DNA of 64,000 bases from Clostridiales bacterium (GTDB taxonomy: Bacteria; Bacillota; Clostridia; Saccharofermentanales; Saccharofermentanaceae): the NCBI GenBank assembly GCA_017513085.1, contig JAFWDK010000015.1:142951-206950 (forward strand). Direction: 5' to 3'. The notes below the pieces were generated by a model that saw only the letters and a list, made by a program, of their open reading frames with translations, made no database searches and was not told the DNA's origin. Made by a program: the position numbers and the translations under genes. Of this stretch, positions 1 through 64,000 are shown in pieces (the stretch's first letter is position 1; every line of letters begins with the position of its first letter).

Positions 1-92
1 GTTGCTCCCTTTGTCACTTCTATTTTTCTGAAAACTTGTCTTTATCCATGCCCGCTTTTATAGTTAGTTTTGTTAAAAGATAGCGGTCTTTG

Positions 93-356
93 TTAAAACA
101 TCCGAATTACGTTCTTTTCAAAAAGAGAATCTGCTACGCCTTTCTTACACGTATTGCATAGCCAGAATGACATGGAGTCAAATTGACCGGGTTCGAAGTC
201 GGGGTTACCAAAAACCTTCGCTCCCTTCTTCTTTACCCTGATATCAGGTACATATCTTGTAGGTTTTTCCCCATCCGGATACCACGGAAATCCACTTCCC
301 TGACCGGAATATAAAAAGCCATGAACCATTTCTTCTCCACAAAACGGACATTTCAT
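93..356 (-). CDS. Small zinc-ribbon protein (DUF6487/PF20097-like)
   Basis: 87 aa with N-terminal MKCPFCG and C-terminal CNTC knuckles; AAGGAAG upstream. Confidence 0.65.
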   Translation of the reverse strand: MKCPFCGEEMVHGFLYSGQGSGFPWYPDGEKPTRYVPDIRVKKKGAKVFGNPDFEPGQFDSMSFWLCNTCKKGVADSLFEKNVIRMF

Positions 357-459
357 AATATTCAGCTTCCTTATCCTATATCATTAATCCAACAAAGGAC
401 CTTCTTTTGTCCCAATCATTATACCATTTTGTAAATAGCGCGGCTCTACTATTAATACG

Positions 460-1023
460 CTATGCCATTGCATTTCCATCGTTAAAGAAACTACTAATAT
501 CTATAACTCCTTGAACGGTTTTCTCATCCCGGATCGCCGGCACGCTGTTCGTGTTATGACTAGATACCAGCTCGTGAATATCACGACAGTTCATGTGATG
601 CAGAAGTGTGCACGCCGTTCCAAATGCTTTTTCCATATTGCCGTCCCCACCACCAACCAGAATGACTGCGCCTTTCTTCACTTTCGGAATCGGTTTTTCT
701 TTTCGAAAAGCACTGGCACAGAAGTATGTCTGTAAACGGCTTCCGACATCAAGTGTTTTTCCTGTCAGTTCCGAAAAATACACCGGAGATGCAATCAGTA
801 TGTTGTCACAGTCCTGTATATACTCATACACCTGCTGCATTTCATCGTTAATGGCACAGCCCGGATTCGTCCAGCAATACCGGCAATCCATACACGGTGA
901 GATATCGCATCGGTATGCATTCACGATCTTAATTTCACCTTGAAGTTTAGAAACAATCAAGTCAATAAGATTGGCGGTATCACCTGATACTCTTGGTGAC
1001 CCATTGAAAATTAATGTCTTCAA
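460..1023 (-). CDS. Flavodoxin-like / iron-sulfur flavoprotein (NADPH-dependent FMN reductase family)
   Basis: NGSPR...GDT motif, CxxCxxC...C cluster motif, ASPVYF; TTG start with GGAGG RBS. Confidence 0.85.
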   Translation of the reverse strand: MKTLIFNGSPRVSGDTANLIDLIVSKLQGEIKIVNAYRCDISPCMDCRYCWTNPGCAINDEMQQVYEYIQDCDNILIASPVYFSELTGKTLDVGSRLQTYFCASAFRKEKPIPKVKKGAVILVGGGDGNMEKAFGTACTLLHHMNCRDIHELVSSHNTNSVPAIRDEKTVQGVIDISSFFNDGNAMA

Positions 1024-1081
1024 GATATTGCCTCCGCACTATGATTCTAGAATAATTGATTTGGTGAAGTCGCAAATAAAG

Positions 1082-1387
1082 ATAGTGATTGGTGTTATAA
1101 GTTTTACCGTCTAGGGCAGTTATTCGAAATTTTCGAATAACTGAATTTTCCTGCAATTCACTGTCTGCAAGGATCTTCTTAATATGATAATTGATAGTAT
1201 TAGGCTCAACATCATAAAGCTGCGCCATTAGTTTCTGCGTAAGCCAGATATTCTCATCCTCATAACGCATCTCAATCCCGGTATCTTCACCATCGGTTCC
1301 GGTAGATGCAATATAAGTAAGATATTCCGATGCGCTTGATCTTACAGACAATCCTTCTTTTTTCTTGTTTTTATTCGCGTCAGACAT
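1082..1387 (-). pseudogene. Truncated RhuM-family (virulence RhuM / DNA-binding) protein
   Basis: SSASEYLTY...YEDENIWLTQKLMAQLYDV...INYHIKKI...DGKTYNTNHY matches the RhuM N-terminus; similarity ends after about 100 aa and the frame runs into the next gene. Confidence 0.75.
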
Positions 1388-1622
1388 AGATTCGAATACC
1401 ATCCTTTAGTATTTCGTCTGTTAATTCTATATTGTTCTTTAGCTGGTCTAAATCCAGAACATCCACTCGTTTATGCAAAACTTCTCTAAGTTTCTCAACC
1501 ATTCATAAAACTTCAGACCCTTGACATCAGATGAAATCAGAAGATCCACATCACTGGATTCGCGAGCCTTTCCCTTGGCATACGATCCGAATAGAATACA
1601 ATAATGAACCGGATACTCATCT
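1380..1622 (-). pseudogene. 5'-truncated, frameshifted copy of the MNT nucleotidyltransferase gene
   Basis: Aligns by eye with 7793-8030 (YCILFGSYAKG...SDVDL...KDGIRIY); 1-bp deletion near 1502; HTH part missing. Confidence 0.8.
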
Positions 1623-1630
1623 CTGACTAT

Positions 1631-2503
1631 TCACAGATCCCAATCCTCTGCCAGATCCTGATCGCTGACATGCATTTTTATATAGTCGGCATATGTGTAT
1701 AAAGGCGTCGGGAACACATCGCTGACCCCCATGGAAACATCGGCGTCGTTCATAATCTGAAGCACTTCTTCATACGAATAATCACTTCCGAGATACATCA
1801 CAAGAAGATAAGAAACATCATCGCAGAAGATCCCGACTTCCTTGTCGTAGGCAAATCCTTCCGGCTTATACATGATATAGCCGGGTTTTCCGTCCACTTC
1901 TACGATCTCATAGCGTTCCGCTTTCTCCACGGGAAAAGCAAGCATACCATCCTGATCTAGCATAACCAGAAATGGTGAGATGCCGAGATTCTCTCCCTCT
2001 TTCTCGAATTTGTTTGTATCTCCCGGATTCCGTGTTACCCCATCCGGCAAAGATTTCCATTCGACATGAGCAGGAGGTATATCTATGCGGGAACCATCCA
2101 TATATGTCATCACATACTGCGTTTTCCCGTCCTTCTCGATGGCCTCCGTCAAGCTTCTCTGGCTTCTTTGCCCCACGCTTTTCCGGTCGTCCTCTGCCGG
2201 TGTATATACCACAAATGTATATTGCATCAGATCTATTCTCTTTTCTATACTGAGTGTGGGTCCGCCCGATTCATTTTCTTTTAGGAAATAATATATAGAT
2301 CTTTCCTCTTCTGATTCTTCCGTCGCGATCGATTCCACGTCATCCGACATACTGACCCCGGTCTGTGTCCCGCTTACCGAAAGGCTGTCCGTTACAGAAG
2401 ATTCCCGGCTCACTTGCTTAGAACAAGCTGACACGAATGTAGACAGTATAAGCAGAACCGCCAGCATATTCATTCTATTTTTCATCATGCTCCGCCTCCC
2501 CAC
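1631..2503 (-). CDS. Hypothetical lipoprotein
   Basis: Signal peptide with lipobox VSAC, Ser/Thr/Glu-rich linker; overlaps the anti-sigma gene end; true start probably 2488. Confidence 0.7.
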   Translation of the reverse strand: MGRRSMMKNRMNMLAVLLILSTFVSACSKQVSRESSVTDSLSVSGTQTGVSMSDDVESIATEESEEERSIYYFLKENESGGPTLSIEKRIDLMQYTFVVYTPAEDDRKSVGQRSQRSLTEAIEKDGKTQYVMTYMDGSRIDIPPAHVEWKSLPDGVTRNPGDTNKFEKEGENLGISPFLVMLDQDGMLAFPVEKAERYEIVEVDGKPGYIMYKPEGFAYDKEVGIFCDDVSYLLVMYLGSDYSYEEVLQIMNDADVSMGVSDVFPTPLYTYADYIKMHVSDQDLAEDWDL

Positions 2504-3387
2504 ATTTTCACAAACTCTTCATAGGTCATAATGATCGCCGGCATCTCGGCAAATCCCTCTTCACAGTATGGTTTCTCCTCCACCACGACGCCGGCCAGGA
2601 TCTTTTCGATCTCCTCCTCACTGATTTCTTTTCCAACAAACATATCAAGCATGAGGTTCCGGTCCTCAAGAAGCATTCCCACCTCGCAGAACCCATTTGT
2701 CTTATATACGGCAAAAGCACTGTGCCCGTTGACTTCAAATGTTTTTACATCGGTACCTCCTCTATAAGGGAACTCCCATTTCTGATCTTCATCCAGAATG
2801 ACCAGTACCGGCGTAATCCCCAAATCCCCTGAAACCGTTTCGTATTTTTGCGGTTCTAGCGGATTCCTTCGGATTCCTTCAGGAAGATAGGAAAACGTTA
2901 GAAAATAGAAGTCTTCTTTCGACATATCGACTTCGATTCTCGTTCTTTGATTTCCTTCTTCGATCCATGCTTCCTTTCTGGGAAAATACCTGAATGATCC
3001 ATCCGGATTCTCCTGCACTTCGATAACGGTCTGCCAAATAATTGTTGTCGATTCTTTCGTCGGTTCGAAACCTGTATTTTCCTCTGTAGAAGATGTTCTT
3101 TCCTTCGCTACGACAACTGTCAGATAACTCTCGCTGTTCGTGTCTTTCTTAAATGAGATCCGATATAGGCTTGAGACGGCAAATATCGTCACGGGCACCA
3201 ACATAACAAGGATACATATAACCGCCGCTGTCAGGAACCATCTCCATCTTGACGTTCCATAGTGCTCCTCGGGTTGCGTCATCTTCGTTATTTCAGCCTT
3301 CTCCAGTATCCGTGTTTTCAAGTTTTCAGATAGGCGGACATCTTTCAATTCTTCATCGATTTTTCTTTTTAGATCATTCATCGTCAA
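2485..3387 (-). CDS. Putative membrane-bound anti-sigma factor (DUF4367-like)
   Basis: Short cytoplasmic N-terminus, single TM (WFLTAAVICILVMLV), YLPEG motif; overlaps the ECF sigma stop. Confidence 0.65.
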   Translation of the reverse strand: MTMNDLKRKIDEELKDVRLSENLKTRILEKAEITKMTQPEEHYGTSRWRWFLTAAVICILVMLVPVTIFAVSSLYRISFKKDTNSESYLTVVVAKERTSSTEENTGFEPTKESTTIIWQTVIEVQENPDGSFRYFPRKEAWIEEGNQRTRIEVDMSKEDFYFLTFSYLPEGIRRNPLEPQKYETVSGDLGITPVLVILDEDQKWEFPYRGGTDVKTFEVNGHSAFAVYKTNGFCEVGMLLEDRNLMLDMFVGKEISEEEIEKILAGVVVEEKPYCEEGFAEMPAIIMTYEEFVKMWGGGA

Positions 3388-3856
3388 ACACCTCCTTCAG
3401 TTCCGAGCGAAGCAAATCTCTCGCCCGTTTCAGACGTGTCTTAATCGTTGCCTCCGATTCACCCAGGATCTCCGCGATCTCGGCAAGTTTCAGTTCCTGA
3501 TAATAATGAAGAAGAATGACCTCTTTGTACTTCGGCGGAAGATCTGCGATCTTCCCGGATATCACATAGCGTTCCTCAGAAGAGAGACCCGGCTCCGGCG
3601 CAGTCGTTTCCGGAAGCTCTTCATCGGCCCGGTGTCTCATCCATGGATCCGTCAGCATGTCCTTACAGACATTGATCGCGATGCGTGTGATCCATGTTTT
3701 GACCGATGCTTTCCCTTGAAAATCACTTTGGTGCCGGAATGCCCGCAGAAATGTTTCCTGAACCGCATCCTCTGCCATCGCATGATCCTTGAGATACAAG
3801 AGACACATGCGAAGCAGCCCATCACCATATTCATTTACGATTCGTTCCAGATCCAA
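3374..3856 (-). CDS. ECF RNA polymerase sigma-70 factor
   Basis: AEDAVQETFLRA, TWITRIAIN and EIAEILG...TIKTRLKRAR region 2/4 motifs. Confidence 0.92.
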   Translation of the reverse strand: MDLERIVNEYGDGLLRMCLLYLKDHAMAEDAVQETFLRAFRHQSDFQGKASVKTWITRIAINVCKDMLTDPWMRHRADEELPETTAPEPGLSSEERYVISGKIADLPPKYKEVILLHYYQELKLAEIAEILGESEATIKTRLKRARDLLRSELKEVFDDE

Positions 3857-3908
3857 CCGGCCGTCCTCCCGAAGAACAAGATTATCGTTCCTCTTCTATT
3901 CTATACAT

Positions 3909-3937
3909 TAGACGGTCAAAAGAGAAAAAAGGTGACA
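3909..3937 (-). promoter_or_regulatory. Putative ECF autoregulatory promoter TGTCAC-N17-CGTCTA
   Basis: Upstream of the ECF gene; the same architecture occurs upstream of the second ECF gene (25278-25306). Confidence 0.55.
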
Positions 3938-4041
3938 ATTCTCTATATCACAGGCATGATGAAAATATATCCACGAAATGGGCAACTTGGCGAGCAAAAG
4001 ATAAAGGACTGGAAACGTCCTATTTCCGTCCTTTTCCACCA

Positions 4042-4719
4042 TCACGCCGGCGTTATCTTATAGCCTCTTCCGTATACTGACTTGATCTTTTTTCCTGAAG
4101 AGCCCAGTAGTTTTCTGAGGTTTTTGACGTGATTATCAACTACTCTGTCTGTACAGAAAGAATCCATTCCCCAGACAAGATCCATAAGCTGATCTCTGGT
4201 AAGAACCGTATCGGCATTCTGCATCAGCTGCAGTAGTATTCCATATTCCTTGGGCGGGAGTTCTACTTCAATGCCGTCTGACGTCACGCGAAGTGTTCTT
4301 CTGTCCAATGTAATATCACCACAAGTCAGGATTCTGTCCTTATCCTCTTTGCGGGCGCGCTTTAAAAGGTTCTTGATCTTGGCACAAAGCTCCTCAACGA
4401 GAAAAGGCTTGCATATATAATCATCACAACCCAATTCGTATCCGTATAGCCTGTCCGAAAGACTTACGCGGGCCGTCAGGAAGATAACGGGGATATCGCT
4501 CGTCTTTCTGATCTCGCGCATCAGGGCAAATCCGTCAAGACCGGGTAACATAATGTCGAGAAGCAGAAGATCATATTGCGTATTCCTTACCGCATTCAAG
4601 CCTTCGATCCCGTCAGATGCGGTATCGAGCGTAAAAACATCGCTCATCGTTCCTGTGATGTAATCGGATATACCCTCACGGATGTTCGCATCGTCTTCGA
4701 CCAGTAATACCCTCTGCAT
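4042..4719 (-). CDS. OmpR/PhoB-family response regulator
   Basis: LLVEDD, LDIMLPG, FLTAR, DDYICKPF and C-terminal winged helix (VDNHVKNLRK, GRGYK). Confidence 0.93.
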   Translation of the reverse strand: MQRVLLVEDDANIREGISDYITGTMSDVFTLDTASDGIEGLNAVRNTQYDLLLLDIMLPGLDGFALMREIRKTSDIPVIFLTARVSLSDRLYGYELGCDDYICKPFLVEELCAKIKNLLKRARKEDKDRILTCGDITLDRRTLRVTSDGIEVELPPKEYGILLQLMQNADTVLTRDQLMDLVWGMDSFCTDRVVDNHVKNLRKLLGSSGKKIKSVYGRGYKITPA

Positions 4720-4816
4720 AACCCCTTTTCCTTCCCGGTCCCGAACCGTCGATCCTTTACATATGATCCTTGAAAAGCACCTACTACCAGATTATATCAA
4801 AATATTGCAACCGGTA

Positions 4817-6271
4817 TCATAATCTCTTCCGCGGGATCAATACCGTAATAGTGAACATCTTTGTCTTCTCATCGTAATCGGCTTTGCAAATCCACTTATG
4901 GATTTCGAAAACGCCTTTTGCAATTGACATTCCAAGTCCACTGCTGCGGGAGTTGCTCCTGGCATTGTCGCCTTTGACGAACGGCTCCCAGATCTTCTCC
5001 AGATGCTCTTTATCGACAGGGTCAGATGTATTCGAAATCGTAAGCTTGGCATTTCTGCCTTCTCTTGATGCCAGTATATCGATCTTTCCACCATCCTTAC
5101 AGTAATCTACAGCATTCGAGATTATATTCCCCAAAGCGGCCTGCATCTGTCTCTGATCCAAGCGTACCACCATCTTTCCCTTTATTGTTGTCTCGATGTT
5201 TCTGGCCTTAAGGATATTTTCGTAGGATGTAATCTTATCCGAAGCGATCTTGACGATGTCATATTCTCCGAGTTTCAGATCGATCTGCTCATTTTCGAGG
5301 GCAAGCAGATGAAGATTGTTCATTATCATGTCATTCAGCTTCCCGGTTCCTTTTATGATTTCTTCCGCGTAATAATCCTTCTTCTCCGAATGAACATTTG
5401 CCTTAAGATTCTCAGCATAAGAGGAGATCACCATGAGAGGTGACTTCAGGTCATGGATCATGGCTGACATCATATGCCTTCTGTAGGCATTGCCTTCATA
5501 CTTTGAGCTCTTGATGAAAAGATGCCTGCCTGCAAGTGCTGCAAGTGCAAGGGAGAATACATAGAAAAGGATAAACTTTTCTGCATAATCCTTCCAGACG
5601 ACCCAGTAGACATTGTTCACTCTGATATAGTAATCCCAGACCATATGGTCATTATTCTCATTTTCTAATATCGCACGGTAAGAGAATGCTATATAGTTAC
5701 TTGGACCATAATAGAAACAACATGTCTCAAAATCAGAATCCCACCTAGATTTCATGTATCTGAAATGATTCTCGGTAAAGGAAGTACCGGGTTCATCATA
5801 TCCGATATGATGAGACTCAGACTCCAAAATGCCAACTACACCAACTTCATCTTCTGCAAGATTGCATTTTTCGAAATTCCCGATAGAATCGCTCTCGATC
5901 TCGACATGGCTATATACCATGCAAGGATACTCTTTTTCTACCTTATAAGAGATAATATCACTTAATCTGCTTTCGAATTCTGTGCGATCCAGTACGATCG
6001 TATACTTTTCAGCAGTTACTTCACCGTTTTCTGAGCGATGCGTTTTGATCACATTAATTTCTTCGTTGATTTTTTTGAAACAGGAAGTTTCAAAATCTCT
6101 CTGCTCATCGCGTAACCTGCGTTCATATACAATACTCAGCTTATTTTCGAAAACCAGAACAAGATAGCTTAATGCAAGAAATGTGATTATTGCACACAGG
6201 ACAACTGCAACACCCATGCAGCCCAAAAAGTAAGGCCGTGAACCCGCATACTTTCTCAGTGGTTTCTTCAT
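4817..6271 (-). CDS. Membrane sensor histidine kinase
   Basis: Two TM segments, HDLKSPL H-box, NIISNA N-box, FVKGD and GLGM G-boxes. Confidence 0.9.
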   Translation of the reverse strand: MKKPLRKYAGSRPYFLGCMGVAVVLCAIITFLALSYLVLVFENKLSIVYERRLRDEQRDFETSCFKKINEEINVIKTHRSENGEVTAEKYTIVLDRTEFESRLSDIISYKVEKEYPCMVYSHVEIESDSIGNFEKCNLAEDEVGVVGILESESHHIGYDEPGTSFTENHFRYMKSRWDSDFETCCFYYGPSNYIAFSYRAILENENNDHMVWDYYIRVNNVYWVVWKDYAEKFILFYVFSLALAALAGRHLFIKSSKYEGNAYRRHMMSAMIHDLKSPLMVISSYAENLKANVHSEKKDYYAEEIIKGTGKLNDMIMNNLHLLALENEQIDLKLGEYDIVKIASDKITSYENILKARNIETTIKGKMVVRLDQRQMQAALGNIISNAVDYCKDGGKIDILASREGRNAKLTISNTSDPVDKEHLEKIWEPFVKGDNARSNSRSSGLGMSIAKGVFEIHKWICKADYDEKTKMFTITVLIPRKRL

Positions 6272-6384
6272 GAATCCGCCCTCCTTAAGCTTTATGAGTC
6301 TATCATACCTGCAAATTGTATCGAAAATATATTGTCCGAGTTCAGTTTAAAGTAATGTGGTAATTCTTGTCGATTATCTTGCGA

Positions 6385-7077
6385 TCAGATCAACTCAGAA
6401 AGAGAATGAATCTTTCTGTATGGCGTATCTACATCGGATGCCGGATTTGCAGCAATCAGTATAGGTGTAATACCGATCTCAGCCGCCCCATCCAAATTAC
6501 AAGGGCTGTCATCAATAAAAACCGTTTCTTTTGCATCGTGTCCACATTTCTGCAGTGCATCCAGATACATCCGCCTATCAGGTTTAAACACCCCCAAAGA
6601 GAAGCTATATGTGGCAAAGGAAAAGAATTGCAAAACATCCAAAGCACGCAGCTGGTTCTCAATACTCGGCCATGTGTCTGAGATAATTCCAAGACGATGT
6701 GTTTTGCTGAGCGTTTGAATAACCTCATTCGCATCCGGATAAATGATGTAGTTATCCATATTGTATGTCCGATCTCTGGCTATTGTAGTGAGCTCATTAT
6801 CAGTCAGTTCCAGTTCCAGGCTTTCAGATACAATGCGGTAGTACTGATAAAACTGTTCGGCTTCCTCCTCTTGCGTACGGATCAAATGATCCCTATCCAG
6901 AAAACCCGCTCCTGCTTCTCTTGCTTTTCTGATCTTTGTCTCTGAACATTGCTTCAGACGTTCTCCGGCTAGTTCATAAAACCGGTTCGTAAACATCCAA
7001 TCTCCGGAAGCCGGATAATCTATCGTATATCCGACGTCAAAAAATATAACATGTTTATCTGAGAGAAAATCGTTCAT
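6385..7077 (-). CDS. HAD-superfamily hydrolase
   Basis: FFDVGYT motif I, IISD, KPD, FIDD...D. Confidence 0.85.
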   Translation of the reverse strand: MNDFLSDKHVIFFDVGYTIDYPASGDWMFTNRFYELAGERLKQCSETKIRKAREAGAGFLDRDHLIRTQEEEAEQFYQYYRIVSESLELELTDNELTTIARDRTYNMDNYIIYPDANEVIQTLSKTHRLGIISDTWPSIENQLRALDVLQFFSFATYSFSLGVFKPDRRMYLDALQKCGHDAKETVFIDDSPCNLDGAAEIGITPILIAANPASDVDTPYRKIHSLSELI

Positions 7078-7104
7078 AACTGTAGACCTCCTTCATAGTC
7101 CAAT

Positions 7105-7440
7105 CTATACGACTCTTTTCCCTCCAAATGCATGAATGGAACGTGTCCCGGCCTTTACTCGTCCGCCTTGAAGACTTCCTTTAGGAATAAACAATTCATC
7201 ACCTGCATGAAGAATATGCTCTTCCCCGTTTATCGTGACGATATACTCTCCTTCAACACAAATCATATACTCATCGTAATCATGCATATGCTCTTTAGAT
7301 ATCCGATCTGCTTTATAGATCCAGAATGCCATCTGACTTCCATCATTAGCAGTATAGTAATACCCTTCAATATCAGGAGTATTTTGCTGCGAAGCAGGTA
7401 TCCTATTTTTCTCTCTAAACATAAACTCCGGGAAACTCAT
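7105..7440 (-). CDS. Cupin-domain protein
   Basis: HMHDYDEY...VEG and GDELFIPKG cupin motifs. Confidence 0.85.
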   Translation of the reverse strand: MSFPEFMFREKNRIPASQQNTPDIEGYYYTANDGSQMAFWIYKADRISKEHMHDYDEYMICVEGEYIVTINGEEHILHAGDELFIPKGSLQGGRVKAGTRSIHAFGGKRVV

Positions 7441-7465
7441 ATTTCTATCTTCCTTCGATCTCTAT

Positions 7466-7795
7466 TTACTCGTTAATCTGTTCTAACAGAACAGGAATAT
7501 CATCTATCAGAGTATCAAATAATACTCTCAAATCTACACTTCCATAATCATGGACGATTCTATTTCTTAACCCAAATATTGCCTGCCACGGAACATTATC
7601 TTTCCGCCTTCTATAATCTTCTGAAAGTTTCTTCGCATTCTCGGATATCTGTATCATCCGGAAAAGCATCGAATCTTGAAGTACTTCGTTTTCTTTAAGA
7701 CTCTGGATATCAACCTTCTCCATATGCTTCACGATGAACAGAAGATCTGCTTTTATTTTTACAATATAGTACTGATCATTCTTCTCGTTGTGCAT
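7466..7795 (-). CDS. HEPN/DUF86 ribonuclease toxin (HepT-like)
   Basis: PWQAIFGLRNRIVHDY (R-X4-H-X-Y); start overlaps the MNT gene end. Confidence 0.85.
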   Translation of the reverse strand: MHNEKNDQYYIVKIKADLLFIVKHMEKVDIQSLKENEVLQDSMLFRMIQISENAKKLSEDYRRRKDNVPWQAIFGLRNRIVHDYGSVDLRVLFDTLIDDIPVLLEQINE

Positions 7796-8261
7796 AGATT
7801 CGAATACCATCCTTCAGTATTTCATCTGTTAATTCAAGATTGTTTTTCAGCTGGTCTAAATCCAGGACATCCACACGTTTATGCAAAGTCTCTCTGAGTT
7901 TTTCGACCATTTCGAAAAACTTCAGACCCTTAACATCAGACGATATCAAAAGATCTACATCACTGGATTCACCTGCATTTCCCTTGGCATAGGATCCGAA
8001 TAAAATACAATAATGCACTGGATATTCATCAAATACCTGCTTGCATTTTTGTGTAATAGAATCTATCGATAAGATTCCATGATCTTCATCCAGACGGTTG
8101 AGTTCTTTCAGTTTGTCCAGAATGTATTTATACTTGAGGGTGCCCGCTTTACTTTCATCGTTCTCATAAGACTTAAAAGAGCGTATCGAAATACCGATCA
8201 GTTCGGCTGCCTGCTGCTGAGTTAGATTCTGCTCTTTTCTTATTTCTTTAATAGCGCTCAT
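7776..8261 (-). CDS. XRE-HTH + minimal nucleotidyltransferase antitoxin (MntA-like)
   Basis: N-terminal LTQQQAAELIGIS HTH; LFGSYAKG...SDVDL (GS-X10-DxD); GGAGG RBS. Confidence 0.87.
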   Translation of the reverse strand: MSAIKEIRKEQNLTQQQAAELIGISIRSFKSYENDESKAGTLKYKYILDKLKELNRLDEDHGILSIDSITQKCKQVFDEYPVHYCILFGSYAKGNAGESSDVDLLISSDVKGLKFFEMVEKLRETLHKRVDVLDLDQLKNNLELTDEILKDGIRIYAQREE

Positions 8262-8283
8262 ATTGCACCTCCGCTAACTATAT

Positions 8284-8335
8284 AGTGCAACATTTGCACT
8301 TTCCTGTCAACTATAAGTGCATTCTTTGCACTTAT
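8284..8335. promoter_or_regulatory. Two palindromic operators AGTGCA-N5-TGCACT flanking a TTGACA -35 box
   Basis: AGTGCAACATTTGCACT (8284-8300) and ATAAGTGCATTCTTTGCACTTAT (8313-8335); minus-strand TTGACA at 8305-8310. Confidence 0.65.
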
Positions 8336-8408
8336 GTAGAGGTGTTTGCACTAACGAGGAAAAAAGAAAATCCTGAGTACTCATCTCTGAGTATCCAGGA
8401 TCTTATAC

Positions 8409-8496
8409 TGGCGGAGCCGGTGGGATTCGAACCCACGTGCCTTTTGGGCAAACGGTTTTCAAGACCGCCTCGTTATGACCGCTTCGATACAGCTCC
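8409..8496 (-). tRNA. tRNA-Ser(TGA)
   Basis: Reverse complement GGAGCTG...CT-TGA-AA anticodon loop, long variable arm, GGTTCGAATCC T-arm, encoded CCA end. Confidence 0.95.
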
Positions 8497-8560
8497 ATCA
8501 CTTGTAACTTGCTAATTTTACTAACTTTCACGTTTCTTGTCAATAAATCTACATTTCATC

Positions 8561-8601
8561 CAAAAACACCTGAAAACTACAAATAGTAGTTTTCAGGTGT
8601 T
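8561..8601 (-). terminator. Intrinsic terminator downstream of parB
   Basis: Perfect 16-bp stem AACACCTGAAAACTAC/GTAGTTTTCAGGTGTT followed by a T-tract on the minus strand. Confidence 0.75.
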
Positions 8602-8631
8602 CCTATTTCACTCATATATTTGCTTAACTTC

Positions 8632-9504
8632 TCAACTTCCCATCATTTCAAGTAGACGATCAAGATCATCATAAGAATAGTATTCGATTACAATCGAGCC
8701 TTTTCCCTTCTCCTCATCTTTGACTTTAAGCTTAACCTTGGTCCCGTAAAAAGAAGTAAGCTTATGTTCCACATCTTTTGTACTGAGGGCTACAGCAGAG
8801 TTTGAAGATACAGGTTTCTTTTTGACTGTAGGTTTAGGATCCAAGAGTTTTTTAACGTATTCTTCCGTTTGGCGGACACTTAACTCTTTTATAATCACTA
8901 CATCTGCTGCTTTTTTCTGTTCTTCCTTGTCAGTAATCGCCAACAAAGCTCTTGCATGACCGGCAGATAAATCACCATTTCGAATGAAGTCCTGAAGTGA
9001 TTCATCGATGTTCATCAATCTAAGTGTATTCGCAATCGCAGGACGACTTTTTCCTAGTTTTTTTGCAAGTTTTTCTTGTGTGAGTCCATGCTCTTTCATA
9101 AGATTATCCATTGCAAAAGCTTCTTCAAGAGGATTGAGATCCTGTCTTTGAATATTCTCGATCAACGCCTGTTCCATAGTCTGCTGATCAGTCAGATCCC
9201 TTACAATAGCAGGTATTACTTTTAAGCCGGCAAGCCTGGAAGCTCTCCAACGTCTCTCACCTGCAACGATTCGGTATCCAGTACCTCTCTTGGCAACAAT
9301 AATCGGCTGAATTACCCCATTTTCTTTAATTGAATCAGCAAGCTCTGCTAATGCAGTATCATCAAATCTCTTACGAGGCTGATCACTATTAGGAGATATA
9401 TCGTTAATCTTTAATTCAACAACAGAATCTTTATTTGTTTCCGGAATTCCATCAACCGATAATAATGCGCCTAACCCTTTACCTAATCCCTTATTTGCAG
9501 CCAT
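8632..9504 (-). CDS. parB: Chromosome partitioning protein ParB (Spo0J)
   Basis: GLGKGLGAL, QPRKRF, GVIQPI, AGERRWRA, ENIQRQDL. Confidence 0.96.
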   Translation of the reverse strand: MAANKGLGKGLGALLSVDGIPETNKDSVVELKINDISPNSDQPRKRFDDTALAELADSIKENGVIQPIIVAKRGTGYRIVAGERRWRASRLAGLKVIPAIVRDLTDQQTMEQALIENIQRQDLNPLEEAFAMDNLMKEHGLTQEKLAKKLGKSRPAIANTLRLMNIDESLQDFIRNGDLSAGHARALLAITDKEEQKKAADVVIIKELSVRQTEEYVKKLLDPKPTVKKKPVSSNSAVALSTKDVEHKLTSFYGTKVKLKVKDEEKGKGSIVIEYYSYDDLDRLLEMMGS

Positions 9505-9527
9505 ATTCTCACCTCATATATTGATGC

Positions 9528-10298
9528 TTATCTATCTTTTGTTCTCTTAATTACTTCCTGAGCTAATTCCTGATATGCAATTGCTCCTTTTGACTTTGGA
9601 TCGTAATCTCCGATTGTTTTTCCATGACTTGGCGCTTCAGCAAGACGTACATTTCTAGGAATGTGCGTTTTAAATACCTTGTCACCGAAATACTTCTCTA
9701 CTTCTTCCACAACTTGCTTTGTGAGTTGCGTTCTGCTATCAAACATGGTTATAACTACACCAAGTATTCCAACTACAGGATTGAGTTTCTTTTTAATCAT
9801 ATTAATAGTATCAATCAACTGTGTCAGGCCTTCCAAAGCATAATATTCGCCCTGAATCGGTACAATTACACCTTCACATGCAGATAATGCGTTAATTGTA
9901 AGCAATCCTAAAGACGGCGGGCAATCGATAATAATATAATCGTATTCATCTATGACTGGCTCAATTGCTCTTTTCAAGATCGTCTCACGACTAATTGCAG
10001 ACACTAATTCAACTTCTGCTCCGGCCAGATTGATATTTGTCGGGCACATATCCACGTTTTTCACGTTTGTGTGCTGAATAACATTCTCAATGTCTTCTTC
10101 GTTTACAAGAAGATCATATACTGTGTTTTCAAGTTCCATCTTATCAAAACCATATCCACTGGTCGCATTTCCTTGTGGATCAAGGTCAAAAATCAGCACT
10201 TTTTTGCGTTTGGCGGCCAAAAAAGAGCCTAAATTGACAGCTGTGGTCGTTTTTCCAACTCCGCCTTTTTGATTTACAATTGAAATTACGTATCCCAT
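9528..10298 (-). CDS. parA: Chromosome partitioning ATPase ParA (Soj)
   Basis: NQKGGVGKTTT, DLDPQGNAT, DCPPSLG, RNVRLAEAPSHG. Confidence 0.96.
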   Translation of the reverse strand: MGYVISIVNQKGGVGKTTTAVNLGSFLAAKRKKVLIFDLDPQGNATSGYGFDKMELENTVYDLLVNEEDIENVIQHTNVKNVDMCPTNINLAGAEVELVSAISRETILKRAIEPVIDEYDYIIIDCPPSLGLLTINALSACEGVIVPIQGEYYALEGLTQLIDTINMIKKKLNPVVGILGVVITMFDSRTQLTKQVVEEVEKYFGDKVFKTHIPRNVRLAEAPSHGKTIGDYDPKSKGAIAYQELAQEVIKRTKDR

Positions 10299-10407
10299 AT
10301 GTGCTCCTTTTACTATTCTTTCTTATTCTATATTATCAGATTTTGTGTTTTTATATATGTCATTTACTTTACATATATTCTATTTAGAAACAAATTTGTC
10401 TGGTGTA

Positions 10408-10520
10408 TGTTTCACGTGAAACAGTATTTCAGATAATTCTGCATTTTTTAGCATCTTTGTTTCACGTGAAACAGTAATCTATAACAGAATTTAAAAATGG
10501 ATAATGTTTCACGTGAAACA
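10408..10520. promoter_or_regulatory. Three perfect parS sites TGTTTCACGTGAAACA (10408-10423, 10458-10473, 10505-10520)
   Basis: Exact match to the canonical 16-bp parS palindrome, directly upstream of parA. Confidence 0.95.
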
Positions 10521-10564
10521 TTATCCATTTCATTTAATCTAATATTATTAAAACGTGATTCTAT

Positions 10565-12664
<2,100 letters not shown>

Positions 12665-12732
12665 TTACATTCCTTCCTTATTTCCGCCATATATCCGGGC
12701 ATAAACTCTGAAATGGCGAAAAGCACTGATTT

Positions 12733-12993
12733 TTAAGGATCTGTAACAATGTTACTCGTCCTTATTCGTTTATTTAGAGTCGAAACCGAAAGGGGAGAGA
12801 CGTACACACGGTCGCCTGTAATGACAATAGATCTGGGTATCTCTTCCGAAACATATTCCAGAATATTATCCTCTTCAGAAATCTTCAGAAAAGAATTCAT
12901 ATCAGAAGATGAAGCCGGAACAGTTTCAAGATTGATCAAGCCAACGATGGACTTTGACAGGATCGTATATTCTCCGCCAATGTGAACGTACAT
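12733..12993 (-). CDS. DUF370 / RemB (YaaB)-like protein
   Basis: MYVHIG...RSIVIT...VYVSPLSVSTLNKR; canonical position between recF and gyrB. Confidence 0.85.
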   Translation of the reverse strand: MYVHIGGEYTILSKSIVGLINLETVPASSSDMNSFLKISEEDNILEYVSEEIPRSIVITGDRVYVSPLSVSTLNKRIRTSNIVTDP

Positions 12994-13082
12994 GCAAAAG
13001 CCTCACAAATCTTACTTATCCTTCAATTTTGACCTTTAATATTATACCATAAAAGGGAAAATATAGTAATATTTTCTAACTT

Positions 13083-14279
13083 TTACACCCTTGTCACAGC
13101 ACCCTTAACTACCTCAAAAAAGGCTATTTTCGAGTTCTCTTGCATGGAGTCGACAAGTTCTTGTTCAATAAAGGATTTATCGGTGCACGTTATAAAAATC
13201 TGAGCATCACCAATCTCCGACAAAAGACATCTCCTTCTTTGGGCGTCTAATTCCCCAAAAACGTCGTCGAGCAGAAGAACAGGGGAATCTTTCGTTTCTT
13301 CACGTACAACGTCTAATTCGGCCAATTTCATGGATAATGCGGCCGATCTCTGCTGTCCCTGGGAGGCAAACATGCGAAGACCATCTCCATCCAGAGACAT
13401 TAAAAGGTCATCTCTCTGAGGTCCGAAATTCGTTATACCATGCTGAAAATCATCTTCAACAGAATCATTCCATTTCTGATATAAGTATTCCACAACTTTT
13501 TCTTCATTGAAATTTTCAAGCATATCAACAGGAACACATGTCTTATATTTTACAAAAAGAGTTTCACTGGAATGGGAAATGCTTTCATGGTGTTTTCTGG
13601 CAAAAGCATCTATCCTGAGAGAGAATATATACCTATCCCGGATGATCCTGGCAGCTGCCCGTGCCATCGGTTCACTCCAGATCGATAATTCTTCTTTTAA
13701 AGCACTGTCCATCACTTTGCTGTTTTTTATCCTGGCATTCTTGATGATCCGGTTACGGTTCATAAGAAGTCGGGCAAAAGTGGTAAGCTCATGAAAGTAC
13801 ATCGGCTTGACCTGAGAAAGAAGAACATTCAGATACTTCCGACGTACAGAAGGTCCTTCTTTTATGAGCATCAAGTCTTCCGGAGCAAATATAACAGCGT
13901 TAAAAATACCGAAATATTCGGACATTTTCTCATATGGCACATCATCATGGAAAACTGTCTTTTTAGCTTTTTTAGAAGGGGAGAGATCCCCGTTTTTATT
14001 CGTTCCGTCAGTATATATGACAGAAACAGATTCGTCATATGCATTATAAGAAGAAGTCAGTTTAAGTTTTACTTTATAGTCGTGTTCACCATGAGTGATC
14101 AGTTCCTGATCTTTACTTGTACGATGAGAATGAGTAGAAGTACATAAATATATAGCTTCTATAATATTCGTTTTACCTTGGGCATTTGCTCCGAAAAAAA
14201 CATTAACAGAAGGCTCAACCTCAAGGTCAAGCCTTCTGTAATTTCTGAAGTTTTCTAATTCAATGGAGCGTATATACAT
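13083..14279 (-). CDS. recF: DNA replication and repair protein RecF
   Basis: NFRNY, GANAQGKTN, IKEGPSVRR, ASQGQQR, LLLDDVFGELD. Confidence 0.96.
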   Translation of the reverse strand: MYIRSIELENFRNYRRLDLEVEPSVNVFFGANAQGKTNIIEAIYLCTSTHSHRTSKDQELITHGEHDYKVKLKLTSSYNAYDESVSVIYTDGTNKNGDLSPSKKAKKTVFHDDVPYEKMSEYFGIFNAVIFAPEDLMLIKEGPSVRRKYLNVLLSQVKPMYFHELTTFARLLMNRNRIIKNARIKNSKVMDSALKEELSIWSEPMARAAARIIRDRYIFSLRIDAFARKHHESISHSSETLFVKYKTCVPVDMLENFNEEKVVEYLYQKWNDSVEDDFQHGITNFGPQRDDLLMSLDGDGLRMFASQGQQRSAALSMKLAELDVVREETKDSPVLLLDDVFGELDAQRRRCLLSEIGDAQIFITCTDKSFIEQELVDSMQENSKIAFFEVVKGAVTRV

Positions 14280-14317
14280 ACCTTCCGCCCTTCAAAAGAG
14301 TAATTCTTCGTGAAAGA

Positions 14318-15421
14318 TTACTTACGAAGCGGCAGGATCAGATAGATAAATTCATTTCCTTCTACAGGAACGATCAAAGAAGGTCCATTGGCACCGGAAA
14401 GTGTAAATTTAACCGACTCATCATCAATAGAACGAAGTGCATCCATAATGTACTTGTGATTGAAATCCACATTGATCAGTTCACCTGTGATCTGACACTT
14501 AACTTCTTCACGAAGATTACCAAGTTCTGTGCTGGAACGGATCACCAGTGTCTCTTCGTCTGTCATAGAAAGATTTACAGGACAACGACGGTCTTCCTTC
14601 TGAATAATAAGAGAAGCACGCTCTACAGCATTCAGAACTTCATCTTTGTTTACGATCATCGTTGTCGAGGAGTTACTAGGAATGATTGACTGATAAGCCA
14701 TAAACTCACTATTGATCAGACGGGAAACAATACGGAATTTGCCAGTATCGAAAAGAATGTGGTTAGTAGAAGCATAAATAACTACTTCTGCATCCTTTCC
14801 AGTCAAAATACGTGCTGCTTCATGGAGAGCCTTACCTGGAATAAGGAACTTCATTGTCGGAATATCGTCTCCGATCTCTTTCTTACGGAGAGCCATACGA
14901 TAGCCGTCGATTGATACAAGATTGATATTCTTTCCGTCAGATTCGAAAAGAGAACCATTCAGACCCGGACGTCCTTCATCCGTAGAAATAGCAAAAATAG
15001 TCTGATTGATCATATTTCTCAGGATCTCCTGGTTCAGGATGATCTTATTCTCATCACTTACTACCGGAATCGTCGGGAATCCTTCTGCAGAAATACCATT
15101 AATGGAAAATTTCGAATTACCACTCTCGATATCTATCATCATTCTCTCGTTAGAAGAGATTGAAACTTCTTCATCCGGAAGTTTTCTGACGATTTCACCG
15201 AAAATACGGGAAGGGATTACAATTGAGCCCTCTTCCATCACGTCAGCGTCAACTAATGCTTCAATACCTGTTTCCAAATCATATCCGGTCAGCTTTAATC
15301 CCTTGCTGTCCGCTTCAATTAAAATACCATCTAATATAGGTAAAGTAGAACGAGTTGAAACTGCTTTCTGTACGATCGAGATCGCCTCTACAAGATTGTC
15401 TCTGGAACTTACAAGTTTCAT
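14318..15421 (-). CDS. dnaN: DNA polymerase III beta sliding clamp
   Basis: TLPILDGILI, YDLE, DGYRMA, C-terminal LILPLR; follows dnaA. Confidence 0.96.
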   Translation of the reverse strand: MKLVSSRDNLVEAISIVQKAVSTRSTLPILDGILIEADSKGLKLTGYDLETGIEALVDADVMEEGSIVIPSRIFGEIVRKLPDEEVSISSNERMMIDIESGNSKFSINGISAEGFPTIPVVSDENKIILNQEILRNMINQTIFAISTDEGRPGLNGSLFESDGKNINLVSIDGYRMALRKKEIGDDIPTMKFLIPGKALHEAARILTGKDAEVVIYASTNHILFDTGKFRIVSRLINSEFMAYQSIIPSNSSTTMIVNKDEVLNAVERASLIIQKEDRRCPVNLSMTDEETLVIRSSTELGNLREEVKCQITGELINVDFNHKYIMDALRSIDDESVKFTLSGANGPSLIVPVEGNEFIYLILPLRK

Positions 15422-15863
15422 CGTTTTCTTTCCTCCATAACTTCTAAATAAATTATCTCTATATATTATACAGGAAAATTACAAAAATGCTACAAATAAT
15501 GAGGCATATAAGTGATAAAAATCCAAAGAATCTCTTGTATTTCAAGGCTTGAGAGTTTTCCACACTTTTCCACATTTAAAAAAATATGAAGAGATGACGG
15601 AAAGATGAAAAAACGCATAAAAACAAATAAAAACAACAAGAATATAAGGAATTATTCATCTATATTATTATGTCGTGTGGAAAAGTGGTAAAAGTACTTA
15701 TAAGGCTTACATTTCAAGCTTTTTTGTGTGTAAAAAGAGTTTAAAAACGGTGAAAAAGAAGAAGTGCTTTTGCACATGATAAACACAACAAAGTTATGCA
15801 CATTTTATTAACTGGAAATCCTCTTGAAGTTTTCCACAATTCAACTAAAAAAAGTGGAAAACT
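15422..15863. other. Chromosomal replication origin (oriC) between dnaA and dnaN
   Basis: AT-rich spacer with TTWTNCACA boxes at 15556, 15566, 15676(-), 15727(-), 15768, 15794, 15830 and a 1-mismatch box at 15853(-). Confidence 0.88.
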
Positions 15864-17189
15864 TTAAGTGAAAAGGCGCTTCTTTATAGACTCGACATGG
15901 ACGAAAACTTCGTTGTCCGAATCTTTCACGCAGTTTTCAATTTTGTTACAAGCATGTAGAACAGTGGAGTGATCTTTGCCTCCAAAATACTCGCCTATCT
16001 TAGGATAAGTCATGTTTAATTCCGAACGGCAAAGGAACATACAGATCTGACGCGGAACAAGGATATCCTTGCTGCGCTTGTTTGACATTATGTCATTAAC
16101 AGTGATGTTAAAAGCACGGGCTACGACTTCTACTACCAGATCAGGGGTGACCTGACGGGCCTGCTTAGGAGAAATCATATCTTTCAGAGCTATTTTAGCG
16201 TCATCCAATGTAAAAGAACCGGCCAGCATGCAGTAGGCGACTACAGTCTTGTAGGCTCCCTCGAGCTCACGGATATTGGATGCGAAATTAGAAGCAATAT
16301 AGTCAATTACAGAGTCAGAAAGATGTGTATTATCTTCCTGCATTTTTCTGTTTAGGATGGCGATACGTGTCTCGTAATCCGCAGGCTGGATATCTACGAT
16401 CAAACCGGATGAGAAACGCGAACGAAGACGCTCTTCAAGATAAGAGAGGCTCTGAGGCGGGCGGTCACAGGTCATGAGAATAATACTTCCGGAATCGTAA
16501 AGATCGTTGAAAGTATGGAAAAACTCAATCTGAATCTGTTCTTTTCTCTCCAGAAACTGAATATCGTCAATGAGAAGATAATCTGCATTTCTGTATCTTT
16601 CTCTGAATTCATCGTATTTTTGTTCCTTGATGGTTGCGATGAACTCATTTACGAAACGCTCGCAATTTACATAGACAACTTTGGCGGAAGGCTTATGTTT
16701 TGTAACGTAATTGCCGACAGCATGCATGAGGTGTGTCTTACCTAAACCGGAACCACCATACAGGAAAATAGGGTTATATTGTTTTCCGCCTTCGGCAACA
16801 GAAACACAGGCTGCGTGTGCAAAACGGTTACCGTCGCCTACAATAAAAGAATCAAAAGTATAGTTAGAATTTAATCTGGAAGCATTGGAGGAAACAGTCG
16901 GCATCTGCTCGAAAGAATCCTCATGGATCTTAGCAAGTGTAAAGTCGGAACCCGGCAATTCAAGCTTAACTTCCATTTTCTTGCCGATTGCTACTTCAAT
17001 ACAGTTTTCGATCAGACTCTTCATCGGTTCTGTTTGTTCCAGGCTGAAGGCATCTTTGACGGTAAGTATGATGAGGCTGTCATTGGAAAAAGTAGGTTCA
17101 ATAGGGAGGATGAAAGTTTTATATTTCACCTCTGTAAGCTCTGATACCAGTATATCCAGAGTTTTTTTCCAAATTGTAATCGCGTCCAT
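15864..17189 (-). CDS. dnaA: Chromosomal replication initiator DnaA
   Basis: YNPIFLYGGSGLGKTHL, LLIDDIQF, SNIRELEGA, GGKDHSTVLHA; start reassigned to ATG at 17189 (MDAITIW). Confidence 0.97.
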   Translation of the reverse strand: MDAITIWKKTLDILVSELTEVKYKTFILPIEPTFSNDSLIILTVKDAFSLEQTEPMKSLIENCIEVAIGKKMEVKLELPGSDFTLAKIHEDSFEQMPTVSSNASRLNSNYTFDSFIVGDGNRFAHAACVSVAEGGKQYNPIFLYGGSGLGKTHLMHAVGNYVTKHKPSAKVVYVNCERFVNEFIATIKEQKYDEFRERYRNADYLLIDDIQFLERKEQIQIEFFHTFNDLYDSGSIILMTCDRPPQSLSYLEERLRSRFSSGLIVDIQPADYETRIAILNRKMQEDNTHLSDSVIDYIASNFASNIRELEGAYKTVVAYCMLAGSFTLDDAKIALKDMISPKQARQVTPDLVVEVVARAFNITVNDIMSNKRSKDILVPRQICMFLCRSELNMTYPKIGEYFGGKDHSTVLHACNKIENCVKDSDNEVFVHVESIKKRLFT

Positions 17190-17425
17190 ACCAGTCCCCG
17201 TAACCAATCCAAAACGTATCACGTCAGAATGTTTACCCCCCCTCAGGGGTAAAAAGTAAGAATAATGATAGCAGAAATTCCCACTATTTGAAAGTATCTG
17301 ATATAATAAAGTGCATAATTTTATCGAACAAATTTGCCTTAATGAGGGAGATTGTAACATCGTTAAGGATAGAAATGTATGATGGGATTTATAAAACTAC
17401 GATAAAAGAGGATAATACAGAACAT

Positions 17426-18139
17426 ATGTCCAGAAGGGATCCATATAAGAAAATAAGCATTAGAAATGTGATATTGATCGTTTTGGCTGTCATTTGCCTG
17501 GTCATCGGCGTGATCCTTCTTCTGATCGATCCGATCAAGAATATGAAAAGACAGGCAGTTACAGACGATATGATGGAGAGCATCGTTGAAGGAAGCCAGG
17601 CTGTTTTCGTAGTAAAATCTGATGAGAACGAGGTCAATGGCGAAGAATACGAGTACGATTTCGGTGTTGAAGAATTAAACAATGCCGGAGGAAATTACCA
17701 GGAGATCATCGAGGAATTACCGGATGAGACCGTTCTCACAGCACTAGGCTGGATCAATATTCCTTCGGTCAAGATCAATATTCCGCTTTGGAATGAAGCA
17801 ACAAAGGTATCATTGAGATATGGGGCAGGAAGACTGGAGAAGACAGCTGATCCCGGAGATGAAGGAAACATGGTCATTCTTGGCCACAGAATGCGTGCAG
17901 AAGGTAAACTTTTTAACAGATTGGGTGATGTTAAGATCGGTGACGATATTATTATCACTACGATCGATGGTGCGGTATACACATATAAAGTCGACAAGAT
18001 TTTAGAGGCTGTAAAGCCTGAAAATCTCGAAGATTATGTGGATATCGATGATGGTGAGGGAACACAGGTCACGCTTGTTACCTGTACGCCATTGGGTGTT
18101 GCGACTCACAGACTATTGATCATCGGTCATCTGATTTAA
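17426..18139 (+). CDS. Sortase (class D-like)
   Basis: N-terminal TM, INIPSVKINIP, ILGHR, TLVTCTP catalytic motif and downstream R; start at 17426 with GAGGA RBS. Confidence 0.88.
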   Translation: MSRRDPYKKISIRNVILIVLAVICLVIGVILLLIDPIKNMKRQAVTDDMMESIVEGSQAVFVVKSDENEVNGEEYEYDFGVEELNNAGGNYQEIIEELPDETVLTALGWINIPSVKINIPLWNEATKVSLRYGAGRLEKTADPGDEGNMVILGHRMRAEGKLFNRLGDVKIGDDIIITTIDGAVYTYKVDKILEAVKPENLEDYVDIDDGEGTQVTLVTCTPLGVATHRLLIIGHLI

Positions 18140-18160
18140 AGTAATGGAAGGAATAAATAA

Positions 18161-19618
18161 ATGGCTTCATTTCGATATCATTTTGCCATCCTCTCCGCTA
18201 AAGCCACACGACTGGCCTTGCGGATCATGGGGCGTGGCGCCACAACTTTGCCCGGAAAAGTAGCGGTAAAGTTCGATCCTCTCTTGCTTCAGAAACTTTG
18301 CGAGGGAAGAAATTGTGTAACGATCACGGGGACAAATGGTAAGACGACGACAACCCACATGATCACGGATATTTTCCGCAATTGCGGATATACTGTTGTT
18401 ACGAATGTTTCCGGAGCCAATCTTCTTTCCGGTGTTACGACTTCCATGATATTCGGTCTGAAAGATATCAAAAAGGCTGAAAAAGCGGGAAAGAAAGTGA
18501 TCTGTGTCTTAGAGACTGATGAAGCGGCATATGGAAAAATAGCCTGTCAGATCAAGCCGAAGGTGTCTGTGGTGACGAATCTTTTCAGAGATCAGCTGGA
18601 TCGCTTCGGTGAGCTTGCCCATACCCGTGAATTGATTGCAAAAGGATTGGACAGCTGTGATGCGGATATTCTTCTGAATAGTGATGATTCTTTGGTTTCC
18701 GAGTTATATTCCGGACGTGAGAAAAGAACTGTATTTTATGGTCTTTCCGAAGAATCGATGCACTACAATAATGTGACCTATCCGGATAAATCCGGTGTGC
18801 TTCCGGCTTCTTCCGATGCGGAATACTGTACCGGCTGCCGGACAAAATACACATACACCGCACGGAGCTTCGGACACTTGGGTGCTTTTTCCTGTGAAAA
18901 ATGCGGAAAGACAAGAAAGAAACCACGTTTCTATGTGGAATACGATCTCTCGAGAAATCCTTCGGATGAAGGATACGAGCTGTCTCTTTGCGATGGAGAA
19001 GGATCTTCGCAAAAGAAAAAGCAAGTCAAGCTTCCGATTCCGGGTATGCATAACTTCTATAATTCCATTTCTGCAGTGGCGGCTTGTGTCCGTATGGGCG
19101 AGATCATCGGAGATAAGGAAGAGCTTTCTTTTGAAAAATGTGCTGCCGCTCTGGAACATGTGGAAGCTGCGTTTGGACGAATGGAGAAGATCAGTATCGG
19201 AGACAAAAAGATCTGTGTCCTTCTTGTCAAGAATCCTGTTGGATTGGACAGAGCGCTTTCTTTTGTAGCCGGAGCCTCCGACGCAGAAGGCATATATATG
19301 CTTTTGAACAGTAATATTGCTGATGGCAAGGACGTTTCCTGGATCTGGGACGTGGACTTCGAGTCGAAAGAGTTTCCGAAGAAGGTCTATGTTTCCGGTG
19401 ACCGTTATGGAGACATGATGCTTCGTATCGTTTATTCAGGAGTGGACCGTTCACAGATCGTGGCAAAACCTATGGAGGAATGCGCGGATCTTCTTGATCA
19501 GGCGATTTCCGATTCAACCCCTGGAAAGTGTCTTTATATCCTGCCGAACTATACTTCGATGCTGGCTCTTCGATCGATCCTGGTCAAGAGGTATCATCTG
19601 AAAGATTTTTGGAAATGA
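18161..19618 (+). CDS. murT: Lipid II isoglutaminyl synthase subunit MurT
   Basis: ITGTNGKTTT, GANL, ETDEA, NLFRDQLDRFGE, Cys4 insert, LVKNPVG, DGKDVSWIWD, NYTSML. Confidence 0.92.
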   Translation: MASFRYHFAILSAKATRLALRIMGRGATTLPGKVAVKFDPLLLQKLCEGRNCVTITGTNGKTTTTHMITDIFRNCGYTVVTNVSGANLLSGVTTSMIFGLKDIKKAEKAGKKVICVLETDEAAYGKIACQIKPKVSVVTNLFRDQLDRFGELAHTRELIAKGLDSCDADILLNSDDSLVSELYSGREKRTVFYGLSEESMHYNNVTYPDKSGVLPASSDAEYCTGCRTKYTYTARSFGHLGAFSCEKCGKTRKKPRFYVEYDLSRNPSDEGYELSLCDGEGSSQKKKQVKLPIPGMHNFYNSISAVAACVRMGEIIGDKEELSFEKCAAALEHVEAAFGRMEKISIGDKKICVLLVKNPVGLDRALSFVAGASDAEGIYMLLNSNIADGKDVSWIWDVDFESKEFPKKVYVSGDRYGDMMLRIVYSGVDRSQIVAKPMEECADLLDQAISDSTPGKCLYILPNYTSMLALRSILVKRYHLKDFWK

Positions 19619-19639
19619 TGAAAGGATAGTGTCTGGCAC

Positions 19640-20419
19640 ATGGAAAACCGTGAAATTGAACTTCGTATATGTCATATGTATCCGGATCTTCTGAATCTTT
19701 ATGGTGATCGGGGAAATGTCCTGAGTCTGATCCGTCGGGCGGAACTTCGCGGGATCAAAGTGAAACTGGTACCTGTTTCGATCGGTGATGAATTCGACGA
19801 GAAGGATTTCGATATCGTTTTTCTGGGCGGTGGTCAGGATGCCGAACAGAATGTGATCCGTAGGGATTTTGTTGAGGTAAAAGGACCCAAGGTCAAAGAT
19901 GCGATCGAGCATGGCATGGTTTTTCTCTGTATCTGTGGAGGTTATCAGATGCTGGGTAAATACTATCAGGAGCATGATGGTACAAAAATCGAGTGTCTCG
20001 GAGCTATCGATGTTTATACGGTCGGGGAAGATGTGCGCTTTATTCAGGATACGGTCTATGAAGCGGATTTTCTCAAAGATGACAAGGCAGAGGACAGTTC
20101 ACGCCTTTATGGATTTGAGAACCATAGTGGACGCACTTATCTCGGTCCTTCCGTCAAGCCAATGGCAAAGGTGGTGGAAGGTGCCGGAAATAATGGTAAA
20201 GACGGCTATGAGGGGGCAATATACAACAATGTATTCTGTACCTATTCTCATGGCAGTTTTCTTCCGAAAAACCCTCGTATGACAGATCATCTTATCAGGA
20301 TCGCGTTAAAGCGCAGATATGGCGAAGACTACGAGCTTCCTGAACTCTCTATGGAAACCGAGGAATTTGCGCGCGCAGCACTACTGCGGTACAAGGAGAA
20401 AGGAAATACTGCACCGTAA
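19640..20419 (+). CDS. gatD: Glutamine amidotransferase subunit GatD (CobQ-like)
   Basis: YPDLLNLYGDRGN, GGGQD, ICGGYQMLG, GFENHSG, YSHG...KNP; follows murT. Confidence 0.92.
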   Translation: MENREIELRICHMYPDLLNLYGDRGNVLSLIRRAELRGIKVKLVPVSIGDEFDEKDFDIVFLGGGQDAEQNVIRRDFVEVKGPKVKDAIEHGMVFLCICGGYQMLGKYYQEHDGTKIECLGAIDVYTVGEDVRFIQDTVYEADFLKDDKAEDSSRLYGFENHSGRTYLGPSVKPMAKVVEGAGNNGKDGYEGAIYNNVFCTYSHGSFLPKNPRMTDHLIRIALKRRYGEDYELPELSMETEEFARAALLRYKEKGNTAP

Positions 20420-20464
20420 GTATTGAGGCTGACCTTCGTAGCAAGGACTACTACAGGAAAAGGA

Positions 20465-21427
20465 TCATGTGGTACGGTCGCGGCCAAGATTCTTCGATGT
20501 AAAGAGACGATCATCAGCCATGTGGATCAGTTCTCCTGCATCATTACAATCTGCATAGCAGGCAATTCCCATACTTACCGTGAGACGGATCGGTTCACTG
20601 CTGTCATCCAGAAAAAGAGGATTGCTTGCCAGTGCGGAACGGACGCGCTCTGCTTGCGTCTTTGCGCCCTTAAGCGGGGTATCCGGCAGGATCATCATGA
20701 ATTCATCTCCACCGATGCGGAACACCATGTCGGATTTTCGGCATTGGGAAGTCAGGATGCTTGCAATAACACGAAGCACGTCATCACCCTTGCTGTTTCC
20801 AAAACGGTCGTTGATCTTCTTGAAGAAATCAATATCCAGAGAGATCAGCGAGAAAGTATTTTTCGGATCATCCGGATTTCCGGTCTTCACCCGGCGGTTG
20901 TACTGGTACGAAGTTTTTTCCAGCATCTCGTAAAAGTATCTTCTGTTGAAAAGCCCTGTCAGGTCATCGACCTGGGATAGTCTCTTCAGTTTCTCATTGG
21001 TACGGCTGAGCTCTTCTTCCACTGTTTTCAATGCGGTGATATTTCTCGAAATACCCCAGGTACCGATCACTTTTCCTTTATCGTCAAAGACAGGATATTT
21101 GGATGCGGAGTACCAGATCACGGAGCCATCCGGCTTCTCGAGTTTCTCGATATTGGAAATGAGAGGAGTTTTGCTGTCCATGATCTCCAATTCTTCTTTT
21201 CTGGCACGTGTGGCAAACTCCTTGGGAAAATAATCAAAATCGCTTTTCCCCACCATCTGTTTCGGATCATCTATGCCAAACTGAGAAGCATGAGCCTTAC
21301 TGTTCCAGACGAAACGAGAATCGCTATCCTTAAAATAGATCGTATCATTTGAATAATTACGGATGATTTCGAGGATCATTTCGTTATTGAAAAAAGATTT
21401 GTTGTTATCTTTAGCCATTTTTTCCAC
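20465..21427 (-). CDS. PAS-GGDEF diguanylate cyclase
   Basis: PAS (IYFKD...GKSDFD...WGISR), DLTGLFNRR, DIDFFKKIND, RKSD I-site, GGDEF. Confidence 0.9.
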   Translation of the reverse strand: MEKMAKDNNKSFFNNEMILEIIRNYSNDTIYFKDSDSRFVWNSKAHASQFGIDDPKQMVGKSDFDYFPKEFATRARKEELEIMDSKTPLISNIEKLEKPDGSVIWYSASKYPVFDDKGKVIGTWGISRNITALKTVEEELSRTNEKLKRLSQVDDLTGLFNRRYFYEMLEKTSYQYNRRVKTGNPDDPKNTFSLISLDIDFFKKINDRFGNSKGDDVLRVIASILTSQCRKSDMVFRIGGDEFMMILPDTPLKGAKTQAERVRSALASNPLFLDDSSEPIRLTVSMGIACYADCNDAGELIHMADDRLFTSKNLGRDRTT

Positions 21428-21567
21428 TCCTTCCCCGATCGGGGCATATGAAAAGACAAACCACCGCGTTTATTATCTCAAAAAGTTGTGAAAAAAGGAA
21501 TAGAAAAATGCGGTGAAGCGGACTTTCTGCTATACTGTGTCTATATTACAGAGGCAGAGGTGCTAGT

Positions 21568-23100
21568 ATGAAATTGGAAATCATGGATACCACCCTCAGA
21601 GATGGCGAACAGACCCCGGGAGTATCATTCTCCCCGAGCGAAAAACTCAGCATAGCAAAGATATTGCTTGATGAGGTTAAGGTCGACCGCGTCGAAGTTA
21701 CCTCTGCACGTATATCCGACGGCGATTTTGAAGCGCTTTGCAAGATCACAGAATGGGCAAAAGAGAAGGGTTACCTGGATAGTATTGAAGTATTGGCTTT
21801 TGTTGACCGTGGTCATTCTCTTTCCTGGATCGAGAATGCCGGCGGGCATGTCGTCAATCTTCTCTGCAAGAGCTCTCTGCATCATCTTTCGGCTCAGCTT
21901 GGAAAGACGCCTCAAGAGCATGTAGGCGAGATCCGTCGGGTGATTGAAGATGCTAATTCACGTGGCATGCGCATCAATGTTTATCTGGAAGACTGGTCGA
22001 ATGGGATCCAGAAGGATCCGGAATATGTTAAGATGCTCGTCTCAGAACTGTCAGTCCTTCCTGTCGAGCGCTTCATGCTGGCAGATACTCTCGGAGTTCT
22101 GACACCGGATATGACGTATGAATATGTATCGAAGATGACAGAGCTTTTTCCGGAAGTGCACTTCGACTTCCATGCCCATAACGATTACGACATGTCGGTA
22201 GGAAATACGATCATGGCGGTAAAAGCAGGTGCTAAGGGCGTTCACGTTACAGTTAACGGACTTGGTGAGCGTGCAGGAAATGCCCCGTTGGCCTCAATCG
22301 TCGGTGCAGTGGCGGACTTTTGTGAGGACCGTGAGACCGGTATCGAAGAGGCTGCTTTGAATCATGTAAGTAAGCTGGTCGAGAGTTTTTCGGGAATGAG
22401 GATCCCGAAGAATCAGCCGATCACGGGTGCCAGTGTTTTTACGCAGACCTGTGGTGTACATGCAGATGGTGATACGAAGGATTCTTTATACTGCAATAAG
22501 CTGGCGCCGGAGAGATTCGGACGCATGCGCCGGTATGCACTCGGAAAGTCCAGCGGTCGGGCCAGTATTGCGAAAAACCTTGAGGAATTCGGTTTGGATC
22601 TGGATAAAGAATCCTTGAAAAAAGTTACAGCCAGGATCGTCGAGATGGGTGACAACAAGGAGAGTGTATTGACGGATGAACTGCCGTATATCGTGGCCGA
22701 TGTGCTGGGCAAGGGCAATGGGGAATCCAATGTTAAGATCTTGAATTACTATGTCTGCCATGCCCGGGATCTGAAACCTGTTGCGACGATGAGGATCCAG
22801 ATCGACGATAAAGTCCATGAGGCGAGTGCATCCGGTGATGGTCAGTTTGACGCCTTCATGCGCGCTTTGCAGAAGATCTATCAACAATTCGGAAGAACGC
22901 TTCCTTTCTTCGCCGACTATACGGTAACGATTCCACCGGGAGGCCGCACGAATGCTTTTGTCGAGAGTGTTATCACCTGGCGGGACGGCGATCATGAGTT
23001 TAAGACACGAGGCCTCGACCGAGATCAGGTCGCGGCTGCGATCAAGGCGACTGCCAAGATGCTGAATATCATTTACGAGCAGGAGCAGTTGAACGAGTGA
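21568..23100 (+). CDS. cimA: Citramalate synthase (DRE-TIM LeuA/CimA family, Leptospira/Bacteroidota type)
   Basis: DTTLRDGEQ, VDRVEVTSAR, YLEDWSNG, FHAHNDY, GLGERAGN and C-terminal regulatory domain; YLEDWSNG recalled from Leptospira-type CimA. Confidence 0.8.
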   Translation: MKLEIMDTTLRDGEQTPGVSFSPSEKLSIAKILLDEVKVDRVEVTSARISDGDFEALCKITEWAKEKGYLDSIEVLAFVDRGHSLSWIENAGGHVVNLLCKSSLHHLSAQLGKTPQEHVGEIRRVIEDANSRGMRINVYLEDWSNGIQKDPEYVKMLVSELSVLPVERFMLADTLGVLTPDMTYEYVSKMTELFPEVHFDFHAHNDYDMSVGNTIMAVKAGAKGVHVTVNGLGERAGNAPLASIVGAVADFCEDRETGIEEAALNHVSKLVESFSGMRIPKNQPITGASVFTQTCGVHADGDTKDSLYCNKLAPERFGRMRRYALGKSSGRASIAKNLEEFGLDLDKESLKKVTARIVEMGDNKESVLTDELPYIVADVLGKGNGESNVKILNYYVCHARDLKPVATMRIQIDDKVHEASASGDGQFDAFMRALQKIYQQFGRTLPFFADYTVTIPPGGRTNAFVESVITWRDGDHEFKTRGLDRDQVAAAIKATAKMLNIIYEQEQLNE

Positions 23101-23104
23101 GGAG

Positions 23105-23146
23105 AAAAAAAGTCGAATACCTGATTTCAGGAGATTCGACTTTTTT
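23105..23146. terminator. Bidirectional intrinsic terminator between cimA and the serpin gene
   Basis: A-tract, GTCGAATACCTGA/TCAGGAGATTCGAC stem, T-tract. Confidence 0.8.
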
Positions 23147-23246
23147 ATTTTGTCAGAAGAAAGTCGCAAACGCGAAAACGTCCAATGTCGACTTCCCCTT
23201 TTACCCACCTTCACGAATTCCGCCACGAATTCCGCAAGGAGCAAAT

Positions 23247-24695
23247 TCAAGCAACGGGCTGGTTGACGATACCGATAAACAGCGGTACTCCGGTGGGGCT
23301 GACGATCTCAAAGATAAATGGACGGTCAAAGACGAGTTCGATCCGATCGTCCGGCGGCATAGCGGCACCCGCGAGCATCATTGCGGTAACGGCTGCGGCT
23401 TTACATCCCTCTTCATCGATCGTGACGCGTACGTTCTGAATGGCCTGAGAAATACAGAGATCGTTTTGCCCTGTTCCAAGAGTGGAAAAGTCAGCGCTAG
23501 AAGAATCGAAGATATCCGTGATACCCATCGATTTCAGTTTTCCGTTCAGATCCAGCGAGTTCGATATATCGAACTTCGGAAGAGAAAGCGTGACGAGCAT
23601 GTCCTTTTTTGCGACATTGTTTTTGTTAAGCATAAAACCGAGACATTCTTCGTCAGACAGAAGTGCTTCCGGTGAGATTCCTTCATTGGGAAGGATCAGC
23701 CGCATATAACCGTTTCCATTCGTATCGAGAGAAATGGAGTCGAAGGATTCACCACGGTAGAACATGGTGTGATTTTCGGCTTTCATGAAATCACAGGTCA
23801 GATCCTTGTCCGGTGCGTGGAAAGTGCCGGATTTGGTAGCCTGTTCATTAAACGGTAAGTCCCATTTTGCGGAATAATTCACCGTGGACACCAGAGCCAG
23901 AACGGTCTGCGGATCCAGCTTCAGATCCTGTACAAAATCGGAAAGAAGACCATCGGTCTGTTCGTTGATCCAGGAGCGGTACATTTCATTGTATTTTTCG
24001 GATGCCGGATCACCGGTGAACGCGGAAGCGTAGTAATAGGCGGCCAGGTTTTCCAGAACCTTGGAATCGTACTTGCATTTGTTGTTCGTCCAAAGTGAAT
24101 CGGCGAGGATACAGGTGGCCATCCCATCATTCGCATACGTCACCTCAAAAAGCGACTTGCTGTGGTTTCGGAGGGAATCTATGTCCTTTTCGTGGAGAAC
24201 GTTCAGGATCTGTTGACGGCTCTGTCCACCAGAGATCTCTGCGGTCATTCCCAGAGCCAGATAGAGGCTGAGAGGAGAGAACACAAAGTTTTCCTTACTG
24301 TCCGGTTCCGACATGGCGCTGACGACTTCTTTGAAGTATTCAAAATAGGCTGTCTGGTAGCCGGTCGGCTGTTGTAAAAGCACTTCACGGGTTTCGTGCC
24401 AGAGCTTGTACTGTTTGTCAAATTCAGAGAAGGACAAAGCTTTTTCGTCCGGATACTCGGCCATTTCCGGATAGTTCGGAGCGGCCAGGACCTTCGCGGT
24501 AGCATGGCTTTCTCCGATGAGATTGCTGACGAATTTCGGAGGGAAAAGCGCCAGAAGCAGTACTGCTGCGGCGACGACGACGGCCACAGAAGAGATGAAG
24601 AGGACCTTGTGGCTCTTTTTACGGGGAGACAGATTGGGGATCAGTTTTTCGTCGATCTTTCCGATGGCATCTAATAATTCTTCGTTCTTTTTCAT
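23247..24695 (-). CDS. Membrane-anchored serpin with anti-sigma-like N-terminus
   Basis: NFVFSPLSLYLALGM, WINEQTDGLL, NYSAKW, LPKFDI, DEEGCKAAAVT hinge, FDRPFIF...LFIG; N-terminal ELLDAIGKIDEKLI then one TM. Confidence 0.88.
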   Translation of the reverse strand: MKKNEELLDAIGKIDEKLIPNLSPRKKSHKVLFISSVAVVVAAAVLLLALFPPKFVSNLIGESHATAKVLAAPNYPEMAEYPDEKALSFSEFDKQYKLWHETREVLLQQPTGYQTAYFEYFKEVVSAMSEPDSKENFVFSPLSLYLALGMTAEISGGQSRQQILNVLHEKDIDSLRNHSKSLFEVTYANDGMATCILADSLWTNNKCKYDSKVLENLAAYYYASAFTGDPASEKYNEMYRSWINEQTDGLLSDFVQDLKLDPQTVLALVSTVNYSAKWDLPFNEQATKSGTFHAPDKDLTCDFMKAENHTMFYRGESFDSISLDTNGNGYMRLILPNEGISPEALLSDEECLGFMLNKNNVAKKDMLVTLSLPKFDISNSLDLNGKLKSMGITDIFDSSSADFSTLGTGQNDLCISQAIQNVRVTIDEEGCKAAAVTAMMLAGAAMPPDDRIELVFDRPFIFEIVSPTGVPLFIGIVNQPVA

Positions 24696-24696
24696 G

Positions 24697-25245
24697 TTAT
24701 ACACCTTCTTTTTCCAGTAGATCTTTCAGCTTCTTTCGGATCCGCACAAGCTTCATCTTGATGGCGGCTTCGGAGATCTTGTATCTTTCTGCGATCTCTT
24801 CGATGGAAAGAAAATACCAGTAACGGTAGAGAAAGATGTCTTTGTCTTTTGTGTTCAGGCTTCGAAGAAAACTCTCGATCAGATCCTTCAGGATCACCTG
24901 TTCTTCGATGGCACTGTCTTCTTTTCCGATGCATTCACCCAGTTCATCCAGGCAAAGTGCGGTCTGGCTGCCCTGATATTTCTGTGCATGATCCTTGCGG
25001 TACCGGTTCAACGCAAGGTTTCGGGTGATCGTGCCAAGGAAGACCGAGAGGCGGGAAGGGCGGGCAGGTGGTATGGCATTCCAGGCCCGGAACCATGTGT
25101 CATTGACACACTCTTCCGAGTCTTCGCGGCATTGAAGGATATTCTGCGCGATGGTAGAACAGTATGCACCGTATTTTTCCGAGCATGCCGTTATGGCAGA
25201 ATCGTCCCTTGCAAAGTAAAGATCCAGGATCTTTTCGTCTTCCAT
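24697..25245 (-). CDS. ECF RNA polymerase sigma-70 factor
   Basis: MEDEKILDLYFARD...EDSEECVNDTWFRAW...ITRNLALN...EIAERY...KMKLVRIRKKL; start reassigned to 25245. Confidence 0.92.
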   Translation of the reverse strand: MEDEKILDLYFARDDSAITACSEKYGAYCSTIAQNILQCREDSEECVNDTWFRAWNAIPPARPSRLSVFLGTITRNLALNRYRKDHAQKYQGSQTALCLDELGECIGKEDSAIEEQVILKDLIESFLRSLNTKDKDIFLYRYWYFLSIEEIAERYKISEAAIKMKLVRIRKKLKDLLEKEGV

Positions 25246-25277
25246 TTTCCACCCTCGCTTTCGTTCTCTCACTATTA

Positions 25278-25306
25278 TAGACAAGATAGCGATGTAAAAA
25301 GTAACA
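25278..25306 (-). promoter_or_regulatory. Putative ECF autoregulatory promoter TGTTAC-N17-TGTCTA
   Basis: Same spacing and near-identical boxes as 3909-3937. Confidence 0.55.
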
Positions 25307-25388
25307 CGATTTTCGGAAAAATCAGAAAAACAAGATTGCAAATCTTTTGATCCATACTATAATAATCATGCGCGGAGATTCCGCCGCC

Positions 25389-25426
25389 AAGCAGTTCGGG
25401 TCCGATATCCTGCTTGTAAAACCTAA
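25389..25426 (+). ncRNA. preQ1-I-like riboswitch candidate
   Basis: P1 AAGCAG/CTGCTT, loop starting TTC and ending in C, A-rich tail, ACCT able to pair with loop GGGT (H-type pseudoknot); lies between a TTGCAA-N16-TATAAT promoter and a VUT transporter RBS. Confidence 0.6.
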
Positions 25427-25444
25427 AACCAAAGGAGCAATTAT

Positions 25445-26197
25445 ATGCAAACGATTCGTCGTATTCGAGAGGATTATCGTACTCTCTTACGTAGCGTACC
25501 ATCCATGGTGACGGTAGCTTTCATACTTTCCGTAGTCTTCATGAACCTCATGGCCAGTAAAGAATTATACCGGTCGGAATATTTCTGTCTCAATTGCGGT
25601 CTGGCTTTGTCCTGGATCTCTTTCTTGTGCATGGACTGCATCTGCAAGCGATTCGGTCCGAAAGCCGCCACCAAGATCTCTATTTTGGCTATCGGCGTAA
25701 ACGTGATCTGCGTAGTTATCCTGAAGCTTTTCAGCATGGCTCCGGGAAACTGGGCGGCTTATTACTCGGCTCCGGATGCAGCAACAGGCGCGCTGGTCTC
25801 TTCCGGTGTGGACAGCACTTTCGGCGGTGCATGGTATGTTGTAGTCGGTTCCGCAGTAGCGATGTTTCTCTCCACTCTGGTGAATTCTTCTCTGAATCAC
25901 TTCATCGGCAAAAAGACCGACAATGGTCATTACAGCGGATTTGCCAAGCGGTCTCTGATCTCGACGGGTATCGCCCAGTGGGTCGATAATTTCGTATTTT
26001 CCGCGATGGTATCGCACGTATTCTTCGGTTGGAACTGGACACAGGTCCTGATCTGCTCCACGACATCCATGGCTGTCGAGCTGATTTTGGAAGCTGTTTT
26101 TTCACCTGTCGGATACCGTGTGTCCACGCGTTGGGAGAAAGAAAAGATCGGACAGGAATATATCAACCGTATGGAAAAGCTCGCCGCACAGGCATAA
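25445..26197 (+). CDS. VUT-family (YhhQ-like) queuosine precursor transporter
   Basis: Multi-TM; MNLMASK, DCICKRFG, RSLISTGIAQWVDNFVF motifs; AAGGAG RBS. Confidence 0.8.
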   Translation: MQTIRRIREDYRTLLRSVPSMVTVAFILSVVFMNLMASKELYRSEYFCLNCGLALSWISFLCMDCICKRFGPKAATKISILAIGVNVICVVILKLFSMAPGNWAAYYSAPDAATGALVSSGVDSTFGGAWYVVVGSAVAMFLSTLVNSSLNHFIGKKTDNGHYSGFAKRSLISTGIAQWVDNFVFSAMVSHVFFGWNWTQVLICSTTSMAVELILEAVFSPVGYRVSTRWEKEKIGQEYINRMEKLAAQA

Positions 26198-26221
26198 GAG
26201 ACGCACAGAGGTCACGATCCT

Positions 26222-27688
26222 ATGGAACTAGAGAAACTATCCGGATTGGCCCTTGGGAACGAGGTGCGAAGCGGCCACATCACCCCGACAGAAGTCATCG
26301 ATTATTTCGAAGACCGGAACGTAAAAAGAGATCCGAGTCTTCATGCGTTTACCTATACACGCTTTGACGAAGCCCGTTCCGAGGCAAAAGCACTGGAGAT
26401 GCGGCTTGCCGGAGGAGAAGAGGTGGGTCCGCTTTGTGGTGTGCCTGTGGGACTTAAGGATTTCCTTCCTTCGAAGAAAGGCTGGACCAATTCCCATGGT
26501 GGCGTCCGTTCTTTGATCCGCGAAGACGAAGCCGATTCCATGTTCTATATCGCGGCAAAGGAAGCAGGTGCGATTGCGGTCGGAAAGACGAATGCACCGG
26601 CATTTGCGTTCCGCGGAACCTGTGACAATAAGATGTATGGTCCGACGAGCAATCCTTTCGATACACGTTATAATTCCGGAGGATCTTCCGGTGGGTCTGC
26701 AGCGGCGGTTGCTGACGGAATGCTTCCTATCTCGGAAGGTTCCGATGGTGGCGGTTCGATCCGTATCCCGTCGGCCTGGTGCGGTTGCTTCGGCTTTAAG
26801 GCATCTGTGGGCACGATCCCCAGTATCTGCAGACCGGACGGATGGACCGCGACGCATCCTTATTGCTTCAACGGTGCAATTACGAGAACGGTTGAAGACA
26901 GCGCGCTCATGCTCAACTACATGGCGCGGTATAACCCGAGAGATCCGCTGAGTCTGAATCACGGAAAGAAGGACTTTACCGAACTCATGCGCAAACCGAT
27001 CCGCGATTGGAAGATTGCTTTTACGACAGATTTCGACGTGTTTACGGTTGACGCTGAAGTGGCCCGGATCGTTCGGGAAGCAGCATGGAAGATGGAGCTT
27101 GCCGGCGCGAAAGTGGAAGAAGTGCACTTTCATTTCAAGCATAGCCAGATGGAGTTTTCCGAACTCTGGTGCAGAAGCATCAGCATCGATACCGCGATCG
27201 ATATGGAGCTCTGGAAGAAGGACGGGCTGGATCTGGTACGCGACCACAGAGACGAGATCCCTGAGGAATTCATCTACTGGAATGAAGTGGCGCTTCGTTC
27301 TTCGGTCATGGATTATCGTTATTTCAATGAACTGCGCACCGAGATCCTCGATGCCCAGCAGGACATCTTCGATCACTACGATCTGATCCTTTCGCCGGTC
27401 ACGATCTGCCCTCCGGTCCTAAATGCTACAGATGGCAATACAAAAGGACCGACGGAAATGAACGGACGAAAGATCGAGCCGTTGATCGGTTTCTGCGAGA
27501 CGTTCTTCGAAAACTTTACGGGCAATCCTGCCGCTTCGGTACCTGCCGGGCTGACATCGGCGGGCCTTCCTGTGGGATTGCAGATCATCGGAAAGAAATT
27601 CCGGGATGAAGACGTACTGGCGGCGGCAAAGACCTTTGAAGAGATCTGTCCGTGGAGTTACGACATTCCGTATGCGAGAAAAATATAA
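26222..27688 (+). CDS. Amidase signature family protein
   Basis: [35 protein letters not shown] (Ser-cisSer-Lys triad), GLPVGLQI. Confidence 0.9.
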
Positions 27689-27704
27689 GAATGACAGAAT
27701 AAAG

Positions 27705-27732
27705 AAAAAGCACCTGCCAGAAGGTGCTTTTT
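27705..27732. terminator. Bidirectional terminator between amidase and fabF
   Basis: AAAAAGCACCT-GCCAGA-AGGTGCTTTTT. Confidence 0.8.
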
Positions 27733-27761
27733 ACTATATGAAGATTTGTCCCTCCGGGTTT

Positions 27762-28991
27762 TCAGACTGCTGCGAAAAGCAAGGAGGCGTTATGCCCGCC
27801 AAACCCTAAAGAATTACTCATAGCATAGCGGACCGGACGGATCTTTCCTTGACGGAAAGTATAGTCCAGATCCAGTTCCTCTTCACATGCGCTGGAATTG
27901 CGGGTCACGTGAACGAAACCGTTGTTGATCGTGCAGACGCAAACGATCGATTCGATCGCGCCGGCCCCGCCTAACAGATGTCCGGTCATGGATTTGGTGG
28001 AATTGATAGAAATCTTTTCAGCGGAATCTCCCATGGCGAACTTGATGGCGCGGGTCTCATACAGATCATTCAGATGAGTCGATGTTCCGTGGGCGTTGAT
28101 GTAGTCGATATCCGATGGAAGGACAGATGCCTGCTTCATGGCGATCTTCATGGCCATACCTGCTCCACTTCCATCCGGAGCCGGGGAAGTGATGTGGTAG
28201 GCGTCGTTGGTCACGCCGTATCCGACGATCTCTGCCAGGATCTTCGCATCTCTACGTCTTGCATGCTCGTATTCCTCAAGCACCAGAATACCGGCGCCTT
28301 CTCCTAGTACAAAACCATCCCGGTCCTTGTCAAAAGGACGTGAAGCCAGATTCGGATCAGAACAGGTGGAGAGTGCTTTTAGAGCAGAAAAACCGTTGAT
28401 TGCGGATGTTGTAATAGCGGCTTCGGTTCCGCCGGCAACGATCAGGTCTGCTTCGTCCAGACGGATGGCGTTATAGGCCTCGCCGATGCAATGACTTCCG
28501 GTCGCGCAGGCAGTGGATATATCCATGTTCTTGCCTTTAAGGCCGAACTGAATGGCAATATTAGCGGAGGCCATATTGGTAATTACCAAGGGAATGTAAA
28601 GGGGGTCGGTTTTGGCTCCGCTAAGGAACTTCGGAATCTCTTTCTCGTGTTTTTGCATGGCGCCGATGCCACAGCCGACAATAACGCCCATGCGATAGGG
28701 ATCCTCACGGGAAAGATCCAGACCGGAGTTTTGAAATGCTTCTCTTGTTGCAGCGACAGCATACTGGGAGAAAAGCTCCATACGCTTGGCGGACTTAAAA
28801 TCCATGAAATCGCGGGCATCGAATCCACGAACTTCGCCTGCCAGCTTGATGGGGGATTCCGAGACGTCAACCTTCGTTATGGGGCCGATTCCGTTGGTGC
28901 CGTCTTTCAAGCCCTGCCAGAAAGCGGGCACATTATTGCCAAGCGGAGTGACCGCACCCATACCAGTTATAACTACTCGTCTCGTTTCCAT
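27762..28991 (-). CDS. fabF: Beta-ketoacyl-ACP synthase II
   Basis: RRVVITGMG, TACATG, YINAHGTST, KSMTGHLLG, NSLGFGGHN. Confidence 0.93.
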   Translation of the reverse strand: METRRVVITGMGAVTPLGNNVPAFWQGLKDGTNGIGPITKVDVSESPIKLAGEVRGFDARDFMDFKSAKRMELFSQYAVAATREAFQNSGLDLSREDPYRMGVIVGCGIGAMQKHEKEIPKFLSGAKTDPLYIPLVITNMASANIAIQFGLKGKNMDISTACATGSHCIGEAYNAIRLDEADLIVAGGTEAAITTSAINGFSALKALSTCSDPNLASRPFDKDRDGFVLGEGAGILVLEEYEHARRRDAKILAEIVGYGVTNDAYHITSPAPDGSGAGMAMKIAMKQASVLPSDIDYINAHGTSTHLNDLYETRAIKFAMGDSAEKISINSTKSMTGHLLGGAGAIESIVCVCTINNGFVHVTRNSSACEEELDLDYTFRQGKIRPVRYAMSNSLGFGGHNASLLFAAV

Positions 28992-29239
28992 TTCTGCTTT
29001 CTCCTATCCTTGCCATTACTTCGCAACAAATCTCTGAAGCATGATTTCGAATAAAGTTTAATCAATCGGTGCTTAAACAGGAACGGGCAACTTCCTCAAA
29101 GTATTCAAATTTGGGGAAAAATGAAAAAGCATGAAAAATAGGATAAAAATATACTTTTGCGCAAATTCTGAAATGCCGGAGGAAGGAACGGGAAAGTGTG
29201 GTATCATGCTTTCTAGGAGAAAGAACGGAGGAAGAAACA

Positions 29240-29782
29240 ATGGCGTTGTTGACGAAGGGTGCGATCATGCACGCTTTTGAAGAAATGCTCGAGGAGATGG
29301 CTTTCGATAAGATCACGGTCTCTGCACTTGTGAAGAGGAGCGGCATCAGTCCGAATACTTTCTACTATCACTATTGCGACAAATATGCACTGCTGAACGA
29401 GTGGTTCGGCATGAAGCTTCGTGACATCCGAAAAGATGACGACGACTACGCCGGCTGGCAGAAACGCATCAAGTACTTTTTCCGCATGTGCCACGACAAT
29501 CCGAGGCTGATCCACCACATCGTGGACTCGCTTTCACGTGAGCAATTAGAGCACTATATCTTCGAGATCACCGATAAAGTATTTATCAGCTATGTCCGCA
29601 AGAAAGCCGCGGGCAAAGACGTGTCGGAGAGCAAGGTCCGCGAGATCGCACGCTTCTATACATATGCTTTTATCGGGTTCTTCCTGGAATATATCTGGGA
29701 TGAGATGGAAGACGATGTAGATGCGAAAGTCGACCACTTAAGTGAGATGTTCGACCGCTTTATCGAGAGCGCGATCCGTTAA
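29240..29782 (+). CDS. TetR/AcrR-family transcriptional regulator
   Basis: FDKITVSALVKRSGISPNTFYYHY HTH; GGAGG RBS before ATG 29240. Confidence 0.88.
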   Translation: MALLTKGAIMHAFEEMLEEMAFDKITVSALVKRSGISPNTFYYHYCDKYALLNEWFGMKLRDIRKDDDDYAGWQKRIKYFFRMCHDNPRLIHHIVDSLSREQLEHYIFEITDKVFISYVRKKAAGKDVSESKVREIARFYTYAFIGFFLEYIWDEMEDDVDAKVDHLSEMFDRFIESAIR

Positions 29783-29847
29783 ATATTTATCATGTAACAA
29801 AAACATTTTCTCATGCGCCTTTAATGCAGGAATGCTGAATCGGCTCT

Positions 29848-31263
29848 TTATGCGCGCTTCATCTTCCGCCAGATCACAAAATACATGGTCGTAAAACAGA
29901 TGCTGGCGCCGGTGAACTGACTGATGCATTCGGCCCAGAACACGCCGTCTACACCAAGCCCGATGCCGGGCAGAAGCAGCGTCAAAGGTGTGACCAGAAG
30001 GATCTTTCTCAGCATGGAGAAAAATAGTGCATGCTTCGGATAATTCAGGGCGACGAATGTGGTCTGTCCGCTCATCTGCAATGCCATGAACGGGAAGGCG
30101 AGGAAGTAGATCCTGGCACAGTGGATCGTTAGGCCGATCAGTTCGGGATCGTCCGTAAAGATGCGGATGATCGGTCCGGGAACCAGAAGGATCGATGCCC
30201 ACATCAGAGTATTTACGGTAAGGCCGCTGAAGAAGATGAAACGGATGCATTCCGAGACACGGCGACGTTCTTTGGCGCCGTAGTTGTAGCTCATGACATT
30301 CTGGCCTGCGCCGGTAATCCCGCTGAGAGGAAGGCTCATGATCTCACGGACGGAATTGTTAAGGCTCATGGCGCCTACGTACAGCGTGCTCAGCGTACCA
30401 CCCCAGCTTTTCAGCATGATGTTTACGATGGCTTGCGTCACACTGGTGGTGACTTTGAACGTGAAGCCGGTTGCGCCGAGCTTGATGAGACCGCCGATCT
30501 GTTTTTTGTCGATCAGGAGTCTGGTGAGTCGTAGCGGTGGCCGTTTACTCCGAAGAAAAAGCACTACCCACAGGGCGCTTACGCTCTGGGAAAGGATCGT
30601 GGCCAGTGCCGCGCCATGGATCCCCATTCCGAAAGCAAAGATAAAGAGAGGATCGAGCGCGATGTTCATGACGGCGCCGATGATGACGGTCATCATGCCG
30701 ATCTTCGGGAAGCCTTGCGCGTTGATAAAAGGATTCATACCGAGGCTGATAAGGACCGGGATGGTACCGATCACATAGATACGGAAATAGCCGACGGCGT
30801 AGGGCAGCGAGAACTCGTCTCCGCCGAGAAGTTCCAAAAGCCAGGGCGCTGCGATAAAAAGCAATATGGTAAGAGTTGCGCCGATCAGAAGAAGAAGAGT
30901 AAACGAAGTACTCAGCATGCGCTGTGCTTTGGCATCGTCTTTTTCGCCACGTGCAATGGTGGCCAGGGTGGATCCGCCGGTGCTGCATAAGTTGGCAAAA
31001 GCACCGATCAAAGTGATCAGGGGAAAGCATACTCCGAGGCCTGTGATGGCGTACGTACTGCTGTCTCCCATATGTCCGATGTAGGCGCGGTCAACGATGT
31101 TATAGAGAACCACGACCAGCTCGGCCAGCATGATCGGAAGCCCGAGTTTCAGAATGAGAAACGATATTTTTCCTTTTGAAAAATCACCTTTTGCGGAAGA
31201 GACTTGGACAGAAGGAGTTGTATCTGTTTTCGGGTCAGTTTCTTTTCGCATCATCTTCTCCAT
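29848..31263 (-). CDS. MATE-family efflux transporter
   Basis: LYNIVDRAYIG, NIALDPLFIF, GAALAT; about 12 TM. Confidence 0.9.
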   Translation of the reverse strand: MEKMMRKETDPKTDTTPSVQVSSAKGDFSKGKISFLILKLGLPIMLAELVVVLYNIVDRAYIGHMGDSSTYAITGLGVCFPLITLIGAFANLCSTGGSTLATIARGEKDDAKAQRMLSTSFTLLLLIGATLTILLFIAAPWLLELLGGDEFSLPYAVGYFRIYVIGTIPVLISLGMNPFINAQGFPKIGMMTVIIGAVMNIALDPLFIFAFGMGIHGAALATILSQSVSALWVVLFLRSKRPPLRLTRLLIDKKQIGGLIKLGATGFTFKVTTSVTQAIVNIMLKSWGGTLSTLYVGAMSLNNSVREIMSLPLSGITGAGQNVMSYNYGAKERRRVSECIRFIFFSGLTVNTLMWASILLVPGPIIRIFTDDPELIGLTIHCARIYFLAFPFMALQMSGQTTFVALNYPKHALFFSMLRKILLVTPLTLLLPGIGLGVDGVFWAECISQFTGASICFTTMYFVIWRKMKRA

Positions 31264-31277
31264 ATAGTGACGTTAGT

Positions 31278-32444
31278 CTAGACATAGGACCGGTCGATCT
31301 TGATCACGCAATAATAATGAGGATGCACGCGAAGTACTTCATCATGTACTTTTCTGATCAATTCCCGCTCAGGTAGATCTACGTCGTGAGGCACGACCAT
31401 ATCAAAAATGAGATTGGTATGACTCTCTCCCGGAACCATGCGGAAGTCGTGGATGGTGATCCGGGGATCGATGGAACGGGCGATTTCGCGGGCTTCGTTC
31501 TGCAGACGCATGAGATCTTTGTTTTTGGTATCGATAGGGTCCATATGGATCACGGCTTCGCAGTCCAGTTCCCGGGCCAGATCCATCTCGATATTATCGA
31601 TGCAGTCGTGGATATAAAACATATCCTGGAATGCGGACACTTCCGCGTGGAGAGAAATCATCTTACGGCCCGGACCGTAGTCATGGACGACTACATCGTG
31701 GAGTCCGCTGACACACTCGTGAGAAAGAACGATCTCCGAGATCTTATCCAGAAACTCTTTGGATGGCGGGGTGCCGAGAAGAGGTTCGATGGTCTCCCGT
31801 GCGGCATTGATTCCGGAATAGAGTATGAAGACGGCCAGTGCGACACCGATATAGGCATCGACCGGAAGATCCGTAAACTTCGTGGAGATCACGGCGAGGA
31901 GAACAACGGCTGTAGAGATCATATCATTCCGGCTGTCGATGGCAGTAGCTTTCATGGCGGAAGAATCGATGATCTTGGCCCAGTGGAAGTTGTAGTACAT
32001 CATGTATGCTTTTACGAGCAACGAAGCCAGAAGGATGGTGATCGCGGGAAGCGTGCAGTCCACCGCCGTCGGATGGATGATGCCCTCGATGGAAGACTTG
32101 CCGAGTTCGAAGCCCATGATGCAGATCAGGAGCGAAACGATGAGGCCCGAGATATACTCGATACGGCCATGTCCGAACGGATGGTCCGCGTCAGGTGCTT
32201 TGCCCGCGAGGCGGAATCCGATCATGGTGATAATGGACGATCCTGCATCGGAAAGGTTATTCAGCGCATCACCGACGATGGCGATGGAGTGGGTGAGGAT
32301 ACCCATGATCAGTTTTCCGAGAAACAGGAGAATATTGAAGAAGATCCCGCAGGCACCGCTGATCTCACCGACTTTCCGTCGGACATGCGGTTGTTGGGAC
32401 TGCTTATAGTCAGGTACCAGTTTTCGAATCAGAAATGAAACCAT
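31278..32444 (-). CDS. Cation diffusion facilitator (CDF) transporter
   Basis: DALNNLSD, HPFGHGRIE, DSRND, HDYGPG, IHMDP; start reassigned to 32444. Confidence 0.9.
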   Translation of the reverse strand: MVSFLIRKLVPDYKQSQQPHVRRKVGEISGACGIFFNILLFLGKLIMGILTHSIAIVGDALNNLSDAGSSIITMIGFRLAGKAPDADHPFGHGRIEYISGLIVSLLICIMGFELGKSSIEGIIHPTAVDCTLPAITILLASLLVKAYMMYYNFHWAKIIDSSAMKATAIDSRNDMISTAVVLLAVISTKFTDLPVDAYIGVALAVFILYSGINAARETIEPLLGTPPSKEFLDKISEIVLSHECVSGLHDVVVHDYGPGRKMISLHAEVSAFQDMFYIHDCIDNIEMDLARELDCEAVIHMDPIDTKNKDLMRLQNEAREIARSIDPRITIHDFRMVPGESHTNLIFDMVVPHDVDLPERELIRKVHDEVLRVHPHYYCVIKIDRSYV

Positions 32445-32605
32445 ACGATCTCCTCTAACTTGTCCGTCTGTCGATCCCGGCATCGGATGTGCAGGATCTA
32501 TCCGCATTATTTTACTACAGAAAAAGCACTTGCTCCATGTTAAGAAGAGATCATCCGTGATTTGTTGTAAAATGGTGATATAGATTAACGAAAACGGAGA
32601 AAACC

Positions 32606-32893
32606 ATGCTTCCATCTGATGAAACAAAACTGGAACGTCTCGAGCGCCTTAGCGGGCTTTCTTTGTCGATCAAGGAACGAGAACTCCTCGCTTCGGATAT
32701 GAAGCGGATCATCGACTATATGGAGTGCATAACAAAGCTGGATATTGAAAAAACGCCGGATGTCGTGAATCCTTCTATGCAGACGCCTCTTCGCGAGGAT
32801 CTGGCGGTGTGTCCGGCCATCGCTTCCGACATTCTTTCCGGGGCTCCGGAGAACGAAGATGGAATGTTCATCGTTCCACGGACGGTGGAGTGA
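32606..32893 (+). CDS. gatC: Asp/Glu-tRNA amidotransferase subunit C
   Basis: 95 aa with LRED and FIVPRTV; precedes gatA. Confidence 0.85.
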   Translation: MLPSDETKLERLERLSGLSLSIKERELLASDMKRIIDYMECITKLDIEKTPDVVNPSMQTPLREDLAVCPAIASDILSGAPENEDGMFIVPRTVE

Positions 32894-32902
32894 GGTATCG
32901 GC

Positions 32903-34381
32903 ATGGAAAGAGAAACGATACTTCACCTTTCTGCATTGGAGCTGGCAAAGGCGATCCGCAAACAGGAAATCACATCAGAACAGGCAGTTGAAGCGGTTTT
33001 GGAAAAAACAGATAAAACTGAAACCGATCTTCATGCTTACGTTTCCGTGTTCCGTGAGGATGCTCCGGAGATTGCGCGCAAACGTGATGCCTTCGTTCGT
33101 GAAATGCCTGAAGGCACTGAATTGCCGCCGCTTTGGGGTGTTCCGGTTGCAATCAAAGATAACCTTTTGTTGCAGGGGAAAAAGACGACTTGCGGGTCAA
33201 AAATGCTGGAAAACTATATATCACCTTACACCGCGACTTGTGTGGAGAAACTGGAAAAAGCCGGCGCGATCGTGATCGGAAAGACGAACATGGATGAGTT
33301 CGGCATGGGTGTTTCTACGGAAAACTCCTTTTTCGGACCAACGATCCATCCTCTTGACCCGACACGTGTTCCCGGAGGCTCGTCCGGAGGTTCAGCCGCA
33401 GCAGTAGGAAGCGGCAGTGCTTTTGCAGCATTAGGAACAGATACCGGCGGATCTGTACGGCAGCCGGCCGCATACTGTGGCCTGTTCGGTCTTCGTCCTA
33501 CATATGGAACGGTCTCCCGGCATGGCTTAGTGGCGTTTTCTTCCTCGATGGATGTGGCAGGTCCGATAACACGTTCAAGTCTCGATCTGGCCGCGATCTA
33601 TAACATTGTTACGGGTGCGGATGATAAGGATATGACCTCGGTTTGCGCGCCTTCTGTGGACCTTTTGGCTATGAAGCAGTATTCGCCGAAGGGGAAGCGC
33701 ATCGGCATTCCCAAACAGCTTTTTTCGGAAGAGAAGATGGATCAGGAGATCCTGAAAGCCATGAAAATTGCAATAGAAGAATTGGAATCTTCGGGGGCAC
33801 GGATCGATCTTATCGATATGCCGATCCTTGATTACGCGGTTGCTGTGTACTATATCCTTTCTTCTGCCGAGGCATCTTCCAACCTCTCCCGATATGACGG
33901 AATACGATACGGATATCGGGCTTCAGACGTGAAGGACCTGGCAGATCTTTATACGAAAACACGAAGTGAAGGATTCGGGCTGGAGGTAAAAAGAAGGATC
34001 CTTCTGGGGAATTACGTACTCTCTTCGGAGCATTTTGAAGATTGCTACAGAAAAGCGGAAAAGGCGAGAGATCAGGTCCGGAGTGCTTTTGACGAAGCAT
34101 TTTCAGAGCACGATCTGCTTCTTAGCCCTACTTCGCCGATGGTGGCGCCCAAGCTCGGAGAGAGCCTGAAAGATCCGCTGGCGGCGTATGTTTCGGATCT
34201 TTGTACGGTGCCGGCGAGCCTTGCGGGGATCCCGGCGGTCAGTATTCCGGTCCAAAGCAGTACAGGTTTCCCTTGCGGTATCCAATTGATGGCCCGTAAG
34301 TTCGGCGAACAGGAGCTCCTCGGTGCTTCGTATTTCCATGAGAAGCACTGCACTTCCCTCGAAAGGAGGGGTGACGCGTGA
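32903..34381 (+). CDS. gatA: Asp/Glu-tRNA amidotransferase subunit A
   Basis: GKTNMDEFGMG, PGGSSGGS, DTGGSVRQPA, EASSNLSRYDG, EVKRRILLG. Confidence 0.95.
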   Translation: MERETILHLSALELAKAIRKQEITSEQAVEAVLEKTDKTETDLHAYVSVFREDAPEIARKRDAFVREMPEGTELPPLWGVPVAIKDNLLLQGKKTTCGSKMLENYISPYTATCVEKLEKAGAIVIGKTNMDEFGMGVSTENSFFGPTIHPLDPTRVPGGSSGGSAAAVGSGSAFAALGTDTGGSVRQPAAYCGLFGLRPTYGTVSRHGLVAFSSSMDVAGPITRSSLDLAAIYNIVTGADDKDMTSVCAPSVDLLAMKQYSPKGKRIGIPKQLFSEEKMDQEILKAMKIAIEELESSGARIDLIDMPILDYAVAVYYILSSAEASSNLSRYDGIRYGYRASDVKDLADLYTKTRSEGFGLEVKRRILLGNYVLSSEHFEDCYRKAEKARDQVRSAFDEAFSEHDLLLSPTSPMVAPKLGESLKDPLAAYVSDLCTVPASLAGIPAVSIPVQSSTGFPCGIQLMARKFGEQELLGASYFHEKHCTSLERRGDA

Positions 34382-35835
34382 GAGATTTTGAGACGGTCGT
34401 CGGGTTAGAAGTCCATGTAGAGTTGAAAACGGAATCAAAGATCTTCTGTTCCTGTCCAACGGCTTTCGGTGGTGCGCCCAATGCCCATATCTGCGAGGTC
34501 TGTGCCGGCCTTCCGGGTGCGCTTCCGCGTCTGAACCGAAAGGTAGTGGATCATGCGGTGATGACAGCGCTTGCGCTAAACTGCGAAGTGACCCGGGAAA
34601 GCCGTTTTGACCGGAAGAACTATTTTTATCCGGATCTTCCGAAAGGCTATCAGATTTCCCAGCTCTATGCGCCGATCGGACGGGACGGCTATGTAGATAT
34701 CGAGTATCCGGACAAGAAGGACGGGACTTCGATGCTGAAGAAACGCATCCGTATCCATGAACTGCATATGGAAGATGATGCGGGGAAACTGGTCCACGAC
34801 CCGATAAAGAATATTACGAAGATCGACTTTTCCCGTTGCGGGGTGCCGCTTCTGGAAATCGTGACCGAACCTGATTTCAGATCCGAAGAAGAAGTGGTGG
34901 CCTTCCTTGAACAGTTGCGCATTATGCTGAGATTCCTGGGAGTATCGGACTGTAAGATGCAGGAGGGCTCTCTTCGTGCGGATGTTAACCTTTCTGTACG
35001 GCCGATCGGTCAAACGTCTTTGGGAAACCGTACCGAAATGAAGAATCTGGCTTCCTTCCGTGCTGTAGCAAAAGCCATCGGCTATGAAGCGGCACGGCAA
35101 TGGGCGGTCGTTTCGGAAAGTGGCCGGATCCCTCGCGAGACACGGCGATGGGATGAAGAAAAAGAGATGTCTTTCCCTATGCGTAAGAAAGAGGACGCTT
35201 CTGAGTACAAGTATTTTCCTGAACCGGATCTTCCGGCGATACGGATCACGGACGAAAAGATCGAGGAGGTCCGAAAACAAATACCGGAGCTTCCTTCAGA
35301 CAAAAGAAGACGATATATTGAACAGCTCCGCCTTCCGGCATACGATGCAGGGATCCTGACTTCACAGAAACCACTGGCAGTGCTTTTTGAGCGGACGGCG
35401 GAACTCTGCGGGGATCCGAAAGAAGCTTCGAACTGGATCATGGGAGAATTCATGAAGATCCTGAATGACCATGGGAATAGTGGTGAAGATTTCGATTTGC
35501 GCCCGGATTCCTTGGGCGAGATCATCCTCCTTTTGCAGAAGGGAAGGATCTCCCGTGCTTCGGCAAAAGCACTTCTGCTTTCTGCTTATGAGGACGGATC
35601 GATTCCGGAGAAGGAGGCGGAGAAACGGGATCTCTGGCTGATCGGGGACAAGGAGGTCTTACGCCCGATCGTGAAAAAAGTCTTGGAGGATAACCCTAAG
35701 GCGCTGTCCGAATACCGTTCCGGAAAGCTTAAGAATAAACAATTCCTGCTTGGTCAGGCGATGCGTGAAACGAAGGGAAAAGCCGATCCTTCTATACTGG
35801 AAGGAGTCTTGCAGGAGTACCTCGAGAGCGAGTAA
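34378..35835 (+). CDS. gatB: Asp/Glu-tRNA amidotransferase subunit B
   Basis: VGLEVHVEL, RKNYFYPDLPKGYQISQ, HMEDDAGK, YFPEPDL. Confidence 0.96.
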   Translation: MRDFETVVGLEVHVELKTESKIFCSCPTAFGGAPNAHICEVCAGLPGALPRLNRKVVDHAVMTALALNCEVTRESRFDRKNYFYPDLPKGYQISQLYAPIGRDGYVDIEYPDKKDGTSMLKKRIRIHELHMEDDAGKLVHDPIKNITKIDFSRCGVPLLEIVTEPDFRSEEEVVAFLEQLRIMLRFLGVSDCKMQEGSLRADVNLSVRPIGQTSLGNRTEMKNLASFRAVAKAIGYEAARQWAVVSESGRIPRETRRWDEEKEMSFPMRKKEDASEYKYFPEPDLPAIRITDEKIEEVRKQIPELPSDKRRRYIEQLRLPAYDAGILTSQKPLAVLFERTAELCGDPKEASNWIMGEFMKILNDHGNSGEDFDLRPDSLGEIILLLQKGRISRASAKALLLSAYEDGSIPEKEAEKRDLWLIGDKEVLRPIVKKVLEDNPKALSEYRSGKLKNKQFLLGQAMRETKGKADPSILEGVLQEYLESE

Positions 35836-35879
35836 AATAGTGATACAAAGGGTCCTTGAGGGAGAGCAGGAAGGCGGAA

Positions 35880-38351
35880 ATGGAAGAAAAAGAGAGAAAT
35901 ATCTACGATAGAGCCAAGAGCGCGATCCATGCTTTTATCTTCCGGGAACCCGGTGCATTGGCACAGACGGCATATGACCGTCAGTGGAGAAAGAAGGAGG
36001 TTGATGACCGATCCTTCCAAATGTACCGGGAAGCTGCGGAGACAGGGCAGCCTTTTGCATGTTTCAGTGTCGGCCGTTGTTATGAAGAGGGCCGTGTGGT
36101 GGAGAAGGATCTTCAGAAAGCATATGAATGGTACCAGAAGGGCGCTTCCGGCGGAGATATCAATGCTTGGGTGGCCTTGGGGAGAATGTTTGATCTGGGT
36201 ATCTATGTCGACAAAGATCCGCAGCTTTCCCATATGTGGTTAGAGCGTGCCGCCGGTAAAGGGCATCCGCTCGGTATGATCGGAAGCGGTAAACACTATG
36301 CCAGCGGAGAGGGCGTTCCCAAAGACCCGAAGCGCGCGCTGGAGCTTTTCGAACAAGCACATGAATTGAATAAAGGCCTGGCCAGCTATGTCCTCGGAGA
36401 AGCGATCGGGGACGGGATCGGTTGTGAGAAAGACTATAAGAAAGCTTTTGAATTATTTAAAGAAGCAGACCAGAACGGATATGCTCTGGGAACGTTCAAT
36501 GTCGGCATGATGCTCGAGATGGGCCTGGGTTGCGATCAGAATAAAGAGCAGGGTTTCGAGTATATTACTAAAGCCGCGGATATGGGTGTTCCGGAAGCGC
36601 TCTATCGTCTTGCTTTCGACTATCGGGATGGTTCGGATATCGTGAAGCAGGATAAAAAGAAGAGCTTCGAGTTATTCCTGAAAGCTGCAGACAAGGGCTA
36701 TATATCGGCATGCCTGGAAGTCGGTCTGATGTACGAGAACGGCGACGGGTGTGAAAAAGACCCGAAGAAGGCATTTCACTACTATGAGATTGCGGCGAAT
36801 GCAGGATTGCATACTGCGGTGGTCTGTCTTGCCGTGTGCTATCGGAGCGGCATCGGTTGTGATCCGGATCCGGTTAAAGCCAGAGATCTTCTTGAACTCG
36901 GAGTCAAGATGGGGAATACACGTGCTTATCACCTCCTGGCGCTGACGCTTTTTGAAGAGGATCCTTACGATGAGCGAGCGGTGAACCTGGAAATGGTGGC
37001 GTCCCGAGGAGGTTTCAACCGTTCCTCTATGAAAATGGCGTCTTTCTTCCTTCAGGACGGGGAGACGGGACCGGACAAAGGAAAGGCCGAGTTCTATTAT
37101 CGTCAGGCGGCCTCTCAAGGAGATACCTTTGCTGCTTTTGAATTGGCAGAGTTGCTGAATACGGAAGAAAACCGTGGCGATGAAAAAGTGCAGAAAGAGA
37201 TCCGCCGGCTATACCGTTACAGCGCGGATGCCCACCACCCGCTTGCGGCCTACCAGTTGGCCAAAGAATACCTGTCTCCAAAAGAAGAGACGCATTCTCT
37301 TGAAACATCGGATTCGGAAAATAAAGTTTCCGGCATGCACGAAGTTTCGGAAAAGGACGAGGAACGTTATGTTCATTACATGAGCATCGCCGCGACCGGA
37401 GGAATACCGGATGCTGCCGTGGAAGTAGCCGGCCGTCATTTCTGGGGAGCCGGAATGTCGGTCAACATTCCCGTAGCCAGTGCGCTTTTTAAGTACGCAG
37501 CGGATGAACTGGAGTCAGAGGAACTTTCTGCCAAAGCAGCGATCACGAGGATCATTACCCGTTATGAGACGAAATATTGGAATATCGGGAATACGTATCC
37601 GAATAAACAGACGAAGGGCGAATTAAAGATGCCTTTGGATCCGAAGAATAAAGAAGAAGCGATGACTTGTCTGGAGCAACTGTCCACCTTGGCGGAGAAG
37701 GGAGTGGAAACAGCCAGGATCTATCTTCCGCTGGCGAAGATACTGGTGTTTGACTCGAGGCTTTCCGATCCGGAAGATACAACACTGCTTTCTGCTATCG
37801 ATACGCTTCCGGAATCGAAGGAGAAGTTCTTTTTCCAAGGACTTATCCATGCATGCCTGCATAAGGAGGATATTCCGGAGTCGATACGGCTTTTCTCGAG
37901 GGCAAAAGAACTCGGTGCTTCCAATGTGACGGTCTTCATCGGGAATCTTTACCGCAGTCTGGCTTATTCCGGCCGTAAGATCCGTAAAGAATCCCAGACG
38001 GTCCTTCTTGGGAAAGCCAAGGATCTGTACCTGGAGGCTTATCGGAATCAGGAAGTGAAGACTCCGTTGCTTTTCTATTCTTGTGTGGAAGAAGAATCCG
38101 AACGGAGTATACGGAAGATGCTCGGGATGATCTATATATGCTCTGCGCTTGCCGTGCCGTTGATCTGGCTTTTGGATATCTGGGAGGAGCGGACACAGCT
38201 ATCAGGATCTCAGATGCTGGAGAGATTGGAATATGTGATAGCCTGGGTATTGCTGTTTACGATCATCGCTACGCTGATCGTCGAAGTGATCTATCAGGTG
38301 TCCAAGATCAAGCAGAAGAAAAAGATGAAAGAGTTATTGGAGAAGAAATAA
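35880..38351 (+). CDS. Sel1-like repeat (TPR) protein with two C-terminal TM helices
   Basis: Many ~36-aa LG..Y..G.G...D..KA..Y..AA..G repeats; hydrophobic C-terminus. Confidence 0.85.
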   Translation: MEEKERNIYDRAKSAIHAFIFREPGALAQTAYDRQWRKKEVDDRSFQMYREAAETGQPFACFSVGRCYEEGRVVEKDLQKAYEWYQKGASGGDINAWVALGRMFDLGIYVDKDPQLSHMWLERAAGKGHPLGMIGSGKHYASGEGVPKDPKRALELFEQAHELNKGLASYVLGEAIGDGIGCEKDYKKAFELFKEADQNGYALGTFNVGMMLEMGLGCDQNKEQGFEYITKAADMGVPEALYRLAFDYRDGSDIVKQDKKKSFELFLKAADKGYISACLEVGLMYENGDGCEKDPKKAFHYYEIAANAGLHTAVVCLAVCYRSGIGCDPDPVKARDLLELGVKMGNTRAYHLLALTLFEEDPYDERAVNLEMVASRGGFNRSSMKMASFFLQDGETGPDKGKAEFYYRQAASQGDTFAAFELAELLNTEENRGDEKVQKEIRRLYRYSADAHHPLAAYQLAKEYLSPKEETHSLETSDSENKVSGMHEVSEKDEERYVHYMSIAATGGIPDAAVEVAGRHFWGAGMSVNIPVASALFKYAADELESEELSAKAAITRIITRYETKYWNIGNTYPNKQTKGELKMPLDPKNKEEAMTCLEQLSTLAEKGVETARIYLPLAKILVFDSRLSDPEDTTLLSAIDTLPESKEKFFFQGLIHACLHKEDIPESIRLFSRAKELGASNVTVFIGNLYRSLAYSGRKIRKESQTVLLGKAKDLYLEAYRNQEVKTPLLFYSCVEEESERSIRKMLGMIYICSALAVPLIWLLDIWEERTQLSGSQMLERLEYVIAWVLLFTIIATLIVEVIYQVSKIKQKKKMKELLEKK

Positions 38352-38354
38352 TAT

Positions 38355-38897
38355 ATGGCAGTACATGTAGTTTTATTTGAACCGGAGATCCCGCAGAACA
38401 CGGGAAACATCTTAAGGACTTGTGTGGCAACGAATACGAAAGTGCATATCATCGAGCCGATCGGATTTGAATTGACGCCCAAGTCTCTGAAACGATCGGC
38501 CTCAAATCATCTTGAAATGGCCGAATACACGATCTATAAAAACTTCGAGGATTTTGAATCCAGGAATCCCGGCACATATTTTTATATGACACGCTACGGT
38601 AAAAAACCGCACAGTGGTTTTGATTTTACGAAGGTGGAAGGAGAGATCTATCTGATCTTCGGAAAGGAAAGCACCGGTATCCCTTACGACCGTCTGGCTG
38701 CGCATCTGGATCAGTGTTTCCGCATCCCGATGTCCGGAAACTGCAGAAGCCTGAATCTGTCCAATGCGGTAGCGATCGCTCTGTACGAAGTCATGCGTCA
38801 ATTGGACTATCCGGATCTTTCATTTTGTGAAGTGCAGAAAGGAGAAGATTTTCTGGAGTCCTTCGACATCCATCCCATCGGGAAGAAAGAAGGGTAG
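38355..38897 (+). CDS. trmL: tRNA (cytidine/uridine-2'-O)-methyltransferase
   Basis: EPEIPQNTGNI, FGKESTG, RIPM...RSLNLSNAV SPOUT motifs. Confidence 0.92.
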   Translation: MAVHVVLFEPEIPQNTGNILRTCVATNTKVHIIEPIGFELTPKSLKRSASNHLEMAEYTIYKNFEDFESRNPGTYFYMTRYGKKPHSGFDFTKVEGEIYLIFGKESTGIPYDRLAAHLDQCFRIPMSGNCRSLNLSNAVAIALYEVMRQLDYPDLSFCEVQKGEDFLESFDIHPIGKKEG

Positions 38898-38899
38898 TT

Positions 38900-41005
38900 A
38901 TGCGTGATAAAGAGGAACCGGAAGGAGCGGTCGTTTCTTCTGAAAACCAAAATGGATCTGCAAGACTATGGCAAAGTCTGATTGCTTCATTCTGGCTGCC
39001 GATCGTGGCAGTCATTTCCGAATGCTGCTTCGCGCTTATGATCGGAAACCGGATAACGGTCAATATGCTGCTCCTTGCGATGAGCATGCTTCTATTCGTC
39101 TCCCTTCTGATCCTTCTTGTACCGAAAACGCGATTCCGCGTGATCTCCACAGGTATCTTCACCACGCTTCTTGCCGTTATTTACATTGCGCAGTTTATCT
39201 ACTACAGGATCTTTTCCACAATCTTCATCTGGGCCTCGCTTCAAGGGAGTAATGCCGTGATCGAATACAACGGTGTGGTGATCTCCGCTATTACCAAAGG
39301 CTGGTGGGGCCTTCTGATCCTTATGGTTCCCTCTGTTTTCTACTGGTCGTACGGACGAAAGCTGATCCGGTCGATCCCTGCCAAACAAAAGAAATACAGT
39401 ATTACGGTGGCAAGTGCTTTTGTCGCAGTCACGCTTCTTGGAACGGGCCTGGTCGTATCTGACCGTAAAGGCGCCGCCAGTCCGAGACGCCTGTATCTTA
39501 CTGAGTTTTCCCAGGAAGCGTCTCTTCGTGCTTTCGGGCTTCTGCCTACCATGGGTCTGGACTTCCGATACAATGTTCTGGATATCTCCTGGCAGGAAAA
39601 ATCGAATGTGGACATAAGCGATATTGTTATCGAGACGATCGTACCGCAGGAAACAACGGCGGTTCCAACTGTTTCCCCGACGCCTGTTCCTCCGACAAAA
39701 GCACCCGAAGCAACTCCTTCTCCGTCTCCGACACCTTCGCCTTCCCCGACGCCGTATCCGAAAAATGTTCTGGATATTGAATTTGATCTGGAAGAGGATG
39801 ACAAAGTCTACCGGCACATGAACGAGTTCTTTTCCCAGCGCGAACCGACCACTATGAACGAGTTTACCGGGCGTTTTAAAGGGAAAAACCTGATCCTGAT
39901 CACGGCGGAAGCTTTCTCCGGATTCGTCATAGATCCGACGTTGACTCCGACTCTCTATAAACTCTCGACGACGGGTTTTGTTTTCAATAATTTCTATACA
40001 CCGGAATGGTATGTCAGTACTTCTGATGGAGAGTTCGTGGAGACCACCGGACTGATTCCGAAATCCGGTGTGTGGAGTTATACGAAGATTGCCAAAAACT
40101 ATATGCCGTTTGCTTTCGGCAATCAATTCAAGGCTTTAGGATATCAGACCTATGCTTACCATAACAATACCTACACATACTACAACCGGGACCGTTCGTA
40201 TCCGGTCATGGGTTATACCTACCGTGGCCTGGGAAATGGTCTGAACGTAAAAAAGCAGTGGCCGGAATCGGATGTGGAGATGATTGAGGATACGGTTCCG
40301 GAATACCTTAACGGTCAGCCTTTCCATGTCTACTACATGACGGTCAGCGGTCATCTTCCTTATGCGTTCGGCGACAACCAGATGTCTTCCAAAAACCGGG
40401 ATCTCGTAAAAGATCTGGACTACAGCAATGGCGTGAAGGCGTATATCGCCTGTCAGATCGAACTTGACCATGCACTGGCGCTTCTTCTCGAAGAACTGGA
40501 GGCTGCCGGTGAACTGGAAAACACGGTCATTGCGCTAGGCGCAGACCACAATCCGTATGGCCTGACGGCATCCGAGTATCGGGAACTGGCAGGAAAGAAA
40601 GTCACATATCCGTTCTCTTACTTTGAGAATGCGTTTATTCTCTGGTGTGGCGACATGGAAGAACCGGTCGTGGTCGACAAGTATTGCTGCAGTATGGACA
40701 TAGCCCCTACACTGGCCAATCTTTTCGGGTTGCCGTATGATTCACGTCTTTATATCGGTACCGACATTTTAGCACCGGAACCGAACTATGTGATCTTCGA
40801 TGACAAGAGCTTCATTAATGACAAGATCATGTATGATGCGGGCAGCCGTAAAGTGACCATGCTTGTGGACGAAGAGATATCTGATGAGTACCTCAGATCC
40901 TGTATTGAATATGTGGACGAATTATTCTATAACTCGGCGCATATAATCGATAAAAACTACTATGGATATCTTTTCCCGGACGGAGTTCCCTGGCAACAGG
41001 ATTGA
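38900..41005 (+). CDS. LTA synthase family / sulfatase-fold phosphotransferase
   Basis: Five N-terminal TM, Pro/Thr-rich linker, NLILITAE, STSDGEF, TVSGHLPY, ADH, DIAPT. Confidence 0.85.
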   Translation: MRDKEEPEGAVVSSENQNGSARLWQSLIASFWLPIVAVISECCFALMIGNRITVNMLLLAMSMLLFVSLLILLVPKTRFRVISTGIFTTLLAVIYIAQFIYYRIFSTIFIWASLQGSNAVIEYNGVVISAITKGWWGLLILMVPSVFYWSYGRKLIRSIPAKQKKYSITVASAFVAVTLLGTGLVVSDRKGAASPRRLYLTEFSQEASLRAFGLLPTMGLDFRYNVLDISWQEKSNVDISDIVIETIVPQETTAVPTVSPTPVPPTKAPEATPSPSPTPSPSPTPYPKNVLDIEFDLEEDDKVYRHMNEFFSQREPTTMNEFTGRFKGKNLILITAEAFSGFVIDPTLTPTLYKLSTTGFVFNNFYTPEWYVSTSDGEFVETTGLIPKSGVWSYTKIAKNYMPFAFGNQFKALGYQTYAYHNNTYTYYNRDRSYPVMGYTYRGLGNGLNVKKQWPESDVEMIEDTVPEYLNGQPFHVYYMTVSGHLPYAFGDNQMSSKNRDLVKDLDYSNGVKAYIACQIELDHALALLLEELEAAGELENTVIALGADHNPYGLTASEYRELAGKKVTYPFSYFENAFILWCGDMEEPVVVDKYCCSMDIAPTLANLFGLPYDSRLYIGTDILAPEPNYVIFDDKSFINDKIMYDAGSRKVTMLVDEEISDEYLRSCIEYVDELFYNSAHIIDKNYYGYLFPDGVPWQQD

Positions 41006-41040
41006 TTTAGGAGCATATTCTGCTCAAGCGCTTCCTCGGA

Positions 41041-42048
41041 TCAGTTCAGGGGATCCTGCTTATTTGTTTCTGTCTTCCGGCCCTTCCGCTGCTTCTTGGC
41101 ATCAAAAAGACTCTGGTCAGCCTGCATGATCATCTCGGAGGAATCCAGCTGGTCTCCATAGGAAGAATACCCGAAGCTTAAGGTCAGGAGGATTTCTTTG
41201 TCCTCTGCGATCAGCGGTGCACGGGCCAGGGATTCCCGTATCCTTTCAGAAAGTGTCTGGGCGCCCTCGAGGTTTGTATCCGAAAGGATCATGGCAAATT
41301 CGTCGTTGCCTACTCGGAAGATGTCATCTGAAGAACGGGAACATCTCCGGAGAACATCAGCCATATGCTTTAACGCGACATCCCGATACAGAGGACCGAA
41401 TTTATTACAGAAGTCGGTAAATCCATCGATATCCATCAATATAATGGAAAAGCCGGTGGAGTATCCACGTCCGCGGACACGTGAGAAGAGCCGCATATTT
41501 CTATCAATGCTCGATTCAAAATACCGACGATTGTATAGCCCGGTAATCTCGTCGATCGTGGAAAGCTGAAGGATCTTCGAATTGAGTTCATCACACTGCT
41601 TATTCTTCTGCATCAGCTTCTGTTCGGTGTTCTTAGCAGAAGTAATGTCCTGGGAAATGCCCCAGACACCACAAACATCGCCGTTTGTGTCGATCAGAGG
41701 ATAGATGGATGTGGAGATCCAGACATCGTCTGAAAGAGACTTGGAGTGAAGAAGCTCAACATGCTCTTCGAGACCAACGACGGGGGTGCGCTGACGAATG
41801 ATCCTGCGCTCTTCTGCACAGATCTTCTCTGCCTGAGAAGGCGCAACCAGATCGGCTAGTTCTTTTCCCACAATAGAGGATGGGGAAGAGTACCCTAAAA
41901 GTCTTGCAAATGAGGCGGAACACAGTACGAACTTCCCGTTAAGATCTTTAAAAAACACATAGAAATCGACTTGATTCAGAAAGGCAGAAAAAAGCTGCTC
42001 CTTCGAGAGGGACCGGAAGAATTCGGCGTCAGATGATTCGTTTTTCAT
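41041..42048 (-). CDS. PAS + degenerate GGDEF (GNDEF) protein
   Basis: PAS with WGISQD, DEITGLYNRR, RSSD I-site, GNDEF. Confidence 0.85.
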   Translation of the reverse strand: MKNESSDAEFFRSLSKEQLFSAFLNQVDFYVFFKDLNGKFVLCSASFARLLGYSSPSSIVGKELADLVAPSQAEKICAEERRIIRQRTPVVGLEEHVELLHSKSLSDDVWISTSIYPLIDTNGDVCGVWGISQDITSAKNTEQKLMQKNKQCDELNSKILQLSTIDEITGLYNRRYFESSIDRNMRLFSRVRGRGYSTGFSIILMDIDGFTDFCNKFGPLYRDVALKHMADVLRRCSRSSDDIFRVGNDEFAMILSDTNLEGAQTLSERIRESLARAPLIAEDKEILLTLSFGYSSYGDQLDSSEMIMQADQSLFDAKKQRKGRKTETNKQDPLN

Positions 42049-42077
42049 AGTATCTCCATCTGTACAGATAAAGTCGA

Positions 42078-42623
42078 TCAGAGAAGGGCGATCGCACCGA
42101 TTACAAAAACGATGAGAAGTGCGATCAGAACGATAATACCGATGATCGTGAAAGTCTGTGCATTGTGTGTTTCGTAGGCGGCAGGGAAGAGACGCTTCGT
42201 CAACAGTTTGTACTTATCCCACTGGTCGGAAAACCAGACTGCGATCTTGCGCAGTGTAACGATGACGCGCGTCCCGAATTTCATATCTTTCGTATAAGTC
42301 AGCTGTTCATCGGAAAAGTGGAAATAGTCTTTCACTTCTTTCTCTGTCAGGATCGATGCGTTATCGGGAGCCATAGGGCGCTCGTCCGATTTGGAAAAAT
42401 CGTCATCGATGGAGAAAAAAGCAGATCGCTCATCGACTAAAGTCTCTTTCTTCTTAGGAGCAGCAACGGAACTCTTCATTTTCCAGGCAGGTGCAGATGC
42501 GGAAGAAACGTGATGCAATTCTTCCACCCAAGGGTTGGATTCTGTGGCTTTAGGTACCCGAATGGACTGTGATTGCTCGAGATCCTCTTCCAATACTCTT
42601 TCCCTGTTTGCCGTCCGCCGCAT
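42078..42623 (-). CDS. Hypothetical protein with C-terminal TM anchor
   Basis: AAGGAG RBS; hydrophilic body ending in IIGIIVLIALLIVFVIGAIALL. Confidence 0.65.
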   Translation of the reverse strand: MRRTANRERVLEEDLEQSQSIRVPKATESNPWVEELHHVSSASAPAWKMKSSVAAPKKKETLVDERSAFFSIDDDFSKSDERPMAPDNASILTEKEVKDYFHFSDEQLTYTKDMKFGTRVIVTLRKIAVWFSDQWDKYKLLTKRLFPAAYETHNAQTFTIIGIIVLIALLIVFVIGAIALL

Positions 42624-42809
42624 AGTGTGCTCCTTTAACGTCTTTTCTATTCCCTCAATATATAGTGACAGTATATCACGAATTAGAGAAATATACAGCC
42701 AACTGTGAAGAATTGCACGAAATCTTAAAGAGTTTTTTGATGTGTTTGTGCAAATTGCCTTATACTTGAGTTATAATACTATGGAATATCGTTTGTGGGG
42801 GAATAATGA

Positions 42810-43940
42810 ATGAATCTGGTTTTCTTTGATCTTGGAGTTTTTCTCTATTGGTCGGAAGAATCTATTGTCAGTAAGAGTCTTGCTTCCAAGGGTGGCGTGA
42901 TCGTCTCAAATAAGGAAGATTTACGGGCTCTTAAGGATAAGCATGCCGTTTTGGATCCGGAAATCATTGATATGCTGAAAGCGTTGAAGAGTTCCGGTTT
43001 CAGCCTGTGTGTTTGTGACAATCTCCCCCAGACACAGATCAAAGAGTGCTTGAATAAACTTGAGATCATAGATTATTTCGATGCTTTTGTCAGTGCCCGG
43101 ACTGAAGATACGATGGCTAAGGCCTTGAACAAAAAACGTGCGACGGGTGATTTTGCCGTTTATGTCGGTTCGGAAGAAAAGATCATCCGTGCGGCATCTA
43201 AAGTTCGGATCCCATCCATTGCTTACGGACAAGAGTGGGCAAGCGTCTGCCCGCTGGCTTTTTCTTCGGCACTGAGCCCTATGGAGATCGAGGAGCAGGT
43301 CCGGATAACTTTCCTGATCTTCAATATCGTGGAAAAGACGATCGACAAAAAATCACGCGTGCTTGGTATCGATGGCATCACGTTTGCCGGGAAGAAAGTA
43401 CTGGCCGATAAGATTTCCCATTATATGGATTTTGTCGGACAGGAAAACATAATCGTCGATCTGGAAGATTACCATCGGGCCGTGGAGGAGAGCTACAAAG
43501 GAGAAGATCCGGTCGAAGCTTATTATTTTAACGGATATAATAACGAGAAGCTGATCGATGAGGTCCTTCATCCATACAGGAAGCAGGGAAAGATCGACAA
43601 GACGGTATATTGTCTTGATATTTCCAATGATTCTTTTGTGAATGAACGGCACTATACGCTTTCCGAAGATGGTGTCATGATCCTACTGGGAACCATGATG
43701 TACAGAGAACCTTTGATGCGTTATTTTGATACGACGGTATATATCCGTGTGGATTATCGGGAAGCCGAGCATCGGGTATCTCTGGTCGATGCGCCGATTT
43801 ACGGAGACGATCCGTTGGAAGAATATAAGGAGAAGACTATTCCGGCGCAGAAAATGTATGTTGCCAGACATAACCCATTTGAGAATAAGGATTTCATTAT
43901 CGATAATACGAACTATCACAGACCGTTTTTTATCGTTTGA
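42810..43940 (+). CDS. HAD-like + uridine-kinase-like P-loop fusion protein
   Basis: N-terminal VFFDLG / IIDYFD / VYVG HAD-fold pattern; C-terminal LGIDGITFAGK, DLEDYH, FIIDNTNY. Confidence 0.6.
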   Translation: MNLVFFDLGVFLYWSEESIVSKSLASKGGVIVSNKEDLRALKDKHAVLDPEIIDMLKALKSSGFSLCVCDNLPQTQIKECLNKLEIIDYFDAFVSARTEDTMAKALNKKRATGDFAVYVGSEEKIIRAASKVRIPSIAYGQEWASVCPLAFSSALSPMEIEEQVRITFLIFNIVEKTIDKKSRVLGIDGITFAGKKVLADKISHYMDFVGQENIIVDLEDYHRAVEESYKGEDPVEAYYFNGYNNEKLIDEVLHPYRKQGKIDKTVYCLDISNDSFVNERHYTLSEDGVMILLGTMMYREPLMRYFDTTVYIRVDYREAEHRVSLVDAPIYGDDPLEEYKEKTIPAQKMYVARHNPFENKDFIIDNTNYHRPFFIV

Positions 43941-44037
43941 TGCTTCCTTTCTGGGAAAAGAAGAATTAGAATATTATTTGGAAGAGTAAGGGACAAAAGA
44001 AATAATAAGATTACTGAAATAAAGGGGTTGTCGTGTC

Positions 44038-45249
44038 ATGCAAAGAGTTTTGATCATCGGATGCGGTAAAGTTGCAAGAGCTGCTATACCGTTGCTTTCC
44101 AAGAACTCGGTCTATTTCCGAGAGATTTGCCTTTCCGGTCGTTCAAAGGAAAAGTGTGACGTATATAAGACAAAATATTCCAATGACAAGCAGAAGATCA
44201 TGACTGCATTTGTCGATGTCCGCAATAAAGAAAAGACCCGTCTGATGGCGAATATTTATCATCCTGATCTGGTCATTAATCTGGCACCTTCTTATCTGAA
44301 TACAACTGTCATGGAGCTTTGCCTGGATATTGGAGCCAATTATATTGATGCATCTTTATATACTCCGAAGGGTGAAACCATATGTGATATCGATGAGGAG
44401 TACTCTTTTGACCAGAGATTCCAGGAGAAAGGTCTGACTGCCGTGATCGGCTGCGGTTTTAATCCCGGAGTGATCAATGCTTTTGCCCAGTATTCTGCTA
44501 TCAAACTTCTCGACAACATAGATTCTGTCGATGTTATCGATATGAATGCCGGCGAGAACGCCAACCCGTATCTGATGAATACGTCCATGATGACCAGTCT
44601 GCATCAGATTTCATCAGATTGCCGCATGTGGTCATCCGGGGAACTGGTCAGTGTTCCGCCGACAAGTGTCAAAGCCGCCTTTGATTTCCCGGAGATCGGC
44701 AAGAAAAACTTGTATATGGTCGACCACGAAGTGATCGACGCGCTTAGCGGAGAGCTTCCTGAGGCACAGTCCATCCGTTTCTTCTCTGCTTTTAAAGAGC
44801 CTTTCCTTTCTATGGTCAAAGTACTTGACGATCTGGGAATGACTTCTACGAAGCCGGTGGATATCGATGGTCAGCAGATCGCGCCACTGGATTTCCTTTA
44901 TGAAGTTATGCCACAGCAGGAAGACCTTGCTGCCACTGCTACAGGAAAGAATGGTATCGGCGTGCTTGTAAGAGGAAGCAAGGACGGCCAGGAAAAGAAA
45001 TACCTGATTTATAGCATGGTGGATCACAAAGAATGTTTTGAAAAGTATGGCGCTTCCTCAACAGACTTCATGGCGGCCGCTCCGCTTGTTGCCGGAGCAG
45101 GTCTGATTGCGCTTGGGATCTGGAAGCGGCCGGGTGTACATATGATATCTGAATTTGATCCGCTTCCGTTTTTTAAAGAGATCCAGAAGCAGGGCATGGA
45201 TTATAAGGTAACTGAAGCCACATCAGACTTAGAAATCCTGACCGAATAA
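44038..45249 (+). CDS. Saccharopine dehydrogenase family (carboxy(nor)spermidine dehydrogenase-like)
   Basis: VLIIGCG, EICLSGR..EKC, DLVINLA, GCGFNPG, W..PGV...EFDP.PF. Confidence 0.8.
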   Translation: MQRVLIIGCGKVARAAIPLLSKNSVYFREICLSGRSKEKCDVYKTKYSNDKQKIMTAFVDVRNKEKTRLMANIYHPDLVINLAPSYLNTTVMELCLDIGANYIDASLYTPKGETICDIDEEYSFDQRFQEKGLTAVIGCGFNPGVINAFAQYSAIKLLDNIDSVDVIDMNAGENANPYLMNTSMMTSLHQISSDCRMWSSGELVSVPPTSVKAAFDFPEIGKKNLYMVDHEVIDALSGELPEAQSIRFFSAFKEPFLSMVKVLDDLGMTSTKPVDIDGQQIAPLDFLYEVMPQQEDLAATATGKNGIGVLVRGSKDGQEKKYLIYSMVDHKECFEKYGASSTDFMAAAPLVAGAGLIALGIWKRPGVHMISEFDPLPFFKEIQKQGMDYKVTEATSDLEILTE

Positions 45250-45422
45250 GAAAGCAAAAGTACCATTAATGGTACAGTGACAAGTCCATAATCTAACCAT
45301 CGAAGTTACATGTGACGATGAATTGCGAGTTTTAGCGATTGCATATGAACAGGAAATGGGAGGAATTGGACGATGTGGTTATCAATAGTTATGATCGTAG
45401 GTTTAGTAGGTTTTTCTTATCT

Positions 45423-47138
45423 TTATTTAGATTCGATCTTCTGCGATTTCATGGATGATTTTTTCGGTGATGACTTGGAAAAAAAGTATATAGCAAGAAA
45501 CAGGAAAGATACGGCTGAAAGAATACCTCCGATGAAGAACCCCGGAGCCTGATAGTGGAAAAAGACCTGATAATTTCCGGCAGATACCGGCACACAGATG
45601 AAAGCATTTTCGTATGAAGAAATGTCAGATCGTATACCGTTCAGATATACGGTCCAGCCCTTTTCGTAAGGGATATTGGTTAGTATCAGGGAATCGGAAG
45701 CGGCGAGTACAACAGCGGAGAGACCGTCTTGGGAAAGTTCTTGTTCCAAGACACCGAAATTGGCGCTTTCCGTATATCTGTTCCAATCGAAGGAATTGAG
45801 GTATCCGAAGCGCACATTCACTTCCTTTAAATCGGAAGGGTGATCGGACTTTAGATCAAGAGTCAGGAGCTGTCCGGCATTAAATGTACCAAGCCGGATC
45901 AGAACGGTTCCGCTATTGAAATATATGGAATCGATAGGGTTATCATTCAGAAACACGTCAACCCGATGAGAACGATTTGGAAGTGTAATGGCAGCATATA
46001 ACGGATCAGAAAAGAGTGTCGATACTGTGAAGCGGACAGACCCGGCACTGGTAAATTCAGGCGTGGTCGATGCAGTAGTAGAAGTTTGGAAAGGAACACT
46101 AGGAAGATAAGGCCATAGTGAATATATCCATTCATTCAATAAAGCAAAGTGATCAGTATAAGGTGTTTCTGTAGAAAAGTTTGCTGCATTGTGGCCGGTA
46201 AGCACCATTGAACCGCCATGTCCGTAAAGTAAGTCGGTAATTGGAGATTCGATGGTCATATCAGTCTTGTGGGAAGATGTGTCAGAACCGATCTTCTGCA
46301 GGAAAGAAGATGTGCGATCCTGTTTTTCCATCAGAGAAGGAATCTGCATAAAAGCAGGGATAGTTATAAACCCGCATACACTGACGGAAAGGAGGATATG
46401 TGCCATGAGGCGCAGTAGAGTTTGTGATAAGTTATTATCTTTTCTCCTTGTGATGAGGTATAGAGAAGCGCAGATCAGAGCAGGTAGCAAGATCAGAGCC
46501 AAGATAATGTTGGATACCAGATACAGGCAGAGTGACAGAAGCAAGGAAATAGAAATGAAAGGGCAGCGCGGCTCGCGGAAAGCTTTTTGAACAAGAAAAA
46601 GCGATAGAGGAAGCATAGCATAAACACCGCTGACAGGAAAATGAAGAATATAAGAAATGGAGAAGACGGCTATGGTATACAGAAGAGAGAAGAAGAGATG
46701 ACGGAGCAGGGTATTTTTTTGAAGAAACAAGGACAGCAGTTTTGAAAAGAAGAAAGCGGAGAGTCCTAGACGTAGTGCACTTAGGACAAGAATAGCCTGC
46801 GGAAAGACCGATTCCGGAAGTAAACTGAAGGGGATCGTAAGCAGACCACCGAATCCGCGCAATGCTATGCGTGGAAGATTGGTGCCCAGGCCGAATTGAA
46901 ACGAATAGTTACTGAAATCGGCGTGAAACAGTTTATAGCGGAAAACAGACAGAGCGGCGATCTCTTCTGAGGCGAAGCAAGTTTTTGTATTCAGAAACAC
47001 TGACGTGAGCTGGAAAAAACAAAACCACAGAATGAAGAAAAGAGAAGCAGACAGAAGAGGAAAACTCCGTTCTGATGCAAACAGGTCCCGTAAAACAGTC
47101 CGGGTGTGCTTGGGTTGTGGCGATTGTTTTTCCGACAT
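45423..47138 (-). CDS. YfhO-family membrane protein (GT-C-like)
   Basis: Multi-TM N-terminus, FGLGTN, C-terminal TNIPYEKGW...YQAPGFFIG. Confidence 0.75.
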   Translation of the reverse strand: MSEKQSPQPKHTRTVLRDLFASERSFPLLSASLFFILWFCFFQLTSVFLNTKTCFASEEIAALSVFRYKLFHADFSNYSFQFGLGTNLPRIALRGFGGLLTIPFSLLPESVFPQAILVLSALRLGLSAFFFSKLLSLFLQKNTLLRHLFFSLLYTIAVFSISYILHFPVSGVYAMLPLSLFLVQKAFREPRCPFISISLLLSLCLYLVSNIILALILLPALICASLYLITRRKDNNLSQTLLRLMAHILLSVSVCGFITIPAFMQIPSLMEKQDRTSSFLQKIGSDTSSHKTDMTIESPITDLLYGHGGSMVLTGHNAANFSTETPYTDHFALLNEWIYSLWPYLPSVPFQTSTTASTTPEFTSAGSVRFTVSTLFSDPLYAAITLPNRSHRVDVFLNDNPIDSIYFNSGTVLIRLGTFNAGQLLTLDLKSDHPSDLKEVNVRFGYLNSFDWNRYTESANFGVLEQELSQDGLSAVVLAASDSLILTNIPYEKGWTVYLNGIRSDISSYENAFICVPVSAGNYQVFFHYQAPGFFIGGILSAVSFLFLAIYFFSKSSPKKSSMKSQKIESK

Positions 47139-47307
47139 GATCCTTCCTTATTGCAGATGGATAAGAGTGCATCTTGTCTCTATATAATAACACACAATGT
47201 TGAAATACCCGGCTAAATCTGATATATTCATCTTTAATATATTATTCGTTAGTGCACGAGGTTACTGTGGAAGGATCCGCAGAACATAGGGAAGGAAAGG
47301 AACGAAA

Positions 47308-48651
47308 GTGCCCGAAGACAGTATAGGTGCGATATTATTCGACCTAGCCATAGTATTAATGTTTATTCTGATCAACGCCTTTTTCTCGGCAGCCGAGATG
47401 GCGGTGATTTCTCTCAATGATGCCAAAGTAAAAAAACAGGCGGAAGATGGCAATAAAAAAGCCAAGAGGATCCTGAAGTTTATCGAAAATCCGGCTAAAT
47501 TCCTAGCTACTATCCAGGTCGGCGTAACGCTTGCCGGATTCTTGTCGAGTGCTTTTGCAGCAGATAAGTTTTCCGGAAGATTAACATATTTGTTGGATCC
47601 GAACGGGAAGTATTCATTTCTTGGAACAGTCTGTACGGTAGGTGTTACTATAATTCTGTCGTATTTTTCGTTGGTCCTTGGCGAACTGGTTCCGAAGCGT
47701 ATCGCACAGAACAATGCTGAGAAACTGGCTTTCCGCTCTTCTTCCATCGTCCGTGCCTTTGGTACGATCATGAAGCCTTTTGTCCGATTCCTGACACTTT
47801 CTACGAATGCAGTACTCAGACTTCTTCATATCGATCCGGAAGTGAAAGAGACGAATGTCACAGAGGAAGAGATCCGCATGATGGTCGATGTCGGTTCGGA
47901 AGAAGGTTCTATCGAGGATTCCGAAAAGCAGATGATCCAGAATATCTTTGAGTTTAACGATAAGGATGTTGTGGAGATCATGACGCACAGAAAGAAGATC
48001 GTTGCTTTGCCGATCGATGCTTCCTACGATGAGGTCATGGATGTTGCGAGAAACGAAAAATATACGCGTATTCCGATCTATAAGGAAACGATCGATGAGA
48101 TCGTCGGTATCCTGCATATTAAGGATCTTCTGGGAATCACGAAAGAGGATGGAGAGTTCTCGTTGGAGAAGATCATGCGACCGCCGCTTTTTGTTCACGA
48201 GACGAAGAAGATTTCTGACTTGTTCCACGAAATGAAGAAGGGCAAGATGCAGCTGGCAGTTATTGTTGATGAATATGGCGGAACAATGGGTATTGCTACC
48301 ATAGAGGATATGCTCGAAGAAATCGTAGGAAATATCACAGACGAATTCGATGAGGAAGAGCCGGAGCTTCTGAAGATGAATGATGGAGGTTTCCTGGTGA
48401 AGGGCGATATGACCTTAAGCGATCTGGAAGAGGCTATCGGCGTCGATCTTGTGAGCGACGATTATGATACGATAGCAGGTCTTACATTGAGTCTTCTCGA
48501 TAGAGTTCCGGATCACGGAGAAACGCCGGAAGTGCAGTATAAGAATGTCAAGATTAAGGTAGTCCAGGTCGAAGAAAACTGGATCTCCAAGTTGCTTCTC
48601 CATGTTATTCCGGAAGAGAATGAAGACGCTGAGGAAGAAGACGACGAATAA
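47308..48651 (+). CDS. CNNM/DUF21-CBS-CorC (hemolysin-family) Mg2+ transporter
   Basis: NAFFSAAEMA, GELVPK, YTRIPIY, VDEYGG, EDMLEEIVGNI.DE. Confidence 0.92.
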   Translation: MPEDSIGAILFDLAIVLMFILINAFFSAAEMAVISLNDAKVKKQAEDGNKKAKRILKFIENPAKFLATIQVGVTLAGFLSSAFAADKFSGRLTYLLDPNGKYSFLGTVCTVGVTIILSYFSLVLGELVPKRIAQNNAEKLAFRSSSIVRAFGTIMKPFVRFLTLSTNAVLRLLHIDPEVKETNVTEEEIRMMVDVGSEEGSIEDSEKQMIQNIFEFNDKDVVEIMTHRKKIVALPIDASYDEVMDVARNEKYTRIPIYKETIDEIVGILHIKDLLGITKEDGEFSLEKIMRPPLFVHETKKISDLFHEMKKGKMQLAVIVDEYGGTMGIATIEDMLEEIVGNITDEFDEEEPELLKMNDGGFLVKGDMTLSDLEEAIGVDLVSDDYDTIAGLTLSLLDRVPDHGETPEVQYKNVKIKVVQVEENWISKLLLHVIPEENEDAEEEDDE

Positions 48652-48708
48652 TACGCAGGTTTTTCCGGGAGAGCGCAAGAGTGTCTGAGTCCTGCTGATG
48701 TTTATACT

Positions 48709-49551
48709 TCAGATCAATGTGAAGTATAAAACTACGACTATACCCAGAGCGATACGATACCAGCCGAAGACTTTGTAGTCGTGCTTTTTTACGTAGTTGA
48801 GCAGTGCCCGCAGAACGAACATGGAAACGGCGAAAGCCACGAGGCAACCGACCAGAAGGACAAGAAGCTCGGTGCCGCTAAAAGAAAGTCCAAACTTCAA
48901 GAGCTTGATGAAACTTAAGCCGAACATGACCGGAACAGCCATAAAGAAGGTAAACTCTGCAGCGGCAACACGGGAGATTCCGATAGACAGGGAACCGATG
49001 ATCGTTGATCCTGAACGCGATGTACCCGGGATGAGGGAGAGACACTGAAACAGACCAATAACCAGAGCATCCTTGAAAGACAGTTCATCGACTGAATCTA
49101 CACGAGGAAGTTTTCCTTTCCGGTTTTGCTCAACGATGATCAGAAGGAGACCATATACAGCCAGCGCAGTACCGATGATATAGGGGGTCTGCAGATGCGC
49201 CTCCACATAATCGTCGAATAACAATGTTACAATTACGCCTGGAATGCAGGCGACAACGACTTTGAACCACATCATGAAGATGTTGGTCTTAATATAGCAT
49301 TTCTTGCCGGACATGCCAGGTTGTTCTGCATAACCGAATGGCCATAATCGTTTCCAGAAGGTCACGACGACGGCCATGATGGCGCCAAGCTGGATCACGA
49401 CGAAGAACATATTCTTGAATTGTTCACTCTGGGCCAGAGGAAGGATCGCATCGATCAGGAGCATATGTGCTGTACTGCTGACCGGAAGCCATTCGGTGAT
49501 GCCCTCCACTATGCCTATGATAATCAGTTTTATCCATTCAAATGCTGTCAT
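48709..49551 (-). CDS. uppP: Undecaprenyl-diphosphate phosphatase
   Basis: VEGITEWLPVSSTAH, IQLGAI, PGTSRSGSTI, AAEFTFF, FGWYRI. Confidence 0.95.
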   Translation of the reverse strand: MTAFEWIKLIIIGIVEGITEWLPVSSTAHMLLIDAILPLAQSEQFKNMFFVVIQLGAIMAVVVTFWKRLWPFGYAEQPGMSGKKCYIKTNIFMMWFKVVVACIPGVIVTLLFDDYVEAHLQTPYIIGTALAVYGLLLIIVEQNRKGKLPRVDSVDELSFKDALVIGLFQCLSLIPGTSRSGSTIIGSLSIGISRVAAAEFTFFMAVPVMFGLSFIKLLKFGLSFSGTELLVLLVGCLVAFAVSMFVLRALLNYVKKHDYKVFGWYRIALGIVVVLYFTLI

Positions 49552-49635
49552 TTTTTCGCCACCTTTGGTAATATGGACTCCAGTATATCACAACAGATTC
49601 GTTTGGACGAATGAGCCGGAAGGGGAGAGAAGCAC

Positions 49636-50484
49636 TTGAAGAACCGGATCCAGTACGCCATAACTTTTATCGTATTCTTTCTTACGGAGGTCGCCATTGC
49701 CAAGTGGGGAACAGGTTTTGTGAGAAGTTATGTCGGAGATATCCTGGTCATTCCGACGATCTATTTCTTCCTTCGCGCCGTTATTTTTGCGAAAGACGGG
49801 ATCTTCTCGGTATATGTCCTTCCGTTTCTGACCTATGCCCTTGGCTGGATCGCTGAAGTACTTCAGGCTTTTCACTTTGTGGAAAAGATGGGGATCAGCA
49901 AGGATTCGCCCATAGGTATTGCCTTGGGCGGTGTTTTCGATCTTCGTGACGGCCTTTGCTATCTTCTGGGTCTCTTTCTGATCGGCCTGTATCTGGCAGT
50001 TGAGAGCCTCTGGAGGGAGGACCGCCGCTGGTACTATCCGCTGGCCGTTTTTATTCACTGGACATGGGGCAATGCCCAGACTATGCTCGGATTCTTCATT
50101 TATCTTTGGTATCGTAAATCCCGGCACTTCTATTATCGTGGCGTTGTTCGCACAGTCTGGCCATCATCTGCCGGCCTGTCTCTGGGCATGTTTATCTTCA
50201 CTCCAAAGGAACCATCGCTTGACGACAAGAGTTTGAGCGCGCAAGCCGATCGTGAGTATTGCGAGAGGGTGGCCGTGCATGAATACGGTCATACGATCCA
50301 GGCACTACTTCTGGGTCCGCTCTATCTGCTGGTCATCGGTATACCATCTGTTTGCTGGGCAGGTCTTCCCAAATGCCAGAAGATCCGTCAGGACAAGCAT
50401 ATTCCCTACACCAGGTTTTATTGTGAAAAATGGGCATCCCGCTGGGGCGAAAAAGTCACTAAGGATAAAGCAGACTGGAATTGA
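49636..50484 (+). CDS. DUF2809-like membrane domain fused to a HExxH-containing domain
   Basis: FVRSYVGDILV, EVLQ, IALGGVFD pattern; C-terminal HEYGHTIQ and FYCEKWA. Confidence 0.6.
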   Translation: MKNRIQYAITFIVFFLTEVAIAKWGTGFVRSYVGDILVIPTIYFFLRAVIFAKDGIFSVYVLPFLTYALGWIAEVLQAFHFVEKMGISKDSPIGIALGGVFDLRDGLCYLLGLFLIGLYLAVESLWREDRRWYYPLAVFIHWTWGNAQTMLGFFIYLWYRKSRHFYYRGVVRTVWPSSAGLSLGMFIFTPKEPSLDDKSLSAQADREYCERVAVHEYGHTIQALLLGPLYLLVIGIPSVCWAGLPKCQKIRQDKHIPYTRFYCEKWASRWGEKVTKDKADWN

Positions 50485-50657
50485 TTATCTCGTTAGTAGA
50501 TAGCACGTAGATTCCTTTTTTCGAACTCCGACTATCCACGCACGGCAAAAAGTTCAAAAACACGCACAAATTTGTGCAGATTACGGATATTAAAAGGAAG
50601 TGCTTTTGGAGTATTATATCGACATAGTTAATCTGTGCAGATATAGGGAGGCGCCCC

Positions 50658-52199
50658 ATGAAGAATGAAATGATCCTTGTCCTCGATTTCGGAGGCCAGT
50701 ACAACCAGCTCATTGCCAGAAGAGTCCGTGATCTGAATGTGTACTGCGAAGTTCATCCGTACAATATGCCGATCGAAAAAATCAAGGAGATGGCGCCTAA
50801 AGGCATTATCTTTACCGGTGGTCCAAGTAATGTCACAGAAGATGATGCACCACGTTGCGACAAAGAGATATTCGAGCTCGGTATCCCTGTCCTCGGTATC
50901 TGCTACGGCGCCCAGCTTATGAACTATCTCCTCGGAGGTAAGGTGGCCACCGCTCCGGTCCGTGAATACGGCCATACCGAAGTCGATGTCAATAATGAGA
51001 CGGCACTGTTCCGCCATGTATCGAGCAAGACTGTCTGCTGGATGAGCCACACCGTTTATATCGCGGAAGCAGCTCCGGGATTCACTGTTACGGCAACCAC
51101 GAAGGCCTGCCCGGTCGCTGCTGCCCAGAATGTGGAAAAAGGACTCTACTGCGTGCAGTTCCATCCTGAAGTTTCCCATACTGTGGAAGGCAACAAGATG
51201 CTCGAGAACTTCCTGAAGCGTGTCTGCAAATGCAAGTGCGACTGGAAGATGGATTCTTTCGTCGAGACATCTATCAAAGAGATTCGTGAGAAGGTCGGTA
51301 ACGGTAAAGTTCTCTGCGCACTTTCCGGTGGCGTCGATTCCTCTGTAGCGGCAGTTCTTCTTTCTAAGGCCGTCGGTAAGCAGCTCACCTGTGTTTTCGT
51401 TGATCACGGTCTTCTCAGAAAGAACGAAGGTGACGAGGTCGAAGCAGTATTCGGTCCGGAGGGTCCTTACGACCTGAACTTCATCCGCGTCAATGCCCAG
51501 GAGCGTTTCTACAGTAAGCTCGCCGGTGTTGAAGAGCCGGAGAAGAAGAGAAAGATCATCGGTGAGGAATTCATCCGTGTATTTGAAGAAGAAGCAAAGA
51601 AGATCGGTGCGGTCGACTTCCTCGTCCAGGGCACCATCTATCCGGACGTGATTGAATCCGGCCTTGGCAAAAGCGCTGTCATCAAGTCCCACCACAATGT
51701 CGGTGGTCTTCCGGACTGTGTCGATTTCAAGGAGATCATCGAGCCACTTCGTCTCCTCTTTAAGGATGAAGTAAGAAGAGCCGGCCTGGAGCTCGGTATT
51801 CCGGAGAATCTCGTTTTCCGTCAGCCGTTCCCGGGTCCGGGTCTGGCGATCCGTATCATCGGCGAAGTGACTGCCGAGAAGGTCCGCCTCGTACAGGATG
51901 CGGATGCGATCTTCCGTCAGGAGATGGCAAAAGCAGGTCTCGACAGAAATGCAAACCAGTACTTCGCAGCTCTTACCAACATGCGCTCCGTCGGCTGCAT
52001 GGGTGATGAAAGAACTTATGACTATGCATGCGTTATCCGCGCGGTCACCACGACCGACTTCATGACAGCCGAATTTGCCGAACTCCCGTGGAGCCTCATC
52101 GGAAGAGTCTCTTCCCGAATCGTCAACGAGGTCAAAGGCATCAACCGAGTCCTCTATGACTGCACCGGGAAACCACCGGCCACGATTGAGCTTGAGTAA
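50658..52199 (+). CDS. guaA: GMP synthase (glutamine-hydrolyzing)
   Basis: [49 protein letters not shown]. Confidence 0.97.
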
Positions 52200-52246
52200 T
52201 GGAAAATCCTTTGAAAGCCCCTATTTGTGGGACTTTCATTTTTCTG

Positions 52247-52266
52247 TGTTCCCAAAATGTTCCCAA
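52247..52266 (+). repeat. Tandem TGTTCCCAA repeats, putative integrase arm-binding sites of attL
   Basis: TGTTCCCAA-AA-TGTTCCCAA about 50 bp after the guaA stop, preceded by an imperfect inverted repeat 52212-52238. Confidence 0.55.
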
Positions 52267-52281
52267 GACTCATTATTTGGG

Positions 52282-53295
52282 TTAGTGAAGGCTGTTCGCA
52301 ATCTCATCCTTGATGTTATTGTTGTACGTCTTCAGATCATCCTCGAACCGATGCTCAAAAGCATCGATCGAGAACTCGCTCTGATCATTCATGTTCGTGT
52401 AGTGGCGAAGAAAATCGTTGATCTGACTTACGATCACACTGAACGAACTTACTACTACATAGTAAGTAATAGATAAGGACCCATCCGGCATCTGCACATC
52501 CGTATATACCTTTGCACCCAGTTTCCTGAAATGCTCAAACTCAGCCAGAAACTGTGCGAACAGTTTCTGGGCATCCTCTTTCGGTGGATTAAGTAATTCG
52601 TTGACCTTGAAAGTAAATCCGTTGGCCAGACAACCTACAGAAATATGCTTGGAACGTGCAGATAACGAGAATCCGGATTCTACCACCCTGCGTAGAAGTC
52701 TTACGATATCCGAAGTGGTCTCCGCATAAGAACCTTTGTAAGAAGATACAGACTTCTTGTAGAAACTTCCGATCTCTTCTTCCTTACTTCTATAGTAATC
52801 ACGAATGTCAGATACGAAATGTGACTTCCACACTTCATACTCATGTTTCTTCAACTCTTTTTCCGCCTTTTCCAGTCCACTATCTGAATCCAGGGAATCT
52901 TTCTTATCCTTCCACGCAGCCAGAAAACTCGTGAGAGGTTCCAGCTCTTTGTCAGAGTCATCGAAAACGATGGAAGTCTTTCCGTTCCCTTTTTCAATCC
53001 TGATGCCGTAGTTCTCCTCCAATTCAAAAAGAACGTACATTATGTCGGCAAATGAAGAGATATCAATATCAGAGATAGCTTCTATATCTATATTCAAAGC
53101 CTCGGCTAGCTTGGAACGGATATCTGCCTTGGGTGCCATGGCACCGCTTTCATACTTTCTTATACGGGAATCTGCGGTTGCAGCCGAGAAACCTACCTTC
53201 ATGCCCAGTTCCTTCTGGGAAAGGTCGTTCAAAAGCCTGTACTTCTTGATTTTGTTACCCAATTTCATATCCTTGAACACCTCGTTTGTATGCAA
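52282..53295 (-). CDS. XRE-family HTH repressor with long C-terminal domain
   Basis: LGNKIKKYR...LSQKELG...RIRKYESG...KLAEAL; divergent from xis-int; start 53295 or 53268. Confidence 0.85.
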   Translation of the reverse strand: MHTNEVFKDMKLGNKIKKYRLLNDLSQKELGMKVGFSAATADSRIRKYESGAMAPKADIRSKLAEALNIDIEAISDIDISSFADIMYVLFELEENYGIRIEKGNGKTSIVFDDSDKELEPLTSFLAAWKDKKDSLDSDSGLEKAEKELKKHEYEVWKSHFVSDIRDYYRSKEEEIGSFYKKSVSSYKGSYAETTSDIVRLLRRVVESGFSLSARSKHISVGCLANGFTFKVNELLNPPKEDAQKLFAQFLAEFEHFRKLGAKVYTDVQMPDGSLSITYYVVVSSFSVIVSQINDFLRHYTNMNDQSEFSIDAFEHRFEDDLKTYNNNIKDEIANSLH

Positions 53296-53351
53296 ACTGT
53301 GCCTCCATTATAGCACGTCAGACACAAAATGGAAGACCCCAAAGATAAAAC

Positions 53352-53432
53352 AGATATAAAAATGTATCTAAAAGTGTTGACAGGCGATATTAATGGATGT
53401 AATATATCGTCAACAGACACAAAAATATGTCT
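53352..53432. promoter_or_regulatory. Operators AGAYA-N8-TRTCT flanking the xis-int promoter
   Basis: AGATATAAAAATGTATCT (53352-53369) and AGACACAAAAATATGTCT (53415-53432) around TTGACA (53377)-N17-TAATAT. Confidence 0.65.
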
Positions 53433-53465
53433 ACCACAAAATCTAACAGGAAGGAGGTAAAGCCT

Positions 53466-53663
53466 ATGAACAAGGAAAAAGAACCACTCTTTATTGGAGT
53501 AGACACAGTGATGTTTGATCTCGGCGTATCGCGGGCCAAGGCGTACGACGTGATCAAGGAACTCAACGCACAGTTGAAGAAAGAGCATCCCCGAGCCATC
53601 GTCGTGGCGGGGAAAGTAAACCGCATCTGGTACGAAGAAGCTTGTCTGAAAGGAGGTGATTAA
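53466..53663 (+). CDS. Excisionase-like small DNA-binding protein
   Basis: 65 aa, V..DLGVSRAKAYDVIKELN...GKV; AGGAGG RBS; immediately upstream of the integrase. Confidence 0.75.
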   Translation: MNKEKEPLFIGVDTVMFDLGVSRAKAYDVIKELNAQLKKEHPRAIVVAGKVNRIWYEEACLKGGD

Positions 53664-53664
53664 T

Positions 53665-54762
53665 ATGGCAGTTTATAAAGATAACGGTAAAGGATACGAC
53701 GGTAAAAAATGGAAAGTCTCTTGCTACTTCACTGATTGGACCGGTGAACGCAAGAGACACATTAAGAGAGGTTTTGATACAAAGAAGGAAGCTCTCGAGT
53801 ACGAGCATGTCTTTATGGCGAAGACATCCAAAGATATCAATATGAGTTTTGATTCTTTTATAGATCTCTATATGGACGATGTGAAACCGCAACTGAAGAA
53901 GAGTACCCTTGCGAATAAGATCAAGATCATCGATATGCACGTTCGGCCTTACTTCAAGAATCTAAGCCTTTCAGAGATCACATCAACACATATCCTTCAG
54001 TGGCAGAACGAGCTTCTTCGGAAGCGGGACGCAGACGGTAAGGGATACTCCGAGACGTATCTTCGGACGATCAACAACCAGCTGACAGCAATTTTCAATC
54101 ATGCTGTCCGGTATTACGATCTTCCGAAGAACCCCTGCAAGTCTTTTAAGAAGATGGGAAAGTCCAACGCCAAAGAAATGCTCTTCTGGACGAAGGATGA
54201 ATACCTTAAGTTCGCGGGTATCATCAAGGACAAGCCGATGTCGTATTACGCCTTTCAGATTCTTTTCTGGACCGGGATCCGTGAAGGAGAGTTGCTGGCG
54301 TTGACACGGGCAGACTTTGACCTCGAGAAAAGAACTCTGCGGATCAACAAGACGTATCAGACGGTGGACGGCGAAGAGATGATCACATCCCCTAAAACCG
54401 AGAAGAGCAACCGTACGATCGAACTTCCGCAATTTCTCTGTGACGAGATGCAAGATTACTTTGATTCGATCTACAAACTCGACAACAACAGCCGGCTCTT
54501 TCCTTTCAGCAAGTATTTTCTTCTTCACGAGATGGATCGGGGAGCAAAGGCTGCCGGCGTAAAACGGATTCGGATCCACGATTTGAGACATTCGAGTTGT
54601 GCACTTCTGATCGAACTCGGGTATTCACCGATCCAGATTGCCGAAAGATTGGGTCACGAATGCAGCACCGTAACAGAGCGGTATTCGCACTTGTATCCGT
54701 CGGTACAGAGAAAAATGGCCGACAAACTAAACGAAACCTTTATGACACCGAAGGAGGCTTGA
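53665..54762 (+). CDS. int: Tyrosine recombinase / site-specific integrase
   Basis: N-terminal arm-binding KRGFDTKKEA; TGIREGE (R), PKT (K), HDLRH, LGH, RYSH (Y). Confidence 0.95.
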   Translation: MAVYKDNGKGYDGKKWKVSCYFTDWTGERKRHIKRGFDTKKEALEYEHVFMAKTSKDINMSFDSFIDLYMDDVKPQLKKSTLANKIKIIDMHVRPYFKNLSLSEITSTHILQWQNELLRKRDADGKGYSETYLRTINNQLTAIFNHAVRYYDLPKNPCKSFKKMGKSNAKEMLFWTKDEYLKFAGIIKDKPMSYYAFQILFWTGIREGELLALTRADFDLEKRTLRINKTYQTVDGEEMITSPKTEKSNRTIELPQFLCDEMQDYFDSIYKLDNNSRLFPFSKYFLLHEMDRGAKAAGVKRIRIHDLRHSSCALLIELGYSPIQIAERLGHECSTVTERYSHLYPSVQRKMADKLNETFMTPKEA

Positions 54763-54764
54763 TT

Positions 54765-55127
54765 ATGGGAAAGTATTTCGGGAACACCAAGAAGCAGAAG
54801 CGGCCCGTGAAGAAGAGAAAGAACGAGAACAACCGGCACAGAAAGGTCATCGTGAACTTTCGGGTCAGCCCATGTGAGAAGGCGTTGATCGATGCCCGCA
54901 TAGCTCAATCCGGACTGATGCGATCGACATATTTCATCGAGAGCTGTCTCTACCAGAAGGTTCTTGTAAAAGGAAACATCCGCTCCTTCTCGGCTATCAG
55001 AGTGACACTTCAGGAGTTATCCGAAAAGATCGATCGGAATCCCGATCTGACACAACTGGATCCGGTCGACGCGGAGCGGATCAGGATCATCCTCCAGATG
55101 ATCGATTACCTATTCGAAGGGAGGTGA
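54765..55127 (+). CDS. MobC-like ribbon-helix-helix relaxosome accessory protein
   Basis: IVNFRVSPCEKALID...SGL...YFI RHH pattern; AAGGAGG RBS. Confidence 0.6.
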   Translation: MGKYFGNTKKQKRPVKKRKNENNRHRKVIVNFRVSPCEKALIDARIAQSGLMRSTYFIESCLYQKVLVKGNIRSFSAIRVTLQELSEKIDRNPDLTQLDPVDAERIRIILQMIDYLFEGR

Positions 55128-55131
55128 GAAC

Positions 55132-55425
55132 ATGACACAGAGATCGTATGAAGACCGTATTGCGGAGATTCAAAAGAAGCAGGAACAGCTCGAAGCGCAG
55201 AAGCGGGCGCTTCAGAAAAAGCAGTCCGAAGAGGATCGCAAGAAGCGCACCAGACGGCTGATCGAACTTGGCGGAATCGTAGAGTCGGTGCTCGGAAGAC
55301 CGACCACCGACGAAGATAAAATCCGACTTCTGAATTTTCTAAACCGTCAGGAGAAGAACGGATGCTTCTTCACCAAAGCGATGAACGAACAGATCCCCGG
55401 AGGTGAGAAAAGTGTTGAAGGTTAA
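55132..55425 (+). CDS. Small coiled-coil mobilization protein (DUF3847/TraD-like)
   Basis: EDRKKRTRRLIELGGIVESVL motif typical of small genes beside MobA/MobL relaxases. Confidence 0.65.
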   Translation: MTQRSYEDRIAEIQKKQEQLEAQKRALQKKQSEEDRKKRTRRLIELGGIVESVLGRPTTDEDKIRLLNFLNRQEKNGCFFTKAMNEQIPGGEKSVEG

Positions 55426-55456
55426 GAGAACCCTACCCCATTCCCTTAACTTGTTA

Positions 55457-55488
55457 AGGGCGCACTTATATGTGGGCGGAGCCCACAT
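55457..55488 (-). promoter_or_regulatory. MOBQ-type oriT
   Basis: Minus strand reads inverted repeat ATGTGGGC-TCC-GCCCACAT then A-TAAGTGCGCCCT, the conserved MOBQ (RSF1010/pIP501-like) nic core. Confidence 0.85.
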
Positions 55489-55659
55489 CCAAGCGCGCTC
55501 TCCGAGGGGACTTATGCAGCCGGCACCAAAGGACTTTGTCCTTGTGGAATCCTACAAGGAAGCTTCGCTCCTTGACCTGGACCAAGTTTCACTTGGATGG
55601 AGTCCTGCGGACGGCGCTTTATCTCGCAACAGCACATCACAAGAAAGGAGGCATGCTTT

Positions 55660-57162
55660 ATGTCAATATACCATTGCTCGATAAAGATCATCAGCCGTGC
55701 GGGTGGCCGATCCGCTGTGGCTTCTGCGGCATACAGATCCGGCGAGAAACTGTATAACGGCGAGACCGGCATGACGCACGACTTTACCCGTAAGGGCGGA
55801 GTCATTATGAGTGAGATCCTTCTTCCGGAAAATGCACCGGAGCGGTTTTCGAACCGTGAGGTTCTGTGGAATGAAGTCCAGCAGATCGAAAAGAGATCGG
55901 ATGCACAATTCGCACGTGAGATCGAAGTCGCTCTTCCATCTGAAATGGCAAGAGAGGATCAGATCGAATGTGTCCGGAGTTATATCCGGGACAACTTTGT
56001 TTCCGATGGCATGATCGCTGACTGGGCACTTCATGACAAGGGAGAAGGAAATCCTCATGCACACATCCTGCTGACTCTCCGAGGACTCGACGAACATGAG
56101 AAGTGGCTTCAGAAACAGAAGACGGTTTTTGCTAACAGTAGAGATGAAAAAGGACGACCGGTATATGATCCTTCTCTTCCGTCCTATGATCCGAAAAACA
56201 AAGAAAAGACTTCGAAGTATCGGATACCGCAACTGGACAAAGACGGGAAACAAAAAGTCCGTATCCGTGAAGGAAAAGGAACTGAATACCTGTGGGAAAA
56301 GATTTCAATTCCCGCGAATGACTGGAATGAACACACAAAGGCAGAACAGTGGAGAGCATCCTGGGCAGAACACTGCAACCGATATCTCAACCCGGAACAG
56401 ATGATAGATCACAGAAGTTATGAAAGACAGGGAATAGAAAAGGAACCCACTATCCACGAGGGAGTCGTGGCAAGACAGATGGAAAAAGAAGGAAAGAACG
56501 CAGAAAGGTGTCAGATCAACCGTGAGATCCGGGAACGGAATTCGATACGGGAACAGATAAGAAAGATAGCATCGGAGATCACGAAACTGGTCGCCGAGAA
56601 AGTGAGGAACATATATGAACGATATAAGGAATTTAGAAGAACTATTGGAGATCCTGAAGGCTCAGGAAGAGATGCAGGAGATCCTGGAAAAGCAGCAGGC
56701 GGAAATCGAGGAACTCTATCAGATAAAGAATTCCTTGGAAGAGCAGCTGGAAGAATCTCTGCAATTAAACGAGCAGCTTACGAAGCAGAACAGGAAATTG
56801 CAGGAACAGATACACGAATTGCAAAACTAAGAGAAGCGATACACAAAAAGGAGGTAAAGATCCATGAACGATTCAGAAAACTTCAAGACAGAAGATCTTC
56901 TCGACATGATGGAGAAGATGCAGGACCAACTGGGAGCACAGATACAGAAATACTCCGATGCACTCGAGACGATATCGAGTCTTTCCTCGGAGAACTTGAA
57001 GCTCAGGAACGAGCTTCAGAAGAAAAGCGATACCATAGTCTCTTTGAACGGAAAGATCGAGACGCTGAGCAAGAGCGATCTCAATCTGAAGAAGAGCAAG
57101 GAGATACTCGAAGCAGGGATGAAAGCCAAGAGCGAAGCCGAGGATATGAGATCAGCTTGTGA
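55660..57162 (+). CDS. mobA: MobA/MobL (MOBQ) relaxase
   Basis: MSIYHCSIK, SAVASAAYRSGE, AREIEVALP, HDKGEGNPHAH (3H), DHRSY, PTIHEG; AAGGAGG RBS. Confidence 0.93.
   Translation: MSIYHCSIKIISRAGGRSAVASAAYRSGEKLYNGETGMTHDFTRKGGVIMSEILLPENAPERFSNREVLWNEVQQIEKRSDAQFAREIEVALPSEMAREDQIECVRSYIRDNFVSDGMIADWALHDKGEGNPHAHILLTLRGLDEHEKWLQKQKTVFANSRDEKGRPVYDPSLPSYDPKNKEKTSKYRIPQLDKDGKQKVRIREGKGTEYLWEKISIPANDWNEHTKAEQWRASWAEHCNRYLNPEQMIDHRSYERQGIEKEPTIHEGVVARQMEKEGKNAERCQINREIRERNSIREQIRKIASEITKLVAEKVRNIYERYKEFRRTIGDPEGSGRDAGDPGKAAGGNRGTLSDKEFLGRAAGRISAIKRAAYEAEQEIAGTDTRIAKLREAIHKKEVKIHERFRKLQDRRSSRHDGEDAGPTGSTDTEILRCTRDDIESFLGELEAQERASEEKRYHSLFERKDRDAEQERSQSEEEQGDTRSRDESQERSRGYEISL
56615..56830 (+). CDS. 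Small coiled-coil protein overprinted on mobA (+1 frame)
   Basis: GAGGA RBS; strong heptad L/E/Q pattern over 71 aa. Confidence 0.55.
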   Translation: MNDIRNLEELLEILKAQEEMQEILEKQQAEIEELYQIKNSLEEQLEESLQLNEQLTKQNRKLQEQIHELQN

Positions 57163-57889
57163 GGAAGAGAGAAAAACTCTTAATGAGAAAAAGTCAGAAC
57201 TGGATGCTCGGGAGAGGAAAGTAAGCAGTTGTGAAGCGAACCTCTCCCGAGAGATCACTACAAAAGCTGAAGAAATCACAAAAGAAAAGAGAGAGAGCCT
57301 CGAACAAGAGTATAAGAAACGTAGAAATGAGATGGAAAGCAGTTACGAAAAAAGAGAATCTCTTCTTTCCAACCAATATAAGAAAATGACCGTAGCACAC
57401 AAGGCCGAATTCACGGCCTTGCTACTCTACGGTCTGATATCCACAGTGATGCAGGTCCTGACTACACCAATAATAGTCGAAGAGTTTATTTCTTTCTTCC
57501 GCGGCTTGTGGAATGGAGTGACAGGTTATTTCCACCTTGCGAATAACGCAGGGAAGGGTATGGCCAGTATTGCAGACTATATCTCCAATCCTTCCGCTTC
57601 CACGATTCTACACGGACTCCTGTATATAGTCGTGACCGGAACGATAATCGGAGTAGCCGGACTCGGAATACTCTACATTGGTTTCGCATATTGGGACTAT
57701 TTGCATGAAAGTCTATGGGACAGATATACGGTGATTGCCATTGTTGTGATTCTTGCCGTTACGCTCTTTCTTTCGGAAGAGTTCTCAAGCATGCTACCAC
57801 TAAATCTACTTCTGATTCAGATACTGGTGTTCCTTGTATATTCAGGAGTAAGAGCGTGGATACATCACAAGAAAGAGACTGAGAACTAA
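56864..57889 (+). CDS. Coiled-coil + multi-TM protein (DUF6040-like), 5' part overlapping mobA
   Basis: AAGGAGGT RBS; about 180 aa coiled coil followed by 4 TM. Confidence 0.75.
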   Translation: MNDSENFKTEDLLDMMEKMQDQLGAQIQKYSDALETISSLSSENLKLRNELQKKSDTIVSLNGKIETLSKSDLNLKKSKEILEAGMKAKSEAEDMRSACEEERKTLNEKKSELDARERKVSSCEANLSREITTKAEEITKEKRESLEQEYKKRRNEMESSYEKRESLLSNQYKKMTVAHKAEFTALLLYGLISTVMQVLTTPIIVEEFISFFRGLWNGVTGYFHLANNAGKGMASIADYISNPSASTILHGLLYIVVTGTIIGVAGLGILYIGFAYWDYLHESLWDRYTVIAIVVILAVTLFLSEEFSSMLPLNLLLIQILVFLVYSGVRAWIHHKKETEN

Positions 57890-57989
57890 TTACAGAAAAA
57901 TCATTTCAGTTATGATTCTAGAAACTCTCTTGACAAGTAATTAAGAGATGTTTTTTATAGAATATGACGATGGTTTTATGGGGGTAGAC

Positions 57990-58718
57990 ATGTTTCGAAT
58001 AGCGCTTTGTGATGACAACCGGTCTTTTTTGGAATATGAAAGTGTAGTAATTTACGACCATTTGACTAAGAAAGATGTGCTTAGTCAATGTGATACTTTT
58101 ATATCTGGGGAGGAACTTCTGGCAAAGGGCATACTTATCAAGAATTATGATTTGTTCATTTTGGACTATGATATGGATGGACTTACCGGATTTGAAACCG
58201 CACGGAAAATATACGATATATTTCCTGAAGCAAAAATAGCTTTTGCAACCAATTACTATGACTTTACCCGAGAAGGTTATAGGTATAACGCAGTACGATA
58301 TCTTGTTAAGCAGGAGAAAACATTTGCATCTGAACTAAAAGAGTGCGTGGATCTTCTTTTTGAAAAGGAGCCTAAGAAGACAATCGTTATTGAATTACGC
58401 GATGGAAATAAAGAACTTAATATCGATGAAATAATGTATATTAGAAGTGATAAGCATTATATCAGGTTTTTCATCAAAGACAGGGATTCGACATATTTTG
58501 AGCGGCGATGCAGCCTCGATGACATCCAAGCAGAATTACCTCAATACTTCGTCAGAATTCATCAACGGTTCATAATCAATCTTAAGTACGTAGATAACAT
58601 TCAGCGATATGAGTTAACAATACCGAAGAGTGATGGCAAACCGTTAAAGTTTCCGATTTCGAGAAATAGATACGATGATGTTAATGAGAAGTATTGTTTG
58701 ATGAAGGGAAAGTTCTAA
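57990..58718 (+). CDS. LytTR-family response regulator (AgrA-like)
   Basis: IALCDD, LDYDM, YLVK, FVRIHQRFIINL, PISR. Confidence 0.92.
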   Translation: MFRIALCDDNRSFLEYESVVIYDHLTKKDVLSQCDTFISGEELLAKGILIKNYDLFILDYDMDGLTGFETARKIYDIFPEAKIAFATNYYDFTREGYRYNAVRYLVKQEKTFASELKECVDLLFEKEPKKTIVIELRDGNKELNIDEIMYIRSDKHYIRFFIKDRDSTYFERRCSLDDIQAELPQYFVRIHQRFIINLKYVDNIQRYELTIPKSDGKPLKFPISRNRYDDVNEKYCLMKGKF

Positions 58719-60008
58719 ATGATCTACAGCATTATAAATACAGTTGGATATGTTATTTTGGCTCAAATATTCTGCTCGGCCTTTATTGAGAGAGAAGAGA
58801 TGTCTGCATTCTTTAGTGGGATGACTACGATTCTCTGGATAATGCTGGGATCTGCTGTTTCTATTCTTTTGGAAGAAGTGCTGGTTATTCGAATCATTTT
58901 AGCTATTATGCTTAACATTCTGTTCTTTTTGATTCTCTATAAAAAGAACAGATTAGTGAAGACCATAGCTGTTGCAATATTATTCTATGTGACGGGATTG
59001 TCCTGCGAGATTCTTGTGGTTGCTATTCATAAGTATTTTGATCCTGAATTAAAGATTGAAAAACTGATGGATAGCAAAATATACGTGTACATGGGTGTTG
59101 TAAGCCAGTTTATGGAACTTATCGTTGTTTTTATCATTCGGAAAATCTTCCGAAAAGTGAGAACTGCCAAAATAGAATCGAAATTATGGATGATCTATAC
59201 TATTTTCCCTTTGTATTCTGTAAGCTTAGTTGTCCTGTTAGGGTATAGCTTCGATGGCCCTATCAGTTTTTCTCAAGCCAATGCGTTTACATATATAGCG
59301 AGTTCACTTTTGCTGATAAACCTGTTCATATATTGGTTTATACAGCAAGAATCAAGACGAGCTCTTGATGCGCAGAAAAATGATATTGAAATAGCTCATG
59401 CTGAGGGTATTGTTCAGTTATACGACCAAATAACTAAAGAACGCGATGTTCTGGGGAAACGGGAACATGAATTTAAGAATACAATTTCTGCGCTTCAGGG
59501 GCTATATGCAAATAAGCAATATGACAAAATGGGGGAGATTCTCGGTGTTCAGAATACCGAACTGATCAACAATACCAATGTGTTTGAAACAGGAAACCGG
59601 CTGATAAACACGATTCTTAATACGAAATATGTTGAGGCAAGGGAAAAAGACATCACTTTTAGGTTTGTTATTAATGATCTCTCAAAGTTGATAATCGCAG
59701 ATCGAGATTGTATAGTGATTCTTTCTAATATGATCAACAATGCTATCGAAGCCGCTGAGAAATGCCCTGAGGGAAAAAGAATCATATTCGTCAAAGCAGT
59801 AATTGAGGGCGGTAAGTTTATCTTTGCTTGTCGGAATTCGTACATAAATGACCTCGATCCGGAAATGAGAAGTAAAAAGAAAGATGTAGTGTCTCATGGG
59901 TATGGGATAGAGAACATAAAAGAAGCAGTAAATCGTAATAAAGGAAGTTGTATCTTTAGTAAAGAGGGACAGGAATTTGTTGCAGTAGTTATTCTTCCGA
60001 TAGGATAA
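58719..60008 (+). CDS. AgrC-like GHKL membrane histidine kinase
   Basis: Six to seven TM, REHEFKN H-box, NMINNAIEA, HGYGIENI. Confidence 0.9.
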   Translation: MIYSIINTVGYVILAQIFCSAFIEREEMSAFFSGMTTILWIMLGSAVSILLEEVLVIRIILAIMLNILFFLILYKKNRLVKTIAVAILFYVTGLSCEILVVAIHKYFDPELKIEKLMDSKIYVYMGVVSQFMELIVVFIIRKIFRKVRTAKIESKLWMIYTIFPLYSVSLVVLLGYSFDGPISFSQANAFTYIASSLLLINLFIYWFIQQESRRALDAQKNDIEIAHAEGIVQLYDQITKERDVLGKREHEFKNTISALQGLYANKQYDKMGEILGVQNTELINNTNVFETGNRLINTILNTKYVEAREKDITFRFVINDLSKLIIADRDCIVILSNMINNAIEAAEKCPEGKRIIFVKAVIEGGKFIFACRNSYINDLDPEMRSKKKDVVSHGYGIENIKEAVNRNKGSCIFSKEGQEFVAVVILPIG

Positions 60009-60089
60009 CTACAGGCAGTAACTAGTCTCTCTAGAAATGAATATAAAACAAGTATAATTCCGGCTAAACCATCCCGGATTAGTGCAGTT

Positions 60090-60119
60090 CTTGCCAAATT
60101 TTGACCATACTTGCCAAAT
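60090..60119 (+). promoter_or_regulatory. Direct repeats CTTGCCAAAT x2, putative LytTR binding site upstream of agrB
   Basis: Exact 10-bp repeats at 60090 and 60110 (20-bp period). Confidence 0.55.
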
Positions 60120-60191
60120 GCTGTTTTTTCTATTCTATTCGTCAAAATCATGTGCTATACAGTACTTAGATTTAGATGAAAGGAGAAGCAA

Positions 60192-60827
60192 ATGGAGCAG
60201 GTTGCGACGAAAATAGTGATTAAGATGGTGTCAGCTGATTTAATATCAGAAGAAGAATCTGATCTTTATAACTATGGTGTTCAGGTTATACTCGAAAAGG
60301 TCATTTCCTATGCCATCTTTTTTGTGTTGGCTATGATTATGCATAAGCTCTTGGAAATCTTACTATTCTTCGTTTCCTTCTCAATTCTCAGGAAGTATAG
60401 TGGCGGTATCCATTGCAAGACCTTTAAGTCTTGTTTGATTATTTCTGCCCTTGTGTCTTTTTCTGGTATGATGCTTCTGCCGATTGTTGAACATAACATA
60501 TTATTATATCAAGGGGGGGTTGTGATGTCAATAGTTGTTTTGATTATTCTTGGCTCTATCAACAACCCCAATATAGATTGGAGCGATTGCGAGTATAAAA
60601 GTGCAAGACGGTTGTCCAGAACGATAACAGTTTTCGAAACATCTGTTTTGCTCTTGTTGGCAGCCTTGCATACCTCGATCAAAATTCGGTTCTTTATCAG
60701 CTACGGAATTGTAGTTTGTGCAATTTCAATGCTGTTAGAAATACGAAAGAGGGGAGGTATAGCATATGAAGAATGCAGAGAGACAGATCTTGAAGGCGGT
60801 GAAAGCAGCTGCAAAGAAGCAGACTGA
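60192..60827 (+). CDS. agrB: Accessory gene regulator B (peptide-processing protease)
   Basis: YNYG, LRKYSGGIHCKTFKSC catalytic motif, multi-TM. Confidence 0.9.
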   Translation: MEQVATKIVIKMVSADLISEEESDLYNYGVQVILEKVISYAIFFVLAMIMHKLLEILLFFVSFSILRKYSGGIHCKTFKSCLIISALVSFSGMMLLPIVEHNILLYQGGVVMSIVVLIILGSINNPNIDWSDCEYKSARRLSRTITVFETSVLLLLAALHTSIKIRFFISYGIVVCAISMLLEIRKRGGIAYEECRETDLEGGESSCKEAD

Positions 60828-60885
60828 TCCGAAGATTCCGGGATGTTTGATTCTTTATCACCAGCCGAAGAGACCGAAGAAGTAA
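60766..60885 (+). CDS. agrD: AgrD cyclic autoinducing peptide precursor (39 aa)
   Basis: Hand translation MKNAERQILKAVKAAAKKQTDPKIPGCLILYHQPKRPKK; GGGGAGGT RBS; C-x4-HQPKxP clostridial AgrD signature; overlaps the agrB end. Confidence 0.85.
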   Translation: MKNAERQILKAVKAAAKKQTDPKIPGCLILYHQPKRPKK

Positions 60886-61202
60886 GTTGATATTAATCAG
60901 AGAATAAACGAATTCGACATACCAAACTGCTGACAGAAGAAGAGTAGTTACGGAATGATATTCAACAAATCTATTTGTCAGCGTTTGGTGTATCGATGGG
61001 ACTGGAACTGTATTTGAAATAGCCGTTAATTCTAATAAGGATATATTGGAGAATTGAAGAAGAAAGTATATCTATAGTTGCGAACTGCTATATAACCGAT
61101 GATTCGTACATTTAGTTGAATAGAGTATTACTTACTGGCGATATTCTGATTGTACAAAGTACGATCAGAAATTATTGCAAAAAGAAAAAGGAGTGTGATT
61201 AT

Positions 61203-63092
61203 ATGAAACAAGTTAGGTGTGTTTGCAGTTTTCTTCTGTCTATTGCTATTATTTGTTTCTTCTGCAATACTTCTAGTGTTCGAGCTTCTGAGAAAGAACT
61301 GCTGCAACTAAGAACAAATAACAGTCAAACTTATCTTCAATCAGATGGAAAGTATAGAACGGATATATATGGTGCGGACAAATACTATGAAGATAGCGGA
61401 AATCTTGTAGAGATAGACAATACAATTGTTCCTTCAGATGATAAAGACTGTCTTTATATGAATAAGGCCAATTCCTACACTTCGTATTTTAATACGTATT
61501 CCACTGATAATCCAATGATTATACTTCAGTACAAAGATTATGATTTGGATATTACTCCAGCGTTTTTAGATTATTCACAGAACGATATAAGTCCAGTTTT
61601 ATCAAAAGATTTATCAAAAACGCAAGATCAAGAAACATGTGAATTTGAAAGAATACTATCTAATGACAATAGATCAGTTTGGTATGAAGGAATATTACCA
61701 AACGTTGATTATGTTTATACTGCGCTCCATGACGGGGTAAAGGAAGATATCATTTTACGAAGTAACGATGCGCCTCTTGAATACTCTTTCCTTTTGAATA
61801 CTACAGATAATCTATGTTTTCAGGAAGAAGAAGGTTCACTGTATTTAGTTGATAGATTATCACATGCTCAAGTATTTGAAATGCTAAATCCTTACATGGA
61901 AGATGCTGAAGGAAAATCCTCAACAAATCTGAAATGGAGAATTGATACTAGCAACAAAAAAACGATTCTGACAATAGATATCGATGCTGACTTTCTAAAA
62001 TCGAATACTACTGTCTTTCCGGTACGAGTAGATCCGACATTTATTACTAAAGGTACAAATTATACTTCTGATACCTACGTATCATCCAATAATTCCTCAA
62101 CTAATTATGTTACAAACGAATACCTTAGAACTGGAAAGGATACCCCTTATGGAGTACGTCGTTCGTATATTCGTTTTAAACTACCATCCGGCTATAAAGC
62201 TAATGGCATATCTGCTGCTTCGTTGCAGTTGACTTTGTATTCAAAAGGGTCGTTAGCGATTAATCCGCGTGTTCACGTAAGCCTCGGATACTGGAAATCA
62301 AATCAAATAGTATATAACCATTCGACAAATACCAATAATAGGAATAATGATGGCTTTGGAACATCTTCTATATCTCCGACAGTATCGGGCAACACATACA
62401 CATTCAATGTGTTGTACACCATTCAAAACAATTATAATCAAGACTATTCCAATTATGGATTTGTTATTACTGATGCAACCGAAAGCAATACAAATATCTG
62501 GGCAACGTTCTATTCATCGGACTCGTCTAATACACAATATATACCAAAACTGTCAATAACTTATTCAACTGTAACACCGGCAGATAATGTTTTTGCTGGG
62601 CATTGGAGCGGAAGTGCACCATATACATTTGATGGGTACACGAACAATACAAATTCATATGTATATAACGCTTTTTCAAACTGGAGTGGCATAGATTCCA
62701 ATGTGATTATGGGAACTCTTTATTCGGGAACGTCATCACAGTATCGGAAAATTCGAATTCAAAATAGTACCAGTAGTGATATGATAGATTTATATGCATT
62801 AACATTATTTTACAATTCGTCAGGATACGAAGTGGACGAGAATAGCACATGGACTTATGCTGTTATTTATATCAATAATCGTTCAGATTCGATTTTTTCA
62901 CCTCTTCATAGTGACACTAAGGAGGAAATAGTCACGCACGAACTTGGTCATGCACTTGGCTTGGCTCATCATGCAAAAATCAATGAATATTTTGCTGCGG
63001 ATCCAACTGTGTGCATAATGCAACAATACGAATTTTACTGCTACCCGAAACCAACGTCACACGACAAGCAGACGTTACAAAATAAGTATTGA
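61203..63092 (+). CDS. Secreted protein: WapA/Rhs-N-like region, DNRLRE-like domain, C-terminal zinc metalloprotease
   Basis: Signal peptide (VRA-S); LRTNNSQTY...DG, GVKEDIIL, FPVRVDPT, SDTYVSS...RSYIRF...PKLSITY; HELGHALGLAH with a CIM Met-turn. Confidence 0.7.
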   Translation: MKQVRCVCSFLLSIAIICFFCNTSSVRASEKELLQLRTNNSQTYLQSDGKYRTDIYGADKYYEDSGNLVEIDNTIVPSDDKDCLYMNKANSYTSYFNTYSTDNPMIILQYKDYDLDITPAFLDYSQNDISPVLSKDLSKTQDQETCEFERILSNDNRSVWYEGILPNVDYVYTALHDGVKEDIILRSNDAPLEYSFLLNTTDNLCFQEEEGSLYLVDRLSHAQVFEMLNPYMEDAEGKSSTNLKWRIDTSNKKTILTIDIDADFLKSNTTVFPVRVDPTFITKGTNYTSDTYVSSNNSSTNYVTNEYLRTGKDTPYGVRRSYIRFKLPSGYKANGISAASLQLTLYSKGSLAINPRVHVSLGYWKSNQIVYNHSTNTNNRNNDGFGTSSISPTVSGNTYTFNVLYTIQNNYNQDYSNYGFVITDATESNTNIWATFYSSDSSNTQYIPKLSITYSTVTPADNVFAGHWSGSAPYTFDGYTNNTNSYVYNAFSNWSGIDSNVIMGTLYSGTSSQYRKIRIQNSTSSDMIDLYALTLFYNSSGYEVDENSTWTYAVIYINNRSDSIFSPLHSDTKEEIVTHELGHALGLAHHAKINEYFAADPTVCIMQQYEFYCYPKPTSHDKQTLQNKY

Positions 63093-63103
63093 GGAGAAGA
63101 GTT

Positions 63104-63826
63104 ATGAATAAAGTATTATGCATATCCGTCGTTCTTGCATCAACTATAGTAATGACGTCATGTTCGAAAACTGAGTATTCTGTCAACTCTTTAACAGACA
63201 GTACAGAAGCTGTGAATGTATCGAGTTTGACGCCAGAAGAAAGATCATCGACAAATGAGAAAGAAGATTATAATGCTCGACTTCAAGGAGCGAAAATCGT
63301 ATCACATGATGGGAAAATGAGCTCGGATTTCTTGATTCGTAGTTTAGAAGACCTAGAATCTAAGAGTGACTGTATCATTATAGGTACTGTTATAGAAAAA
63401 GAGCAGTTTCGAGATGAGGATCCTGAATTAGTGGAGATGGGCATTCAAAAAGGTACAACGACAAGTGTCGTCCGGGTGGAGAAAGCATATTTAGGGAATG
63501 ATGTACGAGAGGGAGACCTAATCAAAATTGAGGAATTCTGCTATATGTATGATGATGACAACGGGACTACAATTCTTTCAACGCTAGGTCCATACTATCC
63601 AGCAAAAAAAGATAGTACATACATTCTTTTCCTTTCGAGATTTGAGGGAGGACATGCTCTGTATACACCGACATCAAGATGGTATGGAAAATATCCATGC
63701 AATGATCAAATTATTCAAAAAGCAAGGGATAACGAAGAAATTGATTCTACTGAGATTGAATATTCAAAATCTGTTTCAGTAGACCAATCTCTGGTTAGAG
63801 ATATTTACATAAAGTATGGCAACTAG
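63104..63826 (+). CDS. Hypothetical lipoprotein
   Basis: Lipobox MTSC; GAGGAG RBS overlapping the upstream stop; SLEDL...SDCIIIGTV and YILFL OB-fold-like pattern. Confidence 0.7.
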   Translation: MNKVLCISVVLASTIVMTSCSKTEYSVNSLTDSTEAVNVSSLTPEERSSTNEKEDYNARLQGAKIVSHDGKMSSDFLIRSLEDLESKSDCIIIGTVIEKEQFRDEDPELVEMGIQKGTTTSVVRVEKAYLGNDVREGDLIKIEEFCYMYDDDNGTTILSTLGPYYPAKKDSTYILFLSRFEGGHALYTPTSRWYGKYPCNDQIIQKARDNEEIDSTEIEYSKSVSVDQSLVRDIYIKYGN

Positions 63827-64000
63827 TTATACCCTTCCACAATAATGTAGCACCAGTATTAATTAAAACTTTCCCCATTCGCCGTACTATACAAACCGGC
63901 GAAATTGATGCCTTTTGATACTTGAACAATAATTGTTCGCCAATAGTTCCTTGAAAAACAGCGGTTTTACCGCTTAAACAACGGTTCTCATGCCGGAAAA

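What the first reader, a model, noticed from the sequence alone, without database searches (positions are those of the whole stretch)
23247..25306. ECF sigma factor paired with a serpin-domain anti-sigma factor: candidate protease-sensing system
Seen: the ECF sigma stop (24697-24699) lies 1 nt before the ATG of a protein built as a ~30-aa cytoplasmic segment (ELLDAIGKIDEKLI), one TM helix and a complete serpin. The serpin has an inhibitory-type hinge (EEGCKAAAVT) and a small-residue reactive loop (AMMLAGAAM). Known: ECF sigmas are usually co-transcribed with single-TM anti-sigmas, and inhibitory serpins undergo a large stressed-to-relaxed change when a protease cleaves the loop. From memory, the N-terminal motif resembles clostridial anti-sigma N-termini. 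Inference: the serpin is the extracellular sensor, so attack by a host or competitor protease would release the sigma factor and up-regulate the inhibitor via the ECF promoter upstream. I do not know of a described serpin-gated sigma system.
Basis: partly seen in the sequence, partly recalled or inferred. Interest (0 to 1): 0.85.

Follow-up and report, generated by a model that had tools for sequence, protein, structure and literature searches.

The report
Sigma factor paired with membrane serpin
A rumen Clostridia bacterium pairs a stress-type sigma factor with a membrane protein that probably holds the sigma inside the cell and displays a protease-trapping serpin outside, a widespread and seemingly undescribed circuit that could let the cell replace inhibitor as outside proteases use it up.

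Summary
On the minus strand an ECF sigma gene (25245-24697, 182 aa) ends 1 nt before a 482-aa gene (24695-23247). That protein has a 30-aa N-terminal segment, one TM helix and a complete serpin with an inhibitory-type hinge.

- **Synteny:** in 80 related loci, 57 serpins carry the same N-terminal motif. 55 of these have this sigma directly upstream and 2 have it directly downstream. None of 21 serpins with other anchors has it upstream.
- **Shared module:** the motif also heads non-serpin partners of seven sigma paralogues in the same genome.
- **Binding:** a complex prediction supports sigma binding to residues 1-26 (0.82 against 0.02 for the best control).
- **Promoter:** Its only intergenic copy in the genome is this operon's.

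Best reading: a self-regulated sigma/anti-sigma pair whose output is more surface serpin. Protease triggering is inferred, not shown. Four literature searches found no description. This scan has noted such pairs before on other DNA (20 notes). I rate it a new variant of a known kind.

The parts
25278..25306 (-). ECF-type promoter: TGTTAC (25306-25301), 17-nt spacer, TGTCTA (25283-25278; TGTCTATAAT to 25274)
   Evidence: GTTAC-N17-[CT]GTCT lies at -57 to -76 from the sigma ATG in 13 of 30 upstream regions (the window plus the 12 loci with sigma identity of 56% or more). It is found 0 times on the reverse strand and 0 times in 200 shuffles. It is the only intergenic strict match in the 3.06-Mb genome.
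24697..25245 (-). ECF sigma factor, 182 aa (P0002), stop included
   Evidence: Pfam Sigma70_r2 and Sigma70_r4_2, with no region 3. TIGR02937 at 68.3 bits. 31-row alignment A2.
24618..24695 (-). Cytoplasmic N-terminal module of the partner (residues 1-26), the predicted sigma-binding peptide
   Evidence: The motif is conserved in full-length homologues. Predicted contacts of residues 1-22 and 24-26 with sigma regions 2 and 4 and the linker score ipSAE 0.82/0.82/0.87, best control 0.02. A profile of the module finds the N-termini of partners of sigma paralogues as its top 5 hits among 15,776 ORFs.
24537..24605 (-). Single transmembrane helix (residues 31-53), preceded by PRKKSHK
   Evidence: Read from the sequence. 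AF2 helix 29-50. The basic residues on the N-terminal side imply that the N-terminus is inside (inference).
24327..24494 (-). Conserved N-terminal extension of the serpin body (residues 68-123; YPEM..YPDE, W99, Q109, Y113, F120)
   Evidence: Invariant or nearly invariant columns in A1. pLDDT 87-92. The YPEM/YPQM motif at its start is also seen in some lipoprotein-anchored relatives (L054, L058, L059, L063).
23256..24326 (-). Serpin domain (residues 124-480)
   Evidence: Pfam PF00079, E 1.3e-67. phmmer against PDB finds conserpin at 4e-37 and tengpin at 6e-35. Foldseek top hits are all serpins.
23352..23414 (-). Hinge and reactive-centre loop (residues 428-448): P17 E428, P15 G430, P14 C431, P12-P10 AAA, P1 A444, P1' A445
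   Evidence: Aligned to the conserpin/alpha-1-antitrypsin loop. Loop residues 435-447 have pLDDT below 50, so the loop is modelled as exposed.
23247..24695 (-). Whole anti-sigma::serpin gene, 482 aa (P0001), stop included
23104..23146 (-). Intrinsic terminator after the serpin gene (hairpin plus a U run), facing the convergent leuA-like gene
   Evidence: RNA fold gives -19.3 kcal/mol, z -6.09, and 0 of 200 shuffles fold as well. The simple consensus scan did not list it.

Best explanation
This is a two-gene, self-regulated ECF sigma/anti-sigma cassette. The anti-sigma factor's outer domain is a membrane-tethered serpin of the inhibitory type.

**Shown by sequence and comparison**
- The sigma, the single-pass partner with a full serpin, and the tight coupling of the two genes.
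- A conserved ECF-type promoter, and a terminator bounding the pair.
- The pair recurs in rumen and gut Clostridia.

**Supported by prediction only**
- Residues 1-26 of the partner lie between sigma regions 2 and 4 and would hold the sigma at the membrane.

**Inferred**
- Outside protease activity destroys the partner. This could happen by cleaving or being trapped on the reactive loop, which flips the serpin to its relaxed form.
- A site-2 protease of the M50 family, which the genome encodes, then frees the sigma.
- The sigma transcribes its own operon.

Because a serpin is consumed one molecule per protease, the loop would replace surface inhibitor as it is spent and shut itself off once new partner re-binds the sigma.
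For: **Architecture:**

**Synteny**
- Of the 80 loci kept from 377 relatives, 57 have the N-terminal motif.
- 55 of the 57 have this sigma directly upstream, 48 of them with a 4-nt overlap.
- L076 has the sigma 26 nt downstream. L047 also has it downstream, but only 194 nt upstream are held.
- None of the 21 serpins with other anchors has this sigma upstream.
- L064 has a different ECF sigma (Pfam) overlapping by 4 nt a serpin with a different N-terminus, which points to a second, independent fusion.

**No third partner:** the commonest flanking family occurs in 7 of 57 loci.

**Generic module**
- Seven sigma paralogues in the own genome (E below 1e-28) are each followed by a protein with the motif, a TM helix and an unrelated outer part. 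Six overlap by 4 nt, and in the seventh the same holds for an in-frame ATG inside the listed ORF.
- The profile search puts them on top.

**Binding:** ipSAE 0.82, best control 0.02. That mark was reached by 58 of 80 solved complexes and by 2 of 110 mismatched pairs. Runs agree in at least 84% of contacts, and the partner's pLDDT is at least 72.

**Promoter and regulon**
-.
- In L045 the same GTTAC-N17-CGTCT element lies about 57 nt before an extra, non-anti-sigma serpin that leads a serpin-sigma-serpin operon. In L057 I read a similar element by eye in the printed upstream stretch, but the script's pattern gave no match there.

**Other support**
- Hinge: P17 Glu, P15 Gly and P12 Ala are conserved, the loop is modelled as exposed, and P2 is Gly in 105 of 119.
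- Peptidase_M50 is present.
Against: - Nothing here shows that a protease triggers anything, that the serpin inhibits, or that the sigma is released.
- P14 is Cys in 119 of 119 relatives instead of the usual Thr/Ser.
- The N-terminal module matches no Pfam or NCBIfam anti-sigma family.
- The complex score may partly reflect likeness to solved sigma/anti-sigma complexes, and my own alignments were used.
- In the tree, the anti-sigma anchor and lipoprotein or other anchors change at least 7 times on well-supported branches (9 in the best count). The serpin body therefore works without a sigma.
- A trapped protease would stay tethered, and no known step couples that to site-1 cleavage.
- RNA: only short contigs from three metatranscriptomes lie on parts of either gene. 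None bridges the junction, and contigs show neither strand nor ends.
Confidence: 0.5

Rival explanations
1. The pair is a real sigma/anti-sigma pair, but the serpin is only cargo. It would be an effector fused to the anti-sigma factor so that surface inhibitor is made whenever the sigma is switched on by some other envelope signal. Protease attack on the serpin would play no part in signalling.
For: - The same serpin body swaps between this anchor and lipoprotein anchors at least 7 times.
- The other partners of sigma paralogues in this genome have no recognisable sensor domain.
- The genome's two lipoprotein serpins carry the promoter type of a different ECF sigma, so serpins are ECF outputs here.
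Against: - The only intergenic match to the promoter is the operon itself. There is no other regulon for a different signal to serve.
- No third conserved gene could supply a sensor.
- In anti-sigma factors of this layout the outer domain is usually the sensor (RsiV, RsgI: titles and abstract openings seen in the listings).
Confidence: 0.3
2. The outer domain is a non-inhibitory serpin fold used as a ligand-binding sensor, as in hormone-carrying serpins. The signal would be a small molecule or a protein other than a protease.
For: - P14 is Cys rather than Thr/Ser in all 119 relatives.
- Earlier notes of this scan describe sigma-coupled relatives whose hinge is lost (I did not check this).
Against: - The hinge keeps P17 Glu, P15 Gly and small residues at P12-P10.
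- The loop has the usual length and is modelled as exposed.
- P2, P1 and P1' are kept small across the family, which suggests selection on a cleavage site.
Confidence: 0.1
3. The partner is not an anti-sigma factor. The N-terminus would be just a signal anchor for a surface serpin that happens to be co-transcribed with a sigma gene.
For: No anti-sigma family model matches.
Against: - 55 of 57 motif-bearing relatives have the sigma directly upstream, against 0 of 21 relatives with other anchors.
- The motif recurs on partners of paralogous sigmas.
- Binding is predicted with clean controls.
Confidence: 0.05

Closest known systems
SigV-RsiV (Bacillus subtilis, C. difficile) and SigP-RsiP (B. thuringiensis)
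   Same: Each is an ECF sigma held by a single-pass anti-sigma factor whose outer domain binds a hostile agent (lysozyme or beta-lactam). The anti-sigma is then destroyed by site-1 and site-2 cleavage, and the output counters that same agent. I saw titles and the openings of abstracts in the listings: PMC4183432, PMC5014341, PMC8844934. The site-1 role of signal peptidase is in the title of PMC8844934; the rest is recalled.
   Different: The outer domain here is a serpin, with no RsiV-type domain in Pfam. The inner module is only about 26 residues and matches no known family. The bait would be a suicide substrate that is consumed, not a reversible receptor. The site-1 step is unknown.
SigI-RsgI of Clostridium thermocellum
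   Same: Multiple paralogous sigma/anti-sigma pairs occur in one Clostridia genome, and the anti-sigma carries an outer module borrowed from an effector family (carbohydrate-binding or glycoside hydrolase) as its sensor. I saw the title and the opening of the abstract of PMC10328401 in the listing. The module types are recalled.
   Different: The sigma here is a canonical ECF sigma with regions 2 and 4, not SigI. No RsgI_N domain is found.
Protease-induced serpin of Bifidobacterium breve
   Same: Serpin transcription is induced by treating the cells with proteases, and it is autoregulated. I read passages of PMC8012564. The primary paper, Alvarez-Martin 2012, was not held.
   Different: There a two-component system next to the serpin operon does the sensing. 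Here the inhibitor itself would be the sensor, and the regulator is a sigma factor.
Bacterial serpins: tengpin, siropins, cellulosomal PinA
   Same: The fold is the same. Tengpin is among the best sequence and fold matches and also has an N-terminal extension (recalled). Gut and cellulosomal serpins inhibit elastase-like or subtilisin-like proteases (passages of PMC8201313 and of PMC12484212).
   Different: Those are secreted or dockerin-borne, and none is tied to a sigma factor. This subfamily has Cys at P14 and a conserved 56-residue extension.
Class II anti-sigma factors (CnrY type)
   Same: A short cytoplasmic peptide of a single-pass protein is predicted to lie across sigma regions 2 and 4. 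The CnrY comparison is recalled.
   Different: No sequence relation was tested or found. This is a likeness in manner only.

Membership tests
ECF (group 4) sigma-70 factors | Regions 2 and 4 only, about 180-200 aa | tested here: met
   Pfam Sigma70_r2 and Sigma70_r4_2, no region 3, 182 aa. TIGR02937 is above its cut-off.
ECF (group 4) sigma-70 factors | Co-transcribed cognate anti-sigma factor | tested here: met
   The pair is conserved in 55 of 57 loci, mostly with a 4-nt overlap. Co-transcription itself is not shown.
ECF (group 4) sigma-70 factors | Autoregulatory promoter with an AAC-like -35 and a CGT-like -10 | tested here: met
   GTTAC-N17-[CT]GTCT is conserved in 13 of 30 upstream regions and absent from all shuffles. 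Function is not tested.
Single-pass anti-sigma factors | Cytoplasmic domain that binds the sigma | tested here: inconclusive
   The prediction supports binding (0.82 against 0.02). This is not a measurement.
Single-pass anti-sigma factors | Known anti-sigma domain (zf-HC2, RskA, DUF4179, RsgI_N) | tested here: not met
   No such Pfam or NCBIfam match at E up to 0.1.
Single-pass anti-sigma factors | One TM helix with the N-terminus inside | tested here: met
   Hydrophobic residues 31-53, AF2 helix 29-50, basic residues before the helix. The topology is inferred.
Inhibitory serpins (MEROPS I4) | Serpin fold | tested here: met
   Pfam E 1.3e-67. AF2 pTM 0.78. Foldseek E 4e-29 to serpin structures.
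Inhibitory serpins (MEROPS I4) | Hinge consensus: P17 Glu, P15 Gly, P14 Thr/Ser, P12-P9 small residues | tested here: inconclusive
   P17 E, P15 G and P12-P10 AAA are met. P14 is Cys (119 of 119) and P9 is Val. The consensus itself is recalled.
Inhibitory serpins (MEROPS I4) | Forms a covalent complex with a target protease | not testable with these tools
   Needs purified ectodomain and proteases.
Regulated intramembrane proteolysis of anti-sigma factors | Site-2 protease in the genome | tested here: met
   Peptidase_M50 at E 4.6e-53, a 443-aa frame on contig C13.
Regulated intramembrane proteolysis of anti-sigma factors | Signal-dependent site-1 cleavage of the outer part | not testable with these tools
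   No data.
RsiV-type anti-sigma factors | RsiV outer domain | tested here: not met
   The only significant Pfam domain on the partner is Serpin.

The most novel reading that the evidence does not exclude
The serpin is a suicide-bait sensor that counts protease hits. Each loop cleavage or trapped protease would flip one tethered serpin from the stressed to the relaxed form. That change would pass through the conserved N-terminal extension (residues 68-123) to expose a site-1 cut. One sigma molecule would then be freed for each inhibitor molecule spent. This would be a stoichiometric, self-resetting proteolysis meter that gut and rumen Clostridia built more than once.
Probability: 0.3. Interest if true: 0.9.

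Novelty: new variant of a known kind. Interest (0 to 1): 0.72.

Why it matters
Serpins are known as inhibitors and carriers, not as signalling modules of bacterial transcription switches. If the reading holds, three things follow.

- It gives a direct and simple way for a cell to sense outside proteolysis, with bait, switch and output in two genes.
- It would explain how fibre-degrading rumen and gut Clostridia protect surface proteins in a protease-rich habitat.
- The 26-residue sigma-binding peptide would add a very small anti-sigma module to the known classes. That is of use for building orthogonal switches and protease reporters.

The family is large. 377 stretches in one-genome-per-species data encode relatives, so the question can be tested in cultured strains such as the Ruminococcus isolates that hold L010 and L011.

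Tried and rejected
- **RNA evidence.** All runs were Logan contigs. Short pieces from metatranscriptomes X2, X4 and X5 lie on parts of the serpin gene, and X2 also on the sigma gene. None bridges 24697, and none shows a start, an end or the strand. I draw no conclusion on expression or co-transcription.
- **Rfam.** No family matches in 22900-25700.
- **Sigma-70 and terminator scan.** It listed neither the ECF promoter nor the terminator, which are outside its patterns.
- **Do the genome's two other serpins belong to this sigma's regulon?** Rejected. Their promoters (TGCAACAGA...CGTCT) match the self-promoter of another ECF sigma on contig C31, not GTTAC...TGTCTA.
- **Loop as a signal-peptidase site (A-x-A).** Rejected, because P3 is often Asp, Glu or Tyr in relatives.
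- **Disulfide between P14 Cys and Cys195 or Cys301.** Not pursued, because by the strand order of the model they are not neighbours (by reasoning only).
- **ESM Atlas on residues 1-60.** Scores were 0.82-0.84, below the level that means anything.
- **ECF group number.** The main text of PMC7826278 has no 'serpin'. Its supplements, which describe the groups, were closed, so I could not place the sigma in a numbered group.
- **PMC3457475** was not held.
Full report
**1. What is there**

On the minus strand a 182-aa protein (ATG 25245, TAA 24699-24697) is followed after one base by a 482-aa protein (ATG 24695, TGA 23249-23247).
- The first protein has Sigma70_r2 and Sigma70_r4_2 and no region 3. 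It passes TIGR02937, the ECF superfamily model.
- The second has a complete Serpin domain at residues 124-480 (E 1.3e-67) and no other significant domain. NCBIfam has no match for it.
- Its first 30 residues (MKKNEELLDAIGKIDEKLIPNLSPRKKSHK) are followed by a hydrophobic stretch that AF2 models as a helix at 29-50.
- The quoted hinge and loop strings are present.

**2. The serpin**

AF2 with a 41-row alignment gives mean pLDDT 80.3 and pTM 0.78.
- Residues 1-64 are of low confidence.
- The body from residue 68 onward is confident.
- The loop at 435-447 is of low confidence, which is how an exposed reactive-centre loop looks in a native-state model.

Foldseek returns serpins only, with tengpin among the first. 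phmmer against PDB gives conserpin at 4e-37 and tengpin at 6e-35.

Aligned to the conserpin/alpha-1-antitrypsin loop, the positions are:

| Position | Residue |
|---|---|
| P17 | E428 |
| P15 | G430 |
| P14 | C431 |
| P12-P10 | AAA |
| P1 | A444 |
| P1' | A445 |

My hinge pattern matched 119 of 121 proteins (the query plus 120 listed homologues; P0072 and P0120 did not match). Among those 119:

| Position | Counts |
|---|---|
| P14 | Cys 119 |
| P2 | Gly 105 |
| P1 | Ala 62, Ser 19, Gly 15, Met 12, Thr 5, Lys 3, other 3 |
| P1' | Gly 53, Ala 42 |

The hinge is thus of the inhibitory type except for Cys at P14. The small P2-P1-P1' residues are kept while P7-P3 vary.

A conserved extension (residues 68-123; invariant Y75... 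P76, P82, and nearly invariant Y81, W99, Q109, Y113, F120) precedes the Pfam domain. Its YPEM/YPQM start is also seen in some lipoprotein-anchored relatives.

**3. Is the pairing conserved?**

The protein search gave 701 hits, and the 120 listed are mostly full length at 41-94% identity. Their N-termini share the pattern [LF]x[DE]x[IL]Gx[IVT]D[EDP]xx[IV], then basic residues, then a TM helix.

A scan of one genome per species found 466 pattern matches. Of these, 377 encode relatives, and the best 80 were kept. All 80 are Clostridia, mostly from rumen and gut, and include two cultured Ruminococcus strains.

I classified the 80 by eye from the output:

| Class | Loci | This sigma adjacent? |
|---|---|---|
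| N-terminal motif present | 57 | 55 directly upstream, 2 directly downstream |
| Cut at the 5' end (L035, L051) | 2 | cannot be judged |
| Other N-termini, mostly lipoprotein signals | 21 | 0 upstream |

Details for the 57 motif-bearing loci:
- 48 of the 55 upstream cases have a 4-nt overlap. L060 has a 23-nt overlap (seen).
- L076 has no sigma in 3,994 nt upstream and one 26 nt downstream.
- L047 has only 194 nt upstream held, and a sigma 9 nt downstream.

Details for the 21 others:
- L064 has a different ECF sigma (Pfam r2 and r4_2) overlapping by 4 nt a serpin with a different N-terminus.
- L045 and L057 are three-gene units of serpin, sigma, then motif-bearing serpin.
- In L052 the sigma follows the serpin, and the short contig holds no identified third gene.

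No third gene family accompanies the pair. The commonest flanking family is in 7 of 57 loci.

**4. Is the N-terminus an anti-sigma module?**

The own genome (3.06 Mb, 36 contigs) has seven more sigma paralogues with E below 1e-28 to this one.
- Each is followed by a protein with the same kind of N-terminus, a TM helix and an outer part that has no significant Pfam match.
- Six overlap the sigma gene by 4 nt. In the seventh the same holds for an in-frame ATG inside the listed ORF.
- I built a profile from the first 34 residues of 119 serpin homologues and ran it against all 15,776 ORFs of the genome.
- Its top five hits were the window's own protein (1.6e-13) and four of those partners (1.2e-4, 0.009, 0.027, 0.18), each at the N-terminus. 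Two more partners appear at E 1.2 and 8.3 among unrelated weak hits.

The complex prediction used the sigma (alignment A2) and residues 1-36 of the partner (alignment A1):
- ipSAE was 0.82, 0.82 and 0.87, against a best control of 0.02.
- That mark was reached by 58 of 80 solved complexes and by 2 of 110 mismatched pairs.
- Runs agree in at least 84% of contacts, and the partner's pLDDT is at least 72.
- Partner residues 1-22 and 24-26 touch sigma residues 27-31 and 63-83 (region 2), 98-116 (linker) and 119-154 (region 4).

The tool warns that solved sigma/anti-sigma complexes may lend the score some memory, and that my own alignments were not calibrated. The module matches no known anti-sigma family, so it works like an anti-sigma domain but is not a member of a described one.

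**5. Promoter, terminator and regulon**

- GTTAC-N17-[CT]GTCT occurs in 13 of 30 upstream regions examined. These are the window and the 12 loci with sigma identity of 56% or more. It lies at -57 to -76 from the ATG, and the spacers differ between loci.
- It occurs 0 times on the reverse strand and 0 times in 200 shuffles.
- The 17 more distant loci show variant two-part motifs by eye. My looser pattern for them was not above chance (7 of 30; shuffle mean 2.6, maximum 7).

In the own genome the strict pattern has 3 matches against 5-14 in shuffles. Only the operon's own match is intergenic, and the other two lie inside long open frames. The likely regulon is therefore the operon itself.

In L045 the same GTTAC-N17-CGTCT element sits before the leading, non-anti-sigma serpin. 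In L057 and L076 I read clade-type elements by eye in the printed upstream stretches, before the leading serpin and before the serpin of the reversed pair. The script's pattern matched neither.

A hairpin with a U run at 23146-23104 (-19.3 kcal/mol, z -6.09) ends the unit. A site-2 protease of the M50 family is encoded on contig C13.

**6. History of the fusion**

I built a quick maximum-likelihood tree of 85 serpin bodies: 80 loci, the window, the two other own serpins, and the second serpins of L045 and L057.
- It needs 9 changes between the anti-sigma anchor and other anchors, and at least 7 on well-supported branches. The shuffle mean is 19.6.
- The own genome's two lipoprotein serpins lie on a very long branch outside the subfamily.
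- L045's and L057's paired serpins are close kin.

The serpin body therefore moves freely between a plain surface anchor and the sigma-coupled anchor. This argues that inhibition at the cell surface is its job in both forms.

**7. Mechanism**

- Shown: the architecture, the synteny, the shared module, the conserved promoter and the restricted regulon.
- Predicted: sigma binding.
- Inferred: protease activity removes the partner, either through the reactive loop or through the exposed tether. Site-2 cleavage then follows, and the freed sigma makes more of both proteins.

The loop would replace a consumable inhibitor and reset itself. The main rival keeps the pair but treats the serpin as cargo only. 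The data here cannot separate the two.

**8. Known relatives and novelty**

- The logic is closest to SigV-RsiV and SigP-RsiP, where the outer domain binds the hostile agent and the output counters it.
- It is also close to the RsgI sensors of cellulolytic Clostridia, which borrow effector modules (titles and abstract openings in the listings).
- Protease-induced, autoregulated serpin expression is known in Bifidobacterium breve, but through a two-component system (passages of PMC8012564).

Four full-text searches found no paper on such a pair: serpin with anti-sigma and ECF; with sigma factor and Ruminococcus; with anti-sigma; and with ECF sigma.
- I checked passages of two of the papers that share the terms, and both are unrelated.
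- The ECF reclassification paper does not mention serpins in its main text. Its supplements were closed.
- The library holds open-access papers only.

This scan has noted sigma-serpin pairs before on other DNA. 20 notes hold the words and 8 were shown, and none names a paper. They agree with this reading, but they are not independent evidence.

I rate it a new variant of a known kind.

Noticed in passing
L001 about 2870-2900 (minus strand; G000:C11:75601-75574), L002 about 2812-2839 (G000:C26:46570-46543), and just upstream of L091 (G000:C31:9453-9480): The genome's two other serpins are lipoproteins. Both carry TGCAACAGA-N14-CGTCT[AT] upstream, the same element that precedes a different ECF sigma gene on contig C31. 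TGCAAC-N16-18-CGTCT has 8 genome matches against 1-5 in shuffles. A second ECF sigma may therefore drive secreted serpins.
   Followed up: partly
L084-L090 (G000 contigs C17, C24 and C26; four of them within C26:97467-107529): Seven paralogous sigma genes are each followed by a protein with the same N-terminal motif, a TM helix and an outer part with no significant Pfam match. Each pair has its own variant of the two-part promoter (TGTAAG, TGTCAG or TGTAAC with CG..[AT]AT).
   Followed up: partly
window 25386-25437 (+), upstream of the Vut_1 transporter gene at 25445-26197: A leader of about 50 nt lies after a TTGCAA-16-TATAAT promoter (25336-25363). In all four RNA-library runs it matched short contigs that run on into unlike sequence, so it is conserved across organisms. 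Rfam gives no match even at E 1. It may be an unrecognised riboswitch-like leader of a queuosine-precursor-type transporter.
   Followed up: partly
L064:3312-5272: A different ECF sigma (168 aa) overlaps by 4 nt a serpin of the same subfamily that has a different N-terminus (MNRYRRANEQLHVPDALKRRTLEA...). This looks like an independent sigma-serpin fusion.
   Followed up: partly
L045:3517-7531 and L057:947-4688: These are three-gene units: a signal-anchored serpin, the sigma, then a motif-bearing serpin. In L045 the GTTAC-N17-CGTCT promoter precedes the first serpin. In L057 a similar element was read by eye only. In L045 a second CGTCTATAATGG box lies just before the sigma gene.
   Followed up: partly
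protein P0115 (704 aa): This relative of the same serpin subfamily has a signal peptide and a dockerin (PF00404) instead of the anti-sigma module, so it is a cellulosome-borne form.
   Followed up: no
window 20465-21427 (-): The ORF, read by eye from the translation, looks like a PAS-like plus GGDEF-type diguanylate cyclase. It lies beyond the convergent leuA-like gene (21568-23100, Pfam HMGL-like and LeuA_dimer). It was not run against Pfam.
   Followed up: no
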